A stretch of DNA of 64,000 nucleotides from a virus. Below are positions 1-64,000 of the stretch, one piece after another. The stretch is from IMG/VR virus record IMGVR_UViG_3300021256_000097; one strand, given 5' to 3'. Under the pieces are notes generated by a model. That model did not search any database. It had not been told where the DNA came from and worked only from the letters and a program-made list of their open reading frames with translations. Both the position numbers and the translations under genes were made by a program. How positions within the stretch are numbered: position 1 is the first letter of the stretch; each line of letters opens with the position of its first letter.

Positions 1-138
1 CATTAATTAATATAACTACAACTGCAGAAAATTCACATTTAAAACATAACATATCAGTGTAGCGACAGAGCTTGCTCTGGAGCGGAACATAACATGTTTC
101 GCAGAAACTGGTATGTTTATAAAAAAATGTATTTTTAA

Positions 139-233
139 AATGTTTCAAAAAAAATGGTTAATTAGCTATATTAATTAATATATATTAATTAATATATACA
201 TACTAAGTAACCATTTTTTTTGAAACATTTAAA
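139..233. repeat. Perfect 22-bp inverted repeat (aatgtttcaaaaaaaatggtta / taaccattttttttgaaacatt). It flanks a tandem tattaattaatatata x2 spacer. A third half-site lies at about 259-277.
   Basis: Read directly from the sequence: the two arms are exact reverse complements. The site is AT-rich and lies upstream of tdk. Confidence 0.7.
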
Positions 234-340
234 TTAATATATTTTTTTATAAAAAAGCCATATTTTTTGAAACATGTTACAGTTTGGCTTTTGTTTTGCT
301 TTTTATATAAAGGTACTATATTACATGTTATTATATAAAT

Positions 341-898
341 ATGATAACATTGATATGTGGACCTATGTTTAGTGGTAAAAGTACTGAGTTAATCAGACAA
401 CTTGAACGTAAACATATTGCAGGCAAAAAAGTTCTTTATATACGACCTAATAAAGACTCTCGTAACTTTGTTGCAAGAGGCTATAAGGGAGACTTGAAAA
501 AACTGGCAAGTCTTGAGTATGTAAATGACTTCAGTAAAAACCATGATAAGTTGGTTGAGTGGATATCTGAGTATGATGCTATTTTTGTAGATGAATACTT
601 TATGATTGAAAACTGTGATCTATTATGTAAGGTTTTACCTGAAGAAGATCATAAGTGTGATATATACTTTGGTGGACTGCTTGCAACCGCAGAAAATGTT
701 ACTTGGCCCGAGGCAGTCAAAATATTGCCATATTGTGATGAAATCATCAAATTGAACGCAGTCTGTACAAATTGTGGTTCAGAACATGGTAATTATTCTC
801 TCTTTAAGGGGGAGAAGAAAGAAGCACTTGTTATAGGCGACAATACTTATATGGCCGTTTGTAGAAAGTGTTATGGCTTGCTTAAAGGACATTTATAA
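341..898 (+). CDS. tdk: Thymidine kinase
   Basis: ICGPMFSGKSTELIR P-loop typical of TK. C-terminal CTNCG...CRKC zinc ribbon. Confidence 0.9.
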   Translation: MITLICGPMFSGKSTELIRQLERKHIAGKKVLYIRPNKDSRNFVARGYKGDLKKLASLEYVNDFSKNHDKLVEWISEYDAIFVDEYFMIENCDLLCKVLPEEDHKCDIYFGGLLATAENVTWPEAVKILPYCDEIIKLNAVCTNCGSEHGNYSLFKGEKKEALVIGDNTYMAVCRKCYGLLKGHL

Positions 899-955
899 AC
901 CTATACTTGTTGGATTTTGTCCACATATTATTATATATGTGAGGACAAATATTTT

Positions 956-1186
956 ATGAATATTGTTTTATCTAAGAAGGATACGGATTATATTCGTAGC
1001 TTAGTTCCGAACAATATGGTAAGTCTCGTTAATCGTAGAATGCCTATTGGAGATGCTGATGTTGTACGACAGTATCTTGAAGGAGCATCCATCGAGAACG
1101 CCACAATCAACATTTTGTTGTATGGTAGCAAACTCGCCAAAAAAGTAAATTTTTATAATAGTCTTATCGGAGGACAACACAGATGA
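956..1186 (+). CDS. Hypothetical protein. The likely start is M14 of the track ORF 917..1186.
   Basis: GAGGA RBS lies ahead of ATG at 956. Its stop overlaps the start of the next gene. Confidence 0.4.
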   Translation: MNIVLSKKDTDYIRSLVPNNMVSLVNRRMPIGDADVVRQYLEGASIENATINILLYGSKLAKKVNFYNSLIGGQHR

Positions 1187-1818
1187 AAATCGGACAGTTT
1201 TTCCATCATCTCAAGAGAAAGGCAGAATCAGGCCTCGACAAACTCATTGACGCAGAGACACGCGTAAACACAGCTCTTCAGGACACAATGGAGAACCTTA
1301 ATAAGCAGGCAGAGAATGCTAAGAAACTTGAAGCTTCCCGCTTGGAATTTAAGGCTAACATGAAGAAGATTGAAAACGAGACAACTCGTTACAAGACAAA
1401 TTGTGAAGTCCTCAAGAATAAGGGTGTCGCTAAAGAGTCTGAGGAATTCCAGATTGCTGGTATGCAGTATATCGAGCATAAAAAGATGCTTGAAGACCTT
1501 AAGAGCCAGGAAAAGCAGATTGATGAAACTTGGGAGCGCGTTCAGAAAGCACTCAAGACTCTCAATTTGAATAAGAGCCTTCTCAATGCCAAGGCAGAAA
1601 TGCTCAAAACAAAGATCAACATGTACAAAGTTATGGAAAATATCACAGACTCAGGTATTGTTGATATCAACACAACATTTGCAGAAGTTGATGAAATGGT
1701 TAACAAGATGCAGTTCCAGAATGAGGCAAGCCGCACAGTTGACAACATTGTTAACGGCCGCGACACATCAAACGCTATGAAAATGGCAGAAGTTGATGAC
1801 CTCTTCGACTCGCTCTAA
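1183..1818 (+). CDS. PspA/IM30 (Vipp1)-like coiled-coil protein
   Basis: About 210 aa of all-helical heptad sequence. An N-terminal DKLIDAE...ALQD segment resembles the PspA N-terminal helix. A GGAGGA RBS is present. A terminator follows at 1852-1880. Confidence 0.45.
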   Translation: MKIGQFFHHLKRKAESGLDKLIDAETRVNTALQDTMENLNKQAENAKKLEASRLEFKANMKKIENETTRYKTNCEVLKNKGVAKESEEFQIAGMQYIEHKKMLEDLKSQEKQIDETWERVQKALKTLNLNKSLLNAKAEMLKTKINMYKVMENITDSGIVDINTTFAEVDEMVNKMQFQNEASRTVDNIVNGRDTSNAMKMAEVDDLFDSL

Positions 1819-1851
1819 TAAGCCAATAAAAGCAAACTAAGCTTTGTTATA

Positions 1852-1880
1852 AGACCCAGTATTTTGCTGGGTCTTTTTTA
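1852..1880 (+). terminator. Intrinsic terminator
   Basis: agacccag...ctgggtc hairpin followed by a T-run. Confidence 0.6.
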
Positions 1881-1972
1881 TACTTTAGTGAAGTTTTTAA
1901 CATATTATTTATATACATTTTATTATAAAAATATTTTAAAGTACAAATATTAAAATTTGTATTGGAGGAAAA

Positions 1973-4663
1973 ATGACAGGACTTACATCTAGTCAGGTTG
2001 AAGCTTCTCGTGCAAAACATGGAAGCAACGTTATTCCAGATTCAGAACCAACAACATTCTGGGCTGAATTTAAGGAAGCACTTGGTGATCCAATGATTAA
2101 GATTCTTATGGCAATTGCCGCTCTTATGATTGGATTGTTCGTAATTGGCGACAATTGTCTTCATCTTGTAAAAGGTATTGATCAGACATTGTTTGAACCA
2201 CTTGGTACTTTGATTGCCGTATTCTTGGTAGCAACAATCTCTGCTAAGACAGCTGTTGGTAGCGACCAGAAGTATCGCGACCTTAAATCACGTTCTGAAA
2301 AGGACAAGGTAAAGGTTCTTCGTGATGGTAAAGTTCAGGTAATTGATGCTGATGACATTGTAGTTGACGATATTGTGCTGCTTCAGTCTGGCGATAAGAT
2401 TCCAGCTGATGGTACTCTTATTGAAGGTAAGCTTAAGGTAAATAACGCAGCTTTGAATGGTGAGACAGAAGAAGCTAAAAAGACTGGCGATGAAAAGTCA
2501 CATATTCCTGAAAATCTTACTGGTGATACATTCGTTGATAAGTCATCACTTTTCCGTGGCGCAATTGTAACAGATGGGGAAGGTTACTTCCGTGTTGAAG
2601 CAGTTGGTCTTGCTACTATGATGGGTAAAATGGCTGAAGAGATGAATGGTGAACAAGTTGATTCACCACTTAAGGTTAAGCTCTCTAAGCTTGCTAACCA
2701 GATTTCAGTATTTGGCTATATTTCAGCTGTTGCAATTGTAGTTCTTTACCTTGTTATGGGTATTGTACATGCTGGTGGTTTTGCTCCATTCTTTACCAAC
2801 TGGCAGGGACTTGTTCATACTATCGTACAAGCCGCAAACCTTGCAATTTTGATTATTGTTTGTGCTGTTCCAGAGGGACTTCCATTGATGATTTCTTTGG
2901 TACTCATGCAGAATACATCTAAGATGCTTGACCATAATGTATTGGTTCGTAAAGCTCAGGGTATTGAAACAGCTGGTTCTTTGAACATTTTGTTCTCTGA
3001 TAAAACTGGTACAATTACAAAAGGACATCTTGAAGTAGTTGAACTTTTTGATGGCGCTGGTAAAGCAACAAAGCCTGCTGAAGCATTCCTTGAATGTGTT
3101 ACAAAGAATACACAGGCTATTATCGAAGGCGACAAAGTAATTGGTGGTAATATGACTGACCAGGCTTTGATGCGCTATGTACTTGAAAACAAGCTTACAG
3201 CCCCTGAAGTTTCTATTGTTAAAGAACAGGGATTCAACTCAGCTAACAAGTTTAGCCAGGCGCAGCTTTCAGATAAAAAGCTTGTATATAAGGGTGCTCC
3301 TGAACGTCTTCTTCCAAACTGTACAAAGTATCTTGATGCAGATGGAAATCTTCAGGATTTCGATGTTAAGCAGCTTGAGCCAAAGATTGACGAAATGGCA
3401 AATAAAGCTATGCGTATGCTCGCATTCGCTTACAAAGCTGACGCAACACTTAAAGAAGATAAAGTACAGGAAGAACTTGTACTTGTAGGTATTGCAGCTA
3501 TTCGTGATGATGTTCGTCCTGAAGCTCGTGATGCTATTGCTGAAGTAAATCGTGCTGGTATCCAGGTTGTAATGATTACTGGTGACCGTCTTGAGACAGC
3601 TGTTGCAATCGCAAAAGATGCTAATCTTCTTGATGAATCTGCAACAATCTTGACTGAAGAAAACAAAGATGAAATGCTTAAGCGTTACAAGGATACTGAA
3701 ACATCAACTGACCGTAAGGGTATCGCAGTTTCTTCTGCAATGCTTAGTACACTTTCAGATGATGAAATCAAGATTCTTGTATCTGGTATCCGTGTAATTG
3801 CGCGTGCTCTCCCAACAGATAAATCTCGTATGGTTCGTATCTGCCAGGAAATGGGACTTGTATGTGGTATGACAGGTGATGGTGTAAACGATTCTCCAGC
3901 TCTTAAAGCTGCTGATGTTGGTTTCGCTATGGGTTCTGGTACAGAAGCTGCAAAGGAAGCTGGCGATTTGGTTATCATTGATGATAACTTTAAGTCAATC
4001 AAAGACGCAATCTTGTTTGGTCGTACAATCTACCACAACATCTTGAAGTTTGTAAGATTCCAGCTTAGTATGAACGTACTTGCAGTACTTGCAACATTGT
4101 TAAGCCCTATCCTTGGTTTCAATGCGCCACTTACAGTTGTAATGTTGCTCTTTGTAAACCTCTGTTGTGATTCATTGGCATCACTTATGTTTGGTCCTGA
4201 ACCAGCTCTTGAAAAGTATATGGATGAAAAGCCACGTAGACGTACAGAATCTATCGTTAGTGGTAAGATGCTTACAAATATCGTTCTTACATCCGTATGG
4301 CTTGCTGCTGTAGGATTTGTAATGATGGCACGTAATGCTGGTACATTGTCAGTATATCAGATGCAGGCTATGTATTTTGTATTCTATATCTGGGGATCAT
4401 TGTTCAATGGATTCCAGTGTCGTTCAGATGGATTTGATATCTTCACTGGTATCAAAGAAAATAAGAACTTCATTAAGATTCCTTTGATTATTGTTGCTGC
4501 TCAGGCTGCAATCGTATGTATTGGTCTTATCCCAGCACTTGCTCCTGTAGGACTTGTATTTGGATGTGAACCAATTGCTGCTAATCTCTGGATTGAAGCA
4601 ATTGTTCTTGGTTTGACTGTACTTCCTATCGGCTGTATCACAAAGATTGGCCGTAAGCGCTAA
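1973..4663 (+). CDS. P-type cation-transporting ATPase (P2-type, Ca2+/Mg2+-like)
   Basis: DKTGTIT phosphorylation motif, MITGD, GDGVNDSPALKAADVGFAMG, and multiple TM segments. 896 aa. Confidence 0.9.
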   Translation: MTGLTSSQVEASRAKHGSNVIPDSEPTTFWAEFKEALGDPMIKILMAIAALMIGLFVIGDNCLHLVKGIDQTLFEPLGTLIAVFLVATISAKTAVGSDQKYRDLKSRSEKDKVKVLRDGKVQVIDADDIVVDDIVLLQSGDKIPADGTLIEGKLKVNNAALNGETEEAKKTGDEKSHIPENLTGDTFVDKSSLFRGAIVTDGEGYFRVEAVGLATMMGKMAEEMNGEQVDSPLKVKLSKLANQISVFGYISAVAIVVLYLVMGIVHAGGFAPFFTNWQGLVHTIVQAANLAILIIVCAVPEGLPLMISLVLMQNTSKMLDHNVLVRKAQGIETAGSLNILFSDKTGTITKGHLEVVELFDGAGKATKPAEAFLECVTKNTQAIIEGDKVIGGNMTDQALMRYVLENKLTAPEVSIVKEQGFNSANKFSQAQLSDKKLVYKGAPERLLPNCTKYLDADGNLQDFDVKQLEPKIDEMANKAMRMLAFAYKADATLKEDKVQEELVLVGIAAIRDDVRPEARDAIAEVNRAGIQVVMITGDRLETAVAIAKDANLLDESATILTEENKDEMLKRYKDTETSTDRKGIAVSSAMLSTLSDDEIKILVSGIRVIARALPTDKSRMVRICQEMGLVCGMTGDGVNDSPALKAADVGFAMGSGTEAAKEAGDLVIIDDNFKSIKDAILFGRTIYHNILKFVRFQLSMNVLAVLATLLSPILGFNAPLTVVMLLFVNLCCDSLASLMFGPEPALEKYMDEKPRRRTESIVSGKMLTNIVLTSVWLAAVGFVMMARNAGTLSVYQMQAMYFVFYIWGSLFNGFQCRSDGFDIFTGIKENKNFIKIPLIIVAAQAAIVCIGLIPALAPVGLVFGCEPIAANLWIEAIVLGLTVLPIGCITKIGRKR

Positions 4664-4685
4664 GTTAAAGGCTAAGTAAAATAAA

Positions 4686-4721
4686 AAGCCAGTTTGAGAA
4701 ATCAGACTGGCTATTTTTTTG
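4686..4721 (+). terminator. Intrinsic terminator
   Basis: gccagtttgagaaatcagactggc hairpin plus a T-run. Confidence 0.6.
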
Positions 4722-4926
4722 GATATATTATGTTTTGGTTTACACAAGTATTAATCTTTATTGGTGGGATTACATTATTATTCTCAGTAAAAGTCAGTAA
4801 ACCTGAAGATTTAATCAGTACTTTAATTGTAGGCCTCTATTATTTCTTTGTTACTGTGCTTATACTCGAACCCGTACTAGCATTTATACTTATAAAGACT
4901 AAAATAATTTATCTATTTTTATAAAT

Positions 4927-4960
4927 AAAAAAACTCCCAAATTAGGGAGCTTTATTTTTT
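4927..4960. terminator. Bidirectional terminator between the + block and the - block
   Basis: aaaaaactccc aaatta gggag ttt...ttttt. Confidence 0.55.
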
Positions 4961-5648
4961 AGATTGTATCATCACCACGCCGCATATCAACACTTATTGA
5001 TGATCCCATCATTTGAGCATTGACATTCTTAGAAAGCTGTCCAAGAATAAATGCGTAGTTTTCCCAACCCTTAAGAAGGCGTTCTACTGTAGAACGTTGG
5101 CCTTCCGCTTTTATTGTTTCCGCTTTAAGTTTAGCAGCTTCCTTTCTGTAGATCTTAAACAATGTTGCATCAATCTCTTTTGATGAAAGCCACTGTGCAG
5201 TTTTTACATCTTTTGTATTATAGGTATTTCTGATTTCCATATACTTATCATAATACCATTCATTATACTTTTCCTTAGCTACTTCAGCATCAAATCGAGC
5301 TTGTTCATACAAAGCTGTAAGAGCAAATAGGGTTGGCTCATAAGTAGAAAGCGCAACATCAAGCTCATAAAGTGTAATATTACCACTATTAAATGATACT
5401 TTACTGTTCATACGCTGAATTTGCTTATCAACATATGCAAGAAGCTCTTCACCCGCCTTAGTAGTTTCACGCTCAATATCAGAATCAGTTTCTGCAAATG
5501 CTGTCCAAGGATTTGGTTCTGGAGCAGCTTGATTTGTAGTTACAGTAGCTGTTTGCATATTATCAAAGTTTATATTTGTAGCTGTTACTGGCTGCTCAAC
5601 CGTAATAGGCGTGCGAGTTGCACGAGTAGCTCTAATTTGTTCACCCAT
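4959..5648 (-). CDS. Hypothetical protein
   Basis: Long ORF with a compatible codon pattern. It belongs to a minus-strand operon. Confidence 0.5.
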   Translation of the reverse strand: MGEQIRATRATRTPITVEQPVTATNINFDNMQTATVTTNQAAPEPNPWTAFAETDSDIERETTKAGEELLAYVDKQIQRMNSKVSFNSGNITLYELDVALSTYEPTLFALTALYEQARFDAEVAKEKYNEWYYDKYMEIRNTYNTKDVKTAQWLSSKEIDATLFKIYRKEAAKLKAETIKAEGQRSTVERLLKGWENYAFILGQLSKNVNAQMMGSSISVDMRRGDDTI

Positions 5649-6132
5649 TTTTTGCCTCGTTATTCATAATACTATTTACTAAATCCAAATATTGGCCTTT
5701 AACGCCATTATACAATGCTTCAGTACCAGAATAAGGATTATCTATCATTCCAAAGCCACCAAGGTCTTTTATTTTATTTACACAAAGTCTGTCACGTTGT
5801 GGCTTTTCTTTTATCTCTGTTAAAGTTTTTCTTTCTCTATCATAGAAGAATGGAACACCCAACTCGCGACAAGCATTGCTTAGCCTATCAGCCTCGTCCT
5901 TACCACAAGTATCTTTTATTTTTTGGTAGAACTCCTCAAAGGCATACCATGTATGATACTCACCCTGGTCAATATATACCTCAACCATTCTAGTTTGTGT
6001 ATTAGGGATAAAAAGCAGGAACATAAACTGTCCCATAGCTTCTTCTGTTCTCTGATATATTTCATCTTGAGCTTCAGCAAACTCTTCTTTTTCTTTATCA
6101 GTCATATAGTAATGGACTCCAAGATGAATCAT
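5641..6132 (-). CDS. Hypothetical protein
   Basis: ORF in the minus-strand operon. It overlaps the neighbouring start and stop codons. Confidence 0.5.
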   Translation of the reverse strand: MIHLGVHYYMTDKEKEEFAEAQDEIYQRTEEAMGQFMFLLFIPNTQTRMVEVYIDQGEYHTWYAFEEFYQKIKDTCGKDEADRLSNACRELGVPFFYDRERKTLTEIKEKPQRDRLCVNKIKDLGGFGMIDNPYSGTEALYNGVKGQYLDLVNSIMNNEAKNG

Positions 6133-6730
6133 GTAATGTATCCATCATAGTTTTAATATTAGCATCTCCCTCTTCTAGAAGGCGGTTAGCTACCAATTGT
6201 GCGTCTCTATTAAGCATCTCAGCGTATTCAATAGCTTTAGTAAGCATTGGGGTTGCACCACAAAGAGACTTAATTTTTCCTGTTAGAGAATCCTTAAAAA
6301 ACTTTGTTTTAGATTGCTTATAATAGTAAAAGGGCATTCCTGGACGAGCAGTAACTGGTCTATGCTGCCGCATTGTTTCATCTGATAAAAATTGCGATAA
6401 TCCAGTACTATTTCCAGCTGAACATCTTTCCAAATAGAATGTAGGCGTTGTACCTTGATGAATAAGATAAGGCGCAGCTAATAATCCGAAATAGAATAAG
6501 TTAAAGTTATCTCTATATAAAAAATCAACTTCTTTTTCGCCTACAAGCTGCAACTCTTGGCCAAATGTTTGAAGGTAGACTTCTCTAAAGTCAGGATTCA
6601 TTGCATACAAGTAGTGGCCATTTAATAATATTTGGTCAACTGCATATTGTTCATTAATAGTTTTATATGTAAATCTATTAGGTGTTACTTCCTCAAATGG
6701 AGTAAGACACCATTCCTTATTTAATATCAT
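6098..6730 (-). CDS. Hypothetical protein
   Basis: ORF in the minus-strand operon. Confidence 0.5.
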   Translation of the reverse strand: MILNKEWCLTPFEEVTPNRFTYKTINEQYAVDQILLNGHYLYAMNPDFREVYLQTFGQELQLVGEKEVDFLYRDNFNLFYFGLLAAPYLIHQGTTPTFYLERCSAGNSTGLSQFLSDETMRQHRPVTARPGMPFYYYKQSKTKFFKDSLTGKIKSLCGATPMLTKAIEYAEMLNRDAQLVANRLLEEGDANIKTMMDTLHDSSWSPLLYD

Positions 6731-7791
6731 TTTGTACCTTCTCTTAAATTAAACTTAAGACCACGCGCTTGCCTAAATCCCATGTCATAAGAACATTTAC
6801 AGCCGGGGAATCCGGTAGTTTCATCTGGTATTGCTCCCAAATATGGACAATAAGAACAAGAAAACTTTGTATAAGTACCAAGATTTGGAATATCAATAGT
6901 TGACCATGGTAATGAATCTGCTTCACGAACTACGGAAATATTATGCTTAATTACTTCATCAACATCTTCTGGTTTATAGTTAACACGTTTTACAGATGCT
7001 AACATATTATCATAATCATTATTATGTTTTTGATCTGAGAATGGGAAGAAAATAAAACAATCTATATTTTCATAGATTTGCTGGCTATTCCAACCTTGTG
7101 TCTGACCAACCATATAAGCATAAAGTACAATCTGTTTCTTATAAGATGCTGCTGAGCTACTTTTAGGACTTTTGTAGTCAAATATGATTACGTGCTCAAG
7201 TGACCCGTCAGGTTTATATTTATAAAGTGACAAGTCAAGGTTTCCTGTATAGAGATGATTATCAATATTTGACTTAAAAGTAAACTCTTTACGGGTTACA
7301 TATCCCTCAGCCTCTTTCTTTGTTACATATTCCGGCCAAAATAGCATAAAACGTCTGAAAGCTTCATCTTCTGAATATTTTGTTCTATCAACCTTATGCT
7401 CAAGAATCTTATCTTCAAGAATCTGTTGCATTTCTTCCATTGTCTTGCCAGATTCCATTTGTTCGGCCATTTCGTGGAAACAAGAACCTTTATGCGCTGC
7501 TTCAGTATTAGCTTCCTGATTAGGATCAAAAGGGCGTACATAACGATAATAATACTTAAGCATACACGCATCAAATGTAGAAATACGGCTATAACTCCAT
7601 TTAGGCGCAACTGTTATAAGGCCATCTTTTACCATAATCCAGTCGCCATCAGTGAGATGCTTTTTAATTTTATCTTTATTTTCCTTATCAAGGGGCAATT
7701 CAATATATGCATCACCTTTTACTACCCAATAGTCACCTTCATGTCCTACGGGTAATGGGTCTGTAACTTTCCAATCATTTATATATTGCAT
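6727..7791 (-). CDS. PD-(D/E)XK nuclease, Cas4/RecB-like with a C-terminal Cys cluster
   Basis: IIFDYKS (D/ExK), QIVLY (QxxxY), and C-terminal CSYCPY...CKC, which could be Fe-S cysteines. Confidence 0.55.
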   Translation of the reverse strand: MQYINDWKVTDPLPVGHEGDYWVVKGDAYIELPLDKENKDKIKKHLTDGDWIMVKDGLITVAPKWSYSRISTFDACMLKYYYRYVRPFDPNQEANTEAAHKGSCFHEMAEQMESGKTMEEMQQILEDKILEHKVDRTKYSEDEAFRRFMLFWPEYVTKKEAEGYVTRKEFTFKSNIDNHLYTGNLDLSLYKYKPDGSLEHVIIFDYKSPKSSSAASYKKQIVLYAYMVGQTQGWNSQQIYENIDCFIFFPFSDQKHNNDYDNMLASVKRVNYKPEDVDEVIKHNISVVREADSLPWSTIDIPNLGTYTKFSCSYCPYLGAIPDETTGFPGCKCSYDMGFRQARGLKFNLREGTK

Positions 7792-7802
7792 AGTAAAATC
7801 CT

Positions 7803-8111
7803 TTAATTAAAATAAACTTCTGAAATATCATCTTCTCCACTTAATATAGGCCCTTCTAAGGTTATACTATCAGAAGTTTCTATCTTATTCCATGCGTCCC
7901 CAAAATATATAAGAGTCGATCCACGGTCAAATTTAGAGTTTCCATTTGATACAACGCAGTAGTCACCCTCATTTGCTGATAAGGGTAAACTATTAGCATC
8001 ATATGTCCCAGTAAAATAGAGACCACTACGTGTATTAGAGATAGAGGAAGAAGTACATACTTCGTGTTCAATAACACTGAACGGAGCTTTATGTGCCATA
8101 TCACAAAGCAC
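7803..8111 (-). CDS. Hypothetical protein
   Basis: ORF in the minus-strand operon. Confidence 0.4.
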   Translation of the reverse strand: MLCDMAHKAPFSVIEHEVCTSSSISNTRSGLYFTGTYDANSLPLSANEGDYCVVSNGNSKFDRGSTLIYFGDAWNKIETSDSITLEGPILSGEDDISEVYFN

Positions 8112-8436
8112 CTTGGCCTTTATTTACATACGGACTGATTGGTGTATTTTCAATATCATTATCCGATATTTTTCTACCAGCAGCTTCATTTAATGCAACA
8201 AGAAGTTTAATAGCATTATCATTTTCAGTAGTTGTCTTAAATGCATCACCATTTTTAGGAAATCTTACATCACCAACTGAGCCACAAACTGTACAATAAT
8301 AATTAAATATATGAGGCTTTTCACATACAGTAGAAATAAAAGTTGCGCAGCCACATTTACATGTGCCGATCAGCTTCATTCCATTAGCCATTTTTTCTTC
8401 TAAATGTTTTAATTTTATTTGTTGTTTTCTATTCAT
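8101..8436 (-). CDS. Zinc-ribbon protein
   Basis: CKCGC...CTVCGS cysteine pairs. It is the first gene of the minus operon. An ATGTTATTATAT promoter variant lies upstream. Confidence 0.45.
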   Translation of the reverse strand: MNRKQQIKLKHLEEKMANGMKLIGTCKCGCATFISTVCEKPHIFNYYCTVCGSVGDVRFPKNGDAFKTTTENDNAIKLLVALNEAAGRKISDNDIENTPISPYVNKGQGAL

Positions 8437-8507
8437 ATTAAATATAATAACATTTTTAGAAAAATAATACCTAACTGTAGAATTTTTGTACTAATTGCAA
8501 ATTGACG

Positions 8508-8517
8508 ACATATTATA
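8508..8517 (+). promoter_or_regulatory. Conserved phage promoter core ACATATTATA. The upstream element is TGTACT-N15.
   Basis: One instance of a motif seen more than 35 times directly upstream of an RBS and start codon. Confidence 0.6.
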
Positions 8518-8620
8518 AAAGCGAAACGTGGGTTTCGAAGGTAAGATATGTTTTTTTGGGATTGCTAATTCTAAGATTACATATTTTATATGTAAACTTT
8601 TATAATTAAGGAGCTTTATT

Positions 8621-8797
8621 ATGAATATGATTATCAAATGGATTTTAACAGTAGTTTCAATTATTTTAATTGCTGCTGGTATTGGACTTTTTCTTTTAGG
8701 AAAAGCTGTTATTGACTTCTGTGGTGGCTGGATGGACTTTGTAAGCATGGCATTAGGTATTAGCATGCTTATCTTTGCTTGGACAAAGGATAATTAA
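8621..8797 (+). CDS. Small membrane protein (58 aa), not in the ORF track
   Basis: AGGAG RBS and a hydrophobic MNMIIKWILTVVSIILIAAGIGLFLLG sequence. Confidence 0.35.
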   Translation: MNMIIKWILTVVSIILIAAGIGLFLLGKAVIDFCGGWMDFVSMALGISMLIFAWTKDN

Positions 8798-8821
8798 TTT
8801 TTTAGATAGGAGGTTAGCAAT

Positions 8822-9349
8822 ATGGTATTAGTTGAAGTAGATAAAAGAATTAGTACAGCAGTTGTTTTCAAAGATAACACTATTTTAACACGTATTGCTT
8901 TTTTTGAAAGTAACGGCCGTATCGCTGGTAAATCATATGATACTGGCACAAGTACTGGAAATAAGGTTAGATTCAGAACAATTGATGAAGCCAGAAATTG
9001 GGTTCATGAGATTGCTCCTGAAAATGCAGAGTTTGCTGCTAATAAACAGTTTAGTGAAGACCACTATGATAATATTGGAAAAAATCGTAGAGATTTTGAA
9101 GAAATGTGGGGTATTCATAATGAGCCAAAGGATATGGTTCGTTTGTTAAACGGTAGCGAAACATATTTTGACAGATGTGTTGGCTATTGTGCTCACCACA
9201 AAAATTATCTTACTAAGCAGCAGCTACAAACAAAAAAGTGCTTGCAGAAAGAATGCAATCGTTTGATTAAAATTGAGTGTAATTTCTGGAAAGAACGCGA
9301 TGCTAAACAGGTTGAGAAGCGACTTAAAAAAGCTTTGGAGGTAATGTAA
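8822..9349 (+). CDS. Hypothetical protein
   Basis: GGAGG RBS. Confidence 0.5.
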   Translation: MVLVEVDKRISTAVVFKDNTILTRIAFFESNGRIAGKSYDTGTSTGNKVRFRTIDEARNWVHEIAPENAEFAANKQFSEDHYDNIGKNRRDFEEMWGIHNEPKDMVRLLNGSETYFDRCVGYCAHHKNYLTKQQLQTKKCLQKECNRLIKIECNFWKERDAKQVEKRLKKALEVM

Positions 9350-9751
9350 TTGCAATCCTTTGAGGTGCAGAAAGATACAATTCAATTTTTTTATGAGATT
9401 GATAAATATTGGCAAGACCATATAAAAGAAAAACAAAATAAAATAATTAAAAAACTTAAACCTCTCTATAAAGGAATCACAGGTCATATGATCTCTCCTA
9501 GTAGAGAGGCATTTCTATATAGAAAACTAGATCGTCTCCTATCATATAAACTTGTAAAAAGCACAATGTCTAAAGAAGATTTCGTAGAGTACATCTTAAC
9601 TAAAGGCGAATTTTTTAATGGCTTTTATAATGCTTTATGTGATTATTATTTTAAGCGTTTAAACGGAGATGATATTAAAGCAATCCATGAGACATATAAA
9701 GATGTAAAGTTTGATTTATTGGAAGATACATATAATAAATGTGTTAAATAA
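9350..9751 (+). CDS. Hypothetical protein (TTG start)
   Basis: GGAGG lies 10 nt upstream of TTG. Confidence 0.4.
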   Translation: MQSFEVQKDTIQFFYEIDKYWQDHIKEKQNKIIKKLKPLYKGITGHMISPSREAFLYRKLDRLLSYKLVKSTMSKEDFVEYILTKGEFFNGFYNALCDYYFKRLNGDDIKAIHETYKDVKFDLLEDTYNKCVK

Positions 9752-9817
9752 TCCATAAATTGGGATTCTACAATTGCTAATATATGCTTATCAATTAAAT
9801 TATTGGAGAAGCATAAT

Positions 9818-10987
9818 ATGCAATGGTCAATTTCAATGAGGCCTCATACCTTTAGTGATATGTATGGCTGTAAGAACATTAAAAGTTATTTTTATGGATT
9901 AAGAGCTAGTGGGCAGCCATACCCTAAGGCAGTTTTGTTTGAGGGTATTTTTGGTGGTGGAAAGACAACGTCCGCAAAGATTCTCGCACAGATGATTATG
10001 TGTACTAATCCAAAAGAAAATGGTGATCCATGTTGTGAGTGTGCTTCTTGCCAATCAATTATTGATGAAACCTTTGATATGGACTGTAAGCAGATTGATG
10101 GTGGTCAGGTAGGAAAAGATGAAGTAATCGATATTATTTCTAATTTTGCATCAAAGCCTTCTTATCGTGGAAACCATCAGAAAGTTGTAATTCTTGAAGA
10201 AGTTCAGGAATTATCAACAAAAGCAAAGAATGCTATATTAAAGATGCTTGAGAAACCACGTGAGAATTTCCATTTTATTTTTACATCAATGGAAACTCTT
10301 CCAGCGGGTGGTCTTAAATCACGTTGTGTTACTTTCCCATTTAAGCCAGCAGGTATGGGTGATATAATGTATTATCTTAAAGACTTGCTTGAGAAAACTG
10401 GAAATTGGGAAAATAAAGATATTATTGGTACAGCTGGTCCTGTTGAATTCTGGGGACCAGTTATTCAAGCCGTGGCTACAAATGCCTCAGGTTCTTATAG
10501 ACAAGCTACGCAGCTTATTGAGCAGTGTATTCATTGTAATTCATTTACAGCCGAAGAAATTCGTGATAATACTGGCTTAGTAGACATGAATACTTGGTAT
10601 GAGATGCTTACTGCGGTAATGGATGGACAAGCAAATGATCTTGTTCTTAACAATCTGCTCGAAGGTGACTATCAGTCAAACTTTAGCCTTGCATATAAGG
10701 TTGTTGCTGATGCAGTTACTTATGATACCTTCGGTAAGATTGTTAAACAGAATTCCTATTTCTTAGCGCAAGCTAAACAGCTTGCTTCACATAAGAACTT
10801 TCCATTACTCAGAGATACATATATGCATATCTCTGAGAATGGAGGAAAGTTTATTGCAAAATCGGATTATATTATTGAAATGTGTAAGCTTATTAAAGCT
10901 TGTCAGGCATCAAATTCAAAGCCTAATTTAACAAAGTTTGCAGAAGCAACTCCGGTTCGTGCAACTCGAACACCGGTTGGAGTGTAG
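9818..10987 (+). CDS. Clamp-loader AAA+ ATPase (DnaX/gp44-like)
   Basis: GGGKTT Walker A, CCECASCQ zinc module, and SRC motif (LKSRC). The start was moved to the ATG after the GGAGAAG RBS. Confidence 0.75.
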   Translation: MQWSISMRPHTFSDMYGCKNIKSYFYGLRASGQPYPKAVLFEGIFGGGKTTSAKILAQMIMCTNPKENGDPCCECASCQSIIDETFDMDCKQIDGGQVGKDEVIDIISNFASKPSYRGNHQKVVILEEVQELSTKAKNAILKMLEKPRENFHFIFTSMETLPAGGLKSRCVTFPFKPAGMGDIMYYLKDLLEKTGNWENKDIIGTAGPVEFWGPVIQAVATNASGSYRQATQLIEQCIHCNSFTAEEIRDNTGLVDMNTWYEMLTAVMDGQANDLVLNNLLEGDYQSNFSLAYKVVADAVTYDTFGKIVKQNSYFLAQAKQLASHKNFPLLRDTYMHISENGGKFIAKSDYIIEMCKLIKACQASNSKPNLTKFAEATPVRATRTPVGV

Positions 10988-10988
10988 T

Positions 10989-11237
10989 ATGAATAAAGGA
11001 TTAAAAGATACCCTTGAGAGCCTCTTGAAGGCTTATGGTGGAACCAATTATAAAAATTATACATTGGAACAGATTAAAACTCAGGTAGGAGATGCATTGG
11101 ATAAAACTCCTATTAAGAGCCCAGCCGAAAAAGCAATTATTATTAAATTTAAGGCAAAGCTCTTAAAAATGAAATCCGCTGAAGCTATTCTTACCGAGAT
11201 TACAGAAAAAATGTTTGGACTAACTGCATCACTTTAA
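10989..11237 (+). CDS. Hypothetical protein
   Basis: GGAGTG RBS ahead of ATG 10989. Confidence 0.4.
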   Translation: MNKGLKDTLESLLKAYGGTNYKNYTLEQIKTQVGDALDKTPIKSPAEKAIIIKFKAKLLKMKSAEAILTEITEKMFGLTASL

Positions 11238-11254
11238 CTACTAATTTTAATATT

Positions 11255-12457
11255 ATGAGATTAAATGAAGCATTAGATTTATCAACTCTCGATAAAGCTG
11301 TAGAAGGCATAAAATCCGGCTCAATTGGTGAAAAAGTACCAACTGAGCTTAAATTATATATAGGTCCAGAAGGTGGAATTAAAGATATAGAGAATTATCT
11401 TAAAGGAGCCGAAGAAGCTCATGCGGATAAAACAAAAACTATTCAGATGGCTGTAAGAGTTGCAGCACATTCTGAAAATCCAGTTGAAGGATTCCACCTT
11501 TGGTCAACTCGTGAACTTTGCCAGAATTTAGCTAAATATGGACAATCAGATTGGCTTAAGAATAATGAAAAATATAAATCTTTAAGTGTAAAAGGCACAG
11601 TATTTACCCGTCATGATTTTGAGGAACTTAGAGCTTTTATACGTTCTGAGTCAATGAAACATGGTAAGAATACTAAAGGTACTGGCGCTAAAAAGAATAA
11701 TGATGTTGAGCTCTTGTATAAAGATGCAAATTGGATCCTTTTAAGACCAAAATCTTGGGAAGCAGAAAAGAAAATTGCTTTCTTTACAAATGATATGGGC
11801 GAAAAAGAAAAGTGCCACTGGTGTACTGCATCTGGTAATGATATTTCTTGGTATAACAGATATACTTATTCTAATACTAAACCATTATATGTAATGATTA
11901 ATAAGGAAGATCAAGCATGGCAGCTTGCTTATTATCCATCCGAAAAAAGAGTTGAGTTCTTAAATGAATTTGATCAAAAAGATGTCTTTACAAAAGGCGG
12001 TTGGATGGATGAGCTTCCAATGGAAATGCAGGAAAAAATTGTAAATGAGTTCAATGGTAGGTCTTTGGCAGACTATACTAGAGCAAAAAATGGCCAGATT
12101 GGAATGGAAGAAGAGCCATTTACAGTTAAGTTTTTACCTTATGTCGAAATATCTGGTAAGCCTGACCTTGGAGAAGATTTTGATGCATTTATGTTGGATA
12201 CACAATCCAAGCTTATAAAATCTAAACTTGCACTTTATATTCGTATAAGAACTCGACCAAATAACTTCTTTAGATTTAGCATTACTGAAGCAGGCCCAAA
12301 AGTAATGGATGATATGAGCATGCTTTTCCCACAAGAAAAGAAGTTTATAAAGACTGCATTGCTACAATATATGGCTGAAGCTATGGGCTTAGATGTAGAT
12401 TATACTAAGCGCTTTGATGCATTGCTAGAAGAAATTAAGAAATTAAAGATTAGATAA
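11255..12457 (+). CDS. Hypothetical protein (400 aa)
   Basis: Long ORF with a bidirectional terminator after it. Confidence 0.5.
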   Translation: MRLNEALDLSTLDKAVEGIKSGSIGEKVPTELKLYIGPEGGIKDIENYLKGAEEAHADKTKTIQMAVRVAAHSENPVEGFHLWSTRELCQNLAKYGQSDWLKNNEKYKSLSVKGTVFTRHDFEELRAFIRSESMKHGKNTKGTGAKKNNDVELLYKDANWILLRPKSWEAEKKIAFFTNDMGEKEKCHWCTASGNDISWYNRYTYSNTKPLYVMINKEDQAWQLAYYPSEKRVEFLNEFDQKDVFTKGGWMDELPMEMQEKIVNEFNGRSLADYTRAKNGQIGMEEEPFTVKFLPYVEISGKPDLGEDFDAFMLDTQSKLIKSKLALYIRIRTRPNNFFRFSITEAGPKVMDDMSMLFPQEKKFIKTALLQYMAEAMGLDVDYTKRFDALLEEIKKLKIR

Positions 12458-12464
12458 AAAAAGG

Positions 12465-12492
12465 GACTCATATGAGTCCCTTCATTATTTTA
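12465..12492. terminator. Bidirectional terminator
   Basis: gggactcatatgagtccc hairpin with flanking A-runs and T-runs. Confidence 0.6.
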
Positions 12493-12499
12493 AGCTAGA

Positions 12500-13651
12500 T
12501 TACCAATCTTCATCATCAATTTCAGCTTTATGAGCATCTTTATATTTAGAAGACATTTTCTTAAATGTTGTGTATCCATCACCACGTTTTTTAGCAGTAG
12601 CAACACGAGGAATTACAGCGCCTTCACCCTCAATAGCATAATCATCTTCTGAATCTTTTTGATTCATAGACTTTCTTAATGCAGCTAAGTCTGTAAAATA
12701 CTCAGCATCGTCATTTTCAAGTTTATCAAGCTTATCAATAGTATAGTTCTTCATGTCTTTGATTAAAGCTAAAGCAACCGTAGTTCTTTGTGGCTTCATT
12801 TTAAGATTACCTGATCCACGAGCTGTTGCGCGATGTGCCAATGGAGAAGATGTTCCAAGACGTTTTTTAGCTACTTTGTCAGCTGCAAATCTTACGATAT
12901 CCATCTTAGTAGCATCGTTACAAGTAATGTTATCAATAGAGTCAAACATATCTACAAGCATTAGTTCGATTTCGGTAACAAGGTCAACTTCGGCCCAGTC
13001 TTCTTCTGCGCCTGTAAACGGTTTCGCACCACTACGAATAGTAGCTGCAGTCTCAGCTTCTTGCTCAGATGTTGCATAAGGCGTTAAGTCCTGACCATAT
13101 CTGTCAGTGGCATTTCCTTTGTATTTATCAACAGGAATAGATGCAATTTCTTTTAAGATTGCTTGTTCCTGACGATATAATTCTCCAACATACCGAGAGA
13201 ATTCAGCATAAGTATATAATGTCTTTTCAAGATGGCCTGTTGCTCCAACTTTTACCATATCAATGAGGTATTTAGTATCACGAGGATCACCATCTTTATA
13301 GTCTGGATTAGGAACAACATATTTTTCTCTAATATCCGATTCAAATTCATCATCAGCCATATGCTTGTATTCACGACGAACATGGTAGAAATGACCGAAA
13401 TCAATTGCGCGATCAGCGGTTTTATTTACTTCAGATGTAAAATCTGTAAAAGACTGTTTTACGCTGTATCCCATAAATTTGAGAGTACCATCAGATTCCT
13501 CATGATAGTCAGCATATACCTGACCATATCCGCGGTATTTACCACGTACAGTTCTTACATCATTTTTGTCTAAATCAATTGCCTCTTTAAGCTCATTTTC
13601 AAAATTTTGAGCTAATTCACCTTCAGATAAACGAATAACTTTCTTTTCCAT
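12500..13651 (-). CDS. Hypothetical protein (383 aa)
   Basis: GGAGGA RBS on the minus strand. It appears translationally coupled to a small upstream ORF. Confidence 0.5.
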   Translation of the reverse strand: MEKKVIRLSEGELAQNFENELKEAIDLDKNDVRTVRGKYRGYGQVYADYHEESDGTLKFMGYSVKQSFTDFTSEVNKTADRAIDFGHFYHVRREYKHMADDEFESDIREKYVVPNPDYKDGDPRDTKYLIDMVKVGATGHLEKTLYTYAEFSRYVGELYRQEQAILKEIASIPVDKYKGNATDRYGQDLTPYATSEQEAETAATIRSGAKPFTGAEEDWAEVDLVTEIELMLVDMFDSIDNITCNDATKMDIVRFAADKVAKKRLGTSSPLAHRATARGSGNLKMKPQRTTVALALIKDMKNYTIDKLDKLENDDAEYFTDLAALRKSMNQKDSEDDYAIEGEGAVIPRVATAKKRGDGYTTFKKMSSKYKDAHKAEIDDEDW

Positions 13652-13800
13652 TATTCTTCCTCCGGTCCAAGGACTTGTTCTACTTTCGCATAGAAGTTGT
13701 CAGCAAGTACATCAAGAACATCATCTAGCGATTCTTGCATTGGTTCACGAGCTGCGCATGCTTGTGAATAAATGCTTTCAAATAATTCGGTTTCATTCAT
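13651..13800 (-). CDS. Small acidic protein (49 aa). Its stop overlaps the start of the 383-aa gene (TAATG).
   Basis: AGGAG RBS. Not in the ORF track because it is under 60 aa. Confidence 0.35.
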   Translation of the reverse strand: MNETELFESIYSQACAAREPMQESLDDVLDVLADNFYAKVEQVLGPEEE

Positions 13801-13889
13801 TTTGTGTTCTCCTATATAGAATTATTCATATGAATTAATATTAAAATTAGTAGCTACATAAGCTAATATAATCATTAGTTGGAGTTATT

Positions 13890-14687
13890 ATGATTAAATT
13901 TATTCCTTGTAGAAAATGCATTGGTAAGAATGGCCGTAATCCAGAAGGTTATATTATTAAACAGGTCCCTTCGGGAAATGGTCAGGGAACTACAACTGTT
14001 GCGGTAGAATGTGAATGCCATAAAGCTTGGCGTGAGGCCACTAAGCTTGAAGTTTATATGCAAAAAGCGGGTATAGCAGCAGATGCAGCAAAATATAATA
14101 TTAGCGATTATGTTGGCACAAAATCTTTAGCTAATGTTAATCGATTAAAAACTTTTACAGAAAGATCTTTGGATAAGAATGAAACCCCAGAAGTAAAATC
14201 TGCTTTAGCTGCAAGTAGCCTATACATTTATGGCCCTAATGGCACACAGAAAACGACCTTATCAATGTGGATGGGCTATGAGTTTTTAAGATCTGGGAAG
14301 AAAGTAAAATATATTCTCATGAATGAGCTTATAAAGCTTTTAATGAAAGCAGACCGTGATGAGGAAATTCAGGCACAATTAGAAAAAATATCAGATGTTG
14401 ATTTATTAATTATAGATGAATCTTTTATGAAAGAGCGTGTTACCCTTTATCGCTCTGGATATCAATTAAGCTTTTTGGATACTTTTTTAAGAAACAGAAT
14501 GCAAACAAATAAAAAGGGTGTTGTATTTATTTCAAATATCAGTATTGAAGAAATTGATAGAAATCTGTTTGGAGAGGGCTTAATTGATCTAGTAAAACGA
14601 AATGTTTATCTATGTAAAGGTGATTTGTTATTTGAAGACAATTATCTTGAAAATAAGTCAAGTATTGATACAAGTGCGTTATTTTAA
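13890..14687 (+). CDS. DnaC/IstB-like AAA+ helicase loader with an N-terminal zinc ribbon
   Basis: GPNGTQKTT Walker A and LLIIDE Walker B. N-terminal CRKC...CECH. Confidence 0.6.
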   Translation: MIKFIPCRKCIGKNGRNPEGYIIKQVPSGNGQGTTTVAVECECHKAWREATKLEVYMQKAGIAADAAKYNISDYVGTKSLANVNRLKTFTERSLDKNETPEVKSALAASSLYIYGPNGTQKTTLSMWMGYEFLRSGKKVKYILMNELIKLLMKADRDEEIQAQLEKISDVDLLIIDESFMKERVTLYRSGYQLSFLDTFLRNRMQTNKKGVVFISNISIEEIDRNLFGEGLIDLVKRNVYLCKGDLLFEDNYLENKSSIDTSALF

Positions 14688-14714
14688 TTAATAACAATGG
14701 AAAGGAGCTTTTAA

Positions 14715-16133
14715 ATGAGCGATTTACAGACTATAGATAATAGTCAAGCAGTAGTATTGTCTGAATATAGATTATTAAATGCAATCTATCTTAATCCAAG
14801 CATACTAGACGATACAGATTATTCAGAAGACTTATATATACACTCAACTTGTAAAGCACTTCATAAAGCTTTTACCAATTTGGTAAAAGAGAAGATTCCT
14901 ATTAATGACTTGTCATTATTTACAGAAGCTTCAAAATATGAAATGACAATATCTAAAGATGTTATTGATGAGGTTATTCATATTAATGATAAACCAGTCA
15001 CTACCATTAAAGATATGACTACAATTCTTAAAACTGCAAAGCGTACAATGGACGCAATGGATAGGCTTTCCCGAGCTCAAACTGCGCTTGCTACAAATAC
15101 GGTTTTAACTCCAGAAATAAAAGAGTCATTACGTAATGAGCTTTATGAAGCTGAAGATTTAATACTTTCAGATTCAGAAGATACATTCAAGAAGTCCCTA
15201 ACAACAAAAGAATGGACTGATATGTATCTTGAATCATATAAAAAACGTAAAGATGGTAAACAATATTGGTTTAATGAGCCGGTTCTTGATAAAATTGTAG
15301 TTGATGGTCCAATTCCAGAGACTGGAGGCATTATTGCTGCTCAGTCTGGTATGGGTAAGTCAACATTTGTTTTAAGCTTAGTAAATAAGCTTATTGATTC
15401 TGGCATTCCATGTATGTACTTTTCTTTGGAAATGGGCCAGGAATCAACAATGGACCGTTTATTAGCGTCAAGACTTCAGATTCCATATTCTGATATTGTT
15501 AATCCGCCAGATTCTGAAACTTTCTATACAATTTATCAGAGAATTTTGGAAGAGAAGAAAAAGTTAGAAATGAATAAAAACTTTAGATTCTCTGAAAATC
15601 CGGATATTTCAATTAATGACCTTAAAAAGGAAATTAAAAAGTTCCAGAATGAAATTGGGCAACAGTACTGTATTGTAATTCTTGACTTGATTACGATGGT
15701 AAAGGATTTCTGTATTGGGGGAAGTTCCGGGGCTTCATTAGCTACAACAATAGAAATGGCAATTAATAAAATGAATGCACTTTCTAAGGAGCTCAAGATT
15801 CACTACATTGGAACTGCTCAGCTTAACCGTGTCGGTGAATCGGCTACTGTAACAGATATTGAAGATATTGAAAAGCTTAGACCATCACGTCATCAGATTA
15901 AAAACTCTGGTGCTTTGCTTGAACGTTGTCGTTATGCTATTTCATTATTTAGACCAAAGTTTTATATCGACCAGAATTTCCCAGATGACCCGGTTGCGCA
16001 GACTGTGGATGATATAGTTGAAGTTCAGCTTTTGAAGCAGAGTAATGGTGAATGTAAAAGATATAAAGAATTATTCAATGGACAGTGTTTTACTGTAACA
16101 CCATTGAATATTGAAGAGGATGTAGAGGAATAA
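14715..16133 (+). CDS. dnaB: DnaB-family replicative helicase
   Basis: AAQSGMGKST Walker A and an SLEM motif. Length 472 aa. Confidence 0.8.
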   Translation: MSDLQTIDNSQAVVLSEYRLLNAIYLNPSILDDTDYSEDLYIHSTCKALHKAFTNLVKEKIPINDLSLFTEASKYEMTISKDVIDEVIHINDKPVTTIKDMTTILKTAKRTMDAMDRLSRAQTALATNTVLTPEIKESLRNELYEAEDLILSDSEDTFKKSLTTKEWTDMYLESYKKRKDGKQYWFNEPVLDKIVVDGPIPETGGIIAAQSGMGKSTFVLSLVNKLIDSGIPCMYFSLEMGQESTMDRLLASRLQIPYSDIVNPPDSETFYTIYQRILEEKKKLEMNKNFRFSENPDISINDLKKEIKKFQNEIGQQYCIVILDLITMVKDFCIGGSSGASLATTIEMAINKMNALSKELKIHYIGTAQLNRVGESATVTDIEDIEKLRPSRHQIKNSGALLERCRYAISLFRPKFYIDQNFPDDPVAQTVDDIVEVQLLKQSNGECKRYKELFNGQCFTVTPLNIEEDVEE

Positions 16134-16136
16134 TTT

Positions 16137-17153
16137 ATGGTAATACGCGCTGTAAAACCACAGAGCGCTCCTGTTATTAGGAAAACAAGAGCTACCAGAA
16201 AAGTTAAGCCTGCATATAAACACTTAAATCTTGCAGGCGTTGACTGCAATATTTTGGCGGATAATCCCGTTCCATCATATAAAAATAAATATGATATGAC
16301 ACCACATTTTATACAAAAAAATGATGATGAATTTATTTGTGCGGCTGTATTTAATGAAGCAGCAATGAAAATGTATACTTGTGGTGAAGTAGGATCTGAT
16401 AATTTTAAGAATGGGAAGTTAAGACGTATTGACCAAAATATGACTCCATACTTTTTTGTATATGAGTCTGATAGTCTTTCATTAGATGAGCAGCTTAAGC
16501 TTATTGATGATATTCTTGATGGTCCTGCTGCATCAGCTATAACCTCTGTTACTTTTTCTGGAAGTAAGTCTATTCATGTCTTAGTTAAGATTCCTGAGAG
16601 ATTCCGAGAAGACATAAAGAAAGACTTTAAGTATTATTGGGATTCAGTTGCTCAGTATATTTTCCAGGAAAATAAAGATAAATTAGATAAAGCCTGCGCT
16701 TCGGTATCTAGGTTAACAAGACAACCAAATGGTACACGAGACTCAGGAGTTAAGCAAACATGTTACTATTATAACAAAAATGCATGTTTGTTAGATTCAC
16801 AGTTTGAATGGTCTGTTCCAATGCACAATGAAGAGCTTAGACAGCTCGAATTGGAAATGGCTGAAAAAGAGAGAAAGCGTATGATGAAAGCAGACGCTTT
16901 GAAAGAGACTGATGAATTTGAAAAGCTTGAATGTATGCATCGTAAAGTAAAGATTGGCGCTTTTGATGTAGCATATAATGCAATCCATGGTGATTGTCCC
17001 GCTGGAGAAAATTATGTAGCTGCGTTAAGAAGCTTGCGTGCTAGGGGCTTTTCTAAGGATATTCAAAGGATAATGCTTGAAAATGTTTCAGCAGCACATC
17101 CTACGAATATCTCTAAAGCAAGAGTTAAATACTTATTGGAACATGACGATTAG
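16137..17153 (+). CDS. Primase, probably of the archaeo-eukaryotic (AEP/PrimPol) type
   Basis: SGSKSIHVLV (AEP motif II-like) and R.PNGTR (motif III-like). It sits directly after the helicase gene. Confidence 0.45.
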   Translation: MVIRAVKPQSAPVIRKTRATRKVKPAYKHLNLAGVDCNILADNPVPSYKNKYDMTPHFIQKNDDEFICAAVFNEAAMKMYTCGEVGSDNFKNGKLRRIDQNMTPYFFVYESDSLSLDEQLKLIDDILDGPAASAITSVTFSGSKSIHVLVKIPERFREDIKKDFKYYWDSVAQYIFQENKDKLDKACASVSRLTRQPNGTRDSGVKQTCYYYNKNACLLDSQFEWSVPMHNEELRQLELEMAEKERKRMMKADALKETDEFEKLECMHRKVKIGAFDVAYNAIHGDCPAGENYVAALRSLRARGFSKDIQRIMLENVSAAHPTNISKARVKYLLEHDD

Positions 17154-17180
17154 TTCCAAATAAAATAGGAGTCTGTAAAA

Positions 17181-17624
17181 ATGGCTAAAAAGAAGAATAC
17201 CACTGAATCAGCAACAGCTGATGTATTGAAGAAGGAATCTTCGGATACAAGTATGCCGATTGATAGTGGGGATTGGGTAAACAATCTCAAAAATGGAGAT
17301 TATCTTTATTCCGCAGGATATGAGCGTAATAAGGACGGCGATGAGCGTGTAAAAATATTGACGCTTAAATTTGTAGAGTATGATTCAAAGGCAGTAGTCG
17401 ATGAAAATACTCGTATGGCAACTTTGATTCCAATTGTTGATGGAAAGGAAGCTGAATCTGTTAAGCTTCCAAGTCAGAATATCCGTTCAGGATATTTCCC
17501 ATCAAAGATTGAAGCAATTAGGGCATTCCAGAATGCGCTTGAGCACATGGTGTCAGTAGTTAAAGAAACAGCTGATAGATTGGAAGTTGAGACAAAGTCC
17601 AACAAAGTTAAAGTAAATGTATAA
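17181..17624 (+). CDS. Hypothetical protein
   Basis: RBS plus ORF. Confidence 0.45.
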   Translation: MAKKKNTTESATADVLKKESSDTSMPIDSGDWVNNLKNGDYLYSAGYERNKDGDERVKILTLKFVEYDSKAVVDENTRMATLIPIVDGKEAESVKLPSQNIRSGYFPSKIEAIRAFQNALEHMVSVVKETADRLEVETKSNKVKVNV

Positions 17625-17635
17625 GGGAGATTAAA

Positions 17636-17923
17636 ATGCAGACATTTGAGAACGAAGAACTTTTAGGCCTTTTTGAGGCAATTGATGATAATAACGAAAA
17701 GATTGATACTCATAAAGAGACAATCAAAATGATTAATGCCGATACAGCAGAGCAGCTTAAGACTTTTGCATCTGAAAAAGAAATTAAGGTTCAGGACCTT
17801 AAAGATGCTTACAAGTATTATCAGAAACGCCATAATGATGGAGAAGCTGCAAATGAGGATTATTTCACACTTTGTGCAATGATCGATACTGCAACTGATA
17901 CCGATGAAGATGAAGCAGAGTAG
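17636..17923 (+). CDS. Small, highly acidic protein
   Basis: 95 aa, rich in D/E. Confidence 0.45.
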   Translation: MQTFENEELLGLFEAIDDNNEKIDTHKETIKMINADTAEQLKTFASEKEIKVQDLKDAYKYYQKRHNDGEAANEDYFTLCAMIDTATDTDEDEAE

Positions 17924-18542
17924 TAAAGATATGAGACTTACTTCTAAAAATGGAAAAAAATGGATAAGTGACTCTATTGACAAGCTACATGCATATTTAG
18001 ATAGAGCACCTATTTTGGTATCTGATATTATCAGTACTGAAAATTGTGTAGATGGCGTATACATTATCCATGAGGAAACAAAGCAGAAATTCTTTTTTCC
18101 TTTTGATTATGATAGCGAACCTAAGATTTGGGTACATAATATAAAAGAAAGGCTTATGCCATTGTATCCGCGTATTATTGAAAATATTTGTGAAGAACGC
18201 GCTTCAACACCAGCTGAAATGGCTGAGTTTGTACTTCAAGGTGGAGACCCATCTAAAGTACCAGTTCTTACAAAGGATACAAAGTCGCAGAAACTTTGGC
18301 GTATTGATAAGGTACAACTTTATAAAGATATTTTTATTTTGCAGCTTGAGGGTACTCGTGAGTTAGGTGAGGAAGTCTGGAAGACTGATGTTACTCCAGC
18401 ACAGCATCGCTTTAAGTTCCAGGGTGGATGTTCAGTACTTTATCTTACAAAGTACAGAAATAAAGAGTTTGCAAATCAGATTGAAGCGGGAAAATATTTC
18501 TTTGATAATTCAATTTTTATTGATGAACTTCAGCAGAAATAG
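17904..18542 (+). CDS. Hypothetical protein (start uncertain)
   Basis: ORF. The RBS is weak. Confidence 0.4.
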   Translation: MKMKQSSKDMRLTSKNGKKWISDSIDKLHAYLDRAPILVSDIISTENCVDGVYIIHEETKQKFFFPFDYDSEPKIWVHNIKERLMPLYPRIIENICEERASTPAEMAEFVLQGGDPSKVPVLTKDTKSQKLWRIDKVQLYKDIFILQLEGTRELGEEVWKTDVTPAQHRFKFQGGCSVLYLTKYRNKEFANQIEAGKYFFDNSIFIDELQQK

Positions 18543-18561
18543 AAAACAACATTTCTTATCT

Positions 18562-18590
18562 AAGGCAGTAGTTAACCCTACTGCCTTTTT
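18562..18590 (+). terminator. Intrinsic terminator
   Basis: aaggcagtag...ctactgcctt hairpin plus a T-run. Confidence 0.6.
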
Positions 18591-18638
18591 ACTTTTAAAG
18601 CACTTGTCTACATATTATAATATGAATATGGAGAAGAT

Positions 18639-19298
18639 ATGCATTTAACAGTAGAAGATAAAGATTGGAACCGTATGTATGACTTAATCGTAGACGGTAA
18701 AGATGGCGCTGGCGTAGCACGCTCAATTAAATCTAAAGAAAAAGCTGTTGCAAGATATGTTGCTGCAATGCGACTTTTAAGTCGAAATCCCGCAGATTAT
18801 TATGAGGATGATACCTACAATAAATATTTTAAGGGTGATTTCGCGGATTTTGCTAATAAAGCGCTTGACTTAGGTGCAACATATGATGACATCTATTCGG
18901 TATGGGATAATTGTCCAGCACCAATTGATTTGATTGAAAAGATTAAAGGGTATTTCGGAGCTGTGGATGTTCGAGCAAATATTCCCGATAATTTCTTTAA
19001 GGAATTGCGCCATAGAAATATTCCAATTATGACAAAACTTACACCTGGTAAATCCATTATGGATACACTGGGCATAAAAGAGGTTCCAATGGATATTGTT
19101 TTTTATCCAGGCGAGTTTGCTGAGTGCTCAGTAAGTATTAAAGTTACAGTCCATAAAAATGGAGAAGCGAATGAATATGCTTTGGTGAAGACAGATGGAC
19201 TTAAAGTTAATGACTTTAGCCATTGTGGTTATAATTTTTTCCGTGAACAGATTTTTAATGCTCTTGATAACAGAGAAGAGCCTGAATCTTACTTTTAA
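18639..19298 (+). CDS. Hypothetical protein
   Basis: Promoter core at 18610-18619 and an RBS. Confidence 0.5.
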   Translation: MHLTVEDKDWNRMYDLIVDGKDGAGVARSIKSKEKAVARYVAAMRLLSRNPADYYEDDTYNKYFKGDFADFANKALDLGATYDDIYSVWDNCPAPIDLIEKIKGYFGAVDVRANIPDNFFKELRHRNIPIMTKLTPGKSIMDTLGIKEVPMDIVFYPGEFAECSVSIKVTVHKNGEANEYALVKTDGLKVNDFSHCGYNFFREQIFNALDNREEPESYF

Positions 19299-19341
19299 TT
19301 TTACTTTATAATTTACATATTATAAATAATAGGAGATATAT

Positions 19342-20799
19342 GTGCGTAGTTCTAGCGTAGATGTGGATGAAGTAAAGCCTTTTGAAAATGTTTTTGGAAA
19401 TAATAAAAAGGCTAATAAAAATAGACTTAGAGATACAATAATCTCAGCTGTGGAACTTTCACGTAGAACGAAAGTTCCAATGTTATTTTTTAGCAATCCA
19501 GGTTTTGGTAAGACAACAACAATTTATAATATTGCACAGAGACTTGGAATGCATGTTGAAGTTGTTTGTGGTTCTCAGTACTCTCAGGATGAAATTTTGG
19601 GATTCCAGACAAATGAGCCAGGTCAGACCTCATTGGTAATTAAAGAGCCAGAATGGTTTGCTCGTATTAATGAATTTGAATCACGAAAAATTCCATCTAT
19701 TCTTTTTATGGATGAACTTTCAACTGTATCAGGTCCTACTCAAGGTGCTTGTTTGCAGGTTATTTTTGAGAGACGCATTCGTGGTGGTAAGGCTTTGCCA
19801 GACGATTGTTTGATTATTGCTGCGGCCAACTATAAAGGAAACTTGTCTGGTTGGTCTGAAATTATTGCTCCAACTTTGAATCGTTTCTGTATTATTAACC
19901 TTCTTCCAGAAGATCCTGTTGAAGCTATTATGGAGTTTACGCAGGATGTCCATGAAAATCAGGATAATTGGCCAGAGTTTGACAATAATAATATAACAGA
20001 CGCAGTAAAAAATACCCTTGTTTCAGAATGTGGCTTGATTTTCCAGAACTTATTTAGAACTTATCAGGCTGGGTCAAATCGTGGCTTCTTGAATATCCGT
20101 AATACAATGTATGATGGCATCTATGACCGCGACGATGGAAATCCAGAAGTATTGAACTTTATTTCTGGTCGTACAATGTCATATTTAACACGCTGCCTTA
20201 TTGGTATGACAGAAATGGGATTGGATAGCCATTCAGATGTTTTCAAAAAAGTAATTGGTGGGCTTATTGGTTTAGGCACAAATACTTGGTCAGAAGATGG
20301 TAATATACAGACCCAGACAGCTCGTCTTGAGAAGTATCTTACAGATGTTACAGCTAAGTTCTCCAAGATTTTGGATAAGGCAGTTTCAAAAGTTAATTCT
20401 AGTAAGTCATCAGACGGAGATAAAGCAGCTATAAATCGTCTTAACGAACTTGTAGGTGAGGACAACTTTACAAATCATGTAACTGCATTTATTGCAAATC
20501 AGGACCCAAATAAATATGCATCAACTGATTTTACAACTCTGTTTAAGGAAGCTTGTGAATTATTCCCTTCAGTTGAAGGTATGAAAGATTCATTAAACGC
20601 TAGCTTCCAGAGCCAGGAAGAGATGCTGTTGTTCAAGTCTAATATGGAATGGCTTGCAAAGCTTTATGATGAAGTTGATTATGCAAACTCTGTAACGGGT
20701 TACTTAAAGCCATATATGCTTGAAATTGATAAGATGTATAGAACATATGAGTTCTATTATAACACAGCTTGTGTTTTACTTAATGAGGAAGAAGACTAA
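19342..20799 (+). CDS. MoxR/AAA_5-type AAA+ ATPase
   Basis: NPGFGKTT Walker A and ILFMDEL Walker B. GTG start after AGGAG. Confidence 0.7.
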   Translation: MRSSSVDVDEVKPFENVFGNNKKANKNRLRDTIISAVELSRRTKVPMLFFSNPGFGKTTTIYNIAQRLGMHVEVVCGSQYSQDEILGFQTNEPGQTSLVIKEPEWFARINEFESRKIPSILFMDELSTVSGPTQGACLQVIFERRIRGGKALPDDCLIIAAANYKGNLSGWSEIIAPTLNRFCIINLLPEDPVEAIMEFTQDVHENQDNWPEFDNNNITDAVKNTLVSECGLIFQNLFRTYQAGSNRGFLNIRNTMYDGIYDRDDGNPEVLNFISGRTMSYLTRCLIGMTEMGLDSHSDVFKKVIGGLIGLGTNTWSEDGNIQTQTARLEKYLTDVTAKFSKILDKAVSKVNSSKSSDGDKAAINRLNELVGEDNFTNHVTAFIANQDPNKYASTDFTTLFKEACELFPSVEGMKDSLNASFQSQEEMLLFKSNMEWLAKLYDEVDYANSVTGYLKPYMLEIDKMYRTYEFYYNTACVLLNEEED

Positions 20800-21044
20800 T
20801 GGCAAGAGAAAAGAAGATTGTAGAAATAGTAGACATGGTATTAGTAAACCATGCTGAAGTTGGCGATATTCCATTGATTTATTATCAGGATAAATTCTAT
20901 GAAGCCGCTTTTACTCTTAAGCTTTCACAGCAGGTAGACGTTTCAAGTATTAAGGGTGTATATTTCCCTTCTAAAAAAGGCATGGAACTTCTGAGTGTAA
21001 AAGACTTCGCAAAAAAATATAAGAACGTTAAAGCATTAAGCTAA
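20799..21044 (+). CDS. Hypothetical small protein, coupled to the AAA+ gene (TAATG)
   Basis: Overlapping stop and start. Confidence 0.45.
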   Translation: MAREKKIVEIVDMVLVNHAEVGDIPLIYYQDKFYEAAFTLKLSQQVDVSSIKGVYFPSKKGMELLSVKDFAKKYKNVKALS

Positions 21045-21060
21045 GGGATAAGTAGTTAGA

Positions 21061-22713
21061 ATGAACGCAAGAGCTAAACGTATTGCTAAAAAAATTAAAG
21101 AGCCTCTCGTAGTTAAAGACCCATCATTGTTAGATGCTGCTGAAGCAGAAATGGCAAAATTGGTATGGGTTCCAATTGAGGATGATTTCCCTCCAATGAA
21201 AATGGCTTTTGCAACTAAAACTAATGATAACTGCTATAAAGTTTTTGTAAATAATAAGATTCCTGAAAGGTACCGAAACCAGTTTAAGTTGCATGAGTAT
21301 GGTCATATTCTTTTCGGACACCTCTTAGATCTTGATGAAAATAATCAGCAGCTAAAACATAAGTTTACGCAGTTTTGGCCAAAGATTAAAAAGCATATTG
21401 AGCTTGAGCCAGAAGATGAAAATAAAGATATTTTGGATATATTCCAAAAATATTTACTTCCCGTTCAGAATCTTTTTGAAAACTACGCTATGGATATGGA
21501 AGTAAACTCTAAGCTCTTTACCAATGCTGCTGAAAGAAAACAAATGCGTGAAATTACAAGTATTGCCTTAGTATTAGCAATACTTAATGATGACTCTACT
21601 TCAGACAGTGTACTTGACCAAATTGAGGACCATATAAAGAATAAGCCTGATGAGCCACATGCTAAGCCAATTTATCCAGAAGACTATGGTTTTCCAGATA
21701 AGAAGTCTTTCACTGAATATCTTGATTTAATGTTCTTAAATCTCGATAAGTTTATGGACTTGCTAAAGCAACAAGCTAAGGACCTGGACCTAGGTCCTTC
21801 TAATGGTAATTCTGGTAATAATGGCGATGGCGATGGTGGTAGCGGATCTAAGCTCTCACTAGAAGAAATCGAAGCATTAAGAAAAGCAGCTAATGCATCT
21901 GATACTGATAAAGAAGAAAATAATAAAATTGCTGAAAAAGCAGGCCATGGAGAAGGTGCGGATGACTTTAGTGATGGTGACAGTGAAAGTGAAGACTCTG
22001 ACCCAGCTGATGGTGAAGGTGCTGGTAGCGGCTGGACAGGCAATAGAGGCTTTGGTGCAGTAGGGCATGGTCACAAAGAAGAAGTTATCGAGTTAGGCAA
22101 TGGTAAATCCCTAGCTAAATATTTAGAAAAAGAAGTATTTTCTAAGCATGTAAGTAACACTCGTGTAAATGAAATGTATTACTATAATCGTAGAAAATAT
22201 GGCGATAAAGATGTTGTTGCGAAGTTGACAAAAGAAGAGCTTTATAGGCCAGGAAATCTTATCCTTGTAATTGACTGTTCTGGCTCAATTGATAAGAAAG
22301 CAATTAGAATTATGATTAGCGTAATTCGTCAGCTTTCTAAAAAGTGTGGGCCAAGATCAAGAGTAATTTGGTGGGATACAAGATTATGTGGCGATACATT
22401 TTTGAGACAGGAACAGGAGCCTTGTAGTGGAGGATGTACTGATATTGCTGGTGGTATTAAATATGCTGCTGAGCATTATCTTAAGCATTCCAATGATAAA
22501 CTTGTAGTTATTAGCGATTATTGTGATACGCTTTCTAGATGGCTAGAGGAAGCTGAAAAGTTTAAGAATGACATTATTGGTATTGGATGGACATATCAAG
22601 CGTCAGGATCTGTTAGTGAATTTATTCGTAGCAACTACTGGACAGGGTCTGTTGATGCTGATAAGTTTATGAAACGAATTCGTACTAAAATCGTTAGAAT
22701 AGATAATAGATAG
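21061..22713 (+). CDS. Metallopeptidase-like (HEYGH) N-domain plus a C-terminal von Willebrand A domain
   Basis: HEYGHILFGH (HExxH) and LVIDCSGS MIDAS motif. An acidic G/D/S-rich linker separates them. It sits next to the MoxR-like ATPase. Confidence 0.65.
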   Translation: MNARAKRIAKKIKEPLVVKDPSLLDAAEAEMAKLVWVPIEDDFPPMKMAFATKTNDNCYKVFVNNKIPERYRNQFKLHEYGHILFGHLLDLDENNQQLKHKFTQFWPKIKKHIELEPEDENKDILDIFQKYLLPVQNLFENYAMDMEVNSKLFTNAAERKQMREITSIALVLAILNDDSTSDSVLDQIEDHIKNKPDEPHAKPIYPEDYGFPDKKSFTEYLDLMFLNLDKFMDLLKQQAKDLDLGPSNGNSGNNGDGDGGSGSKLSLEEIEALRKAANASDTDKEENNKIAEKAGHGEGADDFSDGDSESEDSDPADGEGAGSGWTGNRGFGAVGHGHKEEVIELGNGKSLAKYLEKEVFSKHVSNTRVNEMYYYNRRKYGDKDVVAKLTKEELYRPGNLILVIDCSGSIDKKAIRIMISVIRQLSKKCGPRSRVIWWDTRLCGDTFLRQEQEPCSGGCTDIAGGIKYAAEHYLKHSNDKLVVISDYCDTLSRWLEEAEKFKNDIIGIGWTYQASGSVSEFIRSNYWTGSVDADKFMKRIRTKIVRIDNR

Positions 22714-22717
22714 ATTT

Positions 22718-22749
22718 AAGCCGGTATTTTCTACCGGCTATTTTTTTGC
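22718..22749 (+). terminator. Intrinsic terminator
   Basis: aagccggta...taccggctt hairpin plus T7. Confidence 0.65.
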
Positions 22750-22769
22750 TAATTTAAACTGGAGGAAAT

Positions 22770-23309
22770 ATGAAAGAGTTATACATTCGTGCGGGCAACT
22801 CCAGCGATACTAAAAGAGTACTGATTATTGGAGAAGAAGATATTTTAGGTGCCCGAGATAATTCAGGATATAAACCAAGTAAAGGACAAATATTTGAAAG
22901 CCTTATAGAAATTGATCCATATTCAGGCGGAAAAGATCTAACATATGTACATGTCACACCCAATATAAAATTGGATACAAATCTTTATTCTAGAGACTAT
23001 GATGTTCATAAGTTTATAAAACGCTCCTGCAAAGATTTAGTAAAATGGGACGGTGAAGCAGATGAAGGATTAGTACGGTCTAGAGAAGCTTTTATTGTAA
23101 AAGATGGCCTTGATGTGGATAAAGTTGCTAAAGAACTTTATAATAGAATTGAAAAAGAAATTCATTATAAAACTGTATCCGAGGCCGTATTTGAAGAGAT
23201 TAAAAGAAAAACTGTGGAAGAAGTTAAAAAACAGTATCACCTAGATGACTTGGAAAAGTCTTTAAGGCTACTTAAGGATTTAACTAAAATAGCAAAAACA
23301 TTAAGATAA
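22770..23309 (+). CDS. Hypothetical protein
   Basis: GGAGG RBS. Confidence 0.5.
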   Translation: MKELYIRAGNSSDTKRVLIIGEEDILGARDNSGYKPSKGQIFESLIEIDPYSGGKDLTYVHVTPNIKLDTNLYSRDYDVHKFIKRSCKDLVKWDGEADEGLVRSREAFIVKDGLDVDKVAKELYNRIEKEIHYKTVSEAVFEEIKRKTVEEVKKQYHLDDLEKSLRLLKDLTKIAKTLR

Positions 23310-23486
23310 ATAAAAGGGACAGTTCTGCTGTCCCTTCTTTTTTGTTCTCGTTATTATATTGATATCTAGAAAATGCTGATGTTGTAATTGGTGGAATGTA
23401 ACTAATTTAAACATCTCAACAGGGACATTAGTGCCCAGATATCACTTTAATGGAGTCATAGTACTCAAAAATAGGAGAACAAAAAC

Positions 23487-24971
23487 ATGGCAGATTATTC
23501 TGTTGCTAGCAACGATGCATTCGCTGCATTTGTTAAAAAGTCTGAAGAGGAAGAAGCAAAACTTCAGGCAAAATCTTCCGGAAATGGCGGCAAGTCATTT
23601 ACTTATGAAACTCAGCAGTGGGTAGGTCTTGATCAGGGACAGGCTCACATCCTTCGCTTAGTTGGCAATCCACCAGAATCACTTACACCTGGCTTTAAGG
23701 CTGGCCCTTATGATGCTCACGAAATCTACTTTGAAACAATCAAAGATGATAACGGTGACCGTATGCAGCTTCGTCTTCCTTGTCATGCAGAAGACATTAA
23801 TGATGAACACATTATGTGGCGTATCATCAATAAGGTAAAGGAAGTTGATTGGGTTGATGATCCAGCAAATCCAGGAAAACGTAAGAGAATTCCAAAGCAC
23901 GAAAAGACTTTGGTATATGACAAGATTACACACGGCGGTTTTAACCCAGCAGACCCAAAAGAAGCAGATTCATATCGCTATTCAAAAGGTTGGTCCGGAC
24001 AGCAGGTAACAATTATGAATGTTATCGACCGTGAAGACGACTGGTGTAAAACAAATAAGCATACAAAGCTTTTGTCAAAGAAAGTTTCATATAAAGACGG
24101 CGTTGCTTACCCTACAGTAGGTGTTCCTTCATACGGATTCCTTTCAACACTTAAGAAGCTTGTAAAGGTTTATGGTAGTTGGGAAAACTACGACGTTCAA
24201 GTTGTAAAAACTGGACAGATGAATACGCCTTATGAAGTAAAGAACGCTTCATATTACAAGAGTGTAGGTGTTCCTGAAATTGATCAGTCTAAGCTTGAGT
24301 ATATCTCACTTGACCAGTCACTTACAGCAGAAGAAAAAGCTTACGAACGTTATGATATTGCAAAGTTCTATTCACCAACATCTTACAAGAACTTGAAAGA
24401 GCGTCTTGGAAAAACAATCCAGGAAGTTGACTCAACATTCAACACACACTTCTATCAGGAACTTGTTTCTCTCGCAGAAAAAGAAGAAGCTGAAAGAAAA
24501 GCAGCTCAGGAAGAAGAAGCAGCAAACAATCCTGCTCCAGAAGCCCAGACAGCTGCTCCTGTTTACACAGCAGTTTCTGATCCAGCGCCAATTGTTGAAT
24601 CTACTCCTGCTTACCAGCCAGCTTCAATTCAGCAGCCAGCTCAGGTAGCTCCAGTTGTGGAACCAGCAAAAGTTGCAGAACCTGTAAAAGTTGCAGAACC
24701 AGTAACTCCTGCACAACCAGCTGTAGCAACACGTAGTACAGTAAACATTGGTACATTAGCACCAAACAAAATTGCAGCTCTTAAGGGCTGGATGAAGCTT
24801 ACAGAAGCTCAGAAGGCTCAGATTAAGGATGTAGTTTTGGATGCAAATGGCGCAGTTACAAATGTTATTTATACAGAAAACGCTGCTCCACAGTGCAACT
24901 GTAACAATTGTATGATGCCATCACCACAGGATTTCTTATCTTGTCCAGTTTGCGGTGCTGACTTCGAATAG
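23487..24971 (+). CDS. ssDNA-binding protein, T4 gp32-like
   Basis: GQAHILRLVG resembles gp32 GQAVIRFLP. A P/A/Q-rich linker (PAPEAQTAAPVY...) and a C-terminal Cys cluster are present. Confidence 0.4.
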   Translation: MADYSVASNDAFAAFVKKSEEEEAKLQAKSSGNGGKSFTYETQQWVGLDQGQAHILRLVGNPPESLTPGFKAGPYDAHEIYFETIKDDNGDRMQLRLPCHAEDINDEHIMWRIINKVKEVDWVDDPANPGKRKRIPKHEKTLVYDKITHGGFNPADPKEADSYRYSKGWSGQQVTIMNVIDREDDWCKTNKHTKLLSKKVSYKDGVAYPTVGVPSYGFLSTLKKLVKVYGSWENYDVQVVKTGQMNTPYEVKNASYYKSVGVPEIDQSKLEYISLDQSLTAEEKAYERYDIAKFYSPTSYKNLKERLGKTIQEVDSTFNTHFYQELVSLAEKEEAERKAAQEEEAANNPAPEAQTAAPVYTAVSDPAPIVESTPAYQPASIQQPAQVAPVVEPAKVAEPVKVAEPVTPAQPAVATRSTVNIGTLAPNKIAALKGWMKLTEAQKAQIKDVVLDANGAVTNVIYTENAAPQCNCNNCMMPSPQDFLSCPVCGADFE

Positions 24972-24996
24972 GCTTTGAATCTTTAGGTTATTTATA

Positions 24997-25030
24997 GAAA
25001 GACGCGTTTGAGATGACGCGTCTTTTTTTA
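24997..25030 (+). terminator. Intrinsic terminator
   Basis: gacgcgt...acgcgtc hairpin plus T7. Confidence 0.65.
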
Positions 25031-25098
25031 TGCGCATCTACTCGGCCTAAGAATAAAATAAGCTAATATATAATAAATTAAATTATTGGAGTCTTAAA

Positions 25099-25569
25099 AT
25101 GGACAAAAGTTGGGATAAAACGTTTATTGAGATTGCAGAAAAATATGCTGAGCATAGCTCTTGTGCAAAGTATCATGTTGGCGCAATTATAACAAGAGAT
25201 AGACGAATTATTAGTTCGGGCTACAATGGGGTTCCTAGCGGCAAGCCACATTGTAATAGCATCTTTAAGAACATTAATTTCAAAGAAGATAAAGTAATGA
25301 GCGAAAAGCATCATGAATGGTCTCTTAAGAATGAAATTCATGCTGAAATGAATGCTATTGGATTTGCCGCAAAATATGAAGCTCTTACAAGAGATGCTAC
25401 AATCTATATTACTTTAGCGCCTTGCTTGAATTGTTCAAAGGCTATTATCGCAGCTGGTATTAAGCGTGTTGTATATAAAGAAGCTTATGCTAGAGAACCA
25501 GAATCTATAGAGTTCCTTAAGTCCGCAGGGGTGGAAGTTGTCTGCCTCGAAGAAACTGAGCAGCGTTAG
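25099..25569 (+). CDS. dCMP/cytidine deaminase (zinc-dependent)
   Basis: HAEMNAI and PCLNCSKAI motifs. Confidence 0.85.
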   Translation: MDKSWDKTFIEIAEKYAEHSSCAKYHVGAIITRDRRIISSGYNGVPSGKPHCNSIFKNINFKEDKVMSEKHHEWSLKNEIHAEMNAIGFAAKYEALTRDATIYITLAPCLNCSKAIIAAGIKRVVYKEAYAREPESIEFLKSAGVEVVCLEETEQR

Positions 25570-25608
25570 TATAATATATAGAAATACTTAATTTGGGAGA
25601 AATTAAAA

Positions 25609-26637
25609 TTGGATTTATCGACTACTATAAATAAGGTTTGGGGAAATACTATTCAGAGTAAACAACCCATTTGGGCTACAAAAGAGATTATTGCAAAAGC
25701 AAATGATCTTTCGAAGAGAAATATAAGAGGAAATCTTGCTAAGTTTGTAAAACCTACAAATATTAGAATGTTTCCTGATGGTGGAATGGATGACCCACTT
25801 TTCGTAGATAGAAACGTTCGTCGTTATGGTACAGACATTTACTTTTTGGATGCAATTGATGATGAAACACAGTTGATTCTTCAGGTAATGCTTAAGCAAG
25901 CACAGGCTGAGTTCCTTGGTGACCATGTGCAGGATATTCTTACACAGACACTTTCTGATACAGTTACTATTCATTTGAATTCGCCAGGTGGATACGCTTA
26001 CTGTGGACTTGCACTCTATGATTTTATTAAGCAGATGCAGGTACCAGTTACTTGTGTAGTTGAAGGTTCTTGTGCATCAGCTGCCACACTTATATTGCTT
26101 GCTTGTGAAGAACGTCATATGCTTGATAACTCAGTATTCTTGATGCATCAGTGCTCTTGGGGCGCTTGGGGTGAAAATCGTTATATGCAGGATGAAGCAG
26201 AAAATAGCCGTAAGCTTATGTCTCGCCTCCGCAAAATTTATCTTGATGAAACAGAAATTGGAAAAGAGTATACTGATCCAAAAGAACGTGAAAGCTATAT
26301 TCAAGCTATTCTTGAACATGACAGATATTTCTCAAAAGAAGAATGTGAAAAGCTTGGTATCTTGAAATGTGATTGTGATGGTGAGCCACCACTTAGTGAA
26401 GCTTCAATTGCAAAGCTTAATGAGTTTGCTCAGAAGTTGTATGAGGAAGAACAGAAAGCTAAGGGAAAAGCTATACCAGCTAAAAAGGACGTAAAAGATA
26501 AAAAAGATACTAAAGAGAAAAAAGTTGATTCAGATGATGATGACAAACCAGCTAAAAAGCCTGGTAAGTCTAAAAAGACTGAAAAGGATTCAGTAGATAA
26601 AGATCCACCAGTTCGTAAGTCAACTAAAAAGGCTTAG
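25609..26637 (+). CDS. ClpP-family serine protease (possibly a prohead protease) with a K/D-rich C-terminal tail
   Basis: LNSPGG, GSCASAA (Ser) and FLMHQ (His) motifs. TTG start after GGGAG. Confidence 0.65.
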   Translation: MDLSTTINKVWGNTIQSKQPIWATKEIIAKANDLSKRNIRGNLAKFVKPTNIRMFPDGGMDDPLFVDRNVRRYGTDIYFLDAIDDETQLILQVMLKQAQAEFLGDHVQDILTQTLSDTVTIHLNSPGGYAYCGLALYDFIKQMQVPVTCVVEGSCASAATLILLACEERHMLDNSVFLMHQCSWGAWGENRYMQDEAENSRKLMSRLRKIYLDETEIGKEYTDPKERESYIQAILEHDRYFSKEECEKLGILKCDCDGEPPLSEASIAKLNEFAQKLYEEEQKAKGKAIPAKKDVKDKKDTKEKKVDSDDDDKPAKKPGKSKKTEKDSVDKDPPVRKSTKKA

Positions 26638-26640
26638 TTA

Positions 26641-26685
26641 AAAAAGTCCAGGTAGTTCAAAAAGTTACCTGGACTTTATTTTTGT
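26641..26685 (+). terminator. Intrinsic terminator
   Basis: gtccaggta...tacctggac hairpin plus a T-run. Confidence 0.65.
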
Positions 26686-26703
26686 AATGAACATATTATA
26701 GAT

Positions 26704-27000
26704 ATGAAGAAGAAAGAAAATACAGGCCTGACTTATGTACAGGCAGCTAGCATGATAAAAAGAAATCCATATGGAGTAGACTCAAAAGGTGGAAATGCGC
26801 CAAATCTCATTCGTCGTGACGATTGGACTGAAAATAAAGTCCTTACTATTGATAATAAGGGACAACTCCGTATGGCAGATGTAAGACTGAATCCGTCAAC
26901 AAAGAAGCATATGGTGCCTGAGTTTAACAGTCAGGTTACCGCGCGTGAAGACCTCTGGGCAACAGACTGGTGTTTCATTGATGCGGCAGATTATTTCTAA
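26704..27000 (+). CDS. Hypothetical protein
   Basis: Promoter core at 26691-26700. Confidence 0.45.
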   Translation: MKKKENTGLTYVQAASMIKRNPYGVDSKGGNAPNLIRRDDWTENKVLTIDNKGQLRMADVRLNPSTKKHMVPEFNSQVTAREDLWATDWCFIDAADYF

Positions 27001-27490
27001 TTTTCTCGATGATGAAGATAATCAGTTAGAACATCTAAATTTTGCTAGCACAACCGCGTATAAAAGCTTTTATAATTTCTATGATAAAAGCCTACAAATG
27101 TTTATGCCAGATTCACCTGCGGATTTTGCTTTTGTAAAAAAGTGGCTACAAACATTAGGCCTTGGAAAAGCTTTTAAAAAAGCTTTTAATGAAATTAAAA
27201 AAGTAGATGGAGAAGTAGCAGCATATAAGTTTGCTTCTTATGTTAAGGAATTACTAATCAAATGTTATCTAGTTGTTCATTGTCCTAATGAATATACTTA
27301 CCTTAATGAAAAGGCAGAAGAGCTATCTAAAATTAAACTCATGAAATTTATGAGAAGCCCCCTAATGCAAGAAGAAGCTAGTGACTTTCAATTAGAAAAA
27401 CTATTTGAACTTATAAAACTGATAAACTTTACATTTGATAAATACGCTTATAAATTTTTATTGAAACATGAGCACACAATTAAAGACTGA
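26945..27490 (+). CDS. Hypothetical protein in the +1 frame. It overlaps the 3' end of 26704..27000 and has no RBS of its own.
   Basis: ORF track. The start is unclear. Confidence 0.3.
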   Translation: MKTSGQQTGVSLMRQIISNFLDDEDNQLEHLNFASTTAYKSFYNFYDKSLQMFMPDSPADFAFVKKWLQTLGLGKAFKKAFNEIKKVDGEVAAYKFASYVKELLIKCYLVVHCPNEYTYLNEKAEELSKIKLMKFMRSPLMQEEASDFQLEKLFELIKLINFTFDKYAYKFLLKHEHTIKD

Positions 27491-27725
27491 ATTTGATTGG
27501 GTAAAGAAGAATAATATTATTGTGGTTTATAGTGACCACGCAAGATTCTTTAGGGATTCTTTGCTCTTTACCGAAGTTGACAAAAAAATAACGCCACATC
27601 AAGCAATAAAAATGAGTATTGCTGAGAATATTAAGATTGATCTAAGAATGCTTCCCTCTGATAAGAAAACATTTGTTAGTGAAATTTTAATTGGTCATGG
27701 CGTTTTAGCTGAAAATATAATTTAG
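27468..27725 (+). CDS. Hypothetical protein
   Basis: Overlapping coupled start. Confidence 0.4.
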   Translation: MSTQLKTEFDWVKKNNIIVVYSDHARFFRDSLLFTEVDKKITPHQAIKMSIAENIKIDLRMLPSDKKTFVSEILIGHGVLAENII

Positions 27726-27803
27726 AAAAAATTCTACGGAAGTTTTTTGACTTCCGTTTTTTTATTGACATATTATCTATAACATAACGCATAGGAGATA
27801 ATT

Positions 27804-28907
27804 ATGGACGAAATCAATGAAATCGTAAAAACATTGACAGAATGGCGGAATGCTTACTACAATGGTAGCCCAGTCGTATCAGACGCTGAGTTCGATGACC
27901 TTGAAGATAAGCTCAGACAGCTTGATCCAGATAACGAATACTTTAATGGAATTGGTGAAGATGAGCTGGATGGCTTTCCAAAAGCAAATCACACTATTCT
28001 TATGGGTAGCCAGGAAAAATGTAATACCGTTGAGGAAATTATCAAGAAGCTTAATCATTTTACTGGTAAAAAAGTTGCAATGCTTGTAGAGCCAAAATGT
28101 GATGGAATCAGTCTTGAATTGAACTACAAAGATGGAAAAGCAACAGCGCATATTACTCGTGGCAATGGTTATGTTGGTGATAACATTACTGTAAACGCTT
28201 CAAAAATGCAGGGTGTACCCGCGGGTATTCCTGTTTCGGAGGGTGTTGCTATTCGTGGCGAAATTATGCTGCTTCATTCTGATAAAGAAAAATATTTCCC
28301 AGAACTTAAGAACTGTCGTAATGGCGCTTCTGGTATTGCAAAGAATAAAGATGGAATCGGATGTGAGCATCTTACCGTTGTATGCTACGATTGCCAGTAT
28401 ACCGACGAGGATAAATCTTTCGGAACAGAAGCAAACAAACTCGACTTTCTTACTCAGTGTGGCTTTATGCGCGTAAATGCGGATATGGTTATTGCTGACT
28501 GTACAACTCCAGCTGGAATTAAAAAAGCTGCTGAAGATTTGATGGCAAAAATGAATGAGTTTACAATGACAGAACGTGAATATGACACTGATGGTGTTGT
28601 TGTTAAGCTCAACATTATCGATGACCACGATCTTCGTACAGAACTTCACCCAAAAACTCAGTGGGCCATTAAACCTGCTCGTGTAGAAGTTGAGACTACT
28701 CTTATCGATATTGAATGGAACATGACAAATGGTAGCCTGGTACCAGTAGCAATCTTTGAACCAGTTGTCCTGGATGGCGCAACAATCCAGCGTGCAAGCC
28801 TTGTAAATGTAGCAGAAATTGAACGTCTTGGCCTGTATATCGGCGCAAAGATTATGGTATCTCGAAGAAATCTTGTAATACCTAAAGTAGAGAGATTAGC
28901 TGCGTAA
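27804..28907 (+). CDS. ligA: NAD-dependent DNA ligase, N-terminal fragment (adenylation plus OB domain only)
   Basis: EPKCDGISLELNY (KxDG) and TRGNGYVGDNIT. It ends right after the OB-fold ...NLVIPKV, which matches LigA DVIPQV. Confidence 0.8.
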   Translation: MDEINEIVKTLTEWRNAYYNGSPVVSDAEFDDLEDKLRQLDPDNEYFNGIGEDELDGFPKANHTILMGSQEKCNTVEEIIKKLNHFTGKKVAMLVEPKCDGISLELNYKDGKATAHITRGNGYVGDNITVNASKMQGVPAGIPVSEGVAIRGEIMLLHSDKEKYFPELKNCRNGASGIAKNKDGIGCEHLTVVCYDCQYTDEDKSFGTEANKLDFLTQCGFMRVNADMVIADCTTPAGIKKAAEDLMAKMNEFTMTEREYDTDGVVVKLNIIDDHDLRTELHPKTQWAIKPARVEVETTLIDIEWNMTNGSLVPVAIFEPVVLDGATIQRASLVNVAEIERLGLYIGAKIMVSRRNLVIPKVERLAA

Positions 28908-28991
28908 GTTAAAAATAATTGCCAGAGTTCTATACTCTGGCTATTTATTTTACATATTATAATTGTTAACCTTATACAGAAGGAGGCAATT

Positions 28992-29333
28992 ATGTCTTAT
29001 GTTTTACCTAGAGAAATCGATGTAAAGATGCTTGCTGCAGTAGAGAAAGATAAGCAGGCTATTATCAAAGCTCTCTGGCCAAATGGCAGTTTTGATCCAG
29101 TACCAAATGAAGCTTTTGTAAAAAAATTCATGTCAATTAAGGACCCAATAAGACTCGCACGTCGTGCTAGAGCTTATGTATCTCTTGTTGGAAAGCCTTA
29201 TGTAAATGAAACCACTTTCACAAGCGAGTTTGCCTTGATAGTAAATCAGCTATGGAAAGCTGGATTTGATGGTCAGCAAATTCATGATATTGCACAAACA
29301 AAAGCTAATATTCCTGTTCTTATGAACATTTAG
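28992..29333 (+). CDS. Hypothetical protein
   Basis: Promoter 28952-28961 and a GGAGG RBS. Confidence 0.5.
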   Translation: MSYVLPREIDVKMLAAVEKDKQAIIKALWPNGSFDPVPNEAFVKKFMSIKDPIRLARRARAYVSLVGKPYVNETTFTSEFALIVNQLWKAGFDGQQIHDIAQTKANIPVLMNI

Positions 29334-29342
29334 GAGTTTAAT

Positions 29343-29876
29343 ATGAATCTTATCGTGGATAAGCCAAAATATTCTAATTGTCTCTTTGAAGCCATTAGGT
29401 ATAAGTGGAAAACACATGGTAAGATTTATTCACTTGATCGATTCTATCAGAATACCTTTTATAATGCACTTCGTAGAGATGACGAAGAAACTAACATACT
29501 TACCAAACATTACTTTGTAGTTACACCAGATTTTGAAAATGGTGAGATGGGGTATATTTACCAGTTTAAGTCAGCTAAGGCGAGAGTAAGGTTTCCTCTT
29601 CTTTTTAAGGGAAGCATTACAGCTATGTATAAAGATGATGGCTTTAATACCATGCTTTTCAATTTAGCTTGGGCCATGAATAAGCTTGGTTATTCAACAG
29701 AAGAGATTAAGAATAAAATTCTCGATTATGAAAATAAATGGCACTATAAATCTACTTTAGGAAGTCTTATTTGTAGAGGCATAAAAAAAGACTTGGAGCA
29801 AACTTATCGAGAAGCTTATCCAAGTCTTATTGCTGATTTAGAAGCAATTAAACTTACAATTGTGACGGTTTCCTAG
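29343..29876 (+). CDS. Hypothetical protein
   Basis: RBS plus ORF. Confidence 0.5.
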   Translation: MNLIVDKPKYSNCLFEAIRYKWKTHGKIYSLDRFYQNTFYNALRRDDEETNILTKHYFVVTPDFENGEMGYIYQFKSAKARVRFPLLFKGSITAMYKDDGFNTMLFNLAWAMNKLGYSTEEIKNKILDYENKWHYKSTLGSLICRGIKKDLEQTYREAYPSLIADLEAIKLTIVTVS

Positions 29877-30111
29877 AAGTATATGTTATTGTGCTATTAG
29901 GAAACTCTTTTTTAAGTTCAGCATATTTCTTTTTTGCTTCTGACTTAACATAGCTGCCTTTCTGTAAATTACCATCTACATAGAACAAATAAACACTTTC
30001 GAAATCATCATCTGGATTTCCAGTAATCTCGTGTCCATGTAAGCCTTTTTCAGCTGTAAGTTCTCTAAGGTGATTAGCCTTTTCGTAAATAGATTCAAAA
30101 ATTTTATCCAT
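29854..30111 (-). CDS. Possible minus-strand small protein
   Basis: ORF only. No clear RBS. Confidence 0.25.
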   Translation of the reverse strand: MDKIFESIYEKANHLRELTAEKGLHGHEITGNPDDDFESVYLFYVDGNLQKGSYVKSEAKKKYAELKKEFPNSTITYTSRKPSQL

Positions 30112-30178
30112 AATACATAATTAGCTTATACTTTCCAATTTTATTCTACATATTATAGATACTTAAAGGAGGAAGAAA

Positions 30179-30670
30179 GTGCTTAGAGAAGACGAAATTC
30201 AGATTATGCTCTATGCTATGAATCAGTATTGCGACGCAAACTTTATTGGTGAACGACGCCAGTATGCTAAGGCTTTCATAGCTGAGCTTGATCTTCAGAT
30301 TAACGCTGAATCATTCAGAAAAATAATTCAGGAAGTTGAGGAAAAATTTTCTAACAGAACTTTATGGGATGTTTACCGTAATGTTGCTATGAATCAGAAT
30401 TGGCCACTTAAAAAACATTTACGATGGGTTCACAATCACACTATTGATATGGACCTACTTTATACATATATGAATGACTTAATGCATAAAGAACTACCAA
30501 AAGCATGTTTTGACAATTTCGTTGTAAATTACCTTCAGCCTAAAGCTGAAACATACGTAAAGGTAATTGCGCCAGAAGCTGAAGCAGCTCGCGAAAAGTT
30601 GGAAGAAGCAAAGGATGAATCCAAGAGAGCATTGGAACGTGAAGAAGCATTTTTTAAGGGAGCCTATTGA
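30179..30670 (+). CDS. Hypothetical protein
   Basis: Promoter 30148-30157 and a GGAGG RBS. GTG start. Confidence 0.5.
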   Translation: MLREDEIQIMLYAMNQYCDANFIGERRQYAKAFIAELDLQINAESFRKIIQEVEEKFSNRTLWDVYRNVAMNQNWPLKKHLRWVHNHTIDMDLLYTYMNDLMHKELPKACFDNFVVNYLQPKAETYVKVIAPEAEAAREKLEEAKDESKRALEREEAFFKGAY

Positions 30671-30957
30671 TGGAAAAGTCTGATGGGATATTTGAAGAGT
30701 TTGAATCAAGTATGAATCAGATGCTTAAAGATGGTAAAGACTTCTGGCATGCGGCCAGAGTTATTGCGGGTAATCTTATTGAAAAATATTCAGAAGATAC
30801 TGTATCTGAAGCGTCCGTACTGATAAGAACAATGCCAAATAAAAATGCAAGCCTTGTATCTAGCTTGCTTCAATCCGAACTTGCAATGATGCATATGAAG
30901 TTTGTTAAGCCAGATGGTAAAGAATACCCTATGACTTATCAAAGAGTTTTCAAATAA
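30667..30957 (+). CDS. Hypothetical protein
   Basis: Coupled start. Confidence 0.45.
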   Translation: MMEKSDGIFEEFESSMNQMLKDGKDFWHAARVIAGNLIEKYSEDTVSEASVLIRTMPNKNASLVSSLLQSELAMMHMKFVKPDGKEYPMTYQRVFK

Positions 30958-31008
30958 TTTTTGGACTATAGAACTTTTGTAAACATATAATATATAATTG
31001 GAGGAATT

Positions 31009-31839
31009 ATGAATATTAAAGATTTTATCAAGGCAAATCCAAATGCGCAGAAATGGAATCTTCCATCAGTCTGTCCAGTTTGTGGAGCTGATCTTGAACT
31101 TAATGAAAATCATACAGACATCGTTTGTACGAATGAGGGCTGCAAATCAAAGCTTATCGGACGCTTAAAAAAGTGGGCTGAGAAACTTGAAATCAGAGAG
31201 CTTGCTCCTACAACTCTGGAAAAGTTCATTGATGGTGGTCTGATTAAGAATGTATCTGACCTTTATAAAGCAGACTTTTCTGTTATTGCAAATTGGCCCG
31301 GATTTGGTGAGCGTTCCGCTGAAATCTACAAGAAAAACATTTCAAAAGCAACAACTGCAACTCTTGCTCAGTTTATCGCAGGTTATAATATTGGTGATGT
31401 TGGTGAAAAAGTTGTTCAGAAGATTATTGATGCAAAAGGTATCCGCGAACTTTCTGAATTTGCAAATCTCAGAGCAGAAGATCTTGTTTGTGAAGGCGCT
31501 GGTATTACAACCACAAGAAAGCTTATTGATGGAATCTCAGCTGTCTGGGATGATATGCTTGAAACATCTAAGTACGTAGCAATCGAAGTACCAGCAGAAA
31601 AAGATTCTAACAAGCTCGCTGGAATGGTATTCTGCTTCACAGGAAAAGCTTGTCTTCCACGTCCGCAGCTTCAGGCAATGGCGGAAGCAAATGGTGGAAA
31701 GTGTGCTTCTTCAGTATCTAAGAATACAACTTATCTTGTAACTGATGATACAGACACTGGATCAAGCAAGAACAAGAAAGCTGCTGAGCTTGGTATCCCT
31801 GTAATCACATCAGAACAGTTCTTGGAGCTTGTAAAATAA
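31009..31839 (+). CDS. ligA: NAD-dependent DNA ligase, C-terminal fragment (Cys4 zinc finger, HhH, BRCT)
   Basis: CPVCGADL...CTNEGC zinc finger, HhH region, and BRCT (FCFTGK...LVTDD). It has its own promoter at 30983-30992 and its own RBS. Confidence 0.8.
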   Translation: MNIKDFIKANPNAQKWNLPSVCPVCGADLELNENHTDIVCTNEGCKSKLIGRLKKWAEKLEIRELAPTTLEKFIDGGLIKNVSDLYKADFSVIANWPGFGERSAEIYKKNISKATTATLAQFIAGYNIGDVGEKVVQKIIDAKGIRELSEFANLRAEDLVCEGAGITTTRKLIDGISAVWDDMLETSKYVAIEVPAEKDSNKLAGMVFCFTGKACLPRPQLQAMAEANGGKCASSVSKNTTYLVTDDTDTGSSKNKKAAELGIPVITSEQFLELVK

Positions 31840-32229
31840 ATGAATCTATCTAAGTTCATATTTCTATCATGCGTATGGGCTTTTTTATTCTATAATCTGC
31901 GTATTTATTGCGCAGATGGTAGATATGCTTATGCAAAAATCTTATGTGACTTTCGGGATAAAGTGTCTAATCTTATCGAAAAAGGACTTAAGTTAACTGA
32001 GCATCTGGATCAAGAAGAAGGTAAAACAACACCTGATGATATTGAAAGCATTATATTGATTGCTGGCTTAACTGGAATCCTTGATGAGCTTACTACGGAA
32101 ATGGTCTTTATTAGGAAGTTTCCTTTTATTTATATCCGTAATCCTGAAAAGCGCTTAAGACGCAGATATGAAAGGTACTTAGAGATCTTGAATGCAGCAC
32201 ATGAAAAGTTTTTAGGAAAAACAGCTTAG
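31840..32229 (+). CDS. Hypothetical protein
   Basis: Coupled to the ligase C-fragment (TAAATG). Confidence 0.4.
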   Translation: MNLSKFIFLSCVWAFLFYNLRIYCADGRYAYAKILCDFRDKVSNLIEKGLKLTEHLDQEEGKTTPDDIESIILIAGLTGILDELTTEMVFIRKFPFIYIRNPEKRLRRRYERYLEILNAAHEKFLGKTA

Positions 32230-32246
32230 ATATAGGAGGAGTACTT

Positions 32247-32735
32247 ATGGCACAAGAAAATGATATTATTGAAGTAATGCAGCGACGGCAGCAAGTATTG
32301 CAGGAAGCTGCTGAACGTAAAGCAAGATTCTTTGAAGTTGCAGTCAATAAAATGACGCCATTTATTGAGAATCTGAAAAAGTATAAAATGCAGTACTTGC
32401 AGATGCAATTTGAACATGGCCAGGATTTTGGTGATTTTTCTATGGGAGGCAAAAGTCTTCTTATGGTTACGCCAAAAGGTGTATGTGTCGTTGATATGAC
32501 AAAAGACGTTAAAGACGCCGGGCGTTATGTTGACATGTCATTGGTATCTTTCAATAAGATAACCGAAGAAGAACGGCGTGGCCATTTGTTAAATATTACA
32601 ACATATGTTGCGCAGAATCTGGATAAACTAGTAAGCCAGGAAATAGAAGATATTTATAGCTTCTATAAGAATCAGCTTATTGAAGCCCAGGATAATTCAG
32701 ATGGATGGGAGCAGCTGACACAGAACATAGCTTAA
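32247..32735 (+). CDS. Hypothetical protein
   Basis: GGAGG RBS. Confidence 0.5.
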   Translation: MAQENDIIEVMQRRQQVLQEAAERKARFFEVAVNKMTPFIENLKKYKMQYLQMQFEHGQDFGDFSMGGKSLLMVTPKGVCVVDMTKDVKDAGRYVDMSLVSFNKITEEERRGHLLNITTYVAQNLDKLVSQEIEDIYSFYKNQLIEAQDNSDGWEQLTQNIA

Positions 32736-32758
32736 CTGACTTGTCTATATAGTAAATA

Positions 32759-32825
32759 AAACCCGCTTTAATTCCTACGTTAAATAAGTAGGTTAGGCGG
32801 GTTATTTTTTTTTTATTTTTTTTTG
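32759..32825 (+). terminator. Strong intrinsic terminator
   Basis: aacccgc...gcgggtt hairpin followed by a long T-run. Confidence 0.65.
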
Positions 32826-32902
32826 ATCGGTTTTTATACTCTGCATAAACTATAAACATATAATATATGTAAACTAAAACAATTACTTTGGAGGTAATAC
32901 TT

Positions 32903-33895
32903 ATGATTATGTCAACTGAAAAGAACAAAGTTCTTACAAATGCAAGTGACGCAGAGACAAGAAACTTTACAATTGCTTGTAACGAAAATATTCTTGATAC
33001 CTTGTCAAGACGTCTTTACACAAACATTCCACGTGCTGTAATTCGTGAGCTTGTGTCAAATGCAATCGATGCAAATATTGAAGCTGGTGTTGATGAAAAA
33101 ATCCTGCTTCACCTGCCAAGCGGACTTGAGCCAGAGTTTTATGTTGAAGACCATGGTATCGGTATGAATGAAGAGACAATCTACAACGTTTATACTCAGT
33201 ATGGTAACTCAACTAAGAATGGCTCAAACAATTGTATCGGTGGACTTGGACTTGGTTCAAAAACTCCATTCGCTTACACAGACCAGTTTTTCGTAATTTC
33301 TTCAAAAGATGGTGTTAAGAATACTTTTGTCTGCTTTAGAAATGAGCAGGGAGAAGCTTGTATCACTAAAATGGCATCTGAAGCATGTTCTGAAACTGGT
33401 ACAAAGGTATCATTCCCAGTAAAGGAAAATGACATTCGCAGCTTTACTAACGAGGCTGTCATAACTTTACTCTTCACTATGAAGATGCCAGAACTTGTTG
33501 GTGAAAAGGATCGTTTCTTAAGAGTAGCTGGTGTTGAGTCTCTTGAAGAATATGAAGCACTTCGTAAAGAACTTGCTGAGAACACTTACATCACAAATGA
33601 AAAGCTGCGTTCACTCATCAACTACTCGTCTTCTTATGGTAAACTTATCGTTGAAATGGGCGGAGTTGCTTACAAAGTAGATTCTAACGAAATCTTCGAA
33701 GATGGTAACTACAATCCTGTTCTGGAATATATCTGCAAGAAAAGCGATCTTCAGGTATTCCACTTGCCAATCGGCGCAGTTCAGATCCAGTCTTCTCGTG
33801 AAGCGCTCAACTACACACGTTTCACAAAAGAAGCTCTTACTAAGCTGTTTATTCAGGAATTCTTGGCAGATGCTAAGAAGGTAATTGCAGCTTAA
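32903..33895 (+). CDS. GHKL-superfamily ATPase (Hsp90-like N-domain)
   Basis: RELVSNAIDA (N box), EDHGIGM (G1) and GGLGLGSK (G2). Confidence 0.6.
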   Translation: MIMSTEKNKVLTNASDAETRNFTIACNENILDTLSRRLYTNIPRAVIRELVSNAIDANIEAGVDEKILLHLPSGLEPEFYVEDHGIGMNEETIYNVYTQYGNSTKNGSNNCIGGLGLGSKTPFAYTDQFFVISSKDGVKNTFVCFRNEQGEACITKMASEACSETGTKVSFPVKENDIRSFTNEAVITLLFTMKMPELVGEKDRFLRVAGVESLEEYEALRKELAENTYITNEKLRSLINYSSSYGKLIVEMGGVAYKVDSNEIFEDGNYNPVLEYICKKSDLQVFHLPIGAVQIQSSREALNYTRFTKEALTKLFIQEFLADAKKVIAA

Positions 33896-33970
33896 GTCAA
33901 GACAAGTCAGTTCAGTTAAAAAAATAATTTAAAAAAGTTGCGCAGATTTTATACTCTGCGCAGCATATTT

Positions 33971-33980
33971 ACATATTATA
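33971..33980 (+). promoter_or_regulatory. Promoter core ACATATTATA. The TATACT element lies 15 nt upstream, inside the loop of the preceding terminator hairpin.
   Basis: ttgcgcagattttatactctgcgcag hairpin, then the core motif. Confidence 0.6.
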
Positions 33981-34014
33981 AATGTAAACGATTAAACATC
34001 AAGGAGGAATTAAG

Positions 34015-35427
34015 ATGAATAAAATCGGCACAGCGTTGACAATTTTTAACAACAACGGTTTTGAAGCTGCTTTCAAAGAAGCTCAGAAGTACACTGGTTA
34101 TTTGACAGACGAAGACCGTGCATTGCTTAGCCAGTTAGACGCTTCAGTTAAGGCAAAAGAAGAGGCTTTTACAAAGACTGTCGCAAAGTTTGCAGCTAAT
34201 GGCTTCAAAGTTCTTACTCTTACAAATACAAAATCTGGAAAGAATACTTCTTCAAGCGTTCTTTCACTCAAGTCAGAAACTTCTCGTAACTTGTTCGGCT
34301 TGTCTATGGAATTGAGCAAGTTCCAGAATACTGATGTATTAGTAGCTGATGATGCTCGTTTTCAGGACGACTTGTTTGCAAGAGGCCTTGCTAAGGTTCT
34401 TCGTGAAACTCTTAATTTTGATGGCTGTTATGCAAAAAAGAGCTTTATTGCTCTTCCAGCAAGTAAGCTCAAGTCTTACGAAAAGGTTTTCGATATTGGT
34501 ACAGTTTACAACTTGTCTAGCCTTCTTGATGCAGCAAAAGAAAAGGCAAGACAGGCACGTAAGGTAGCAGCTACTGGTGAACGTTGCGAAGCTGGTGATG
34601 CAGAGCTTTTTTATCAGGTGCTCTATTTTGATACAGCTTCTAATGGCTGGAAATCAAAATACAATATGTCTTATAACAAGCTCAAAGCTGAGTTTGCTGG
34701 AAAGACAATTGTTGCAGCTATTCGTGGAAAAAATGGTGATAACAGCTATGACTATTACGCAGACGTTCGTATTCCTACCGATAAGGCTTCTGAAAAGACA
34801 TTTACAACTTCTGATATTAGCATAAAAAGTCTTCATAACGGTATGTACTACGTTGCCAAGAACTTCGGAGTAGCTGAAAATTATGTTTTGGCTTACTTGT
34901 CTGGTGGTAGTTACAAGCGTCTTAAACTCTGGCGTGATACAGATATTTTGCTTGAAAAACAGACACTTATTGACATCTACCGCGAAAAACTTGCAAATCT
35001 TAAGCCAGTTGAAATTGTGAATTACACAGATAACTTGCTTAACGAGAATAACATTACAGACGTTAAGGCTTGTATTGACAAATACTCAACATTGGCCGAT
35101 CGTCAGACAAAGTTCTACAAGAGATTTGCAATGGCTGTAACAAAGCTTGAACAGCAGGAAACTCTTCGTCAGAGTGACGAGTACGCAACATACTTCAGAA
35201 ATCAGAGTGACTTGAGAGAACTTGGATTTAATGAGCTGGTAACTTACAAGACTGTAACACCAGAACTCTTCGCTGACTACCCAATGCTTAAGCACTTCGG
35301 TTATAGTTATGGTTCTGATCTGCGTCTTTCAAGAGATGGCGCAGTTAGAGAAATGTTCGACTACGTTTCTATGGTAGAAGAACTTCAGGCTATGAAAGCT
35401 GCATCTGTAACTGAACAGGTTGCGTAA
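34015..35427 (+). CDS. Hypothetical protein (470 aa)
   Basis: Promoter, GGAGG RBS and long ORF. Confidence 0.55.
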   Translation: MNKIGTALTIFNNNGFEAAFKEAQKYTGYLTDEDRALLSQLDASVKAKEEAFTKTVAKFAANGFKVLTLTNTKSGKNTSSSVLSLKSETSRNLFGLSMELSKFQNTDVLVADDARFQDDLFARGLAKVLRETLNFDGCYAKKSFIALPASKLKSYEKVFDIGTVYNLSSLLDAAKEKARQARKVAATGERCEAGDAELFYQVLYFDTASNGWKSKYNMSYNKLKAEFAGKTIVAAIRGKNGDNSYDYYADVRIPTDKASEKTFTTSDISIKSLHNGMYYVAKNFGVAENYVLAYLSGGSYKRLKLWRDTDILLEKQTLIDIYREKLANLKPVEIVNYTDNLLNENNITDVKACIDKYSTLADRQTKFYKRFAMAVTKLEQQETLRQSDEYATYFRNQSDLRELGFNELVTYKTVTPELFADYPMLKHFGYSYGSDLRLSRDGAVREMFDYVSMVEELQAMKAASVTEQVA

Positions 35428-35514
35428 GTTAAATAAGTTTTGAAAAAAGTTCGGAAGTTTTGTGCTTCCGAACTACTATAGACATATTATATATGTACAA
35501 TGGAGGTACACGTT

Positions 35515-36630
35515 ATGGAAAACAAAATGCGTTACATGGTAACATCGAATGGCTTGTCAGTATTCTTTGCTGGTAAGAAACCTTTTATGGTTGCAAAAGA
35601 CCATCCAAACTTCAATGCAATTCTTGAGGCTGTAACAGCTGATAAGGCTCCTTCTTATGAAGACATTGAAAAGTTGGCTGAGATCAAGAAGTCTTTGACA
35701 ACTCTGTCTTATGACAATGTTGAAATTGCTCTTGATGAAAATGACGAACTGATCTTGAAGCTTGACGGAAAAGTAACTGAAGTTCTTTCTTCTGCTCTTA
35801 TCGGCCGTTTGGTTGGTATGCTTCGTGAATCAGAAAGCCCACTCCGCAAGGCAGTATTCCAGTCATTCGCAAAGTTCATTTCGAACCTTTACAAGAATCC
35901 TTCTTACCGCTCTGTAAAGCAGATGTACGGCTTCCTTGAAGCAAACAACTTGCCAATCACTCAGAATGGTACATTCTTGGCTTACAAGAAAGTTCGCGGT
36001 GACTATTTTGACATTCATTCAGGCACATTCGACAATTCAGTTGGAAAAGTTGTTGAAATGCCTCGTAATCAGGTTGAAGACAACCCAGAAATCACTTGTT
36101 CACACGGCTTGCACGTTTGTTCATATGGTTACTTGAAACATTACTCATCAGCTTCTGATGACCGTATTGTAATCTGCGAAGTAAACCCAGCAGATGTTGT
36201 ATCAATTCCAACTGACTACGACAACGCAAAAATGCGTGTATGCAAGTACACTGTAGTTGATGAAGTTCCAAGCCACTTCACAGCACAGCTTTCATCTTAC
36301 GTTTACGGTAAGCATTCAGATGGCTGGATCAACGAGACTTACAAGAAGCTTGAAACACTCTTCAAGAAGTTCTTCGCTGTTGAGCATGTTGATTTTGATC
36401 ACTTGCCTAACACAATCAGCTATAACGACATGACACCACCAGTTATCGAAGACTTCTACAAAGAAGCAGAAGCTGTTGGCTTGAATGTTCCAACTAAGTT
36501 GAAGGACCTTTCTCTTGAAAAAGAATGTGTACCTACAATGAAGACAATGTTCCAGTGGCTCGCTAAGTACGACTCAAACTGGGTACGTCCTACAGCTGCT
36601 GACACAGAAGACGAAGCTGACGCTGAATAG
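35515..36630 (+). CDS. Hypothetical protein (372 aa)
   Basis: Promoter 35482-35491 and GGAGG RBS. The start was moved to the ATG after the RBS. Confidence 0.55.
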   Translation: MENKMRYMVTSNGLSVFFAGKKPFMVAKDHPNFNAILEAVTADKAPSYEDIEKLAEIKKSLTTLSYDNVEIALDENDELILKLDGKVTEVLSSALIGRLVGMLRESESPLRKAVFQSFAKFISNLYKNPSYRSVKQMYGFLEANNLPITQNGTFLAYKKVRGDYFDIHSGTFDNSVGKVVEMPRNQVEDNPEITCSHGLHVCSYGYLKHYSSASDDRIVICEVNPADVVSIPTDYDNAKMRVCKYTVVDEVPSHFTAQLSSYVYGKHSDGWINETYKKLETLFKKFFAVEHVDFDHLPNTISYNDMTPPVIEDFYKEAEAVGLNVPTKLKDLSLEKECVPTMKTMFQWLAKYDSNWVRPTAADTEDEADAE

Positions 36631-36635
36631 CAAAA

Positions 36636-36700
36636 CTGACTGGCTTAAGCCAGTCTAGTCAGCCAAGACCGGAGCTAGTTCTCCGGTTTTTTTATTTTAA
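36636..36700 (+). terminator. Tandem hairpin terminator
   Basis: ctgactggc...gccagtc hairpin and ccggag...ctccgg hairpin, then T7. Confidence 0.6.
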
Positions 36701-36766
36701 AATTTTTATATAAGTTTTAGGATATAGAACTTTTATTTACATATTATAATTGTACAGGAGATTATT

Positions 36767-36940
36767 ATGGAAGAAACTAAAATTATTGCTAACAACCCTT
36801 GGGTGCGCCACCACTTCAATTCTGTGTCTGAAGCAGCTGCTTACTTCGGTATTTCAGAGGATGCTGTAAAAAGCGCAATTGAAACTGGTAAGCCAGTTGG
36901 TATCGGTGTTCGTTACTGGACTTTTGATGAGGCACTCTAA
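36767..36940 (+). CDS. Small protein (57 aa), not in the ORF track
   Basis: Promoter 36739-36748 and an AGGAG RBS. Confidence 0.35.
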   Translation: MEETKIIANNPWVRHHFNSVSEAAAYFGISEDAVKSAIETGKPVGIGVRYWTFDEAL

Positions 36941-37110
36941 TGGAATATATTGTAACTGTTAAGTGTACCGCGTATGACGAAACAGAGCTACAGGAATTCC
37001 GAGTAGCTGCAGTTGGTCCAGAAGAAGCTATCGATAAAGCAATGGAGCTTGCACAGGAAAATGGATCAGAAGAATGCGAATACGAATATGATTCGATCCG
37101 TGAAGCCTAA
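36940..37110 (+). CDS. Small acidic protein (56 aa), coupled (TAATG)
   Basis: Overlapping stop and start. Confidence 0.3.
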   Translation: MEYIVTVKCTAYDETELQEFRVAAVGPEEAIDKAMELAQENGSEECEYEYDSIREA

Positions 37111-37121
37111 CTAATTACTTT

Positions 37122-37766
37122 ATGGACGAATCAATTGTAAAAGAACACTGGGAAGGTGGTATTTGCCCAATGGCAAAACAAGCTGCTGATGTAGCGACAC
37201 GCTATCCAGAAGCTGCTGCGGAAGATCTTGAAAAAGATTTCTATGAAGCATATAAAGCTGGTATATCTGGCGAAACTTGCCCAACCCCAAGTCATTTGGG
37301 AGATATTGAAGAAGCTAAACGCAGACGTTATGATAACATGTGTAGAAACTTCTTTGAGCTTGGTAAAGACGCAGCAGACGAAATAAAGCGCAATACATTT
37401 GATGCAACTTATGAAATAAACGACGAATATAATATCGGTATTAAGAATAGTAAAGACCCTGAAAAGTGTACAATCTATTTCTTACATAAGAATAACAAGC
37501 CCGCTGGCTATAGTTATTATGCATCAACTCTAGCAGACCACAAAAAAGACGTTGGTTTGTATCTTGACATGGGACGTGATATTAAGATCAATGGTCAGGA
37601 TATGAATGAAGTTATCAGAATTGCAAAAGCTTACGTAGGTAAGGAAGATGATCCAGAAGAAGATTACGAAGACGAAGCTGCTTTGGTAAGACAGACACAG
37701 GCTTTGTATGATGCTGGCGAAATTGATGACGACGAATATGAACGTCGTATGGACTTTCTTTTGTAA
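37122..37766 (+). CDS. Hypothetical protein
   Basis: ORF. Confidence 0.45.
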   Translation: MDESIVKEHWEGGICPMAKQAADVATRYPEAAAEDLEKDFYEAYKAGISGETCPTPSHLGDIEEAKRRRYDNMCRNFFELGKDAADEIKRNTFDATYEINDEYNIGIKNSKDPEKCTIYFLHKNNKPAGYSYYASTLADHKKDVGLYLDMGRDIKINGQDMNEVIRIAKAYVGKEDDPEEDYEDEAALVRQTQALYDAGEIDDDEYERRMDFLL

Positions 37767-37796
37767 CTTTGTCAAATAAGTTAATTAAGTTGAATC

Positions 37797-37826
37797 AAGA
37801 CCGGATTTTTTCCGGTCTTTTTTTAT
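37797..37826 (+). terminator. Intrinsic terminator
   Basis: gaccgga...tccggtc hairpin plus T7. Confidence 0.65.
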
Positions 37827-37880
37827 ACTATGCAGAAGTTATCTACATATTATAAATACAATAAAGAATTGGAGGAAATT

Positions 37881-38231
37881 ATGCCAAGAAGTATGGAAAT
37901 TAAGAACATCAATAAAAAGCCATTTATTGAGATTCTGGACGACCACAAGTATATTGCTGAAATGAAGCTTGCAGATGGTGATGACATTGTTAAGATCGGC
38001 TTCCCAAAGAAGGATAGCTGTGATAGAGATTACTATCCAGTATTTGTAAATAATCAGGAGGTCTTTGGTACGGGTACAGAGTCCTTCGGTCAGGCAATTA
38101 TTTGGGGTGAAACTTACCTGTCACGAAAAGAAGACCCTGTTGAAACTCTCATGGGTAAAGTAAGAGCTATCAGTCATGAAGCAAACTTTCTGGAATTTGT
38201 TTTGGAAAAAACTAAAGTAAGCGAAATGTAA
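37881..38231 (+). CDS. Hypothetical protein
   Basis: Promoter 37845-37854 and a GGAGG RBS. Confidence 0.5.
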   Translation: MPRSMEIKNINKKPFIEILDDHKYIAEMKLADGDDIVKIGFPKKDSCDRDYYPVFVNNQEVFGTGTESFGQAIIWGETYLSRKEDPVETLMGKVRAISHEANFLEFVLEKTKVSEM

Positions 38232-38297
38232 TTTGTGCTTCACTAAAACTGAAGACATATTATATATACAATAAATAAATATTTAGGAGCCCATTAA

Positions 38298-38570
38298 ATG
38301 GCAAAAAAGTCAACAAAAACAGTGTCTAAGTATGTAGCAAATCGTCAGACACCTCGTGCTGTAAAAGCACAGAAAATTCTTAAGAGCGGCAAAGTAAGCG
38401 CTTCAGCAAAGTCTTTTGCTTCAATTAGCGAAGCAGCTACTTGGGCTGTAAAGCAGGGTCTTACTGATAAGGCTCAGAATGCAGAGTTCAATATCTGTGT
38501 TGCTGCTCAGGGATATGATCGCGACACAGTTCGTAAGTCAGCTTACGGATATGTTTGGAGCCATGCATAG
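38298..38570 (+). CDS. Hypothetical basic protein
   Basis: Promoter 38255-38264 and a GGAG RBS. Confidence 0.5.
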   Translation: MAKKSTKTVSKYVANRQTPRAVKAQKILKSGKVSASAKSFASISEAATWAVKQGLTDKAQNAEFNICVAAQGYDRDTVRKSAYGYVWSHA

Positions 38571-38630
38571 TTTTTGTTTATAATCGGAGCGCTTCCTGGT
38601 GAGGCGTTCCGATTTTCTTTTGTTGATTTT

Positions 38631-38921
38631 ATGAAGAAACTGTTAATTTTAATAAGTCTGGTAAGCTGCTTGTTTATCAGCTGCGCAAAACCAGTACATA
38701 AAGAAGACCCAGTTAATTCTGCTATTCAGTTTTCAGAAAGTGATTTTATCAATCTTAAAAAGATAGCGGGCAGAGTATATGTGGATCTTAATTCGGATGT
38801 ACTTTATTACTATGATAGTCGCTATAGTGACCGGTCTGCTATATCACCTATTATGAAAGCTGATGGAACTTGTCTAACATTTTCTGAATGGAAAAGTAAA
38901 CAATCCTTATATGTTTTTTAA
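38631..38921 (+). CDS. Putative lipoprotein
   Basis: MKKLLILISLVSCLFISC signal peptide with a lipobox Cys. Confidence 0.5.
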   Translation: MKKLLILISLVSCLFISCAKPVHKEDPVNSAIQFSESDFINLKKIAGRVYVDLNSDVLYYYDSRYSDRSAISPIMKADGTCLTFSEWKSKQSLYVF

Positions 38922-39033
38922 GATGTGTTCATTAGGTAGTATTCCCTTAAACATTATTAAATGGAAATCTACAAGTCTGATTCAAGAGACAATCTAACAG
39001 TAAGTCACTCTTGTTGAAAGGCGAATCTTTATT

Positions 39034-39597
39034 ATGGTTTACGGATTTAACTTATATAAATATACTGTAATAGAACGCGTATACGATATTGATTTGAGAC
39101 AAACAGCATCAATGCTTCTATTTGATCGTCCTGGTTATCCATTCAGAGTTTATTTTAAGTTTGATCCTGAATATAAAGAAATTAAAGAAGTATATCCTCT
39201 TCTTTTAGACGGTGATGTTAAAAAGTCTATTAAAGTGTTTAAGTCTGAGAAACCTTATAAAGGAACTTTTGATTTTAACAAATACAGTTATTTAAGCTGG
39301 GACTTGAAGACAGAACCAAATCAGGTTTATTTTGATAGCCCAACGGGATTAAAACGTTTTGCTGGTGACGACTTAGCTCAAGATATGGAATATGAAAATG
39401 TTTCATTGGATGAGTTAGTTGAGAGAACAGATATTCCTGATAATATAAAAGAGTTTGCTGATGAAAAAAATGCGGAGTATATATTTCTTTACTGGCGAGG
39501 TAAAAAGCTCGTTAAATTCTTAATTGGAATAACAATGTTCCATCCTGCTTATCTGATCTTGAGAAAGGATATAGATAGTAAGTTGGCACATTTTTAG
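39034..39597 (+). CDS. Hypothetical protein
   Basis: ORF. A tRNA gene starts immediately downstream. Confidence 0.45.
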   Translation: MVYGFNLYKYTVIERVYDIDLRQTASMLLFDRPGYPFRVYFKFDPEYKEIKEVYPLLLDGDVKKSIKVFKSEKPYKGTFDFNKYSYLSWDLKTEPNQVYFDSPTGLKRFAGDDLAQDMEYENVSLDELVERTDIPDNIKEFADEKNAEYIFLYWRGKKLVKFLIGITMFHPAYLILRKDIDSKLAHF

Positions 39598-39603
39598 ATA
39601 CAT

Positions 39604-39676
39604 TCGGGAGTCGGCAAGCGGTAAGCCCCCGGCTTTTGGTGCCGGTATTCCACAGGTTCGAATCCTGTCTCCCGAA
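39604..39676 (+). tRNA. tRNA-Gln (anticodon TTG). CCA is not encoded.
   Basis: Acceptor tcgggag/ctcccga. Anticodon stem ccggc/gccgg with loop ttTTGgt. T-arm acagg-ttcgaat-cctgt. Confidence 0.7.
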
Positions 39677-39834
39677 CAAGGCCAATAACAGGCCGTATAA
39701 TAACATATTTACATAAAAAAGTTTTCAACTTTTTTCTCTCCTAAGAGCCCTATAATTTTTATAGGGCTCTTTTTTACTTTCTATAGTATTGTAGACATAT
39801 TATATATACAAAATAAATATATGGAGGCTTAAAA

Positions 39835-40788
39835 GTGAATAAGCGAATTATTAAATGGACAGCACTTGGTGTTATTGGAATTTTGGTTCTTATAACCGGG
39901 CTTAATTGTTGTTCTGTAATTGATCCTACAGAAGAGGCTGTAACTGTAACATTGGGTTCTCTTGGTAATGATAACATTGGTCAGGGATTGCATTTCAAAG
40001 CGCCTTATGTGCAGACATTCCGCAAGATTGACAAAAACCCTATTGAATATAAGAAGTCAATTCCGCTCGGTGAAAAGGCTCTTATTACTAAAGATGGCCA
40101 GTCACTTGGTGTTGATTTTACTATGACATGGAAATATACTGATGGTTCAGCAGTACTAGTAGCTAAGCGATTCAGTGATAAAAACTCTTTATATAATTTG
40201 ATTTCAAATCCTTGTAAACAGGCGTTTAAGTCAGAAATTGGTAAGCTTGAAGCACTTGAGTTTGTAGGTAAGCAGGATGAAGTAATAAGTAAAGTAATGG
40301 ATCGTGTTACTGCTGAAACGGCCCGTTTGCAGTTGCCTATTGAGATTCTTAATATTGTAATTGAAAATATTAACTGGGACCCTGGTTTTGAGGCTCAGAT
40401 TAAGAAAACTGCTGAGATGCGTGCGCAGGTAGAACAGGCTAATCAGGCTGCTGACCAGGCTGCTGCTATTGCCCAGAAGAAAGTACGTGAAGCCAAAGCT
40501 GATGCTGACGCGGCTCTTGAAAAGAAACGTATGACTGAAGCAGAAGCTGAAGCAGAAGCTAATGCGGAATTGATTAAAGCACAGAAAGCTGCTGATGCAA
40601 AGCGCGTCGAAGCTGATGCTCTTGCCTATTACAATGCAAAAGTTGCGCAGAACTATCAGGTAGAAATTAAGCTTAAAGAACTTGAAATTGAGCTTGAGCG
40701 TGCTAAGAAATGGGATGGACGACAGGTACCTGAATATATTCCATTGACAGCTGCTGGTGGTATTGTAAATCTTCCGGAGAAGAAATAG
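39835..40788 (+). CDS. SPFH/band-7 (HflK/C, stomatin)-like membrane protein
   Basis: N-terminal TM segment, SPFH-like core, and an Ala/Glu-rich coiled coil (AEAEAEAEANAE). Confidence 0.55.
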   Translation: MNKRIIKWTALGVIGILVLITGLNCCSVIDPTEEAVTVTLGSLGNDNIGQGLHFKAPYVQTFRKIDKNPIEYKKSIPLGEKALITKDGQSLGVDFTMTWKYTDGSAVLVAKRFSDKNSLYNLISNPCKQAFKSEIGKLEALEFVGKQDEVISKVMDRVTAETARLQLPIEILNIVIENINWDPGFEAQIKKTAEMRAQVEQANQAADQAAAIAQKKVREAKADADAALEKKRMTEAEAEAEANAELIKAQKAADAKRVEADALAYYNAKVAQNYQVEIKLKELEIELERAKKWDGRQVPEYIPLTAAGGIVNLPEKK

Positions 40789-40792
40789 AAAT

Positions 40793-41047
40793 ATGACAAA
40801 GAAAGAGAACTTTATTAGCATGATGGCCAAGAAGTTCCGTTTGTCTGATGCAACATCAAAAGCAATTTATGAAGCGTCAGACAAGCTCTTCAAGGACAAA
40901 GATACTTTGAAATACAATTCTTTTAAGAATTGCTATTCAGAGCACTTTCAGAAGGTAATTGAAGAGGCTACATTCTTCATGCAGGAAAGTCCAGAATATT
41001 CAGTTGAAGGAAATATGGACGAAGAAATCCTTGCGCCTTGTTCGTAA
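40793..41047 (+). CDS. Hypothetical protein
   Basis: ORF. Confidence 0.4.
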   Translation: MTKKENFISMMAKKFRLSDATSKAIYEASDKLFKDKDTLKYNSFKNCYSEHFQKVIEEATFFMQESPEYSVEGNMDEEILAPCS

Positions 41048-41062
41048 TGTAAGTTAAGTAGG

Positions 41063-41096
41063 AAATGCCACATTAGGTTGTGGCATTTTTATTTTA
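41063..41096 (+). terminator. Intrinsic terminator
   Basis: atgccacat...gtggcat hairpin plus a T-run. Confidence 0.6.
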
Positions 41097-41146
41097 AAAT
41101 GGTATTCTACATAATTGTGAACATATTATAGTAAATAGGAGGAACT

Positions 41147-41428
41147 ATGACTGCGATTGAAAAACCACACACAATTGAAGCGGTTTTCTGGGATGGCACG
41201 AATCAGGAAGAAGTTGAAAAAGTATTTCCTATGGTTCGTTGGGTTAAGTATCAGGTAGGAGAAGATGCTCCAGTTGAACTTCAGGTCTTATTTGACGGCT
41301 CTAGAGTAATGTCAGTCTCTAGAAATATGTATCTTTGCTGGGATATTCTAGAAGCAAATACAGACCTAAAGGGCTATTTCTGTTTAACAAAGGAAGAGTT
41401 TGAAAAACATTATACAATAGTAGATTAA
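41147..41428 (+). CDS. Hypothetical protein
   Basis: Promoter 41121-41130 and an AGGAGG RBS. Confidence 0.5.
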   Translation: MTAIEKPHTIEAVFWDGTNQEEVEKVFPMVRWVKYQVGEDAPVELQVLFDGSRVMSVSRNMYLCWDILEANTDLKGYFCLTKEEFEKHYTIVD

Positions 41429-41448
41429 AAAGCACTACTAATTTTATA

Positions 41449-42027
41449 TTGAACCTATATAGGAGACTTATAATGAAAGAAACTGTTTATTTGATTACAG
41501 ATAGATATGAACACGCAGAATTTTATGATTTCTACGGTAAGGGAATATATTCTACAGAAGATGAAGCAAACGCTGATCTTAAAAAGGAATATTTCGAGTT
41601 TGTAAAATACGGCCCCGATGACTGTCATACATTCCGCCTTACTAAACATACTCTTCTTCCAGAGGTATTGGCTCAGCTTAAGAAATACTATGAAGCTTAC
41701 AGAGAATCTCAGTCAGATTCAGCTAAGTATGACGTTCGCTATATGAACGACTTTACAGACTTCATGGAAAAGCTCATGAATCTTTCTTCAACTGTTGTTC
41801 TTTTTGAATCTGATGGTTGTTCAGACGCACTTGAAATTGTTGAGAAAGCTGAAGCAAATGGTGAAGACTTCCAGGATGATGAAGTATTCGCAAAATACTT
41901 TGAGGAAATCTGGAATAGCTCAGACAAAGAAGAGACTGAGTTTTTCTGTCCTGATTGTGGAGCAAAAGTTACAAAAGATGCTGACAAATGCCCAAAATGT
42001 GGATGTGAGTTTGATAACGAAGAATAA
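41449..42027 (+). CDS. Hypothetical protein with a C-terminal zinc ribbon
   Basis: CPDCG...CPKCGC. Confidence 0.5.
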   Translation: MNLYRRLIMKETVYLITDRYEHAEFYDFYGKGIYSTEDEANADLKKEYFEFVKYGPDDCHTFRLTKHTLLPEVLAQLKKYYEAYRESQSDSAKYDVRYMNDFTDFMEKLMNLSSTVVLFESDGCSDALEIVEKAEANGEDFQDDEVFAKYFEEIWNSSDKEETEFFCPDCGAKVTKDADKCPKCGCEFDNEE

Positions 42028-42048
42028 ACTTAAGTAAGTTAAGATAGT

Positions 42049-42083
42049 AAAGCCGCAAATAATTGCGGCTTTTTTATTTTTAA
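42049..42083 (+). terminator. Intrinsic terminator
   Basis: agccgcaaataattgcggct plus T6. Confidence 0.65.
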
Positions 42084-42132
42084 ATAGGCTTTCTGCATAG
42101 AAAATTACATATTATAAATACAGGAGAAAATT

Positions 42133-42372
42133 ATGTTTAGAGTTGCAATGTATTTCGAAGATGCACAACATAGTGCGGGTGCTCATTACTTTTCAAAAAG
42201 TGGAGACGGCACAATTACGCAAAACGAAAATAATGCAATTACACATAATTCAGCTTCTGAAGCAGAAGACTATGTAATCAACCAGACTATTGGTACTGAT
42301 AATTACTTTCAGAATATGGGCTATATAATCGAGCATCAGCTAGACAATGGGTCTTGGGAAGAATGCGAGTAG
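42133..42372 (+). CDS. Hypothetical protein
   Basis: Promoter 42107-42116 and a GGAG RBS. Confidence 0.45.
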   Translation: MFRVAMYFEDAQHSAGAHYFSKSGDGTITQNENNAITHNSASEAEDYVINQTIGTDNYFQNMGYIIEHQLDNGSWEECE

Positions 42373-42381
42373 GAGGAAATT

Positions 42382-42882
42382 ATGAATAGCAAAGTTTGGC
42401 CAGAATTAGGAACATCAAAAAAGCTTGGGCATCAAATTATGGAAGAGTTTATTGATAAGGCTTCAAGAACAGAGCTTGCTGAAAAGATTTGGGCAACTAT
42501 TAAGCTTAATCCTAATGACGAAGACGTGATCTCAGATATACTTTACATGATGGAATACATTATCGGAAACTACCGCTGTAAAGAGCTTTATGCGAATCTT
42601 AAAAATACAGTTACGCCATTCCGTACTGTAATTACAGCTAAAAACTCAGATACTGTTCTTTATCTTGATGAAAACGGTAAGTTTACAGACAGAGAAAATG
42701 AATGCGCGCAGTTTGCTGAAAACAATGAAGCTTGTTGCTTTTTGGAAAATTCCACTGAAAAATGTGCTGGTCTCTTTGATGTAATTACTGGAACACTGGA
42801 CTGGCATTTGGAAGAATTCAAAGATGGAATTTGGGTAAAAGCTGAGCCAGATGATGAGTTTCCTGGCTATTTGCCCTTTTAG
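42382..42882 (+). CDS. Hypothetical protein
   Basis: GGAGG RBS. Confidence 0.5.
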   Translation: MNSKVWPELGTSKKLGHQIMEEFIDKASRTELAEKIWATIKLNPNDEDVISDILYMMEYIIGNYRCKELYANLKNTVTPFRTVITAKNSDTVLYLDENGKFTDRENECAQFAENNEACCFLENSTEKCAGLFDVITGTLDWHLEEFKDGIWVKAEPDDEFPGYLPF

Positions 42883-42892
42883 GATATAAAAT

Positions 42893-43159
42893 ATGAGAGA
42901 TATGCAAATAACTTTAATTTCAGCTATTACAGCGGCTGGTCTTTACTTTCTTATAAGTCTTTTACCGGAACGTGTAAAAATTATTGTTATGCTAGTATTC
43001 TGCGGAACTGGCTTTGGATTTTGTCTTTATCCAATAGTTACAATGGGCGCTACTGATCCTAGACTTAAGCTTGGTGTATTCTTTTGTGCTATAGGAACTA
43101 TATCTTGGGTTTTAGTTTTAATAAGAAATATTAAAGGAGGAAAACATGGTCGAAGATAA
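42893..43159 (+). CDS. Small membrane protein
   Basis: Two hydrophobic segments. Confidence 0.4.
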   Translation: MRDMQITLISAITAAGLYFLISLLPERVKIIVMLVFCGTGFGFCLYPIVTMGATDPRLKLGVFFCAIGTISWVLVLIRNIKGGKHGRR

Positions 43160-43670
43160 AGTTAAGGTATTTGACTTTCCACTTGAATGTCATACGGCTT
43201 ATTACTTTGCAAAGTGTAAACATGGGGAGGTTCACCAGACTAGAAAAGGAACTGGCGTGCCCTATTTTATTCATCCAAAAGGTGTAGCTTTAATTGTTAA
43301 GCAGCATGGTGGAAACAATGATCAAATAAAAGCAGCACTGCTCCATGATACCCTCGAAGATACGCATACCTCAGATGAAGAATTACGGGTATGCTTTGGA
43401 GAGCATGTTCAGTCTTTGGTACGTGAGCTTACTAACCAGCGATATAAAATTGAAGAGATTGGTAAAGAAGCCTATATGACAGATAAACTTATGCATCTGT
43501 CAAATGAAGCCCTGTTGGTTAAGTTGGCTGATATGCTCTATAATATTTCAGACAATCCAACTGAAGCACAGGAAGTTAGAATGCTTCATAATATTTCTGC
43601 TTTGATTGCAAACAGAAAAGACTTAACTGACAATACAAAACGCCTTGCAGTAATGGTGTTTGGGAGCTAA
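43146..43670 (+). CDS. HD-domain (p)ppGpp hydrolase (small alarmone hydrolase, RelA/SpoT-HD type)
   Basis: RKGTGVPYFIHP...AALLHDTLEDT matches the SpoT hydrolase HD motif. AGGAGG RBS. Confidence 0.7.
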   Translation: MVEDKVKVFDFPLECHTAYYFAKCKHGEVHQTRKGTGVPYFIHPKGVALIVKQHGGNNDQIKAALLHDTLEDTHTSDEELRVCFGEHVQSLVRELTNQRYKIEEIGKEAYMTDKLMHLSNEALLVKLADMLYNISDNPTEAQEVRMLHNISALIANRKDLTDNTKRLAVMVFGS

Positions 43671-43674
43671 AAAA

Positions 43675-43836
43675 TGGATAAGAAAGACTTTTATAAGGAC
43701 ATGTGGAACCCTAAGCTTGAGCTTATCCTGGTAGAATTGGTAATAAACCTTCTAATAAAGGCTTATGTTGGTACACAGATGGTACTAAAAATATTATGGC
43801 TTCTAGTTGCCCAAGTGGTTTTAGAAAGGGAATGAC
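43675..43836 (+). CDS. Small protein (53 aa), not in the ORF track
   Basis: GGGAG RBS. Confidence 0.25.
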
Positions 43837-43876
43837 GAAAATAATTAAATAAAAATATACTTTACAATAATAAATT

Positions 43877-43886
43877 ACATATTATA
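43877..43886 (+). promoter_or_regulatory. Promoter core ACATATTATA. It starts the transcript of about 420 nt that runs into tRNA-Leu.
   Basis: Core motif. No ORF lies downstream until the tRNA. Confidence 0.55.
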
Positions 43887-44304
43887 ATTGTTAGGTGATA
43901 AACCTAATCGACCTAAGGCGTGGTAGCCTAAATAGTGATGAAGTATAGGATAGCGGTGTGCTTAAGAGCTACGCGACAATTACGTTTCCTATATGGAGCT
44001 ATGGAAGAAAAGCTCAGAGTTTCCTAATTGGGCTCTAGACTTGGACCATACAGACCAAGAGATCCTAACCCTAGAGTTAGGGGATGCAACGGTACGGTTA
44101 TAAACAACGAGAAGCTTCAGAGTGAGCTAATCGGGTCCAGTTTCAAACGTGGGAACATCCGTATTCCGTGAGTTTACACGGACACATTAGAATTGAAGAG
44201 TAGGGTCATACGGGATACCGAAATTCGTATTATTGCTGGTCAGTGAAAAGTTAGAAGCCCTAGCATATGGCGTCTGGCTTGGAGACCGAAATATATGCTA
44301 ATCT
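43887..44304 (+). ncRNA. ORF-free structured leader of about 420 nt, a candidate ncRNA, between the promoter and tRNA-Leu
   Basis: Several hairpins, for example ttaggtgataaacctaa, cttggaccatacagaccaag and ccctagagttaggg. No ORF or RBS. Confidence 0.3.
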
Positions 44305-44339
44305 GCGTGAGTGGCGGAATTGGTAGACGCCCAGGACTT

Positions 44340-45026
44340 TGAAGTCTAGAATGTTTACAAACAATTTGTACTAATTTAATTATGATTAGTAATGAAGAGT
44401 TTATAAGCATTGTAGAAAAATGTCAAACAATGGCACTAGCTGCCAAAAAAGTTGGTATGGCCTATACTTCCTTTATTAGGAAGGCAAAAAAACTTGGTTG
44501 TTATAAACCAAATCAAGGCCATAAAGGTGTTAAAACTGGTCATCCATCAAATTGGATCCGGACAGAAGACATCTTAGCTGGTAAGTACCCACAGTATCAA
44601 ACATATAAGTTAAAAGCTAGACTTATAACTGAGGGGTATTTAGAGGACAAATGTTCTTTATGTGGTTGGGATAAAAAGCCAGAAGGAGCAAGATTTACTC
44701 CTTGTGAGCTTGACCATATAAATGGAAATCCAACGGATCACAGATTTGAGAACTTAAGATTGATTTGTCCTAATTGCCATTCTCTTACTGAGACATATCG
44801 TTTCAGAAGAGGTAAGACAAATGAGTCACAAGGTAGGAAACTCCTTGATGAGAATGAGGCTAATTCGACGAACCCTTAACGATAGTTAAAGCGTTATGGC
44901 AACGACGAGCTAAGCAAAATGTGTAGAGACTATACACCTCGTACCTAAACAGAAATGCATGGTAATGAAATAGTCCAGACCACAAACCTTTTGTTTGATA
45001 AGGGTAATGAAAGTTATGGTGGTAAG
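44340..45026 (+). mobile_element. Group I intron in the tRNA-Leu anticodon loop, carrying an HNH homing endonuclease ORF
   Basis: The 5' exon ends in U and the intron ends in G (ggtaag|aaaa). The IGS aagtc pairs with exon gactt. P7 R/S-like elements tagagacta (about 44925) and aatagtcc (about 44970) are present. The insertion site is the same as in the classic tRNA-Leu(UAA) intron. Confidence 0.7.
44382..44879 (+). CDS. HNH homing endonuclease (intron-encoded)
   Basis: CSLCGW...ELDHINGNPTDHRFENLRLICPNCHS is an HNH motif with zinc cysteines. Confidence 0.85.
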   Translation: MISNEEFISIVEKCQTMALAAKKVGMAYTSFIRKAKKLGCYKPNQGHKGVKTGHPSNWIRTEDILAGKYPQYQTYKLKARLITEGYLEDKCSLCGWDKKPEGARFTPCELDHINGNPTDHRFENLRLICPNCHSLTETYRFRRGKTNESQGRKLLDENEANSTNP

Positions 45027-45165
45027 AAAATCCTGTGCTCGCTAAGGGCGTACGGGTTCAAGTCCCGTCTCGCGCAATGCACAGTAAAGTCTTTTGAAAT
45101 AATAAAGGCCATGGGACACTTAAGCTGTACGCTTTAGCCTGCTTTTCTTTGGTGTAGCCCAAGTC

Positions 45166-45207
45166 GCGGATTGAGGTGAAAGATGGTTCGACTCCATCCG
45201 TTCCGCA
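45166..45207 (+). ncRNA. tRNA-like module with an acceptor-like stem and a T-arm but no D-arm or anticodon arm (tRNA mimic, possibly YrlA-like)
   Basis: gcgga...tccgc stem. T-arm gatgg-ttcgact-ccatc. Only 9 nt separate the 5' stem strand from the T-arm. Confidence 0.3.
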
Positions 45208-45574
45208 TACGTGGCATAGAATTGAGGAGTAAATTGATCCTATGTGCATTTAGTGGATATCCCTACTTGCGCAATAAAAATAGGGGATTTTGAACGATTT
45301 TGTGTCCGCATACGTCGAGGCGACGTCATATTGTAACAGGTATGACAGGCGGTGCAACTCTCGCTATGTATGCATAGTGTTCAGGCATGCCTAACACGAA
45401 TTGAAAATCGCCAGGAGTAATTGACGAAAATTACGCGCGTTAAAGTAGTTGATGAATTATACTGGGAGCCTTAGAAAAACAACTGAGCCGCACTTGGTTG
45501 CTAAGGTATTGGGACTCGTACCAATTGAATATCCTACGATAAAGGCAGGGATAGCCACAACATCCAACCTTTAT

Positions 45575-45659
45575 GTATCAGTGGTCGAGAGGTCGAAGAC
45601 AGCAGACTGTTAATCTGCCGAGCGAAAGCCCACCACAGGTTCGAACCCTGTCTGATACG
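45575..45659 (+). tRNA. tRNA with anticodon GTT (Asn-like) and an atypically long 16-nt variable region. Identity is uncertain.
   Basis: Acceptor gtatcag/ctgatac. Anticodon stem gcaga/tctgc with loop ctGTTaa. T-arm acagg-ttcgaac-cctgt. Confidence 0.5.
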
Positions 45660-46151
45660 CTAAAAATCCAGGATCTAATACCTGGTTAGAAGTGTATTAG
45701 AGACCTAATATGAGCGGATGGTTTTACCAGATGAAACTTGTATTAGAAGGCTATTACTTTACAAATACTGTACGCTTGTGTCAGTCCTTGCGTTAACGAT
45801 GCGCAGGTATAACGGCTGGGAAGGTTCGTAGAAAGCCTAAGCTTAGAGTACTATGCTCAATACCGTAAGTCCGTCGCCTCAAGTTTGATTCTACCTATTA
45901 TATGATAAGGGTCGACTGACAGCCTACGGAAGTTTAGGGATTGATAGTAGGTGACCAATTATACGAGTCGTAATCCCTTTATAAATAACCATTATATGGA
46001 AGAGTCCTTAGGGAATGGCCTACCGAAATGGTAACAATGGGAATTGAAGTACTATTGGGGAGTGAACCGATTATAGGAACATTGTAGTATAGTGGTATTT
46101 ATAAACGATTTTTGTTAGTTATGTTAGTTTTATACTTTATTTGGTAAGCTA

Positions 46152-46161
46152 ACATATTATA
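46152..46161 (+). promoter_or_regulatory. Promoter core ACATATTATA. It drives a transcript of about 260 nt that ends at the terminator at 46393-46424.
   Basis: Core motif with no ORF downstream. Confidence 0.55.
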
Positions 46162-46164
46162 AAT

Positions 46165-46428
46165 ATGAAATTATGCGTATAATATGAAAGTTGAAATTTC
46201 ATAAAATACGCTAATATAAATATAACAGAAAATGCTGTAGGATTAGGTTTACTTAGATTCTATTTTTGGTTTAGAAAAAACAAAGAGCCTATCCGATTTT
46301 TCGCTTTTCTTAATTTTGGAATTATATGTAAGCCGACTCCCTATTACCAAATCGGGACCCCTCCTTGTCGGATTCATATGAGACATAGTTACGGGAAGCA
46401 TGCGAATGCTTCCTTTTTTTTTATTTAT
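46165..46428 (+). ncRNA. Candidate small ncRNA, about 260 nt from promoter to terminator, immediately upstream of the Ro60-like gene (possible Y-RNA-like RNA)
   Basis: The unit is bounded by the promoter and the gggaagcatgcgaatgcttcc+T9 terminator. An internal 13-bp hairpin gcgtataatatgaaa/tttcataaaatacgc is present. No ORF or RBS. Confidence 0.35.
46393..46424 (+). terminator. Intrinsic terminator
   Basis: gggaagcat gcga atgcttcc plus T9. Confidence 0.7.
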
Positions 46429-46471
46429 AAAATTATTTAATAAACTTCAGTTTGAAGTGAGGAGAAATAAA

Positions 46472-47917
46472 GTGAGTAAGGTTAATCAGAAAGCCAGTGT
46501 AGCAGAAGCTAAGAAGGTTTATGTACCGGGCGTTAAGGAAGATGCAAGACGTACTCTTATGACTTGTCTCTTGTGGGAAGATGAATACTATGAAAATGGT
46601 GTTTCAATTGCTGACCGCCTTAGGGGATATGTAAAACGCCTTAGCGAGCAGGATTGTCGTGAATTGTTATTGGAAGCAAAGTTCCAGAACAAGCTTCGCC
46701 ACGCTCCATTATTCTGGGCTGTTCAGATGGCAAAAGAAGGAAAGCTTAAGGCAGACGATGTTGCAAAGATTTGTGACCGTGTAGATACAATGGCTGACCT
46801 TTTGGCTATTTACTTTGATGAAAACCCTCTTTCAGACTCAGAAAAGTCAAAGTGTTATAAAAACGGAAATCGTGTGCACCGTGATAACAAAGCGGTACCA
46901 AAAGCAATTACAAAGGGCCTTCAGAAAGCAATTGAAAACCCAAGATTCGACGAATACGCTTTTGCAAAGTATCGTCTTGAGGATAAAGCAATCAAGACTC
47001 GCGACGTAATTCGTCTTGCACACGTAAAGCCATCAACCCCAGAACGTTCAGCTTTGTATAAGAAAGTACTTGATGGCACACTTGCGACTCCAGATACATG
47101 GGAAGTAGCTATCTCTGCTGCAGGTTCAGACATGAACGCTAAGCGTGACGCTTGGACTCGTTTGCTTTCAGAGAATAAGCTTGGTGTATTGGCATTGCTT
47201 CGTAACCTTAATGGTATGAGCCGTGCAGGTGTTGACCAGGCTAAGATTCGTAAGGCAGTAAAAGCAGCTTCAATTGGTCGTGTACTCCCATTCCAGATTG
47301 TAACTGCTTCAAGACACGCGCCAGAATTGGCAGATGTATTGAACACAAAGTTCATGGAATCTGTTGAAAACGTTGAAAAGCTTGAGGGAGAATCTCTTGT
47401 ACTTGTAGATGTTTCTGGTTCTATGAATGCTCCATTGTCAGCTAAGTCTGATACAAAACGTGTAGACGTAGCTGCTGCTCTTGGAGCTCTTGTAAAGGAA
47501 GTAAGTAAGGGTAGCGTAATCTACGCATTCGACGACAGCCTTAGACCAGTATCAACTGACCTTGCTGGATTGCCACTTGTACGTGAGCTTTCAAGAAATG
47601 GTGGTTGTACTGCAGTAGCAGAGTGTACAGAAAGAGCTATTAAAAACTACAGAAATTCACATGGCGGACGTGATCCAGCTCGTGTTATTGTAGTAACAGA
47701 CGCTCAGGACAACTCTTCTTACAACCGCGGTTGGGGCTGTGAATACGATGTAGCACGTATGCCAAAGGTTCCTTATGGAACTGGTTACATTGTAAATGTT
47801 GGAGCTCAGAAGAATGGCGTTGAATACGCGCTTCACTCTGGCTGGATGACTGTTTACGGATGGTCAGACAATATTGTTAAGTACATTGCAGCTTTGGAAA
47901 ATGAAAGACGCAAGTAA
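46472..47917 (+). CDS. rsr: Ro60/Rsr-like protein (TROVE plus vWA)
   Basis: CLLWEDEYYENG (TROVE-like), ALLRNLNG (Ro60 ALLRNLG signature), and vWA MIDAS LVDVSGSM. GTG start after GAGGAG. Confidence 0.6.
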   Translation: MSKVNQKASVAEAKKVYVPGVKEDARRTLMTCLLWEDEYYENGVSIADRLRGYVKRLSEQDCRELLLEAKFQNKLRHAPLFWAVQMAKEGKLKADDVAKICDRVDTMADLLAIYFDENPLSDSEKSKCYKNGNRVHRDNKAVPKAITKGLQKAIENPRFDEYAFAKYRLEDKAIKTRDVIRLAHVKPSTPERSALYKKVLDGTLATPDTWEVAISAAGSDMNAKRDAWTRLLSENKLGVLALLRNLNGMSRAGVDQAKIRKAVKAASIGRVLPFQIVTASRHAPELADVLNTKFMESVENVEKLEGESLVLVDVSGSMNAPLSAKSDTKRVDVAAALGALVKEVSKGSVIYAFDDSLRPVSTDLAGLPLVRELSRNGGCTAVAECTERAIKNYRNSHGGRDPARVIVVTDAQDNSSYNRGWGCEYDVARMPKVPYGTGYIVNVGAQKNGVEYALHSGWMTVYGWSDNIVKYIAALENERRK

Positions 47918-47937
47918 GCTCTAATTGAGTTTAAAAA

Positions 47938-47966
47938 TAAAGGAGGCTTCGGCCTCCTTTTGTTAT
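47938..47966 (+). terminator. Intrinsic terminator
   Basis: aggaggcttcggcctcct plus T4. Confidence 0.6.
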
Positions 47967-47975
47967 TATTAAATT

Positions 47976-48530
47976 ATGATTACCTATTCAAAAGTATTTT
48001 ACGATAAAAATACAGATAATTTTTATAATAGCCTCACATGTGGAAAAGATACCAAAGATATGATTCCAGTAGATGATTTATGGATTATACATAATGAAGC
48101 TACAATTCTTGGTAAAAGTGCTATAAATACTTATACAAGGTATCTTAACAATATTTCCAGAAACCCTTCTAACTATATTACTTGGAAAGTATCCAAGTAT
48201 GGTATACTTTCAAATAATGAAAATACTAAAAAGAGAATTAGAGTAATAGAAGCTGGACTTGGAAGCTCAGCTAGAAGTATTGTATACACAGAGCAAAATG
48301 AAAAATACATTGTATCTTTTATTCAGAATGGCAGGTGTAGACGGCGCTACTCTTATCCAAATAAGAAAGACTCTACATTTAATTTGGGGTATGTTCGATT
48401 CTTAGAAGAAAATAAAGAAGAACTATTAAGCCTTGGTTTTGAAGAATATATGGATATAAGATTTGAGCTTAAGCCAAGAAGAATACAGTATATGACTAAA
48501 GATGATGCTGCGGTTTATTTTGATGATTAA
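47976..48530 (+). CDS. Hypothetical protein with no promoter motif or RBS of its own
   Basis: The ORF starts 10 nt after the terminator. Confidence 0.4.
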   Translation: MITYSKVFYDKNTDNFYNSLTCGKDTKDMIPVDDLWIIHNEATILGKSAINTYTRYLNNISRNPSNYITWKVSKYGILSNNENTKKRIRVIEAGLGSSARSIVYTEQNEKYIVSFIQNGRCRRRYSYPNKKDSTFNLGYVRFLEENKEELLSLGFEEYMDIRFELKPRRIQYMTKDDAAVYFDD

Positions 48531-48660
48531 TCTATTTTCAGAAACATAACTAATTTAAAACCTAAAAATAAGTTAGCATATCGCAGCCGTATTGTCTCTA
48601 TTTAAGCTCGCTGCGGTGATTAGAATCTAACATTTAGGAAAGCTGCGTCCTAATTAACGT

Positions 48661-49344
48661 ATGAATCTAAGTAAGAAACATACGAAAAAACAAAAGAAGC
48701 CGCTTTCATGGTCAACACATTTCTGGGTTGTAGCATATACTATAGGTTACATGATTTTAACCCTTTTATACTGCTTACCTAGACTTATAGTTCAGCTAGC
48801 CGGACCTGGATTTAATCCATATTGGCTATCTGTAACGGCGACAAGTGGAATTCCATTGGAAATCTTTGCTTGGGGCTTGTTAGTAATCTGTGCTGGATAT
48901 TCTGGTATAGACAGAGCTTCATTAGCAACAAAGTCATCCATGATGGAAGTAGGATGCTGCGATATGGGCGATCCTGCAAAATTAAGAAGCGTAATTTATT
49001 TGCTGACGGCAGTATTCATTGAGAGTATTGCTTTGAACTTCTTCTTTGGGCAGGATTTTACAAAGATGACTGTTATTGCAGGAACTACGGAAGAAATAAC
49101 TAGGGTTTACCCTGGATTAAATCTTCCATTGGAAGGCGTGAGCTCCGCCTTAATGTCAACAGTTGTTGTATATGTTCTTGGTAACAAGTCTATACGTTTA
49201 ACTCAAACAATGGACCATACAAAAGCAGATGAGGATTGGGCTGATGAGAAAGAAGACCGAGTTTATGTAAAGAACGCGGAAAGTACTCAGCCAGCTGAAA
49301 AATCCGATCTAGGGTATCATGAAGATGAAATCCTAGGCATGTAG
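48661..49344 (+). CDS. Multi-pass membrane protein
   Basis: Several hydrophobic helices. Confidence 0.5.
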   Translation: MNLSKKHTKKQKKPLSWSTHFWVVAYTIGYMILTLLYCLPRLIVQLAGPGFNPYWLSVTATSGIPLEIFAWGLLVICAGYSGIDRASLATKSSMMEVGCCDMGDPAKLRSVIYLLTAVFIESIALNFFFGQDFTKMTVIAGTTEEITRVYPGLNLPLEGVSSALMSTVVVYVLGNKSIRLTQTMDHTKADEDWADEKEDRVYVKNAESTQPAEKSDLGYHEDEILGM

Positions 49345-49439
49345 ATTCATGTTGAGATATAAATAACCTTAAAGGTTCGCCGGTTCCACGACGAGCCTTT
49401 TTTTATTATTTATGCCAATATATAATTATTGGAGAGCTT

Positions 49440-49610
49440 ATGAAACCTATAATTTTATTTTTTGCTGGTTTCGTGATTTTAGGATTTTCACTAATGCTAA
49501 AGTCCGGATATACACCTATAAAAACTGTAGAGTCGGATAAGTCATATAAGCTTGAAGCAGTTTGTCCAAAGAAACATTGGAAAAATGAAATTCCTGTAAA
49601 AGATATTTAG
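49440..49610 (+). CDS. Small membrane protein (56 aa), not in the ORF track
   Basis: GGAGAG RBS and an N-terminal TM segment. Confidence 0.3.
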   Translation: MKPIILFFAGFVILGFSLMLKSGYTPIKTVESDKSYKLEAVCPKKHWKNEIPVKDI

Positions 49611-49669
49611 GATTCTACAGTAGAGGCTACATATTATATATGTAGCTTTTATTATATATGGAGGTAGCT

Positions 49670-50071
49670 ATGAGAACAAAAGAAAAGAAATACGTATTGG
49701 ATAATGGATCAGTACGCCTTCCAATTGCAAGCAAACTTGTTAAGAACATTTACAATGATAAGTTTGTTGGATGGTCCCGTTACGGAAGTTATGGTACTCT
49801 TGCATTCAATTTCACAAAGCCAAAGAACACTACCTATTTTCAGATTCTGAAGTCTTTCTACGACAATATGCTGCCTATGCGTATGGGTGATGCAAAACAG
49901 TCTGTTGGACTTCCGCGTAATTATTGGTCAACCTTTACTGGTGCAGTAACTGATTTTGGCCTTCTCCGTCGCGTTCCGGGTTCGTGGAACTATGAGCTTA
50001 CTTCAACTGGCATGATCTATGTCAAAGAAGTTCTTGCTGGCCGTGACGAGTTCCAGATTGTACAGGCCTAA
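49670..50071 (+). CDS. Hypothetical protein
   Basis: Promoter 49629-49638 and a GGAGG RBS. Confidence 0.5.
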   Translation: MRTKEKKYVLDNGSVRLPIASKLVKNIYNDKFVGWSRYGSYGTLAFNFTKPKNTTYFQILKSFYDNMLPMRMGDAKQSVGLPRNYWSTFTGAVTDFGLLRRVPGSWNYELTSTGMIYVKEVLAGRDEFQIVQA

Positions 50072-50074
50072 ATC

Positions 50075-50446
50075 ATGATTCAGCGAATGAAAACAAAAGC
50101 CCCGAAATATCGAGGTGTATCAGATAATATTAAAGCGCAGTTGCGACAGCTTGACGAGGGCCTTCACCAGTTTGACTATCTTGACAAGAATTGTATTTAT
50201 ATTAAGAAATGGCACTACAAGCAGCATCGTAACTGGTTTACTAAAACATATCGTACAAAGAGAAGTCGGGATATGATGGTAAGAACAGTAAGTTGTGTTC
50301 CGGGTTCTGATAGCATTAGAGACCAGATTTACGCAATTCTGGATAAGAATGTAAACCTGCCTCATACTAAAAAAGGGCTTGCTAAGTATTTGAATCGTAA
50401 ACTTAAGGAAGTCCAGTTGGATAGGTATTGGGTAATTTTTTACTAA
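50075..50446 (+). CDS. Hypothetical basic protein
   Basis: ORF, coupled to the upstream gene. Confidence 0.45.
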   Translation: MIQRMKTKAPKYRGVSDNIKAQLRQLDEGLHQFDYLDKNCIYIKKWHYKQHRNWFTKTYRTKRSRDMMVRTVSCVPGSDSIRDQIYAILDKNVNLPHTKKGLAKYLNRKLKEVQLDRYWVIFY

Positions 50447-50498
50447 TCACTTATACTTCTGCAGTTTTATTTACATATAATATTTGTATGGAGGAATT

Positions 50499-50723
50499 AT
50501 GAAAAAGGTATTCAATATTCTTGTTCAGGTATCAGTTGAAGATACAGGTCGAGAAAACATCATCAAGCATTTGGATAACATTTGTAATAATGTAAACAAT
50601 TGCTGTCAGACGGAACCTGAAAGTGATGTTACTGGCGAAGCAATTATTGATGGCTACTGGAATTCAGAGGAAGACTATATGGCGGGTCAAGATTGCCGTG
50701 ATGATGATAACTGGGAGGAATAA
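50499..50723 (+). CDS. Small acidic protein
   Basis: Promoter 50473-50482 and a GGAGGA RBS. Confidence 0.45.
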   Translation: MKKVFNILVQVSVEDTGRENIIKHLDNICNNVNNCCQTEPESDVTGEAIIDGYWNSEEDYMAGQDCRDDDNWEE

Positions 50724-50996
50724 ATGGAAGAAGCTAAGTTAGAAGAAGTTCAGACATTAGCTGACTACACCCAGTTTGTAAAAAATATGGACCCAAAACT
50801 TAAAATAAGATTTGGTGGAATACATGGCGATCCAATGGTAGGTTTCCAGTTGGGTAATATTAAGCAGATGTACAGGATGGATTCCGGAAATAACTTTCCA
50901 AAGTTTGTTATGGATTCACATCTTAAGTTTATGCAGGATTTGGCTCTTAATCACTTAAAAGATCCAGATGCTCAGGAGGTAATTTTTGGCAAATAA
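50724..50996 (+). CDS. Hypothetical protein
   Basis: Coupled start. Confidence 0.45.
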   Translation: MEEAKLEEVQTLADYTQFVKNMDPKLKIRFGGIHGDPMVGFQLGNIKQMYRMDSGNNFPKFVMDSHLKFMQDLALNHLKDPDAQEVIFGK

Positions 50997-51210
50997 AGCA
51001 AGCGCTTCAGCTTCAAGCGGAATTGGTATTGGAACAGTATGTTTTATTGTATTCGTAATTTTGAAGGTTATGAATATCGCACCTATCGCAAGCTGGTCTT
51101 GGCTTAAGGTAATTCTTTTACCGGTAGCTATCAGTTTTATTCCAGCACTGATTGTAATGTTTTTCTGGATAATTGGTCTTCTTTTCCTTTGGCTTTTTTC
51201 AAGGAAATAG
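50986..51210 (+). CDS. Small membrane protein
   Basis: Two TM helices. Confidence 0.4.
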   Translation: MANKASASASSGIGIGTVCFIVFVILKVMNIAPIASWSWLKVILLPVAISFIPALIVMFFWIIGLLFLWLFSRK

Positions 51211-51228
51211 GCTAATCTATTATTGTAA

Positions 51229-51238
51229 ACATATTATA
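51229..51238 (+). promoter_or_regulatory. Promoter core ACATATTATA upstream of the tmRNA
   Basis: Core motif about 60 nt before the tmRNA 5' end. Confidence 0.55.
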
Positions 51239-51297
51239 CAAAGTTAAAAATATTTATTTAAAAAATATTACATTTAAAAAACGTATAAATATATTAT

Positions 51298-51663
51298 GGG
51301 CCTGACTTTGGAATCGATTGGTATCAGAGTAGTCTATGTATCATGCACAGTGGTTATTGTACCCTAAAAGCAACGTAAGTAATCGACGCACAGAACGAAT
51401 ATGCAATGGCTGCGTAAGCAACCTAGCATCTAGAGACTTCGAGAGCTCTAGCGCTTGAACCAACAGATGTAGGTGGTATGGTTTTAAGTGTGGCTACTAC
51501 CTTCTAGGAAGCAGTGAGAGGCGGAGCGAGAGCTTGTAACTGTAACGACAATACTAGGGCAGAATCCGGTTGCCGGTCCCGAATCGAAAAAAGGCTTAAG
51601 CATGTAGAGAAGTACATATTCAAAAAGGTAAGCAAGACGAGAGTTCGAAACTCTCCAGGTCCA
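51298..51663 (+). ncRNA. ssrA: tmRNA (SsrA), standard one-piece form. The tag reading frame is (D)AQNEYAMAA-stop at 51385/51388-51417.
   Basis: The 5' end GGGCCTGACTTTGGAATCGATTGG matches tmRNA GGGGCTGATTCTGGATTCGACGGG. The conserved TAAGCATGTAG motif is present. The 3' tRNA-like end is gagag-ttcgaaa-ctctc plus acceptor caggtcc, which pairs with the 5' gggcctg. The ORF gca cag aac gaa tat gca atg gct gcg taa is present. Confidence 0.8.
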
Positions 51664-51689
51664 GTTCGGTAAATATAACTAATTTAAGT

Positions 51690-52382
51690 ATGGAAACAGA
51701 AAGAATTAGATATATTTATCAAATTACAAATTTGGTTAATGGAAAAACTTATTTTGGTCAACGTACTAGAAGCTTAAAGTATACTTCTTCTTTAGCAGAT
51801 ATGTATTGGGGATCAGGAGTTTTATTAAAAAAAGCTAAAGAAAAATATGGCTTAGAAAATTTTGAGAAGAAAATTATAATAGAGGGTCATTTTTCTAAGG
51901 AACAGATAAATCGCTTTGAAAGATGTATAATACGTATTCAGCGTTTTATAGGTAAAGCAGAGTATAATCTTGCAGATGGTGGTGATGGTGGTGATACCTC
52001 AAGATTTATAGATTATTCCTCAATTGAACGTTCAGAAAATATTTCGAATGCAATGAAGGAAGCTTATAAAGAAGGTAAAATAAAACCACGCGGGTGGACC
52101 TTTCATAAGGGTATGAAAGGGAAACATCAATCTGATGATGCTAAAGAAAAAATTCGAAAGGCACAGTCAGGATGTAAAAATTCACAATATGGCAAGCATC
52201 GTTCTGAAGAAACAAAAAAGCGAATACGAACTGCTTTAGCGAGAGATTATAAAGCTGAATATAAAGAGCTGTATGAAGCTTTTTTAGACCATGTTTTATC
52301 TTCTGATGAAAAAAGGCTTTTTGCTAAGAAATATAATATTGCATATGACTCTATAAATAGAGTTTTAAGGCAATTTATATAG
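51690..52382 (+). CDS. GIY-YIG homing endonuclease (I-TevI/Seg-like, with NUMOD3 repeats), free-standing directly after the tmRNA
   Basis: YIYQITNLVNGKTYFGQ (GIY-YIG), YNLADGGDGGDT, and repeated KGMKGKHQSDDAKEKIRKA / QYGKHRSEETKKRIRTA NUMOD3-like motifs. Confidence 0.85.
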   Translation: METERIRYIYQITNLVNGKTYFGQRTRSLKYTSSLADMYWGSGVLLKKAKEKYGLENFEKKIIIEGHFSKEQINRFERCIIRIQRFIGKAEYNLADGGDGGDTSRFIDYSSIERSENISNAMKEAYKEGKIKPRGWTFHKGMKGKHQSDDAKEKIRKAQSGCKNSQYGKHRSEETKKRIRTALARDYKAEYKELYEAFLDHVLSSDEKRLFAKKYNIAYDSINRVLRQFI

Positions 52383-52483
52383 ATTTCCTTGTTTCAAAGT
52401 AAACAAGGTGGTGGAAGGTTGTATCTAACTGGATACATCCCTCAGTGTTTTTAGGACTTATCTTCTTTCTGCTAATATAGCAG

Positions 52484-52897
52484 TTGGAGGATATGGTTTT
52501 GAAAACATATTTTTTTGTAGCTGTTGTAGTTGCTGGTGTAACTGAATGGCTTAAGAATTTCCTTCCTGCAAAGGTAGTGGAAAACAATAAGGCAATGGCT
52601 GGAATTGCTGGCGCAATGTCAGTAATTGGATCTCTCGCTTACATCTTTATCAATAAAGCAATTAATCCAGATGTAGCTCTTACATGGCAGAATATTATAG
52701 TATTTACTGTAATGGTTGTTGGTCTTGTTCAGGTCAGCTATAATGTACTTGTACAGACTTTCAAAGCTGTTAAAACAAAGCTGACACAGAAAGCGGGTGT
52801 TGATCCAGAAACTGCTGCTGATGAGATTGCTGATAAGGTTATTGAGGGAATTACAAGCGAAGTAACAGGTTTGCCTACAACTAAAAAAGAAAAGTAA
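52484..52897 (+). CDS. Membrane protein, possibly holin-like (speculative)
   Basis: 2-3 TM helices and a charged C-terminus. Confidence 0.4.
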   Translation: MEDMVLKTYFFVAVVVAGVTEWLKNFLPAKVVENNKAMAGIAGAMSVIGSLAYIFINKAINPDVALTWQNIIVFTVMVVGLVQVSYNVLVQTFKAVKTKLTQKAGVDPETAADEIADKVIEGITSEVTGLPTTKKEK

Positions 52898-52967
52898 GTT
52901 TAGCTAGTTTTGTACTTCTACAGTAGAATAAACATATTATATATGTAATCTATTTGTGGAGGTACTT

Positions 52968-53291
52968 ATGGTTGAATTGAAATTCAAAAGTTGGGAAGCA
53001 TTTCAGAAAGTTCCCCTTCAGATTCTTAAGATGAAGTTTCTTGAGAAGCAGTGTCTTAATGAAAAGGGTGAACGTGAAATTGCAATCACAGTTGATGTAG
53101 CTGGTGATGAATTTACTTATGGCGTACGTTATTTTTCTAATATGAACGTTGCTATGAGATTTGAGATAATTTTCGAAATGTCACAGTTTGATGACAATAT
53201 TGAATGTTGTCCAGAACTTCGCCAGTGTCATACAGCAGATGAAGCTTGGGCTTTTCTTGAGGAGCAACTTAAAGAAAAGTTCGGCAACTGA
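52968..53291 (+). CDS. Hypothetical protein
   Basis: Promoter 52932-52941 and a GGAGG RBS. Confidence 0.5.
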   Translation: MVELKFKSWEAFQKVPLQILKMKFLEKQCLNEKGEREIAITVDVAGDEFTYGVRYFSNMNVAMRFEIIFEMSQFDDNIECCPELRQCHTADEAWAFLEEQLKEKFGN

Positions 53292-53493
53292 GAGCTAGGC
53301 TATGGCTGACTTGAACAACCTAAATGCCGTTAGTAACTAAAAAAGCCTTTACGGTTTTCTGGAGAAAACTACTTCGTATGTAGATGCTTGTCCTCTGAGG
53401 AGGCAAGTTAGACTTTAGTTTTAATTTAGTAAACATTTGGAACACGACGCTCGAAAAGGGTGTCGTGCTTTATTATTTCTGGAGGACTATTAT

Positions 53494-53679
53494 ATGTCTC
53501 AACTTATTGCCAATTTTATGGCTAATGTTCATGCATTTGGTGTTGACCCAATTTCAACAGCAATTGTCAGTTTTCTTATTGTAGATGTTCTTGTTATTGC
53601 GACATGTCTTATTAAAATTGCTATAATCTCAAGTAAAGAGAAAAAGCCACCAAAAGTGCGCAGATTCGGATCGTACTAA
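53494..53679 (+). CDS. Small membrane protein
   Basis: GGAGG RBS and one TM helix. Confidence 0.4.
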   Translation: MSQLIANFMANVHAFGVDPISTAIVSFLIVDVLVIATCLIKIAIISSKEKKPPKVRRFGSY

Positions 53680-53703
53680 ATTCATACTTATCAGAAAATA
53701 ATC

Positions 53704-53713
53704 ACATATTATA
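53704..53713 (+). promoter_or_regulatory. Promoter core ACATATTATA. An untranslated leader of about 280 nt follows before the sigma-factor gene.
   Basis: Core motif. The leader contains hairpins gtcttcaatagatagaagac and ctcaaccttgagtgttgagg. Confidence 0.5.
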
Positions 53714-53995
53714 TTTATAGTTACGCGATTAAATACGCGTACACGGTTAATCGATAGCTGGTCACGCTATAGCAGAGCTGTCTTCAATAGATAGAAGACA
53801 AAGCGGTTTTAGAGGATGACTGCTGGAGGTTTATTCAATGCTAGAACGTTTTTTGTCTCTCAACCTTGAGTGTTGAGGAAAGGCAACAAATGGCGCGGAT
53901 TAGTACTTACCGCTTAAAATAATAAGTAACATTCTTAAATATATAGTCTTCTATTCTTAACACTCAAGGCGAGTAAATTAAGATAGGAGACGCGA

Positions 53996-54697
53996 GTGTT
54001 TGAAGAAAAAACTGATTATGAGCTTTTCGCTCAGTACATTAAAAACCCAGGAGCAAATGAGGGAGACAAGAAAGCTGCTCTAACTCAACTCTGGATGCGT
54101 TATGAGGCGCTTACACACAAGATGGGACACGTACTTGAAGCGAGACGCAACAAAGGTAATTTCTACGGACTAGAAACAGAGACTTACTATTCCGATTTTT
54201 ATGATGCTTTCTTGAAGGCAGTTGATGGTTTGCAGCTCAGTAAAATTAAAACTGATCCAAAGACTTGGAAGTTCTGGATTCAGTATAATGGCTACTTGCG
54301 TTCTGCTAATCGTGATAAGATTAATGATTATTGCCGCATAACAAAGCATGAAAGACCAATTACGGTTACAAATGAAGATGGAGAGGAAGTCAGCATTGCA
54401 GATTTATGTGGTTCAGAATATTCTGCTACAATTGAAGATGATTACTTTAAGAGTGAAGAATCAGTAGTTCTTAAAGAAGCAATCAAAAATGCTTATTCAA
54501 AGTTTTCCGATAAGCAGAAGAAGATTTGGTCAATGCGTGAGGGTGGCGATACCTTTACAGCAATAGCTAAATCAATGAATGTATCATCTAGCTCCATTAA
54601 ATATCAGATGAATCGCATTAAAGACGTTTTACGCAGTGAGTTAAACGAGTCAAATAAGCGACATAACACTGAAATTCGTCCTGCTTGCTTAATGTAA
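53996..54697 (+). CDS. Sigma-70-family sigma factor (regions 2 and 4; small, FliA/ECF-like)
   Basis: FLKAVDGLQLSK...WKFWIQYNGYLRSA (region 2.2-2.3-like) and the C-terminal HTH FTAIAKSMNVSSSSIKYQMNRIKDVL (region 4). GTG start after AGGAG. Confidence 0.7.
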   Translation: MFEEKTDYELFAQYIKNPGANEGDKKAALTQLWMRYEALTHKMGHVLEARRNKGNFYGLETETYYSDFYDAFLKAVDGLQLSKIKTDPKTWKFWIQYNGYLRSANRDKINDYCRITKHERPITVTNEDGEEVSIADLCGSEYSATIEDDYFKSEESVVLKEAIKNAYSKFSDKQKKIWSMREGGDTFTAIAKSMNVSSSSIKYQMNRIKDVLRSELNESNKRHNTEIRPACLM

Positions 54698-54701
54698 AAT
54701 A

Positions 54702-54736
54702 AAAGCCCAGACTTAATGCCTGGGCTTTTGTTTTTA
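54702..54736. terminator. Bidirectional terminator between convergent genes
   Basis: aaaagcccagacttaatgcctgggctttt. Confidence 0.65.
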
Positions 54737-54743
54737 TTGGTGG

Positions 54744-54878
54744 CTAACGCCAGAGTAAAACTTCTGGGTTATTTACGATCTTGGTAGCTGCTCCTTCGAT
54801 TCCAGCTTTCCAATCATAAGTTCCATTCTTAATAGCTTTTTTAATAGCTTTAACCTTTTCTGATTTGATTTTTGGCAT
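54744..54878 (-). CDS. FlgM-like anti-sigma peptide (44 aa), not in the ORF track
   Basis: EKVKAIKKAIKNGTYDWKAGIEGAATKIV matches the FlgM C-terminal sigma-28-binding region ([27 protein letters not shown]). It has its own AGGAGG RBS and a minus-strand ACATATTATG promoter at 54891-54909. Confidence 0.4.
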   Translation of the reverse strand: MPKIKSEKVKAIKKAIKNGTYDWKAGIEGAATKIVNNPEVLLWR

Positions 54879-54928
54879 TATACCAATTCCTCCTGTTATA
54901 CATAATATGTATATATCTATGCAGAAGT

Positions 54929-55264
54929 CTAATTTTTTATATTTTCTTTTAAGAAATTACGATAAGCTTTATTAAAGATAGCTTTATTTACTCCGAGAGT
55001 AGCATAATTTATGCTAGTTGTACCAGGTGCCGGAGGTGGAGTAACATCGAGCTTATCAAATACTTTGTGAATAACTTTCTTTTCTGACTCAGAGAGTTTA
55101 TTAAAATCAAATCCTACTATAGATAACGCATCTTCATGTACTTTATACACATTACGGTTCGCTATTTCGCCCTTAGCATTTCTATACTTGAATGCTACCA
55201 TTTTTGAATCATCAGCTACGGCTTCTTCAGCAACTTGTGTTGAATCTAATACTTCTTCTTCCAT
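54929..55264 (-). CDS. Hypothetical protein, a paralog of 61320..61589. The true start is probably the internal M22.
   Basis: About 40% identity to the + strand paralog (NAKGE...VTP.P....S.DYA.LG). Confidence 0.5.
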   Translation of the reverse strand: MEEEVLDSTQVAEEAVADDSKMVAFKYRNAKGEIANRNVYKVHEDALSIVGFDFNKLSESEKKVIHKVFDKLDVTPPPAPGTTSINYATLGVNKAIFNKAYRNFLKENIKN

Positions 55265-55331
55265 AAAATTATTAGTAAGTTCTATGCTTCTGTAAATCTA
55301 CTGACATATTATGCGTAGAAAGGAGGATTAT

Positions 55332-55703
55332 ATGAATGAGCAGCTCTTAGACGCATTATTGGGCGACTATGGTGAATACTATGGCAGTATTTTGCGTCTT
55401 AATCTTGGATCATACGCTGGTACATCAAATATTGACCCTGAATTTGAAGTTGATACAAATGATGATGGAACAAAGTTTGTAAAAAATTGTAATTCAGACA
55501 AGATTGTTGAAGCATGTATTGACGGTTTCAAAAATCATCTTCGTGACGCTGATAAATATGAAGATTATGACATCGACGAAATCACAGTTGAGAATCTTGG
55601 TGATTACTTGGCAAGAGAAGAAACAATAGGCTATGCGATCTATCAGTATGAGACCTGGCTCAATGAAGACAATAATGACGAGTCAGACGAAAAAGTAAAA
55701 TAA
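55332..55703 (+). CDS. Small, highly acidic protein
   Basis: Promoter 55304-55313 and an AGGAGG RBS. Confidence 0.5.
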   Translation: MNEQLLDALLGDYGEYYGSILRLNLGSYAGTSNIDPEFEVDTNDDGTKFVKNCNSDKIVEACIDGFKNHLRDADKYEDYDIDEITVENLGDYLAREETIGYAIYQYETWLNEDNNDESDEKVK

Positions 55704-55751
55704 TTTCTGTACTTCTGTATAGATGACAACATATTATAAACAGAGGTAATT

Positions 55752-56039
55752 ATGAAAAACTATTTGGGAATCAAAACAAAGACATTCAAGTTTACACATC
55801 AGCTGGTAATTGAAGATAACCAGATTGGTACATTCTGCCAGGAATTGGTAGACGTACTTAATCCATGTGGTACATTCAAAATGGCAGTTGGTACTGCAAT
55901 GTATCCAATGGTAGAAATCCGCGTACCAGAAGATTATGGTGTACAATTTGAAACATTTTTGGATAAGTGGTTTGGAAAAGGAACTGCTGATAAATGGCGT
56001 CAGGATGTCCTGGATGATGACGAGGACGAAACCGACTAA
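55752..56039 (+). CDS. Hypothetical protein
   Basis: Promoter 55728-55737 and an RBS. Confidence 0.5.
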   Translation: MKNYLGIKTKTFKFTHQLVIEDNQIGTFCQELVDVLNPCGTFKMAVGTAMYPMVEIRVPEDYGVQFETFLDKWFGKGTADKWRQDVLDDDEDETD

Positions 56040-56138
56040 GTAGACTTTTTGGGCTTCTACGTAGTAGCCCACATATTATAAGTGTAAATGAGAAAGCCTG
56101 AACTCAGGCTTTTGGTTAATAGTTCAAAGGAGGATAAC

Positions 56139-56384
56139 ATGAACGAAAACACAAATCCAGCTGTAGCAGCAGCAGTAAACCAGGCAGTAAATGCACTCCG
56201 CTTCAAGGGTGTATCAGCAGCAGCAAAGTACCTTTCAAATGAAAAGGGAATCGATCTTATGAATGCGCGTGACTGTATCTACAAGTCACTTCGTACTGCA
56301 AAGGGTGGAAAGACACATGGCTACAAAACAGCTCGTGATGAAGTAACTCGTGAAGTAATTCTTACACGCGTTCAGCCAGAATAA
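56139..56384 (+). CDS. Hypothetical protein
   Basis: Promoter 56071-56080 and an AGGAGG RBS. Confidence 0.45.
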   Translation: MNENTNPAVAAAVNQAVNALRFKGVSAAAKYLSNEKGIDLMNARDCIYKSLRTAKGGKTHGYKTARDEVTREVILTRVQPE

Positions 56385-56418
56385 GTTTTTAAGCAGCTGG
56401 AAAAATTATGGAGAAAAA

Positions 56419-56450
56419 GAGGACCAGATTTACCGGTCCTTTTTTATTTT
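56419..56450. terminator. Bidirectional terminator
   Basis: ggaccagatttaccggtcc plus T6. Confidence 0.6.
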
Positions 56451-56967
56451 AGAAGAAATCGTAATACTCGTCGTCCATGTCGGCTTCATCCTGAGCCTGA
56501 ATTAACTTGGCTAAGTCAGAATGTGAGCCTCTGGAAACAATACTATAAAAATAATCACGCTCTTCCATTACTCGGTATGCATTCTTTGCAGTATACTTAC
56601 CAACAATTTCTTCAAAATCTGTTGAGTTCATTTCTTCAACAGAAGTAACTTCAAACTTGTGATCATTTCCAAAATTACCTGGCACAATACTATGCTGTAC
56701 TATATCCCGAAATCCATCAAATGGACTTGGAATCTCAATATCATATCCAACAAGATATTTAATTTCTTCGTTGTCATTAGAAACTTTTACTAGTGCAAAC
56801 TTTTTGTGTTCTGGTCCTGGCTCATGAATATCCCATGATTCTTTGAGCTTAGAAGCAGCTTTATATCCAGCTTCAAAAGCTTGAAGTCCGAACTTTAGCT
56901 CTTTTGTACCAAGAGTTAAATCAAGAGTGTCAAGCCAGTCATTATACATTTTTGTACATTTTCCCAT
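56449..56967 (-). CDS. Hypothetical protein
   Basis: Minus-strand ORF with an RBS. Confidence 0.5.
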   Translation of the reverse strand: MGKCTKMYNDWLDTLDLTLGTKELKFGLQAFEAGYKAASKLKESWDIHEPGPEHKKFALVKVSNDNEEIKYLVGYDIEIPSPFDGFRDIVQHSIVPGNFGNDHKFEVTSVEEMNSTDFEEIVGKYTAKNAYRVMEERDYFYSIVSRGSHSDLAKLIQAQDEADMDDEYYDFF

Positions 56968-57050
56968 AGTTATCTCCTATAAAAATTAGTCTACAGAATT
57001 AGACTTTATTCTACGCAGAATACATATTATATATGTAGATAGGAGGAATT

Positions 57051-57353
57051 ATGCTTATTGTTATGTTTGGCGCTTGGAATGATGAGCGACATGAATATAA
57101 AGACCTCAATGAATATTTAGAAAAGAATAAGGACCAATTTGTTTGGTACGTAAACGCTTTCTTAGAAGAACATCATCCAGAAATGCCAAAGTTTGAGCTT
57201 ACTGATGAATGCAAAAAATTCTGTGAACAGTACGTAGAAAAACATGGTGCTGAAGCGCCTTGGTTTGCTTTGAATAAGGATGGATATTCTTATGAGCATA
57301 TAAGACTTAACAATTTAATTGTTGATGCAATCGCTATATTTTTGAACGTGTAA
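57051..57353 (+). CDS. Hypothetical protein
   Basis: Promoter 57022-57031 and an AGGAGG RBS. Confidence 0.5.
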   Translation: MLIVMFGAWNDERHEYKDLNEYLEKNKDQFVWYVNAFLEEHHPEMPKFELTDECKKFCEQYVEKHGAEAPWFALNKDGYSYEHIRLNNLIVDAIAIFLNV

Positions 57354-57404
57354 TTCTAGGCTTGTTCTGCGTAGAATACATATTATATATGTTTGGAGTA
57401 CAAT

Positions 57405-58163
57405 ATGACTATTGAAGTTGAAAATAAACAATTTAAGCTTAATGAAATTGAATCTCTTACATTTCAAACATATTTGGCAACATTGAAGGAAACTAAGCCA
57501 AACAAGGATAGATTCCGGATTGTAGTCATTAGCGATGGTGTTCCACAAGAGTATTACCTTCGTCCAAAGTCGCTTGAATATGTTAAAACTAGATGGTGTC
57601 CTACGGGCTTACTCCGAAAATGTGAGCATGTATTACTTGCAAGCAAGCCTTATGTTAAAGGTGAAGTTAGCCATGCAGAAGCACTTTACAAGAGACGCGC
57701 ATCAAATGATGCACAGTTTAAGATACTTTTGAGTCATGTATCAGAAATTGAAGCTGCAATTGGCTATACATTTAATAATAAAAACTTAATTGCTCAGGCC
57801 TTTATCCCTAAGGGCTGCGAAACAAGTATGGTTAATAGTGCTGCATTGGAATTGATTGGTGACCGAGTTCTTTATACAATTGTAATCCAGCATCTTGCAA
57901 AAGTTTGGACTAAAAGCATTAATGGCTATGTAATGGCCGTAAATATGGCTACATTCTCTGATAAAGCAACTGGAGATATTAGTAATCATACTTTTGCAGC
58001 ATTCTTTAAGAAAGCTGATCTTACAAAGTTTTTGCTTTCTACAACAAAAACTTCAAAGAAGATACTTGCAAATGGCTTTGAATCTATTTTCGGGGCAGTT
58101 GCAATTGATACAAATTACAATTTTGATACACTTAATAAAGTGTACGATAAGCTTACTGCATAG
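57405..58163 (+). CDS. RNase III-domain protein
   Basis: AALELIGDRVL (ERLEFLGD-like signature) and ESIFGAVAID (the second catalytic motif). Confidence 0.6.
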   Translation: MTIEVENKQFKLNEIESLTFQTYLATLKETKPNKDRFRIVVISDGVPQEYYLRPKSLEYVKTRWCPTGLLRKCEHVLLASKPYVKGEVSHAEALYKRRASNDAQFKILLSHVSEIEAAIGYTFNNKNLIAQAFIPKGCETSMVNSAALELIGDRVLYTIVIQHLAKVWTKSINGYVMAVNMATFSDKATGDISNHTFAAFFKKADLTKFLLSTTKTSKKILANGFESIFGAVAIDTNYNFDTLNKVYDKLTA

Positions 58164-58172
58164 GAGAATCAT

Positions 58173-58388
58173 ATGACAAGTAGCGATTATGAGTGCTGTA
58201 AATGTGGAAATAATGTATCAGTTGATAATGTTGGATTTCCAGATGGTACCAGTAAAGTTTATTTACTTTCTGATGATGAACATAATAATGTTGAATCAGC
58301 CGATATTCATTGTCCAAAGTGCGGCTCAAAAAATATGGAGTTTCTTCAGGGTGATGAAAACAACTGGGGCAATTATGATTGTGAATAA
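58173..58388 (+). CDS. Zinc-ribbon protein
   Basis: CCKCG...CPKCG. Confidence 0.5.
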   Translation: MTSSDYECCKCGNNVSVDNVGFPDGTSKVYLLSDDEHNNVESADIHCPKCGSKNMEFLQGDENNWGNYDCE

Positions 58389-58480
58389 AAATAAATAAGT
58401 TTGTCAAGCTGTAGAAGTTTTTATACTTCTACAGTTTAGTTTACATATTATAAATACAAAACAAATAAATGGAGGCAATT

Positions 58481-58978
58481 ATGGGTTGGGTATTTTCTCG
58501 ACGAATTACATCAGAAAATGTTGATGATTTCCAGGCAGCTTTTGAACGCGAAGTTATGCCACAGGTAAAAGAGTTCCTTAAAAAGTATGAGCTTGGAGAA
58601 TGCTCATCTTATGTATCATACGGCGACAATGGCCTTAGTGTAAAGGTATCTTCTAAGTATACACTTGCAGGTGGCGCAAAACCTTGGGCTGAATCAACTA
58701 TGCGTGAAGATTTTGAACGCTGGGCAAAGAATGCTGATACTACTGACGAACATGGTAAACGAGTTATTGCATTCGTTGATGCGCTTCCTTCTGGTAATCT
58801 TATTGGAAGGCATGTTCATATTCCTGGCTCTTCAAAAAGATACCCAGATGAAACTTTCACACTTACTGGTTACAATCCACATGCAAGATACCCTCTTGAA
58901 GTTACACGTGACCGTGACGGTAAGAAGTGGTCTTGGGAAGTAAATCTTGATATGAGGTTTGTTGATTACTCCAAATAA
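58481..58978 (+). CDS. Hypothetical protein
   Basis: Promoter 58443-58452 and a GGAGG RBS. Confidence 0.5.
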   Translation: MGWVFSRRITSENVDDFQAAFEREVMPQVKEFLKKYELGECSSYVSYGDNGLSVKVSSKYTLAGGAKPWAESTMREDFERWAKNADTTDEHGKRVIAFVDALPSGNLIGRHVHIPGSSKRYPDETFTLTGYNPHARYPLEVTRDRDGKKWSWEVNLDMRFVDYSK

Positions 58979-59058
58979 GTTGGTAAGGCTGTAGAAGTTT
59001 TTAGGCTCTACAGCCTTTATTTACATATAATAAATGTAAACTTAATAAGGAGGCAACT

Positions 59059-59364
59059 ATGGCTGGAGATTATTGGAACGACAGACAGTTTGTATCAACA
59101 TTTCCAACAGACTTCTCAATAGCAAATGCTTTTGGAGAAGCAGCTGTAAGAGATACTTATAAGCGCGCTTTTGAGGGCTGGAAAGACGACTACAAGATGC
59201 TCACTGATCTTGTTATCACACTTAACTGGATGATCTGGGCGTTGTATAAGAAGAATGAGGCTCTTGCTCGTGTATATAACGAGCTCTGGGAAAAAGCTAA
59301 AAACTACGCTGAATCTCACCTTAAGGGTGAAGCCATGACATACTACTTTCAGGAGACTGACTAA
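59059..59364 (+). CDS. Hypothetical protein
   Basis: Promoter 59023-59032 and an AGGAGG RBS. Confidence 0.5.
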   Translation: MAGDYWNDRQFVSTFPTDFSIANAFGEAAVRDTYKRAFEGWKDDYKMLTDLVITLNWMIWALYKKNEALARVYNELWEKAKNYAESHLKGEAMTYYFQETD

Positions 59365-59513
59365 TGTTACGAGAATTTTCAATTCGAATCCAGAATACTA
59401 AAACTGGTAAAATCGATATTATGACAGTAAGCGCCTTCGATTATGATATGGCTCTTACTATGGTAAGCGAGTTTGCTGCAAGTGAACCGAATATTGCAGT
59501 TCTTGGCTTCTAG
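59364..59513 (+). CDS. Small protein (49 aa), coupled (TAATG), not in the ORF track
   Basis: Overlapping stop and start. Confidence 0.3.
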   Translation: MLREFSIRIQNTKTGKIDIMTVSAFDYDMALTMVSEFAASEPNIAVLGF

Positions 59514-59535
59514 CTAAATTTATTGGAGGATAAAA

Positions 59536-59712
59536 ATGAAAAAACTTCATAAATCAGGTGATGGTATGATTTGTGGAGTATGCAGTGGTATTGCGGAATA
59601 CCTGGATATTGATCCAACTATTGTTCGTGCACTTTGGCTTCTTGCTGTATTTGGATGTGGTGTTGGGCTTATAGCATACTTCGCGCTTGCTTTAATTATG
59701 CCAGAAGAATAA
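59536..59712 (+). CDS. PspC-domain membrane protein (58 aa), not in the ORF track
   Basis: GDGMICGVCSGIAEYLDIDPTIVRALWLL matches the PspC domain consensus. GGAGGA RBS. Confidence 0.5.
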   Translation: MKKLHKSGDGMICGVCSGIAEYLDIDPTIVRALWLLAVFGCGVGLIAYFALALIMPEE

Positions 59713-59785
59713 AAAACAAATTCTATGCAGAGCTTTTTAGGCTCTGCATTTTTTATTTACATATTATAAATGTTTGGAGGTAACT

Positions 59786-60124
59786 ATGGATTTAGCAACT
59801 TTTAAGCAAAAAGAATCCGCATGTATGGAATATCTTGCATCAAATCCTGGTGGTAGTACTTGCTTAGATAAAGAGCATACTGATTTGGTTTTCAAAGATA
59901 CACCGGATTATATCATAACATATTATAAAGGTGAAGAATCTTGTAAGTTTGCTAAGCGATACAAGTCGTCTTTCTTTGCTGCTATACCTAATCCGAAAAT
60001 GACTGAGTTAGTTCGTAGAATGACCTTTGGTAGCATTGTTCGTACTCAGGAAGAATTAGACCTTATTTTGGCTGAGCATGGTCTTATTTTGACAGATTCC
60101 AGCCTTTGTAAAATGGAGTTATAA
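59786..60124 (+). CDS. Hypothetical protein
   Basis: Promoter and GGAGG RBS. The start was set to the ATG after the RBS. Confidence 0.45.
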   Translation: MDLATFKQKESACMEYLASNPGGSTCLDKEHTDLVFKDTPDYIITYYKGEESCKFAKRYKSSFFAAIPNPKMTELVRRMTFGSIVRTQEELDLILAEHGLILTDSSLCKMEL

Positions 60125-60126
60125 TT

Positions 60127-60369
60127 ATGGACAAGAAAACTTTTGAAACAAATGCATCAGTGCATTTTATTTTGGATGGCTGGGAGTTTGAGTGTCGTCA
60201 GTCACACACAGTAAATGATGGAAAATGGTACTTGTATCATTATTCCATTTCACGTGGAGATGACCAGATTGGTGTTGTATCAAATCCCTTCAGTAACTAC
60301 AGCGATTTCCTTTTAAATGCCGGAATTGTTGCTAAGGCTTGGATAAAAAAGAACGGAAAAATCTCATAG
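60127..60369 (+). CDS. Hypothetical protein
   Basis: Coupled start. Confidence 0.45.
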   Translation: MDKKTFETNASVHFILDGWEFECRQSHTVNDGKWYLYHYSISRGDDQIGVVSNPFSNYSDFLLNAGIVAKAWIKKNGKIS

Positions 60370-60423
60370 GATTTATACTTCTACAGATTTATTTACATAT
60401 TATAAATACAAACGGAGGTAATT

Positions 60424-60873
60424 ATGGGACATTATTCAAAGTCATATGTTATGGTTGAAGCACCAAAAGATTTTGCTTCATTCTGGAAACGCACTCGTGC
60501 ATGTGACAGAGATGGCTGTCATACAGTTCATGTGCACACAACAAAGTATTCTGATATGAAGTCCACCAAAGCGCGTACCACTGCTTTTCTTAATGAAGCC
60601 AAGAAAAACGTAAAGGGCAAATATGACTTACTCGATTCGCCTAACAGCTATACAGTAGAAGCGTACGATGTAGGTATTACTCAATATCAGGTACGCCAGA
60701 AGAAAAACAAAATCGTAAATCATAAGCGTACTGAAGTAACAATCTGTAAGGAATACAAATCAAAACCGGCTCATATTCCTGCTGGAGCATGGCTTGTAGA
60801 AATGCACCAGTATGTTATTTCTTATGATGGTCGCTGTTATGAGCCACAGGAGCATGGTGATGTCGACTGGTAA
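60424..60873 (+). CDS. Hypothetical protein
   Basis: Promoter 60395-60404 and a GGAGG RBS. Confidence 0.5.
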   Translation: MGHYSKSYVMVEAPKDFASFWKRTRACDRDGCHTVHVHTTKYSDMKSTKARTTAFLNEAKKNVKGKYDLLDSPNSYTVEAYDVGITQYQVRQKKNKIVNHKRTEVTICKEYKSKPAHIPAGAWLVEMHQYVISYDGRCYEPQEHGDVDW

Positions 60874-61249
60874 AAAATCCTTAAAAATGCCCTATATGAC
60901 TGGTTCCATTAATTGGAACAAGATATATAGCGACGCAAACTATCCTAGGACGAGAGAGCCTATTAAAGTAACTAAAAACCGAGCTGCTTATAAGTTCATA
61001 GAAAAGTGGGCTGATAAAAACTGCCACAAATATATGGACGACGAAGCAATGCGTACTGGTGGCGATGCGTATGGACCATATGAAATGTGTAGTATTGCTG
61101 AGCATGCTTTCATGATGGGTAGACTTTACGGGCGTACTGAAAGGGCTGAAGAAAAGAATAAAGAAATTAAAAAACTTCAGGCTAAGATCAAACGTCTGCA
61201 AGGCAAGGTAGATGAGTATAGGAATGCGACAGAAATGAAAATTTTGTAA
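60860..61249 (+). CDS. Hypothetical protein
   Basis: AGGAG RBS. It overlaps the upstream stop. Confidence 0.45.
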   Translation: MSTGKKSLKMPYMTGSINWNKIYSDANYPRTREPIKVTKNRAAYKFIEKWADKNCHKYMDDEAMRTGGDAYGPYEMCSIAEHAFMMGRLYGRTERAEEKNKEIKKLQAKIKRLQGKVDEYRNATEMKIL

Positions 61250-61319
61250 GTTTTTTATACTTTCTACATAGTATCTACATATAATAAATGTAAAACAAAA
61301 TCATTTGGAGGATTTTATT

Positions 61320-61589
61320 ATGAACATTAAGTTTAATTATGTTAATGCAAAAGGTGAAAAGAAAGCCCGCAACGTAATTGTAGTTCATGAAAGTACTGGT
61401 AAGATCTCTGGATTCGATCTTAAGTCACTCACACGCAGCGAAGCAGCAAAAGTTCGTAAGACCTTCGGAGCAAAGCCAGTTACTCCTTTCCCAACTGAAA
61501 AGACTTCGGTTGATTATGCAAAGTTGGGTATCCCGAAGGATGTGTTCGTTCGCAGCTACCGAACATTTAACAAAGCAGACATCCAGTAG
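61320..61589 (+). CDS. Hypothetical protein, a paralog of 54929..55264
   Basis: Promoter 61277-61286 and GGAGG RBS, plus the homology noted above. Confidence 0.5.
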   Translation: MNIKFNYVNAKGEKKARNVIVVHESTGKISGFDLKSLTRSEAAKVRKTFGAKPVTPFPTEKTSVDYAKLGIPKDVFVRSYRTFNKADIQ

Positions 61590-61667
61590 TAGATAACTGG
61601 ACCCAGTCCTGAATGTAGCCAATAAGTCCACCATGCCGGGTGGGCTTTATTATTTATGGAGCGAATC

Positions 61668-61856
61668 ATGAAAAAATTATTATCTGCATTATCTACAACT
61701 GCAAAAGTAGTTGGAACAGTCAGTAAAGCTCTTGATGGTAAAGCAAAACAAAGAGACTTTGAGAATACTACTTTTCTTGGCTCAGTAAATGAAAATCTTG
61801 AGACATTCAACGCAACTATGGCTGTTGCTAAAAAAATCAAAAAATATCTAAAATAA
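61668..61856 (+). CDS. Small protein
   Basis: RBS plus ATG. Confidence 0.4.
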   Translation: MKKLLSALSTTAKVVGTVSKALDGKAKQRDFENTTFLGSVNENLETFNATMAVAKKIKKYLK

Positions 61857-61907
61857 TTTTACTTTCATTCTACAGAATACATATTATAAATGTAATTGGA
61901 GGTAATT

Positions 61908-62123
61908 ATGGACGAATTGAAAAATATTGTTTTTGATGTAGTCGGTGAATATGTTGACCCAAATTGTTTAATCATTAGTAACAAGGGTGACCATTACTGG
62001 GTTATTTCAAGAGTGCGCATTGATGACGCGCTCCAGCATATGGCGCAGGATGACTTGGATAAGCGTCTTGCTGGAACCCGCTTTGATGACAAAGTAGTTC
62101 TTTATTGGCCGGTAGAAAAATAA
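61908..62123 (+). CDS. Hypothetical protein
   Basis: Promoter 61879-61888 and a GGAGG RBS. Confidence 0.45.
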   Translation: MDELKNIVFDVVGEYVDPNCLIISNKGDHYWVISRVRIDDALQHMAQDDLDKRLAGTRFDDKVVLYWPVEK

Positions 62124-62132
62124 TCTCAGGAG

Positions 62133-62450
62133 ATGAATATGGTACGCTGCGAAGGTGAACTTATAATCAATCGGAATCCAAAAGATATTCCACATCTTGT
62201 GCCCTACATTTCAAAAAAAGAAATTGAAGGCAAAAACAAATGGGTATTCAAGATTGATGACGTATATGAATCAAAAGCTGACTTCCTGAGATGGTATGAG
62301 AATACTGTTAAGAAGCCAATTCTTTTGGATGGTAAAACCAGACTAAATGGCAAGATAGTCATGACAGATATGGAAGATATGAACCAGAGCGGAGATTGGC
62401 TTATTAAAAATAATTTTCCATCATTCCAGCCAGTTTTACCAATGTTTTAG
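62133..62450 (+). CDS. Hypothetical protein
   Basis: AGGAG RBS. Confidence 0.45.
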   Translation: MNMVRCEGELIINRNPKDIPHLVPYISKKEIEGKNKWVFKIDDVYESKADFLRWYENTVKKPILLDGKTRLNGKIVMTDMEDMNQSGDWLIKNNFPSFQPVLPMF

Positions 62451-62492
62451 GCTTTCTACAGAATAGTCACATATTATATATGAGGTAAGAAT

Positions 62493-62888
62493 ATGACTAC
62501 TAAAACCAGAAAAAAGACTATTGAGGTAACGACTTATATTGCTGAAGATGGCAAGAAGTTTGATAATGAAAAAGATTGTCTTACTTATGAAGCAAAATGT
62601 TGGCTTAAAAAACATGAAGTAGCCTATAGTACTCATGATTGGACTGGCTATGTGATCAATAAGTCTGAGTGTCCAACTTTTTTGGATGTATATAGAAGAT
62701 TTGGAGAAGCTTATGGATATTATGCTAACCATATTCCAGCAGACTTAGAGAATGCGGATGGAGACAATTGGAAGTTTTTATTTAAGTTTGATAATGCTAG
62801 CCACAAGCTTTGTTTTTATGGAGCAGATTATGAGATGGCTTGTCTTAACTCAAGATATGAGAGCTTTTGTGAAGCTTTTAATCTTTAA
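62493..62888 (+). CDS. Hypothetical protein
   Basis: Promoter 62469-62478 and an RBS. Confidence 0.45.
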   Translation: MTTKTRKKTIEVTTYIAEDGKKFDNEKDCLTYEAKCWLKKHEVAYSTHDWTGYVINKSECPTFLDVYRRFGEAYGYYANHIPADLENADGDNWKFLFKFDNASHKLCFYGADYEMACLNSRYESFCEAFNL

Positions 62889-62954
62889 TAAAAGCTTTAT
62901 AGATTTTATACTTTCTACAGAATAATTACATATTATAAATGTTTGGAGGTGATT

Positions 62955-63407
62955 ATGTCATTAGAAGCTGAAAAGAACAAAATCATAAAAACCATGGATA
63001 AGGCTTATGAAGAGTCTGGTTACCATAAGGCTTATGAAGTATTCAATACTATGCAGCTTACATATCCTGTTAATCAGGTAAATGCTCGTGTACAGGAAGT
63101 GGAGGACAACTTTGTTGGTACTCTCAAAGAGATCAATGCTGAGAAAGAGCGTGTTAAAGCTCTTTACAAAGAGGCTTATCACAAAGACCTCTTGGAATAC
63201 AATAGAGCTATCAACGATATAAGAGACCATCTTATTGATCTTGCTGCAAAGGATGCTCTTCCTACAGAAGTTGCAAATAATGCTGAGTTTGTTAAAGCAA
63301 CTTGGTATTATGCTCTTTCAAAGGATGAGCCATATAACTGGGCTTCTGAGTATTCAGATTTCTGGGATACTTTTGAAGCTGGCATGAAAGCACTTAAGGG
63401 AGAGTAA
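62955..63407 (+). CDS. Hypothetical protein
   Basis: Promoter 62928-62937 and a GGAGG RBS. Confidence 0.5.
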   Translation: MSLEAEKNKIIKTMDKAYEESGYHKAYEVFNTMQLTYPVNQVNARVQEVEDNFVGTLKEINAEKERVKALYKEAYHKDLLEYNRAINDIRDHLIDLAAKDALPTEVANNAEFVKATWYYALSKDEPYNWASEYSDFWDTFEAGMKALKGE

Positions 63408-63410
63408 GCC

Positions 63411-63701
63411 ATGTGGAAGCCAACAGCTGAGAGAGCTAAAGAACTTAGAGCCTGGTATAAGGAAAACCTTGGCTTAAATCGTAATGATGTTTCAGTTACT
63501 AAGCAGCATGAAGGCTGTCTTAGAATTGAAATGAAAAATCCTAACTTGTCTGTAGAAACTAAAGACAAGATTTGGCAGGCTGCAAAAGGCCACGAGGACA
63601 TTCGCCGTGATGAATACACAGGTGAAATACTTCAGGGTGCAAATGACTTCGTATTTGTTTATGGTCCTGATGGTCGGACATATTGGCCATCCAAAAGATA
63701 G
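63411..63701 (+). CDS. Hypothetical protein
   Basis: Coupled start. Confidence 0.45.
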   Translation: MWKPTAERAKELRAWYKENLGLNRNDVSVTKQHEGCLRIEMKNPNLSVETKDKIWQAAKGHEDIRRDEYTGEILQGANDFVFVYGPDGRTYWPSKR

Positions 63702-63708
63702 AGGATAT

Positions 63709-63885
63709 ATGTGCCAAGCAAAAAGCTGTAAGAAATACAAAGATTGCAAATTAAAAGCTGGTTGTCAGGACTTCCGCTGTTCTAGCTATAAAAAAGCAGA
63801 AGGTAAGGAAGAAGAAGCAAATTATAAGTATAATCCAAATGGCAAGGTTAGTAACCTTAGTCAGGCTATTGGATATTGGTTGTAA
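63709..63885 (+). CDS. Small Cys/Lys-rich protein
   Basis: GAGGA RBS. CQAKSCKKYKDCKLKAGCQDFRC. Confidence 0.35.
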   Translation: MCQAKSCKKYKDCKLKAGCQDFRCSSYKKAEGKEEEANYKYNPNGKVSNLSQAIGYWL

Positions 63886-63945
63886 TTTAGGATTCATTCT
63901 TCTAAAGAACATATTATAAAAGTTCTTCAGAACAAGGAGTTTTAA

Positions 63946-64000
63946 ATGGCAAAAGCAAAATTTAATCGTGAAGACAACTTAATTGCAAAGTCTTTTAAGG
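63946..64000 (+). CDS. 5' end of an ORF that runs off the window
   Basis: Promoter 63909-63918 and an AAGGAG RBS. Confidence 0.35.
   Translation, partial: MAKAKFNREDNLIAKSFK

What the first reader, a model, noticed from the sequence alone, without database searches (positions are those of the whole stretch)
43877..46430. About 1.9 kb of ORF-free, promoter-driven DNA packed with tRNA and tRNA-like elements in an otherwise gene-dense genome
Between 43.88 and 46.43 kb the only protein ORF is the intron HNH. The rest is transcribed from phage promoters (43877, 46152). It contains:
- A 420-nt structured leader.
- The intron-containing tRNA-Leu.
- A tRNA-like module at 45166-45207 with an acceptor-like stem and a perfect T-arm (gatgg-ttcgact-ccatc) but no D-arm or anticodon arm. 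It resembles the tRNA-mimic domain of bacterial YrlA Y RNAs.
- A repeated tccgcatacgt motif at 45200 and 45306.
- A tRNA with anticodon GTT and a long variable arm (45575-45659).
- A further 490 nt of ORF-free sequence.
This density of non-coding transcripts beside rsr suggests several structured RNAs that standard annotation would leave as intergenic. Examples would be Y RNAs, processing substrates or decoys.
Basis: partly seen in the sequence, partly recalled or inferred. Interest (0 to 1): 0.7.

Follow-up and report, generated by a model that had tools for sequence, protein, structure and literature searches.

The report
Phage tRNA island with divergent Y RNA

Summary

- **tRNA-Leu(UAA):** it is split by a 687-nt group I intron carrying an HNH gene.
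- **tRNA-Asn(GUU):** real, with a 15-nt variable loop.
- **Promoters:** 43877 and 46152 are exact copies of a phage motif found 39 times in the window (2.7 expected).
- **T-arm minihelix (45166-45207):** real, but it fails every YrlA test except the T arm.

The Y RNA lies elsewhere, at 46224-46313. It has its own promoter and terminator, 159 nt upstream of rsr on the same strand. A related element lies upstream of rsr in 12 of the 14 phage-like Rsr loci examined (Rsr 36-78% identical). Covariation supports the fold: 13 of 14 pairs show compensatory changes.

Its architecture matches the Rsr-binding module of bacterial YrlA: terminal stem, bulged U, 2-bp step, 4-nt/7-nt internal loop, 8-bp stem, then UUAC. 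GCUGUAG replaces the GNCGAAG motif. Longer family members inside tRNA arrays carry the V/T/acceptor-like/D tRNA-like domain, and YrlA models hit them weakly.

The 498-nt spacer between the two tRNAs (45077-45574) is conserved in one relative and unclassified. The leader and 45660-46140 have no detectable relatives.

Verdict: a new variant of a known kind.

The parts
43861..43888 (+). Promoter of the tRNA/ncRNA operon: TTTACA-16-TATAAT, overlapping the phage motif ACATATTATAAT (43877-43888)
   Evidence: Consensus scan gives 11 of 12 matches. The motif is 39-fold repeated in the window against 2.7 expected, and 38 of 39 copies are on the + strand.
43889..44304 (+). 416-nt ORF-free leader, unclassified
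   Evidence: Highest G+C of any 450-nt stretch in the window. Fold z-score is -0.88. No Rfam hit at E<=10. No homolog in any relative. L002 has tRNA-Met at this position.
44305..44339 (+). tRNA-Leu(UAA) exon 1, ending at U34
   Evidence: ARAGORN calls tRNA-Leu(taa) on the spliced sequence. Intron-less orthologues sit at the same place in L002 and L005.
44340..45026 (+). 687-nt group I intron; catalytic core about 44777-44999; last base is G
   Evidence: Rfam RF00028 matches the full model at 27.5 bits, E 6.8e-5, below the gathering score of 50. An ORF-less ~205-nt homologue sits at the same U34/A35 site of tRNA-Leu in the 735-kb phage LR756501 (nhmmer E 8.5e-17). L011 also carries the intron's 3' end.
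44382..44879 (+). HNH homing-endonuclease ORF (165 aa) inside the intron
   Evidence: Pfam HNH, E 1.3e-5. DNA similarity to HNH endonuclease genes of Rhodococcus and Staphylococcus phages.
45027..45076 (+). tRNA-Leu(UAA) exon 2, with discriminator A at 45076
45077..45574 (+). 498-nt inter-tRNA RNA, unclassified, abutting tRNAs at both ends
   Evidence: About 94% identical to L002 (98% over the first ~390 nt), while rsr and the HD gene are 73-75% identical at DNA level. Two hairpins in the divergent 3' part keep pairing through changes: CAACUGAG/CUUGGUUG vs CAAUUAAG/CUUAAUUG, and AUUGG/CCAAU vs CGUGG/CCACG (read). No Rfam hit. Only two sequences are known.
45166..45207 (+). tRNA-like minihelix: GCGGAUU, 9-nt linker, T arm GAUGG-UUCGACU-CCAUC, C, GUUCCGC, A
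   Evidence: Orphan T-arm motif, identical in L002. The minimum-energy fold prefers an alternative hairpin. The YrlA model matches the T arm only.
45575..45659 (+). tRNA-Asn(GUU) with a 15-nt variable loop (GAAA-capped mini-stem) and discriminator G
   Evidence: Rfam tRNA 56.6 bits; ARAGORN. A 23-nt stretch (3' strand of the D stem plus the anticodon arm) is identical to that of L016's ordinary 75-nt tRNA-Asn, whose variable loop is 5 nt.
45660..46140 (+). ORF-free stretch with no detectable conservation
   Evidence: No homolog. G+C is 0.381. Fold z-score is -0.78. No remnant of the small ORFs that relatives carry here.
46152..46220 (+). Promoter region of the Y RNA gene: phage motif ACATATTATAAA (46152-46163), then TTGAAA (46191-46196), 18 nt, TATAAA (46215-46220)
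   Evidence: for the motif. Relatives have TTGCAT-N17/18-TAATAT/TATAAT at the same distance from the RNA's 5' stem.
46224..46313 (+). Core of a divergent Y RNA (YrlB-like). P1a 46228-46232 pairs with 46305-46309; bulged U at 46233; P1b 46234-46235 pairs with 46303-46304; 5' loop UGUA 46236-46239; P2 46240-46247 pairs with 46288-46294; UUACUUAG at 46249-46256; P3 hairpin 46258-46276
   Evidence: Model R1 scores 86.2 bits, and this is the only hit in 64 kb. RNAalifold on a plain MAFFT alignment finds P1 and P2. The single-sequence minimum-energy fold gives the same helices.
46314..46424 (+). 3' domain of the Y RNA gene: variable hairpin, then an intrinsic terminator (stem 46393-46414 plus a U run)
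   Evidence: Terminator scan. Fold z-score is -3.0. Relatives all have a different but equivalent terminator hairpin.
46472..47917 (+). rsr, the Ro60 orthologue (TROVE domain)
   Evidence: Pfam TROVE, E 2e-10. More than 4000 homologues found; sources that name them call them 60 kDa SS-A/Ro ribonucleoprotein.

Best explanation
The stretch is a non-coding RNA island made of two transcription units next to rsr.

**Unit 1** starts at the phage promoter at 43877 and is a polycistronic tRNA-type precursor. Its order is: leader, tRNA-Leu(UAA) interrupted by a mobile group I intron with an HNH homing endonuclease, a 498-nt RNA carrying a tRNA-like minihelix, then tRNA-Asn(GUU). The intron would splice itself out. 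The host tRNA-end enzymes (RNase P and the 3' processing enzymes) would cut at the tRNAs, and possibly at the minihelix, releasing the intervening RNAs.

**Unit 2** (about 46227-46424) has its own promoter and terminator. It is a Y RNA of roughly 200 nt belonging to a divergent branch of the bacterial YrlA/YrlB family. Its terminal stem, bulged U, internal loop and second stem form the platform that the Rsr protein encoded 48 nt further on binds. As in known Ro/Y RNA particles, the RNA then gates Rsr or tethers it to an exoribonuclease such as PNPase.

**Shown here:** the elements themselves, the fold of the Y RNA, its linkage to rsr, and its architectural match to YrlA.

**Inferred:** transcription, processing, Rsr binding, and any downstream function.
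For: **Linkage to rsr.**
- A match to R1 lies 18-164 nt upstream of rsr on the same strand in the window and in L002, L003, L005, L011, L013, L016, L017, L018, L069, L152 and L132 (Rsr 36-78% identical).
- The window holds a single hit in 64 kb.

**Fold.**
- RNAalifold on an unfitted alignment finds P1 and P2, with compensatory changes in 10 of 14 pairs.
- On that alignment 91.6% of cells pair, and the covariation score is 0.46 against 0.24 in shuffles and at most 0.20 when partners are slid.
- On the 34-hit model alignment (29 distinct sequences) 96.9% pair, 13 of 14 pairs show double changes, and the score is 0.64 against 0.23.

**Specificity.** There were no hits in 336 kb of viral loci that carry the motif by chance. 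In 475 kb of genome loci that carry it by chance, the only hits were two long forms on one rumen contig. In 520 kb around mostly bacterial rsr genes, the only hits were two elements directly upstream of rsr.

**Relation to YrlA.**
- I rebuilt bacterial YrlA from 17 rsr-adjacent loci. Its 5' module is stem, bulged U, GG, CGAA, 8-bp stem, UUACUUC, and its 3' loop is CGCUUAUU.
- The phage family has stem, bulged U, GC, UGUA, 7-8-bp stem, UUACUUAG, and 3' loop CGCYUUUU.
- One element (L132 4911-4983) is hit by both models: R1 at 33.8 bits, E 1e-3, and YrlA model R2 at 34.4 bits, E 5e-5.
- Long family members (L150-L153) carry V, T arm, acceptor-like hairpin and D arm in YrlA order.
- L151 2028-2170 is matched full-length by R2 (24.4 bits, E 0.0016) and weakly by Rfam YrlA (19.8 bits, E 0.08).

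**Gene boundaries.** A promoter and a covarying terminator flank the core in all close relatives.

**Precedent.** Y RNA-like genes upstream of phage Ro60 are known, and phiLo's bind phiRo60 and PNPase (PMC4201824, PMC12135203).

**Unit 1.** See for the intron, for the tRNA, and for the promoter motif.
Against: - No expression or binding data exist.
- The window's copy lacks the GNCGAAN0-1G/CGAA motif, which the literature treats as the likely Rsr contact.
- It also lacks the tRNA-like domain.
- It is not detected by Rfam YrlA. The bacterial YrlA model gives only 5.3 bits, E 0.87.
- The link to YrlA therefore rests on architecture, short shared motifs and intermediate sequences.
- A strong terminator between the RNA and rsr is also what a transcription attenuator would look like.
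- For unit 1, the leader and 45660-46140 are unconserved and may be functionless spacer.
- The 498-nt RNA is known from only two sequences. Its 98% identity could reflect recent exchange rather than constraint.
Confidence: 0.65

Rival explanations
1. The conserved element at 46224-46424 is a cis-acting leader of rsr. It would be a transcription attenuator, or a site for autoregulation by Rsr, rather than a free Y RNA. The terminator decides whether RNA polymerase reads on into rsr.
For: - It always lies directly upstream of rsr on the same strand, and a terminator separates the two in all close relatives.
- No separate consensus promoter for rsr was reported between the terminator and the start codon.
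- In L132 the element runs straight into the rsr ribosome-binding site with no terminator.
Against: - Other family members sit far from rsr, inside tRNA arrays and abutting tRNAs within 0-4 nt (L150-L153, L013, L016, L018, L020). That fits released trans-acting RNAs.
- L005 and L011 carry two tandem copies.
- Bacterial Y RNAs are likewise encoded upstream of rsr and co-transcribed with it (PMC4201824), so position does not separate the two readings.
- The two roles are not mutually exclusive.
Confidence: 0.15
2. This is the first reader's reading: the tRNA-like minihelix at 45166-45207 is the tRNA-mimic domain of a YrlA-type Y RNA.
For: - It has a perfect T arm and a 7-bp acceptor-like stem.
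- The T-arm motif is non-random.
- It lies 1.3 kb upstream of rsr on the same strand and is identical in L002.
Against: - There is no D arm.
- The acceptor stem is open rather than a closed hairpin following the T arm.
- No GNCGAA motif and no UUAC-type module are nearby.
- The bacterial YrlA model matches only the T arm (9.1 bits, E 0.14).
- Rfam YrlA gives no hit at E<=10 and R1 gives none.
- It is absent from relatives L003, L005, L011 and L017, which keep rsr and the other element.
Confidence: 0.05
3. Apart from the tRNAs, the intron and the Y RNA, the remaining sequence has no function of its own. On this reading the leader, the 498-nt spacer and 45660-46140 are decaying tRNA-array and recombination debris, carried along as transcribed spacer.
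For: - Relatives have quite different content at these places: tRNA-Met, small ORFs, or arrays of 14-17 tRNAs.
- The leader and 45660-46140 have no homolog.
- Fold z-scores are unremarkable, between -0.8 and -1.6.
- An orphan T arm is what a decayed tRNA would leave behind.
Against: - The 498-nt RNA is 94-98% identical to L002 while neighbouring genes are 73-75% identical.
- Its divergent 3' part keeps two hairpins through compensatory changes.
- The leader and the 498-nt RNA are the most G+C-rich non-coding stretches of an A+T-rich window.
- No ORF remnants were found.
Confidence: 0.3

Closest known systems
Bacterial YrlA / YrlB Y RNAs (Chen et al. 2014, PMC4201824; Rfam RF02553)
   Same: - Encoded on the same strand just upstream of rsr.
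- A terminal stem formed by the 5' and 3' ends, with a bulged U, a short step, an asymmetric internal loop and a second stem.
- A conserved YUAY (UUAC) right after that stem, and a similar 3' loop (CGCYUUUU against CGCUUAUU).
- Several paralogues per genome.
- Long members carry V, T, acceptor-like and D arms in the same order.
- Like YrlB, the window's copy has no tRNA-like domain.
   Different: - GCUGUAG replaces GNCGAAG: the CGAA of the internal loop reads UGUA.
- P1b is GC:GC rather than GG:CC.
- The element is A+U-rich.
- The window's copy is not detected by Rfam YrlA or by a bacterial YrlA model.
- Many members are cistrons of phage tRNA arrays.
Yrl1 / Yrl2 of Thermus phage phiLo and the Y RNA-like genes of mycobacteriophages, CcrColossus and phage G (PMC12135203, PMC4201824)
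   Same: These are phage-encoded Y RNA-like genes upstream of a phage Ro60 gene, with a stem / internal loop / stem design. They give a precedent for binding to phage Ro60 and host PNPase.
   Different: Those RNAs were picked out by their CGAA motif, which is absent here.
Group I intron of tRNA-Leu(UAA) in cyanobacteria and plastids, and group I introns in other bacterial tRNA genes (own knowledge; PMC13011429 for Patescibacteria)
   Same: The insertion lies between U34 and A35 of the UAA anticodon. The last intron base is G, and the core matches RF00028.
   Different: This one is in a phage genome and carries an HNH endonuclease ORF that starts 42 nt into the intron and overlaps the core. The score is below Rfam's gathering threshold, and I could not identify the P1 pairing.
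ROOL and GOLLD large RNAs of phages and prophages (PMC12286853)
   Same: Large non-coding RNAs encoded beside tRNA islands in phage genomes. The source sample names suggest rumen, though that was not checked. This comparison applies to the 498-nt RNA and the leader.
   Different: No match to any Rfam family at E<=10, and Rfam holds profiles of both (PMC12286853). The RNAs here are smaller, and only two sequences are known, so no fold can be established.

Membership tests
YrlA/YrlB Y RNA: element at 46224-46313 | Encoded within 4 kb of rsr on the same strand | tested here: met
   The core ends 159 nt before the rsr start codon, on the + strand. The same holds in 11 related loci.
YrlA/YrlB Y RNA: element at 46224-46313 | 5' and 3' ends form a stem interrupted by a bulge and internal loop (the presumed Rsr-binding module) | tested here: met
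   P1a, bulged U, P1b, internal loop and P2 are supported by covariation and by the single-sequence fold. The layout is the same as in the rebuilt bacterial YrlA consensus.
YrlA/YrlB Y RNA: element at 46224-46313 | GNCGAAN0-1G motif near the 5' end | tested here: not met
   The sequence at the equivalent place is GCUGUAG, which is near-invariant in the family. It differs from GNCGAAG at two positions.
YrlA/YrlB Y RNA: element at 46224-46313 | Conserved YUAY following the second stem | tested here: met
   UUAC of UUACUUAG is near-invariant in the family. Bacterial YrlA has (U/A)UACUUC at the same position.
YrlA/YrlB Y RNA: element at 46224-46313 | tRNA-like domain with T arm, acceptor-like stem-loop and D arm (YrlA only; YrlB lacks it) | tested here: not met
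   The window's copy has only a 5-bp hairpin inside P2. Long family members in L150-L153 do have V, T, AS and D in that order.
YrlA/YrlB Y RNA: element at 46224-46313 | Scores as YrlA with a covariance model | tested here: not met
   No Rfam RF02553 hit at E<=10. My bacterial YrlA model R2 gives 5.3 bits, E 0.87. Indirect links exist: L132's element is hit by both R1 and R2, and L151's long form is hit by R2 at E 0.0016 and by RF02553 at E 0.08.
YrlA/YrlB Y RNA: element at 46224-46313 | Bound by Rsr in vivo | not testable with these tools
   Needs immunoprecipitation or a gel-shift assay.
YrlA tRNA-mimic domain: module at 45166-45207 | T arm, followed by a closed acceptor-like hairpin, followed by a D arm, set in an Rsr-binding stem | tested here: not met
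   Only the T arm is present. R2 aligns the T arm alone at 9.1 bits, E 0.14. Rfam gives no YrlA hit and R1 gives none.
Group I intron: 44340-45026 | Catalytic core recognised by the family model | tested here: inconclusive
   RF00028 matches the full model at 27.5 bits, E 6.8e-5 in a 781-nt search, below the gathering score of 50. The intron's 3' part is homologous to that of a compact ORF-less insertion at the same site in LR756501.
Group I intron: 44340-45026 | U before the 5' splice site, terminal G, and exons that join into a functional gene | tested here: met
   The exon ends in ...CUU and the intron ends in ...UAAG. The joined exons give tRNA-Leu(UAA), 85 nt. Intron-less orthologues exist in L002 and L005.
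Group I intron: 44340-45026 | P1 helix with a U.G pair at the splice site | tested here: inconclusive
   By eye I found no convincing internal guide sequence in the first 42 nt of the intron.
tRNA: 45575-45659 | Cloverleaf scoring above Rfam's tRNA threshold | tested here: met
   56.6 bits against a gathering score of 29. ARAGORN calls tRNA-Asn(gtt).
ROOL / GOLLD / other curated large RNAs: 43889-44304 and 45077-45574 | Match to the family covariance model | tested here: not met
   No Rfam family at E<=10 apart from tRNA.

The most novel reading that the evidence does not exclude
The 498-nt RNA between the two tRNAs (45077-45574), with its embedded acceptor/T-arm minihelix, could be a new class of large structured phage RNA of the ROOL/GOLLD kind. 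It would be released from the tRNA precursor by RNase P and 3' processing. It might then act on the tRNA machinery, for example as a decoy for tRNA-targeting defence nucleases or as a client or effector partner of the Rsr/Y RNA particle. The unconserved leader might be a second such RNA.
Probability: 0.2. Interest if true: 0.7.

Novelty: new variant of a known kind. Interest (0 to 1): 0.5.

Why it matters
Y RNAs are the obligate partners of Ro60/Rsr, yet in bacteria and phages they are found mainly through one short motif (CGAA) and one Rfam model.

- **A family that lacks the motif.** This family keeps the YrlA architecture and its link to rsr but has lost that motif, so current searches miss it. 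That suggests the shape of the bulged stem and loop, rather than CGAA itself, is what is conserved.
- **Where it occurs.** The family is found in very large phages, judging by sample names from rumen and gut. Extra copies there are cistrons of tRNA arrays. This ties the Ro/Y RNA particle to the phage's own tRNA supply.
- **A usable tool.** The covariance model built here would let these genes be annotated.
- **The rest of the island** shows that giant phages pack unclassified RNAs between their tRNAs. It includes an intron-split tRNA-Leu, an odd tRNA-Asn and a conserved 498-nt RNA.

Tried and rejected
**Searches that found no close relative**
- GenBank phages by DNA and by Rsr protein: nothing close (best Rsr identity 38%).
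- IMG/VR with the Rsr protein: nothing.
- IMG/VR with two exact motifs of the Y RNA: only chance matches, none passing the model.
- IMG/VR and GTDB genomes with a 22-nt piece of the minihelix: nothing.
- GTDB genomes with the Y RNA motif: 69 loci, of which only one 2.3-kb rumen contig is real.

**Attempts to extend the evidence**
- Looking for more copies of the 498-nt RNA through relatives of the neighbouring HD-domain gene failed. Those relatives (83-94% identical) are not syntenic here.
- nhmmer and blastn of the leader and of 45660-46150 against all fetched loci and the rest of the window found nothing.
- tblastn of the relatives' small ORFs against the window found no remnants.

**Ideas considered and dropped**
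- GTCGAAG in the D loop of tRNA-Asn as a Y RNA motif: rejected, because it lies within an ordinary D loop.
- The TCCGCATACGT repeat as a signal: it is at chance level on its own. The second copy forms the 3' strand of a predicted stem (z-score -3.0).
- A second conserved RNA of relatives (GGAAGUCUAUACGCUUCUUC...UUGUUCGAGG...GAACGAAC in L003, L005, L011, L017) has no counterpart in the window. I did not model it.
- Thermodynamic z-scores of the three long stretches are not informative.

Full report
**Setting.** The window lies on a 940,564-bp metagenomic scaffold. It has phage hallmarks: rIIB, homing endonucleases, tRNAs and a tmRNA. It has no close relative among GenBank phages; the best Rsr identity there is 38%. 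G+C is 36%.

**Checking the observation.**
- Between the HD-domain gene (ends 43670) and rsr (GTG at 46472; TROVE domain E 2e-10), the only sizeable ORF is the 165-aa HNH ORF at 44382-44879. It is also the only gene called there on the source contig.
- The two 'promoters' are exact copies of ACATATTATAAW. That motif occurs 39 times in the window against 2.7 expected. Of those, 38 are on the + strand, and several sit just upstream of ORFs and of the tmRNA.
- The first copy overlaps a TTTACA-16-TATAAT site.

**tRNA-Leu and its intron.**
- Joining 44305-44339 to 45027-45076 gives an 85-nt tRNA-Leu(UAA). The break falls between U34 and A35, and the intron ends in G.
- Rfam's group I model matches 44777-44999 over its full length at 27.5 bits, E 6.8e-5. 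This is below the curated threshold of 50. The core therefore overlaps the 3' end of the HNH ORF.
- Relatives L002 and L005 have an uninterrupted tRNA-Leu(UAA) at the same place. L011 has the same intron 3' end.
- The 735-kb phage LR756501 has a compact, ORF-less ~205-nt intron at the same site. It is homologous to the window's 3' part (E 8.5e-17).
- I could not identify the P1 pairing.
- Conclusion: a mobile group I intron with a homing endonuclease, an ordinary kind of element in an uncommon host gene.

**The Y RNA.**
- I fetched the contigs that encode the closest Rsr relatives. All share one element upstream of rsr: AAUGCUGUAG, 6-9 nt, UUACUUAG, a variable part, then UUGCUUUUCU.
- In most of them a sigma-70-type promoter is readable upstream of it (TTGCAT-N17/18-TAATAT in the closest relatives). 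A hairpin with a U run follows it in all except L132.
- RNAalifold on a plain MAFFT alignment of 12 copies finds two helices. P1 is formed by the two ends and is interrupted by a bulged U. P2 encloses UUACUUAG and the variable part. Ten of 14 pairs show compensatory changes.
- On that unfitted alignment 91.6% of cells pair, against 77.7% in shuffles. The covariation score is 0.46, against 0.24 in shuffles and at most 0.20 with slid partners.
- A covariance model (R1) finds exactly one copy in the 64-kb window, at 46224-46313 (86 bits). It finds 33 more matches in the related loci.
- On the resulting alignment (fitted to the model, so it leans that way) 96.9% of cells pair and 13 of 14 pairs show double changes.

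*Controls.*
- No hit in 336 kb of viral loci that contain the sequence motif by chance.
- In 475 kb of bacterial genome loci with the motif, the only hits are two on one 2.3-kb rumen contig.
- In 520 kb around mostly bacterial rsr genes, there are only two hits, both directly upstream of rsr on phage-like contigs.

**Is it a Y RNA?**
- Rfam holds YrlA (RF02553) but does not hit the element. It also hit no rsr-adjacent RNA in 12 bacterial loci, so its silence says little.
- I therefore rebuilt bacterial YrlA from 17 rsr-adjacent loci that show the published features: GNCGAAN0-1G, then T arm, acceptor-like hairpin and D arm (PMC4201824).
- Its consensus is ucGCCGG-U-GG-CGAA-GgccACGG-uUACUUCg ... 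CCGUggcC-gcuuaUU-CC-CCGGCga.
- The phage family reads aGAAAA-U-GC-UGUA-(7-8 bp)-UUACUUAG ... (7-8 bp)-CGCYUUUU-GC-UUUUCu.
- The layout is the same, element by element: terminal stem, one bulged U, a 2-bp step, a 4-nt loop facing a 7-8-nt loop, a second stem of about 8 bp, then UUAC. The 3' loops are alike.
- The GNCGAAG motif reads GCUGUAG.

*Intermediate sequences.*
- L132 4911-4983, 18 nt upstream of an rsr at 36% identity, is hit by both models: R1 at 33.8 bits, E 1e-3, and R2 at 34.4 bits, E 5e-5.
- Long members of the phage family (L150-L153, about 146 nt) hold a V hairpin, a T arm, an 8-bp acceptor-like hairpin and a D arm inside P2. That is the YrlA order.
- L151's copy is matched end to end by the bacterial model (24.4 bits, E 0.0016) and weakly by Rfam YrlA (19.8 bits, E 0.08).

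*The window's own copy.*
- The bacterial model gives it only 5.3 bits, E 0.87, although this is its only full-length placement of appreciable length in the region.
- It has a 5-bp hairpin where the tRNA-like domain would be. It therefore resembles YrlB, the Salmonella Y RNA that lacks the tRNA-like domain.
- I conclude that it is a divergent member of the YrlA/YrlB kind. Binding to Rsr is inferred, not shown.

*Other copies and precedent.*
- Other copies lie inside tRNA arrays, abutting tRNAs within 0-4 nt. This argues for released, trans-acting RNAs and against a purely cis-acting leader of rsr.
- The terminator between the RNA and rsr leaves an attenuator role open.
- Phage Y RNA-like genes upstream of phage Ro60 are already known. 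Those of Thermus phage phiLo bind phiRo60 and host PNPase (PMC4201824, PMC12135203).

- GGTTCRANYCC occurs four times in the window against 0.17 expected: three tRNAs plus 45185. With GCGGAUU / GUUCCGC it forms an acceptor/T-arm minihelix, identical in L002.
- It has no D arm and no YrlA-type stem. The YrlA model aligns only its T arm. The minimum-energy fold prefers another hairpin.
- It lies inside the 498-nt spacer that runs exactly from the end of tRNA-Leu to the start of tRNA-Asn.
- That spacer is 94% identical to L002 (98% over the first ~390 nt), while rsr and the HD gene are 73% and 75% identical. Either strong constraint or recent exchange would explain this.
- In the divergent last 100 nt, two hairpins keep pairing through changes (read).
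- With only two sequences no fold can be established. No Rfam family matches. ROOL and GOLLD, large phage RNAs found near tRNA islands (PMC12286853), are the nearest analogy but not a match.
- A role of the minihelix as a processing signal is an inference.

**tRNA(GUU).**
- It scores 56.6 bits as a tRNA.
- A 23-nt stretch (3' strand of the D stem plus the anticodon arm) is identical to that of an ordinary 75-nt tRNA-Asn in L016. Its variable loop is 15 nt with a GAAA-capped mini-stem, against 5 nt in L016. The discriminator is G.
- It is best read as a tRNA-Asn with an inserted variable arm. Who charges it is unknown.

**Leader and 45660-46140.**
- Neither has a detectable relative, a known family or an unusual folding energy.
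- Relatives have tRNA-Met, small ORFs or long tRNA arrays at these places. The window shows no remnant of those ORFs.
- The leader does have the highest G+C in the window. That is suggestive of structure in an A+T-rich genome, and no more.

**Verdict.**
- The island combines ordinary elements (tRNAs, a group I intron with an HNH gene) with a well-supported, previously unmodelled variant of the Y RNA family next to rsr. It also holds one conserved but unclassified 498-nt RNA.
- Novelty: a new variant of a known kind.

Noticed in passing
window, 39 sites, e.g. 18610, 28952, 33971, 42107, 43877, 46152, 51229: ACATATTATAAW is a strongly over-represented motif: 39 copies against 2.7 expected, 38 on the + strand. 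Several copies I checked lie just upstream of ORFs, and one lies upstream of the tmRNA. It is probably this phage's own promoter consensus.
   Followed up: partly
window 51298-51666 and 51690-52382: A tmRNA gene (tag DAQNEYAMAA) is preceded by the promoter motif at 51229. It is followed directly by a GIY-YIG/NUMOD3 homing-endonuclease ORF.
   Followed up: no
window 43146-43670: An HD_4 domain gene lies directly upstream of the island; JGI labels its homologues '(p)ppGpp synthase/HD superfamily hydrolase'. Proteins 83-94% identical occur on many contigs of up to 592 kb (pig gut and Hadza human samples, and others), but not in the same neighbourhood. Some of those relatives carry Thg1 (tRNA-His guanylyltransferase) nearby.
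   Followed up: partly
window 45575-45659: tRNA-Asn(GUU) has a 15-nt variable loop and a Ser-like D loop (GGUCGAAG). I know of no class II-like tRNA-Asn. Whether AsnRS or SerRS charges it is open.
   Followed up: partly
L020 7843-7975 (also L021): Directly upstream of a 46%-identical rsr sits a tRNA-shaped RNA with an acceptor stem, D arm and T arm. Its anticodon arm is replaced by a long arm holding UUGUAG...UUACUUAG. Here the Y RNA module is grafted into a tRNA frame with the ends in the acceptor stem. L013 11160-11300 looks similar.
   Followed up: partly
L003 985-1160, L005 3015-3250, L011 610-835, L017 1150-1345: Four relatives share another conserved non-coding RNA upstream of their Y RNA gene: AAUGGAAGUCUAUACGCUUCUUC ... 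UUGUUCGAGG ... GAACGAAC. It has no counterpart in the window.
   Followed up: partly
window 45077-45470 vs L002 6742-7135: About 98% DNA identity over ~390 nt, between two phages whose flanking genes are 73-75% identical. The block starts inside the T arm of tRNA-Leu, next to the intron insertion site. Co-conversion during intron homing or another recent exchange is possible.
   Followed up: partly
window 46448-46460 and the same place in L002, L003, L005, L011, L013: A small hairpin sits just before the rsr ribosome-binding site (CUUCAGUUUGAAG). In relatives it changes sequence but keeps pairing (CCCUUAGUUUGAGGG, ACUUCGUGUAAAGU, GUUCGUAUGAAC).
   Followed up: no
L232 (CACYDY010000169.1, 2333 nt): A contig binned into a rumen 'Ruminococcus sp.' genome carries two long-form Y RNAs and a tRNA-Ser. 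It is either a mis-binned phage fragment or a hint at the host.
   Followed up: no
window 44188-44202 and 45217-45231: UAGAAUUGA(A/G)GAGUA occurs in both the leader and the 498-nt RNA (14 of 15 identical). About 0.15 such pairs are expected by chance.
   Followed up: no
L005 3465-3553 / 3600-3688, L011 1084-1173 / 1220-1308, and two copies each in L013, L018, L069: Several relatives have two Y RNA genes in tandem upstream of rsr. In L005 and L011 the distal copy is preceded by a tRNA-like cloverleaf with a T-arm-like hairpin (GGGUUUCGAAGUCCC).
   Followed up: partly

What the first reader, a model, noticed from the sequence alone, without database searches (positions are those of the whole stretch)
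44305..45076. Phage tRNA-Leu(UAA) split by a group I intron at the U34/A35 site, with an HNH homing endonuclease inside
The 5' exon (44305-44339) ends ...cagga-cT-T. The 3' exon (45027-45076) begins AAaa-tcctg. Joined, they give a class-II tRNA-Leu with anticodon loop cuUAAaa. This is exactly the insertion site of the well-known tRNA-Leu(UAA) group I intron of cyanobacteria and plastids. The 687-nt insert has these group I features:
- It ends in G.
- An IGS (aagtc) can pair with the exon end (gactt).
- P7-like tagAGACTAta and aATAGTCc elements are present.
- It carries a 165-aa HNH endonuclease ORF.
An intron-containing, endonuclease-bearing tRNA-Leu(UAA) in a phage of an SD-using, low-GC host is unusual. 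It bears on the horizontal mobility of this intron lineage.
Basis: partly seen in the sequence, partly recalled or inferred. Interest (0 to 1): 0.75.

Follow-up and report, generated by a model that had tools for sequence, protein, structure and literature searches.

The report
Mobile intron inside phage tRNA-Leu gene
A leucine tRNA gene of a very large uncultivated phage is split by a self-splicing-type (group I) intron carrying its own DNA-cutting enzyme; it is a real, recently mobile, phage-borne member of the classic tRNA-Leu intron family of bacteria and chloroplasts.

Summary
Joining 44305-44339 to 45027-45076 gives an 85-nt class-II tRNA-Leu(UAA). The 687-nt insert lies between U34 and A35.

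The insert is a group I intron of the tRNA-Leu(UAA) IC3 family:
- Rfam alone is sub-threshold (27.5 bits, E 1.6e-4).
- A covariance model built only from relatives hits 44819-44987 at 102 bits (E about 1e-22).
- The P2-P8 structure is backed by covariation across 33 distinct sequences.

The real one is GAGUC at 44823-44827. The 165-aa HNH gene (44382-44879) therefore lies in the P1 loop, and its last 19 codons double as IGS, P2, P3, P4 and the start of P5.

The HNH is intact (pN/pS 0.20). The intron is mobile:
- It is 99.4% identical in another phage contig whose tRNA exons are only 87% identical.
- It is 91% identical inside a quite different tRNA-Leu body.

The HNH family is tied to phage tRNA-Leu(UAA) genes in general, free-standing or intron-borne. 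Splicing and cleavage remain untested. I found no published report of an intron in a phage tRNA gene. All components are of known kinds, so the interest is moderate.

The parts
44305..44339 (+). tRNA-Leu(UAA) 5' exon (acceptor 5' strand, D-arm, anticodon stem 5' strand, C32 U33 U34)
   Evidence: ARAGORN on the joined exons gives tRNA-Leu(taa), 85 nt; sequence.
44340..45026 (+). Group I intron, 687 nt, IC3 tRNA-Leu(UAA) family
   Evidence: Rfam RF00028 at 27.5 bits, E 1.6e-4. Custom model R1 at 102.3 bits, E 1.9e-22, on 44819-44987. Column-for-column alignment with ~200-nt ORF-less relatives.
44340..44822 (+). L1: the loop of P1, expanded from about 8-13 nt in ORF-less relatives to 483 nt by the endonuclease gene
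   Evidence: In ORF-less relatives the GAG guide lies 8-13 nt after the 5' splice site. In the window, L001-L004 and L206 it lies 458-537 nt after it.
44382..44879 (+). HNH endonuclease ORF, 165 aa. The last 19 codons (44823-44879) overlap IGS, P2, P3 5' strand, P4 5' strand and the start of P5.
   Evidence: Pfam PF01844, phrog_10822. Invariant CxxC...ELDHING...N...CPNCH. pN/pS 0.20 against L206. AlphaFold model with pLDDT 83.7.
44823..44827 (+). Internal guide sequence GAGUC. It pairs with exon G44335-U44339 to form P1, with U44339.G44823 at the 5' splice site.
   Evidence: Aligned to the invariant uGAG of all relatives. The pairs are intact in the window and in L206.
44830..44846 (+). P2 hairpin AAGG(U)AG-GAAA-CUCCUU with a GAAA tetraloop
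   Evidence: P2 pairs covary across the family (helices 1-2).
44854..44859 (+). P3 5' strand AUGAGG (pairs with 44937-44942)
   Evidence: 5 of 6 P3 pairs show compensatory changes and 99% of cells are paired.
44865..44908 (+). P4 (44865-70 / 44903-08, with one A.A mismatch at 44868/44905) enclosing P5/P5a (44874-81 / 44892-99) and the 10-nt loop AUAGUUAAAG
   Evidence: P4 cells are 99% paired across the family. The P5 extension covaries with L002 (AACG/CGUU vs ACAG/CUGU).
44909..44922 (+). Minimal P6 (G.U and C-G only); the P6a arm of the relatives is missing
   Evidence: cmsearch alignment.
44928..44933 (+). P7 5' strand GACUAU (guanosine-binding helix)
   Evidence: 99.4% of P7 cells are paired across the family (helix 9).
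44937..44942 (+). P3 3' strand CCUCGU
44943..44963 (+). P8 hairpin with a CCUAAA...CAUGG receptor-like internal loop and a GAAA loop
   Evidence: helices 10-11.
44970..44975 (+). P7 3' strand AUAGUC
44980..45022 (+). P9 (CCAC 44980-83 / GUGG 45019-22) enclosing hairpin P9a (44984-96) and P9b (45004-17, GUAAU-GAAA-GUUAU)
   Evidence: Alignment shows covarying P9b stems (UAAU/GUUA, UAGU/ACUA, CAAC/GUUG, CGGC/GUCG). The pairs are intact in the window and in L206.
45026..45026 (+). Terminal guanosine (omega-G) at the 3' splice site
   Evidence: Sequence. A conserved ...UAAG|AAAAUCC junction is seen in all relatives.
45027..45076 (+). tRNA-Leu(UAA) 3' exon (A35 A36, anticodon stem 3' strand, long variable arm, T-arm, acceptor 3' strand, discriminator A; no encoded CCA)

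Best explanation
A tRNA-Leu(UAA) gene of a very large uncultivated phage is interrupted between U34 and A35 by a mobile group I intron of the IC3 tRNA-Leu(UAA) family.

Inferred mechanism:
1. The precursor is transcribed.
2. The exon end GACUU pairs across the 483-nt L1 loop with GAGUC (44823-27) to form P1 with a U.G wobble.
3. The P3-P9 core folds. L2 and L9b GAAA tetraloops probably dock on receptor-like motifs in P8 and P5.
4. An exogenous guanosine bound in P7 attacks after U44339.
5. Omega-G45026 then replaces it, and the exons are ligated into a functional tRNA-Leu.

The intron's L1 loop encodes a two-domain protein: an N-terminal three-helix DNA-binding-like domain and a Cys4 zinc-finger HNH nuclease. 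This protein is inferred to cut intron-less tRNA-Leu(UAA) genes of co-infecting phages around the conserved GGACUU|AAAAUCC anticodon region. Repair from the intron-bearing copy then spreads the intron together with short stretches of flanking exon (homing).

Shown here: the tRNA, the ribozyme architecture and its conservation, an intact and selected HNH gene, and recent horizontal spread.
Inferred only: self-splicing activity, nuclease specificity, and how the ORF is expressed (no Shine-Dalgarno sequence precedes the ATG).
For: tRNA: the joined exons give tRNA-Leu(taa).

Ribozyme:
- Rfam RF00028 hit at E 1.6e-4, with P3, P4-P6, P7, P8 and P9 aligned.
- 9 of the 10 ORF-less relatives searched pass Rfam gathering at 58.8-69.3 bits, and L003 passes at 67.4.
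- Model R1 was trained without the window or its closest relative L002. It gives one strong full-length hit, 44819-44987, at 102.3 bits, E 1.9e-22.
- The same model finds untrained cyanobacterial tRNA-Leu introns at 113-124 bits.
- Across 33 distinct sequences, 93.1% of pair cells are paired, against 72.3% in shuffles and 31-46% when partners are slid. 24 of 39 pairs show double changes. The covariation score is 0.553 against 0.156.
- All window helices are intact except one A.A in P4 and one U.U in P5.
- U.G at the 5' splice site and omega-G are present.

Selection:
- Of the 12 core differences from L206, 10 are unpaired and the 2 paired ones keep pairing (U.G to C-G).
- HNH pN/pS is 0.20.
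- The catalytic and zinc residues are invariant.

Mobility:
- In L210 the intron differs at 4 of 687 positions (99.4%), but the exons differ at 11 of 85. The exon differences all lie at least 13-19 nt from the junctions, and the flanking genome is unrelated.
- In L206 the intron is 90-94% identical but sits in a different tRNA-Leu body (exon 1 66% identical) and a different genome context.

Target link: in roughly two-thirds of 84 loci the HNH homologue lies within or less than 300 nt from a tRNA-Leu(taa) gene.
Against: - No experiment shows splicing or cleavage.
- The Rfam score in the window is below the gathering threshold (27.5 vs 50).
- The window and L002 are the lowest-scoring members with the family model.
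- P4 carries an A.A mismatch, which is conserved in L206, and P6 is reduced to two pairs.
- MFE folding of the core is no better than shuffles (z = -0.8).
- P1 must form across 483 nt, and the ORF lacks a recognisable Shine-Dalgarno sequence.
- No intron-less allele with these exact exons was found, so presence/absence polymorphism in this lineage is not shown.
- The HNH has no significant match to any solved or characterised homing endonuclease.
Confidence: 0.85

Rival explanations
1. The intron is a decaying relic. The tRNA-Leu gene is insertionally inactivated, or splices too poorly to matter, and only the HNH gene is maintained.
For: - Sub-threshold Rfam score.
- Lowest family-model scores for the window and L002.
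- A.A mismatch in P4 and a near-absent P6.
- MFE no better than shuffles.
Against: - All substitutions relative to L206 avoid or preserve paired positions.
- The core is more conserved (94%) than the ORF-only part (90%).
- U.G, omega-G and every core helix are present.
- The exons still fold into a canonical tRNA, with compensatory acceptor-stem changes between the window and L210.
Confidence: 0.08
2. The insert is a protein-spliced intron at a canonical-like position in the anticodon loop, and the gene is tRNA-Ser(UGA). This is how ARAGORN's intron mode annotates it.
For: ARAGORN -i reports tRNA-Ser(tga) with a 685-nt intron starting at position 39.
Against: - Bacteria and their phages are not known to have the splicing endonuclease (established knowledge).
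- A group I core occupies the insert.
- The D-arm GGAAUUGGUAGAC and discriminator A are tRNA-Leu features.
- ARAGORN calls Leu(taa) with the intron at the 34/35 junction in relatives L001-L004.
- The U.G / omega-G boundaries give a 7-nt CUUAAAA loop.
Confidence: 0.02
3. The HNH protein is not a classical homing endonuclease for the intron insertion site. It may act like T4 SegB, cutting elsewhere in tRNA clusters to favour inheritance of the whole region. Alternatively it may have another role, such as a splicing helper.
For: - Most family members are free-standing next to intron-less tRNA-Leu(UAA) genes, including in the cultured phages Aeromonas avDM4 and Edwardsiella PEi26.
- In L210 the homology block is the whole tRNA gene, not just the intron.
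- No similarity to characterised homing enzymes.
Against: - The intron is far more conserved than the exons (99.4% vs 87%). Exon differences start only 13-19 nt from the junctions, which is the pattern expected from cleavage near the insertion site with short co-conversion.
- The only sequence shared by all host genes is the anticodon stem-loop.
Confidence: 0.1

Closest known systems
[quoted passage not shown]
   Same: - Same host gene and same insertion site (CUU|AAAA, between U34 and A35).
- Same short CUU/GAG P1, and same P2-P9 core with conserved GUAGAGACU...AGUCC P7 strands.
- One covariance model finds both. The site nomenclature is in bioRxiv 10.1101/2020.01.27.920355 and PMC13011429.
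   Different: - Phage-borne.
- Carries a sense-strand HNH gene in L1 that overlaps IGS to P5.
- P6 is nearly deleted; P5 is extended.
- Only 53-57% identical to cyanobacterial cores, against 66-69% to the three closest Bacteroidota cores (a fourth is 64%) and to phage ORF-less cores.
HNH-encoding tRNA-Leu(UAA) intron of Bacteroidota (PMC13011429) and the bacterial cases found here (Acidobacteriota L184, Gammaproteobacteria L197)
   Same: A tRNA-Leu(UAA) intron longer than 500 nt that holds an HNH (PF01844) gene. L184 and L197 encode relatives of this same HNH family.
   Different: In L184, L197 and phage L079 the HNH lies antisense in the P6 region. In the window it is sense in L1, so these are independent insertions. 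The layout of the Bacteroidota case could not be checked.
Azoarcus tRNA-Ile(CAU) intron (IC3)
   Same: A compact IC3 core in a tRNA anticodon loop, with GAAA tetraloops in L2 and L9 and receptor-like motifs in P8 and P5. This comparison rests on my knowledge of the Azoarcus structure and on the sequence.
   Different: Different tRNA and insertion site, and no ORF.
Synechocystis tRNA-fMet intron with its endonuclease (Bonocora and Shub 2001, cited in PMC3984707)
   Same: A group I intron in a tRNA anticodon loop whose encoded endonuclease targets the anticodon region of the intron-less gene.
   Different: A PD-(D/E)XK-type enzyme, tRNA-fMet, position 33/34, and a bacterial chromosome.
Phage group I introns with HNH enzymes (I-HmuI of SPO1, I-TwoI of Twort, I-PfoP3I, PMC3428280)
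   Same: A phage-borne group I intron plus an HNH gene, spread by homing.
   Different: Those introns interrupt protein-coding genes. As of 2014 all known phage introns did (PMC3984707). I-HmuI-type enzymes belong to the HNH_3/NUMOD class. Here HNH_3 is below its cut-off (23.1 vs 24.8 bits), there is no NUMOD motif, and a Cys4 zinc finger is present.
Free-standing endonucleases beside their targets: T4 SegB in the tRNA cluster (PMC2330249); F-CphI beside the cyanophage psbA intron ('collaborative homing', Zeng, Bonocora and Shub 2009, from my own knowledge)
   Same: Most relatives of this HNH are free-standing. They lie about 60-300 nt from a tRNA-Leu(UAA) gene that is either intron-less or carries an ORF-less intron.
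   Different: In the window the gene is already inside the intron. SegB is a GIY-YIG enzyme.

Membership tests
Group I intron | Sequence-plus-structure match to the conserved catalytic core (P3-P9) | tested here: met
   Rfam RF00028 alone gives 27.5 bits, E 1.6e-4, below the gathering score of 50. Model R1 was built from relatives, most of which (every one I searched except L084) pass Rfam gathering. It gives 102.3 bits, E 1.9e-22, full length, as the only strong hit in 64 kb.
Group I intron | P1 formed by the 5' exon end and an internal guide, with U.G at the 5' splice site | tested here: met
   G44335-U44339 pair with G44823-C44827, with U44339.G44823. The guide aligns with the conserved uGAG (UGGG in one, L171) of 38 relatives. 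There is no covariation, because CUU/GAG is fixed by the anticodon loop.
Group I intron | 3'-terminal guanosine (omega-G) | tested here: met
   G45026; a conserved ...G|AAAAUCC junction in all relatives.
Group I intron | P3/P7 pseudoknot and the P4-P6 and P8 helices supported by covariation | tested here: met
   93.1% of cells paired; 24 of 39 pairs with double changes; 0 of 500 shuffles reach the score; slid controls give 31-46%. The alignment was fitted to the model, which favours the structure somewhat.
Group I intron | Guanosine-dependent self-splicing | not testable with these tools
   Needs in vitro transcription and splicing, or RNA from infected cells.
tRNA-Leu(UAA) IC3 intron lineage | Insertion between U34 and A35 of tRNA-Leu(UAA) | tested here: met
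   Anticodon loop C-U-U|A-A-A-A.
tRNA-Leu(UAA) IC3 intron lineage | Homology to accepted members in cyanobacteria and other bacteria | tested here: met
   The same model finds Oscillatoria, Calothrix, Nodularia, Leptolyngbyaceae, Acidobacteriota, Bacteroidota and Burkholderia tRNA-Leu introns. Core identity to the window is 53-81%.
tRNA-Leu(UAA) IC3 intron lineage | Formal IC3 subgroup assignment with subgroup covariance models | not tested
   Subgroup models are not available here. The L2 and L9b GAAA tetraloops and receptor-like motifs in P5 and P8 are consistent with IC3.
HNH homing endonuclease | Beta-beta-alpha-Me HNH catalytic motif intact | tested here: met
   PF01844 at 25.7 bits against a cut-off of 21.4. 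Invariant C91, C94, D111-H112, N124, C129, C132, H133. In the AlphaFold model the HNH-domain residues ~61-130 have block-mean pLDDT 91-96.
HNH homing endonuclease | Gene embedded in, or adjacent to, a self-splicing intron or its target gene | tested here: met
   Inside L1 here. The family is linked to tRNA-Leu(taa) in roughly two-thirds of 84 loci.
HNH homing endonuclease | Evidence of horizontal spread (element more conserved than host gene and flanks) | tested here: met
   Intron 99.4% against exons 87%, with unrelated flanks, in L210. Intron 91% identical in a different tRNA-Leu body in L206.
HNH homing endonuclease | Site-specific cleavage of the intron-less allele | not testable with these tools
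   Requires a biochemical assay.
I-HmuI-like (HNH_3 / NUMOD) intron endonucleases | HNH_3 domain with NUMOD DNA-binding modules | tested here: not met
   PF13392 at 23.1 bits, below the cut-off of 24.8, and no NUMOD hit. No PDB sequence match at E <= 1. The profile reaches only IscB and maturase HNH domains at E 0.16-0.32. Fold hits are weak and McrA- or Cap5-like.

The most novel reading that the evidence does not exclude
Phage-borne, HNH-armed tRNA-Leu(UAA) introns may be the vehicle that has moved this 'ancient' intron between bacterial phyla.

The HNH family also seems to preserve, in one data set, every stage in the birth of a mobile intron:
- an endonuclease free-standing beside an intron-less target;
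- an endonuclease beside an ORF-less intron (collaborative homing);
- an endonuclease captured inside the intron at least twice independently (sense in L1; antisense in P6).

If so, the long dispute over vertical versus horizontal inheritance of the tRNA-Leu intron becomes directly testable with phage crosses.
Probability: 0.3. Interest if true: 0.75.

Novelty: new member of a known kind. Interest (0 to 1): 0.5.

Why it matters
The tRNA-Leu(UAA) intron is the textbook 'ancient' bacterial and plastid intron. Whether it spreads horizontally has long been argued, and almost all known copies lack an endonuclease gene (PMC13011429).

A 2014 review stated that every phage intron then known sits in a protein-coding gene, despite the many phage tRNA genes (PMC3984707). 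I found no later report to the contrary in the searchable literature.

This locus and its many metagenomic relatives show three things:
- Phage tRNA-Leu genes do carry this intron.
- Some copies are armed with an HNH gene.
- At least this one moved very recently between different phage genomes.

There is also a practical point. Standard tRNA finders and Rfam at default thresholds miss the gene entirely, so tRNA repertoires of large phages are under-counted.

Tried and rejected
It leaves a 2-nt loop, gives no U.G, and is not conserved.
- My own first guess for P9 (CAAAC/GUUUG) was demoted to a lineage-specific P9a. The family alignment showed that CCAC/GUGG is P9.
- MFE folding of the core was uninformative (z = -0.8).
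- Megablast of the locus against GenBank phages found nothing.
The model was therefore cut after P7/J9, and P9 to omega-G rest on the alignment alone.
- The genome scan pattern CAAATTCNGNGAAACC was too loose. Most of the 120 loci were chance hits; 22 held tRNA-Leu introns.
- Searches for an intron-less allele, or for relatives of this phage by exon or flank strings, found nothing in IMG/VR or JGI metagenomes.
- PDB sequence, profile and fold searches gave no significant match for the HNH protein.
- The supplements of PMC13011429 did not reveal the layout of the Bacteroidota HNH intron.
- Eight literature searches found no paper on group I introns in phage tRNA genes. Subscription journals are not covered, so this absence is weak evidence.
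Full report
**1. Observation**

ARAGORN and Rfam at default settings see only tRNA-Gln, tRNA-Asn and a tmRNA in the window, and nothing at 44305-45076.

Joining 44305-44339 to 45027-45076 gives an 85-nt sequence that ARAGORN calls tRNA-Leu(taa). It has a 7-bp acceptor stem (one G.U), the GGAAUUGGUAGAC D-arm typical of tRNA-Leu, a CAGGA/UCCUG anticodon stem, a CUUAAAA loop, a long variable arm, a GGGUUCAAGUCCC T-arm and discriminator A.

With intron search on, ARAGORN spans the same 774 nt. It places the intron a few nucleotides downstream in the anticodon loop (position 39) and so mislabels the gene tRNA-Ser(tga). In four relatives it calls Leu(taa) with the intron starting at position 35-36, that is at the 34/35 junction.

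**2. The insert is a group I intron, with the ORF in the P1 loop**

A permissive Rfam scan gives Intron_gpI at 44777-44999: 27.5 bits, E 1.6e-4, below the gathering score of 50. P3, P4-P6, the two P7 strands, P8 and P9 are aligned.

Relatives settled the matter. The HNH protein retrieved 80 IMG/VR loci. In these, ARAGORN finds two arrangements:
- tRNA-Leu(taa) genes with 653-742-nt introns holding the HNH gene (L001-L004; L079 on the opposite strand);
- about 200-nt ORF-less introns at the same site just upstream of a free-standing HNH gene (L024, L045, L072, plus several miscalled as 'Tyr').

Nine of the ten ORF-less relatives I searched pass Rfam's gathering score (58.8-69.3 bits); L084 was not listed. 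L003 passes at 67.4.

MAFFT aligns the last 215 nt of the window intron column for column with these short introns, from AAAUGAG to the terminal G. In the short introns the GAG guide lies 8-13 nt after the 5' splice site. In the window it lies 483 nt after it. The ORF therefore occupies L1.

The real P1 is GACUU (44335-39) paired with GAGUC (44823-27), with U44339.G44823. That is five pairs, against three in most relatives. This fits what is known of the Anabaena intron, where P1 is weak and the anticodon stem helps (Zaug et al. 1993, cited in PMC3984707; my recollection of its content).

**3. Independent model and covariation**

I built covariance model R1 from 15 relatives: phage ORF-less introns, phage L1-HNH introns, and introns from Acidobacteriota, Bacteroidota, Rhodobacter, Gammaproteobacteria and Nodularia. 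The window and its closest IMG/VR relative L002 were left out.

On the whole window R1 gives one strong, full-length hit: 44819-44987, 102.3 bits, E 1.9e-22. The next hit has E 0.66. The model also finds untrained cyanobacterial tRNA-Leu introns at 113-124 bits. The window and L002 are the most divergent members.

On the 34-sequence alignment (33 distinct rows), with P7 added as a pseudoknot:

| Measure | Observed | Controls |
|---|---|---|
| Pair cells that are standard pairs | 93.1% | 72.3% in shuffles; 31-46% with partners slid |
| Pairs with changes on both sides | 24 of 39 | - |
| Covariation score | 0.553 | 0.156 in shuffles; 0.122 or less slid |

P3 is the clearest case. The window has AUGAGG/CCUCGU where the ORF-less phage introns have UUCCUC/GGGGAA. 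The alignment was fitted to the model, so these figures lean towards the structure. The raw MAFFT alignment shows the same compensations.

Window anatomy:
- P2: 44830-46, with a GAAA loop.
- P3: 44854-59 paired with 44937-42.
- P4: 44865-70 paired with 44903-08, with one A.A mismatch.
- P5/P5a: 44874-81 paired with 44892-99.
- P6: reduced to two pairs.
- P7: 44928-33 paired with 44970-75.
- P8: 44943-63.
- P9: 44980-83 paired with 45019-22, enclosing P9a and a covarying P9b with a GAAA loop.
- Omega-G: 45026.

**4. The ORF**

ORF 44382-44879 (165 aa) matches Pfam HNH above its cut-off and phrog_10822 at E 9e-27. It has 621 homologues, up to 92% identical.

The family alignment shows invariant CxxC, ELDHING, N124 and CPNCH, a Cys4 zinc-finger HNH. 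AlphaFold (pLDDT 83.7) gives an N-terminal three-helix bundle, the beta-beta-alpha core and a low-confidence C-terminal helix.

No solved structure matches significantly. The weak hits are McrA, Cap5, IscB and maturase HNH domains, and small helix-turn-helix domains. I-HmuI is not among them.

The last 19 codons (NESQGRKLLDENEANSTNP) are the IGS (GAG = Glu148), P2, P3 5' strand, J3/4, P4 5' strand and the start of P5, where the stop codon lies. At least 68 of the best 120 homologues carry this RNA-dictated 'NE..GRKLL' tail. Others carry the tail expected from the L003-type P2. The L1-embedded form is therefore common in metagenomes.

Against the L206 copy, pN/pS is 0.20.

**5. Mobility**

The exact protein occurs on 11 contigs.

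L210 (a 2.2-kb contig from another run) matches the window only over 44304-45077, at 98% identity. Within that block the intron differs at 4 of 687 positions and the exons at 11 of 85. The exon differences include compensatory acceptor-stem changes, and none lies closer than 19 nt upstream or 13 nt downstream of the junctions. The flanks are unrelated and hold other tRNA genes.

L206 (a 48-kb contig) has a 687-nt intron that is 90-94% identical. It sits in a clearly different tRNA-Leu(UAA) body (exon 1 66% identical) and a different context. Of the 12 core differences from L206, ten are unpaired and two convert U.G to C-G.

This is the signature of recent homing with short co-conversion tracts, and of selection on both the RNA and the protein.

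**6. The wider family**

In roughly two-thirds of 84 loci the HNH homologue lies inside, or within 300 nt of, a tRNA-Leu(taa) gene. Usually it is 60-70 nt downstream.

GenBank phages show the free-standing form, unannotated:
- Aeromonas avDM4 (just upstream of tRNA-Leu);
- Edwardsiella PEi20/PEi26 and huge phage LR756502 (just downstream).

The 735-kb phage LR756501 has an ORF-less 205-nt intron.

Related HNH genes lie antisense in the P6 region of phage L079 and of bacterial introns in an Acidobacteriota MAG and a Gammaproteobacteria MAG. The enzyme has therefore entered the intron at least twice.

The only sequence shared by all host genes is GGTAGAC...GACTT|AAAATC.

**7. Origin of the window**

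It comes from a 940,564-bp metagenomic scaffold. Its content is phage-like: an rIIB homologue (E 8e-68), a SegE-like endonuclease, DnaB, a helicase loader, a clamp loader, a primase-like protein, ClpP, RNase III, a sigma factor and many ORFans. It has no close cultured relative. GC content is about 36%.

**8. Comparison with what is known**

The intron is a member of the tRNA-Leu(UAA) IC3 family. It is closest to other phage L1-HNH copies (70-81% for L002, L004 and L001; L003 is 64%), then to phage ORF-less and Bacteroidota copies (mostly 66-69%). It is farthest from cyanobacterial copies (53-57%).

Endonuclease-bearing tRNA introns are rare in bacteria: 12 of 333, including one HNH case in a Bacteroidota tRNA-Leu(UAA) (PMC13011429). 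The 2014 review PMC3984707 states that all phage introns then known were in protein-coding genes. Eight literature searches found nothing later on phage tRNA introns, but the library omits subscription journals.

**9. Verdict**

All parts are of known kinds, so I rate it a new member of a known kind.

Two aspects are worth recording. The phage tRNA setting appears to be unreported. The intron has also demonstrably moved recently.

Splicing and cleavage remain untested.

Noticed in passing
whole window (source record): The exact HNH protein maps the window to ENA scaffold SHIW14-1_SAMN02144230-S004_METAG-scaffold_1, which is 940,564 bp long. The content is phage-like (rIIB, SegE-like endonuclease, replication genes, ORFans). 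If this is one genome, it would exceed the 735-kb phage in GenBank (LR756501).
   Followed up: partly
window 27804-31839: The NAD-dependent DNA ligase is split. The adenylation and OB domains are at 27804-28907. The zinc finger, HhH and BRCT domains are at 31009-31839. Between them lie 2.1 kb with two ORFs that have no family match (29343-29876, 30179-30670). This may be another intron or a mobile insertion. There is no Rfam hit there.
   Followed up: partly
window 51298-52382: A GIY-YIG + NUMOD3 SegE-like homing endonuclease gene (51690-52382; phrog_314 E 8e-30) starts 24 nt after a phage-encoded tmRNA (51298-51666; tag DAQNEYAMAA).
   Followed up: partly
window 45077-47917: A TROVE/Ro60-like gene (46400-47917) is preceded by 1.3 kb without ORFs. 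This stretch holds an odd 86-nt tRNA-Asn(GUU) with a long variable arm (45575-45660) and a T-arm-like GGUUCGACUCC at about 45186. It may hold Y-RNA-like or tRNA-like partner RNAs. There is no Rfam match.
   Followed up: no
window 43861-44304: A near-consensus sigma-70-like promoter (TTTACA-16-TATAAT, 43861-43888) is followed by 417 nt without a convincing ORF before the tRNA 5' exon. The function of this leader is unknown.
   Followed up: no
L008/L009 177-333 (about 135-400 with exons): The same phage contigs that carry an HNH-bearing tRNA-Leu intron have a second intron of this family (R1, 83.9 bits). By eye, it splits a class-II tRNA-Tyr(GUA) between U35 and A36, with CUGU/GCAG as P1. A 2026 paper highlighted 35/36 as an insertion site typical of Patescibacteria (PMC13011429).
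   Followed up: partly
L003 2883-3698; L024 2666-2940: In some phages the intron, with or without HNH, sits in a 74-75-nt class-I-shaped tRNA with a UAA anticodon rather than in a class-II tRNA-Leu. Many free-standing HNH genes also neighbour 73-76-nt 'tRNA-Leu(taa)' calls.
   Followed up: no
L001 about 2990, L004 about 2990, L005 about 2975: A T4-late-promoter-like TATAAATA lies a few nucleotides upstream of the HNH start codon in several relatives. L002 and L008 have Shine-Dalgarno motifs instead. The window copy has neither.
   Followed up: no
L005-L007 2853-3465: An HNH that is 65% identical to the window's is free-standing, 63 nt downstream of an intron-less tRNA-Leu(UAA). That tRNA's anticodon loop reads CUUAAGA (G37 instead of A37). 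This may be a target-site variant that protects the carrier genome.
   Followed up: no
L024 5334-5586: A phage contig carrying the ORF-less tRNA-Leu intron also encodes a cyanobacterial-type (permuted) tmRNA (RF01851, 72.4 bits). This suggests a cyanophage.
   Followed up: no

What the first reader, a model, noticed from the sequence alone, without database searches (positions are those of the whole stretch)
46152..47917. Ro60 (Rsr, TROVE+vWA)-like protein with a promoter-to-terminator ncRNA directly upstream: candidate phage Ro/Y-RNA module
CDS 46472-47917 carries TROVE-like sequences (CLLWEDEYYENG, and ALLRNLNG matching the Ro60 ALLRNLG signature) plus a vWA MIDAS (DVSGSM). This is the domain pair that defines Ro60/Rsr. 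Immediately upstream on the same strand, a canonical phage promoter (46152) and a strong terminator (46393-46424) bracket about 260 nt with no ORF or RBS and a long imperfect hairpin. Bacterial rsr genes are characteristically adjacent to Y RNAs, which are often tRNA-like. A phage carrying Ro60 plus a cognate ncRNA would be an RNA-surveillance or RNA-decay-modulating accessory module. In hosts, Rsr and Y RNA tether PNPase. The ncRNA unit being a Y-RNA-like partner is conjecture.
Basis: partly seen in the sequence, partly recalled or inferred. Interest (0 to 1): 0.8.

Follow-up and report, generated by a model that had tools for sequence, protein, structure and literature searches.

The report
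Phage Ro60 gene with Y RNA
A large uncultured phage carries a Ro60-type RNA-binding ring protein and, just upstream, a small structured RNA built like the Ro60-binding part of bacterial Y RNAs: a known kind of module, here in a very divergent form that standard RNA models miss.

Summary
CDS 46472-47917 is a Ro60/Rsr orthologue. It passes the Pfam TROVE cut-off, has a vWA MIDAS motif (DVSGSM), and its AlphaFold model matches only Ro60 structures full length.

The upstream non-coding unit is real, but the coordinates change. The conserved promoter is at 46191-46220, not 46152. The conserved RNA core is 46224-46315, followed by a variable hairpin and the terminator at 46393-46423.

The core folds into two helices (P1 with a bulged U, then P2). 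Covariation supports both: 96% of cells pair, and 12 of 15 pairs show double changes. A covariance model built from it hits every related TROVE locus and gave no hit in 1.08 Mb of unrelated viral DNA.

The layout is P1, bulged U, 2 bp, YGNAG, P2, UUACUU. The same layout flanks the Rfam YrlA hits beside TROVE genes of proteobacterial phages. A descriptor for it hit 126 times on the rsr strand, against 10 on the opposite strand, in 80 bacterial rsr loci.

The window RNA is therefore a short Y RNA without a tRNA-like domain (YrlB-like). Its motif is degenerate: GCUGUAG instead of GNCGAAG. Binding and expression are untested.

This is a new member of a known kind. Related copies sit inside phage tRNA arrays and next to the crAss001 TROVE gene.

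The parts
46191..46220 (+). Promoter-like element of the RNA: TTGAAA (46191-46196), 18-nt spacer, TATAAA (46215-46220). It includes the recurrent phage motif GCTAATATAA (46210-46219). The predicted start is about 46226-46228.
   Evidence: The element is conserved in alignments A1 and A5. The same GCTAATAT(A/T)(A/T) motif lies before the ribosome-binding sites of genes at 9776, 13862, 22748, 25062 and 52471. The sigma-70 scan did not call it because the -10 ends in A.
46224..46315 (+). Conserved core of the Y-like RNA, the proposed Ro60-binding module.
- P1: 46227-46232 plus 46234-46235 pair with 46303-46310.
- Bulged U at 46233.
- 5' junction UGUAG: 46236-46240.
- P2: 46240-46249 pairs with 46286-46294.
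- UUACUUAG: 46249-46256.
- Small apical hairpin: UCUA 46259-46262 pairs with UAGA 46272-46275.
- 3' junction GAUUUUUC: 46295-46302.
   Evidence: - RNAalifold recovers P1 and P2 independently.
- Model R1 scores 87.8 bits, E 7e-18, and this is its only significant hit in the window.
- On 18 copies, 96.3% of cells pair and 12 of 15 pairs show double changes, against 44-60% paired in slid controls.
- The descriptor hit has 8 of 8 P1 pairs and a P2 duplex of -9.6 kcal/mol.
46311..46391 (+). Variable 3' hairpin domain between the core and the terminator. Its core stem is 46322-46328 paired with 46375-46381.
   Evidence: MFE folds show it. A hairpin sits at this position in all eight TROVE-proximal copies, but neither its sequence nor its length is conserved.
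46393..46423 (+). Intrinsic terminator: GGGAAGCAU-GCGA-AUGCUUCCU followed by nine U.
   Evidence: The terminator scan calls it. A stem-loop followed by a U tract sits at the same place in L001, L003, L004, L006, L008, L011 and L014.
46445..46464 (+). Small hairpin (CUUCA 46445-46449 paired with UGAAG 46453-46457) immediately before the Shine-Dalgarno sequence GAGGAG (46459-46464).
   Evidence: It is conserved in alignment A1. Relatives carry altered but still complementary arms, read by eye: L008 GUUC/GAAC and L001 ACUU/AAGU. Its role is unknown.
46472..47917 (+). Ro60/Rsr orthologue, 481 aa: a TROVE HEAT-repeat ring followed by a vWA domain. The MIDAS motif DVSGSM is encoded at 47408-47425.
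   Evidence: - Pfam TROVE: 40.9 bits against a cut-off of 23.
- 4100 homologues, many named '60 kDa SS-A/Ro ribonucleoprotein' by their sources.
- phmmer against PDB: 9KOP and 9L5Y (phiLo Ro60), E 6.6e-19.
- AlphaFold2 model: pLDDT 84.7.
- Foldseek: 13 Ro60/Rsr structures, E 1e-19 to 4e-10, query-normalised TM 0.57-0.67.

Best explanation
The locus is a phage-encoded Ro60 and Y RNA module.

Proposed transcription (inferred): a phage promoter at 46191-46220 drives an RNA of about 200 nt that ends at the terminator at 46393-46423.

Structure (supported by covariation): the first 90 nt (46224-46315) form the conserved part. The order is a terminal helix P1 with a bulged U two base pairs from its inner end, an asymmetric internal loop (UGUAG on the 5' side, GAUUUUUC on the 3' side), a second helix P2, then UUACUUAG and a small apical hairpin.

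Comparison (shown): this matches the layout of the Ro60-binding end of bacterial Y RNAs. GC+UGUAG sits where those RNAs carry GG+CGAAG, the GNCGAAG motif. UUAC sits where they carry YUAY. The tRNA-like domain of YrlA is replaced by a short hairpin, so the RNA resembles the short YrlB-type Y RNAs.

Mechanism (inferred, not shown): the Ro60 ring encoded just downstream binds this module. By analogy with Deinococcus Rsr/Yrn1 and with Thermus phage phiLo Ro60/Yrl, the RNA gates the ring or tethers it to a host exoribonuclease such as PNPase. That would let the phage degrade or triage structured RNAs during infection. The Ro60 mRNA probably arises by read-through of the terminator. The genomic setting (tRNA arrays, an intron-containing tRNA, a tmRNA) suggests that tRNA-class RNAs are the substrates.
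For: Protein:
- The Pfam TROVE hit passes the cut-off.
- The nearest solved relative is the phiLo phage Ro60. That protein is reported to bind two upstream phage Y-like RNAs and host PNPase (PMC12135203).
- The predicted fold matches only Ro60/Rsr structures over its full length.

The RNA is real:
- The upstream 300 nt is conserved across TROVE loci whose proteins are only 52-78% identical.
- RNAalifold finds P1 and P2, with 9 of 15 pairs compensated.
- On 18 copies, 8 of them not used to build the model, 96.3% of cells pair and 12 of 15 pairs show double changes. Slid controls give 44-60%.
- Model R1 gave 24 hits at E<1e-5 across the 17 related TROVE loci (119 kb), covering every one that carries upstream sequence. 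It gave none in 1.08 Mb of unrelated viral DNA.
- Of 23 metagenome pattern hits, R1 confirmed 17. TROVE lies directly downstream in four of them.

Link to Y RNAs:
- Rfam YrlA finds RNAs upstream of TROVE in Xanthomonas, Brevundimonas and Caulobacter phages. Their flanks show the same P1, U, 2 bp, YGUAG, P2, UU(N)CUUC layout.
- A fixed descriptor of that layout gives 12 same-strand hits within 1 kb of TROVE in 55 kb from six other phages.
- It gives 126 hits on the rsr strand against 10 on the opposite strand in 80 bacterial rsr loci. The long hits enclose Rfam YrlA hits.
- It gives no hit with 8 of 8 P1 pairs in the 1.08-Mb negative set.
- The Chen 2014 criteria of same strand and within 4 kb of Ro60 are met (PMC4201824).
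Against: - There are no expression data and no binding data.
- The literal GNCGAAN0-1G motif is absent. The window has GCUGUAG, which matches 4 of the 6 specified bases. No GNCGAANG occurs on the + strand of the RNA region.
- Rfam Y_RNA and YrlA give no hit at E<=10.
- Model R2, built only from bacterial short Y RNAs, scores the window RNA 9.3 bits, E=3, rank 2. This is not significant, although the alignment is in full register.
- The descriptor was designed after seeing the window RNA, so only its hits elsewhere count as evidence.
- The RNA has a 3' extension of about 110 nt, so P1 is not formed by the transcript ends.
- A strong terminator lies between the RNA and the gene it is supposed to serve.
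- Copies of the same RNA lie inside tRNA arrays, away from TROVE.
Confidence: 0.75

Rival explanations
1. The element is only a cis-acting leader or attenuator of the TROVE mRNA. A structured 5' leader with an intrinsic terminator would set read-through into the Ro60 gene, perhaps by feedback from the protein. It would have no trans-acting role as a stable RNA.
For: - The order is promoter, structured RNA, terminator, then about 50 nt to the ribosome-binding site.
- No convincing promoter lies between the terminator and the CDS.
- The arrangement is kept in eight loci.
Against: - The same RNA core occurs far from any TROVE start. Some copies sit flush between tRNA genes, for example L014 8382-8463 and L008 7588-7669. 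Tandem copies also occur.
- In crAss-like phages it lies downstream of the TROVE gene.
- The segment between the core and the terminator is not conserved, and by eye I found no conserved alternative (anti-terminator) pairing.
- In L012 the homologous motif sits in a tRNA-like RNA with no terminator before the CDS.
Confidence: 0.08
2. The RNA family belongs to the phage tRNA arrays and has nothing to do with Ro60. It could be a processing or punctuation element, or a decoy for host tRNA-targeting nucleases. Its position next to TROVE would then reflect only that the TROVE gene is embedded in the same tRNA islands.
For: - Many copies lie between tRNA genes.
- Some long variants enclose a tRNA-like cloverleaf or a T arm. 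ARAGORN and Rfam even call one of them tRNA-Gly (L008 10507-10577).
- Six metagenome contigs carry the RNA followed by homing-endonuclease or other genes rather than by TROVE, before the contig ends.
Against: - The same outer architecture is found next to rsr/TROVE, on the same strand, in unrelated genomes without tRNA arrays. These are 61 of 80 bacterial rsr loci and the 43-kb Xanthomonas phage.
- Every TROVE locus of this clade that carries upstream sequence has a copy nearby on the same strand.
- Known Y RNAs are themselves tRNA mimics (PMC4201824), so a tRNA association does not count against a Y RNA identity.
Confidence: 0.1
3. There is no functional RNA. The conservation would reflect only a DNA-level promoter and terminator in front of the TROVE gene.
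For: The promoter-like and terminator sequences are among the conserved blocks.
Against: - Compensatory double changes occur in 12 of 15 base pairs across 18 copies. Pairing collapses when partners are slid by one column.
- Copies also exist without the promoter or the terminator, inside tRNA arrays.
Confidence: 0.02

Closest known systems
Short bacterial Y RNAs (YrlB of Salmonella Typhimurium and Mycobacterium smegmatis; Chen et al. 2014, PMC4201824)
   Same: - Encoded beside the Ro60 orthologue on the same strand.
- A helix with a bulge, an internal loop carrying the Ro60-contact motif, and a second helix.
- No tRNA-like domain.
- Short forms of about 68 nt with this exact layout lie upstream of rsr in Acidobacteriota.
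   Different: - The motif is GC+UGUAG rather than GG+CGAAG.
- The RNA is 29% G+C.
- It has its own promoter and terminator and a 3' hairpin extension of about 110 nt.
- It is not detectable with bacterial models.
YrlA (Rfam RF02553), the tRNA-mimicking Y RNA
   Same: The outer module is shared: P1, bulged U, 2 bp, YGNAG, P2, YUAY. It also lies close to Ro60.
   Different: - The window RNA has no T arm, D arm or closed acceptor stem.
- The Rfam model gives no hit at E<=10.
- Some paralogues in related phages do carry T-arm-like hairpins.
Thermus phage phiLo Ro60 with Yrl1 and Yrl2 (PMC12135203; PDB 9KOP, 9L5Y)
   Same: - A phage-encoded Ro60 with phage-encoded Y-like RNAs upstream of the gene.
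- It is the closest solved structure to the window protein.
- It is reported to assemble with host PNPase.
   Different: - The proteins are only 22-30% identical.
- The phiLo region gave no hit with R1 or with the descriptor.
- The Yrls are described as carrying a CGAA bulge.
Deinococcus radiodurans Rsr, Yrn1 and PNPase (RYPER), and metazoan Ro60 with Y RNAs
   Same: A ring protein with a vWA domain, and a Y RNA with a conserved bulged lower stem that binds the outside of the ring. These supply the proposed tether-and-gate mechanism.
   Different: - The link rests on distant sequence and structure similarity (Foldseek E about 1e-13, 15-18% identity).
- The effector of the phage RNP is unknown.
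- The resemblance to hY1 (GGCUGG-U-CC-GAAG...) is recalled from memory and was not tested.

Membership tests
Ro60 / Rsr (TROVE + vWA ring protein) | TROVE (HEAT-repeat) domain | tested here: met
   Pfam PF05731 scores 40.9 bits against a cut-off of 23, E 2e-10. Precomputed TROVE hits are on record for nearly all listed homologues.
Ro60 / Rsr (TROVE + vWA ring protein) | C-terminal vWA domain with a MIDAS motif (DxSxS) | tested here: met
   - DVSGSM lies at residues 313-318. D313, S315 and S317 are invariant in 36 homologues.
- The region aligns with DVSGSM of phiLo Ro60.
- Pfam vWA_Ro60 itself is below its cut-off (17.8 against 27.7).
- The model shows a Rossmann-like beta/alpha pattern for residues 304-462.
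Ro60 / Rsr (TROVE + vWA ring protein) | Overall fold like solved Ro60 rings | tested here: met
   The AlphaFold2 model has pLDDT 84.7 and pTM 0.78. The top 13 Foldseek PDB hits are all Ro60/Rsr over the full length, E 9.5e-20 to 4.4e-10, query-normalised TM 0.57-0.67.
Ro60 / Rsr (TROVE + vWA ring protein) | Binds Y RNA or misfolded RNA | not testable with these tools
   This needs EMSA, RIP or a structure.
Bacterial/phage Y RNA (Yrl family, Chen et al. 2014) | Encoded within 4 kb of the Ro60 orthologue on the same strand | tested here: met
   The core at 46224-46315 lies 157 nt upstream of the CDS on the same strand.
Bacterial/phage Y RNA (Yrl family, Chen et al. 2014) | GNCGAAN0-1G motif near the 5' end | tested here: inconclusive
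   - The literal pattern is absent from the RNA.
- At the homologous position (the two inner P1 base pairs plus the 5' junction) the window has GCUGUAG, where rsr-linked bacterial RNAs have GGCGAAG.
- Bacterial copies also vary: GGUGAAG, GGCGCAG, GGCGUAG, GGUGUAG.
Bacterial/phage Y RNA (Yrl family, Chen et al. 2014) | Helix closing the module, with a bulge and an internal loop | tested here: met
   Covariation supports P1, with bulged U46233, and P2. The same geometry is seen in 126 rsr-strand hits in bacteria and in alignment A6 (96.5% paired, 13 of 15 pairs covary).
Bacterial/phage Y RNA (Yrl family, Chen et al. 2014) | YUAY after the second helix | tested here: met
   UUAC at 46249-46252 directly follows the P2 5' strand. 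The equivalent is UUAC, UUCC or UUUC in the bacterial and phage copies. The mapping to Chen's YUAY is my inference from the Rfam consensus.
YrlA (Rfam RF02553) | tRNA-like domain (T arm, D arm, closed acceptor stem) | tested here: not met
   - The apical region at 46257-46285 holds only a 4-bp hairpin.
- ARAGORN and Rfam find no tRNA-like element there.
- The RNA is therefore not filed as YrlA.
YrlA (Rfam RF02553) / Y_RNA (RF00019) | Match to the curated covariance model | tested here: not met
   There is no hit at E<=10 in 43800-46500. As a positive control, the same scan finds YrlA-like RNAs (30-56 bits) beside TROVE or rsr in six other loci sets.
Transcription-attenuating leader / riboswitch | Conserved alternative pairing between the sensor and the 5' arm of the terminator | tested here: not met
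   The region between the core and the terminator is variable in sequence and length. By eye I found only a 4-5 nt AUGCU/AGCAU complementarity, and it is not kept in L004 or L008. This check was not exhaustive.

The most novel reading that the evidence does not exclude
The window RNA would be one member of a large, undescribed family of phage Y RNAs.

The family would span big tRNA-rich gut and rumen phages and also crAss-like phages. In crAss001 there are two short copies and two tRNA-scaffold copies directly downstream of the early TROVE gene gp96.

The family would include circularly permuted forms. In these, the Ro60-binding module replaces the anticodon arm of an otherwise normal tRNA with an open acceptor end. 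It would also include copies processed out of tRNA arrays.

If so, phage Ro60 RNPs would be dedicated to the phage's own tRNA economy. Possible roles are quality control, protection from or decoying of host tRNA-targeting defences, or a link to tmRNA rescue. This would differ from a generic aid to RNA decay.
Probability: 0.3. Interest if true: 0.7.

Novelty: new member of a known kind. Interest (0 to 1): 0.5.

Why it matters
Ro60 and Y RNA particles are well studied in animals because of autoimmunity, and in a few bacteria. In phages they are known only from sequence surveys and from one biochemical study, on Thermus phage phiLo.

This locus shows that the module also exists in very AT-rich, uncultured large phages, in a form that the Rfam YrlA and Y_RNA models did not detect.

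The comparison gives a simple structural signature: P1, bulged U, 2 bp, YGNAG, P2, YUAY. That signature found candidate Y RNAs next to rsr/TROVE in Acidobacteriota, in proteobacterial phages and in crAss-like phages.

It also points to a testable system. crAss001 is culturable, its TROVE gene is expressed early, and candidate Y RNAs lie directly downstream. The role of a phage Ro60 RNP, and its link to phage tRNA arrays, could be studied there.

Tried and rejected
- DNA search of the region against GenBank phages found no match.
- A single-protein scan of IMG/VR found no relatives.
All were chance matches: R1 hit none of them. I reused them as a 1.08-Mb negative control.
- I first read ACAG/CUGU (46225-46238) as a hairpin. 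I dropped it because it is not conserved and conflicts with the covarying P1.
- I first read GCTTTTCTT as a repeated promoter-like word (9 matches against 2 expected). At this site it is the 3' strand of P1.
- I considered the CUCCUU in the variable hairpin as an anti-Shine-Dalgarno element. It is not conserved in all loci and I did not pursue it.
- I looked for an anti-terminator pairing and found none convincing.
- I asked whether tRNA-Asn 45575-45660, which has an odd 13-nt variable-arm insert and GUCGAAG in its D loop, could be the tRNA-like half of a YrlA. It has an intact anticodon arm, no YrlA hit and no descriptor hit, so I left it as a tRNA.
- The bacterial-only covariance model R2 against the window gave E=3, which is inconclusive.
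- Rfam at gathering threshold finds no YrlA even in bacterial rsr loci. Absence of a gathering-level hit is therefore uninformative.
Full report
**What is at the coordinates.**
- The ORF ending at 47917 starts at GTG 46472, eight bases after GAGGAG. Homologues start at the aligned ATG.
- The terminator at 46393-46414, followed by nine Ts, is real.
It lacks a -35, the scan did not call it, and it lies in sequence that does not align among relatives.
- The conserved element is TTGAAA 46191-46196, an 18-nt spacer, then TATAAA 46215-46220. It is embedded in GCTAATATAA 46210-46219.
- That decamer is nearly invariant upstream of the RNA in 11 loci. It recurs 15-35 nt before the ribosome-binding sites of at least five other genes in the window, so it looks like this phage's own promoter motif.
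- The transcription unit is therefore about 46226-46423, roughly 200 nt.
- The window is phage DNA. It encodes a DnaB-like helicase, a clamp-loader ATPase and an RIIB-like protein. It also carries two tRNAs and a tmRNA.

**The protein.**
- Pfam TROVE scores 40.9 bits against a cut-off of 23.
- The homologue search returned 4100 hits, many named '60 kDa SS-A/Ro ribonucleoprotein' by their sources.
- In GenBank phages, 94 records encode a relative, none more than 38% identical. They include crAss-like, Brevundimonas, Caulobacter, Xanthomonas, Rhizobium, Streptomyces, Gordonia and Mycobacterium phages.
- The best solved relative by sequence is the Ro60 of Thermus phage phiLo, E 6.6e-19.
- An AlphaFold2 model (pLDDT 84.7) matches 13 Ro60/Rsr structures over the full length and nothing else comparably.
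- D313, S315 and S317 of the MIDAS motif are invariant in 36 homologues.
- The protein is a Ro60 orthologue.

**The RNA is a real, structured, conserved element.**
- I fetched 17 contigs encoding proteins 43-78% identical to the window protein.
- The 300 nt upstream of the gene is conserved across them. Positions 46203-46256 are still 83% identical in loci whose proteins are only 52% identical.
- On ten copies, RNAalifold predicts two helices. P1 pairs AGAAAA-U-GC with GC-UUUUCU. P2 pairs GGAU-U-AGGUU with AGCCU-AUCC.
- A covariance model (R1) finds a single significant site in the window, 46224-46315, at 87.8 bits and E 7e-18.
- R1 gave 24 hits at E<1e-5 across the 17 related loci, covering every one that carries upstream sequence. 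Copies not used for training are among them.
- R1 gave no hit in 1.08 Mb of unrelated viral contigs.
- On 18 aligned copies, 96.3% of cells form standard pairs and 12 of 15 pairs show changes on both sides. Sliding the partners by one to three columns drops pairing to 44-60%. This alignment was fitted to the model, which favours the structure. The independent RNAalifold result agrees with it.
- Three single-stranded blocks are conserved: UGUAG between P1 and P2, UUACUUAG right after the P2 5' strand, and a U-rich 3' junction.
- Downstream of the core, every TROVE-proximal copy has a hairpin of variable sequence and then an intrinsic terminator.

**Where else the RNA occurs.**
- Related phages often carry several copies. 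Some are tandem copies upstream of TROVE, in L004, L006 and L014.
- Other copies fill the gaps between tRNA genes in large tRNA arrays, for example L014 8382-8463 and L008 7588-7669.
- A specific pattern scan of metagenome contigs gave 23 loci, and R1 confirmed 17 of them.
- Four of the 17 have TROVE directly downstream on the same strand. Others lie in tRNA arrays. Others are followed by homing-endonuclease or other genes before the contig ends.
- Some long variants carry T-arm-like hairpins in the apical region. One encloses a cloverleaf that ARAGORN calls tRNA-Gly.

**Link to known Y RNAs.**
- Chen et al. 2014 define YrlA-type RNAs by three features: proximity to Ro60 on the same strand, a GNCGAAN0-1G motif near the 5' end, and a tRNA-like domain. 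Short YrlB RNAs lack that domain (PMC4201824).
- Rfam holds YrlA as RF02553. In an E-value scan it finds two or three YrlA-like RNAs upstream of TROVE in Caulobacter phage CcrColossus, Brevundimonas phage Kikimora and a Xanthomonas phage, at 30-56 bits. It finds nothing in the window.
- Reading the flanks of those hits shows an outer architecture identical to the window RNA. Two examples:
  - Xanthomonas phage: GCUGG-U-GG-UGUAG-UGGGCAG-UUACUUCG ... CUGCCCA-CGUCUGUU-CC-CCAGC
  - Window: AGAAAA-U-GC-UGUAG-GAUUAGGU-UUACUUAG ... AGCCUAUCC-GAUUUUUC-GC-UUUUCU
- I wrote a fixed descriptor for this layout. It requires a 6+2-bp P1 with a bulged U, YGNAR, 6-10 nt, UU(N)C(U/A)(U/C)(C/A)(A/G), and a P2 duplex of -5 kcal/mol or better.
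- In the negative set, which is itself enriched for the sequence motif, it gives 17 hits in 1.08 Mb, none with a perfect P1.
- In 55 kb from six other TROVE phages it gives 12 distinct hits. All are within 1 kb of TROVE on its strand, and eight have a perfect P1.
- I then applied it unchanged to 80 bacterial rsr loci fetched afterwards, mostly Acidobacteriota. It gives 126 hits on the rsr strand, nearly all upstream of rsr and with a perfect P1, in 61 loci. The opposite strand gives 10.
- The long hits, about 130 nt, enclose sub-threshold Rfam YrlA hits. The short hits, about 68 nt, are YrlB-like and covary strongly.
- The bacterial consensus is GGCCGG-U-GG-CGAAG-P2-UUNCUUCG. It places Chen's GNCGAAG at the two inner P1 base pairs plus the junction, and YUAY right after P2.
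- The window therefore has GCUGUAG in place of GGCGAAG, and UUAC as the YUAY. GGUGUAG variants also occur in bacteria.
- A model built only from the bacterial short forms aligns the window RNA in full register but scores only 9.3 bits, E=3, rank 2. That independent test is inconclusive. A likely reason is that a GC-rich model is being scored against a target of 29% G+C.

**crAss-like phages.**
- In crAss001 and cr106_1 the gene-free stretch directly downstream of TROVE holds two short copies with the same layout: UGUUGUA-U-AG-UGUAU-AAUAGAC-UUACUUCA and so on.
- R1 scores the crAss001 copies 25.8 and 19.5 bits. The descriptor finds perfect P1 helices in both phages.
- The same stretch also holds tRNA-like RNAs in which the module sits in place of the anticodon arm. 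The order there is P2', junction, P1', loop, P1 with bulged U, UGUAG, P2, then UUACUU. MFE folds agree with this.
- The same permuted form lies directly upstream of TROVE in L012.
- This amounts to a circular permutation of the YrlA topology. It rests on folding and inspection only.
- The two crAss papers I searched mention the TROVE protein as an early 'possible ribonucleoprotein component' and describe no Y RNA (PMC8375218, PMC10136315).

**How it most likely works.**
- Shown: a Ro60 orthologue; an adjacent, conserved, covarying RNA; and an architecture shared with rsr/TROVE-linked Y RNAs.
- Inferred:
  - The RNA is transcribed from 46191-46220 and ends at 46423.
  - The protein binds the P1-junction-P2 module.
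  - The RNP gates the ring or tethers it to a host exoribonuclease, as reported for Deinococcus Rsr/Yrn1/PNPase and for phiLo Ro60/Yrl/PNPase.
  - The TROVE mRNA arises by terminator read-through.
- The tRNA-rich setting suggests tRNA-class substrates, but this is speculation.

**Rivals.**
- A purely cis-acting leader is unlikely. The same core occurs in tRNA arrays, in tandem, and downstream of TROVE in crAss-like phages, and I saw no conserved anti-terminator pairing.
- A tRNA-array RNA unrelated to Ro60 is unlikely. The same architecture accompanies rsr/TROVE in genomes without such arrays.
- Conservation at the DNA level only is excluded by the covariation.

**Verdict.**
- It is a new, strongly divergent member of the known phage/bacterial Ro60 and Y RNA kind: a short Y RNA without a tRNA-like domain.
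- Interest is moderate. It rises if the wider family, namely the crAss-like copies, the permuted tRNA-scaffold forms and the array-embedded copies, is confirmed experimentally.

Noticed in passing
window 44305-45076: tRNA-Leu(UAA) is split by a 687-nt group I intron at 44340-45026, inserted between U34 and A35 of the anticodon. That is the site I recall for the cyanobacterial/plastid tRNA-Leu intron. The intron carries an HNH endonuclease ORF (44382-44879) and a sub-threshold Rfam Intron_gpI hit (44777-44999, 27.5 bits). Joining 44305-44339 to 45027-45076 gives an 87-nt tRNA-Leu(taa) in ARAGORN. Relative L003 has the same tRNA uninterrupted.
   Followed up: yes
window 45077-45570: About 500 nt with no ORF lie between tRNA-Leu and tRNA-Asn. 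They fall within a 544-nt BLAST match (45027-45570) that is 93.6% identical to L003, although the TROVE proteins are only 75% identical. The stretch contains a T-arm-like GGTTCGACTCC and a repeated TCCGCATACGT. No Rfam, R1, R2 or descriptor hit; possibly another structured RNA.
   Followed up: partly
window 45575-45660: tRNA-Asn(GUU) carries an unusual 13-nt insert (GAGCGAAAGCCCA) in the variable region, making it 86 nt long. It scores well as a tRNA (56.6 bits).
   Followed up: no
window 45661-46190 and 43900-44300: Further ORF-free stretches, which by eye look richer in G+C, flank the tRNA genes. They have no homologue in the related loci and no RNA-family hit. Their function is unknown.
   Followed up: no
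window 51298-51663: A phage-encoded tmRNA with tag peptide DAQNEYAMAA lies 3.4 kb downstream of the Ro60 gene. The crAss-like phage cr106_1 and Brevundimonas phage Kikimora also have a tmRNA within 2-4 kb of their TROVE gene.
   Followed up: partly
window 9776, 13862, 22748, 25062, 46210, 52471 (+ strand): The motif GCTAATAT(A/T)(A/T) recurs 15-35 nt upstream of ribosome-binding sites. It is likely this phage's promoter -10 element, and it has no conserved -35.
   Followed up: partly
L162 (crAss001, NC_049977 complement) 5406-5980; L164 (cr106_1) 5322-5655; L012 3842-3975: Candidate Y-like RNAs lie next to the TROVE gene of crAss-like phages. There are two short copies. There are also tRNA-like RNAs (normal acceptor, D and T arms) whose anticodon arm is replaced by the P2/junction/P1 module, an apparent circular permutation of YrlA.
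   Followed up: partly
L008 10484-10608, L011 2609-2732, L016 8984-9139: Long variants of the RNA inside tRNA arrays enclose a normal-order tRNA-like cloverleaf or a T arm. In these, the UUACUU motif appears to form the 5' strand of the acceptor stem. This topology differs from YrlA.
   Followed up: partly
L167-L246 (bacterial rsr loci): Acidobacteriota rsr genes are preceded by one to four Y RNA candidates on the same strand, as short forms of about 68 nt and tRNA-like forms of about 130 nt. All are below Rfam's YrlA gathering score, so current annotation would miss them.
   Followed up: partly
window 39835-40788; L003 350-1303; L012 2760-3683; crAss001 gp91: A gene for an SPFH/Band-7-like protein of about 317 aa recurs a few kb from the TROVE gene in unrelated phages. 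The window ORF was matched only to a PHROG labelled 'lipoprotein'; Band_7 was not tested for it.
   Followed up: no
L001 6755-7495, L003 11251-11991, L140 112-792, L155 2513-3193: GIY-YIG or NUMOD3 homing-endonuclease genes are scattered through these tRNA/Ro60 islands, along with the HNH gene in the window intron. This suggests heavy mobile-element traffic in the region.
   Followed up: no
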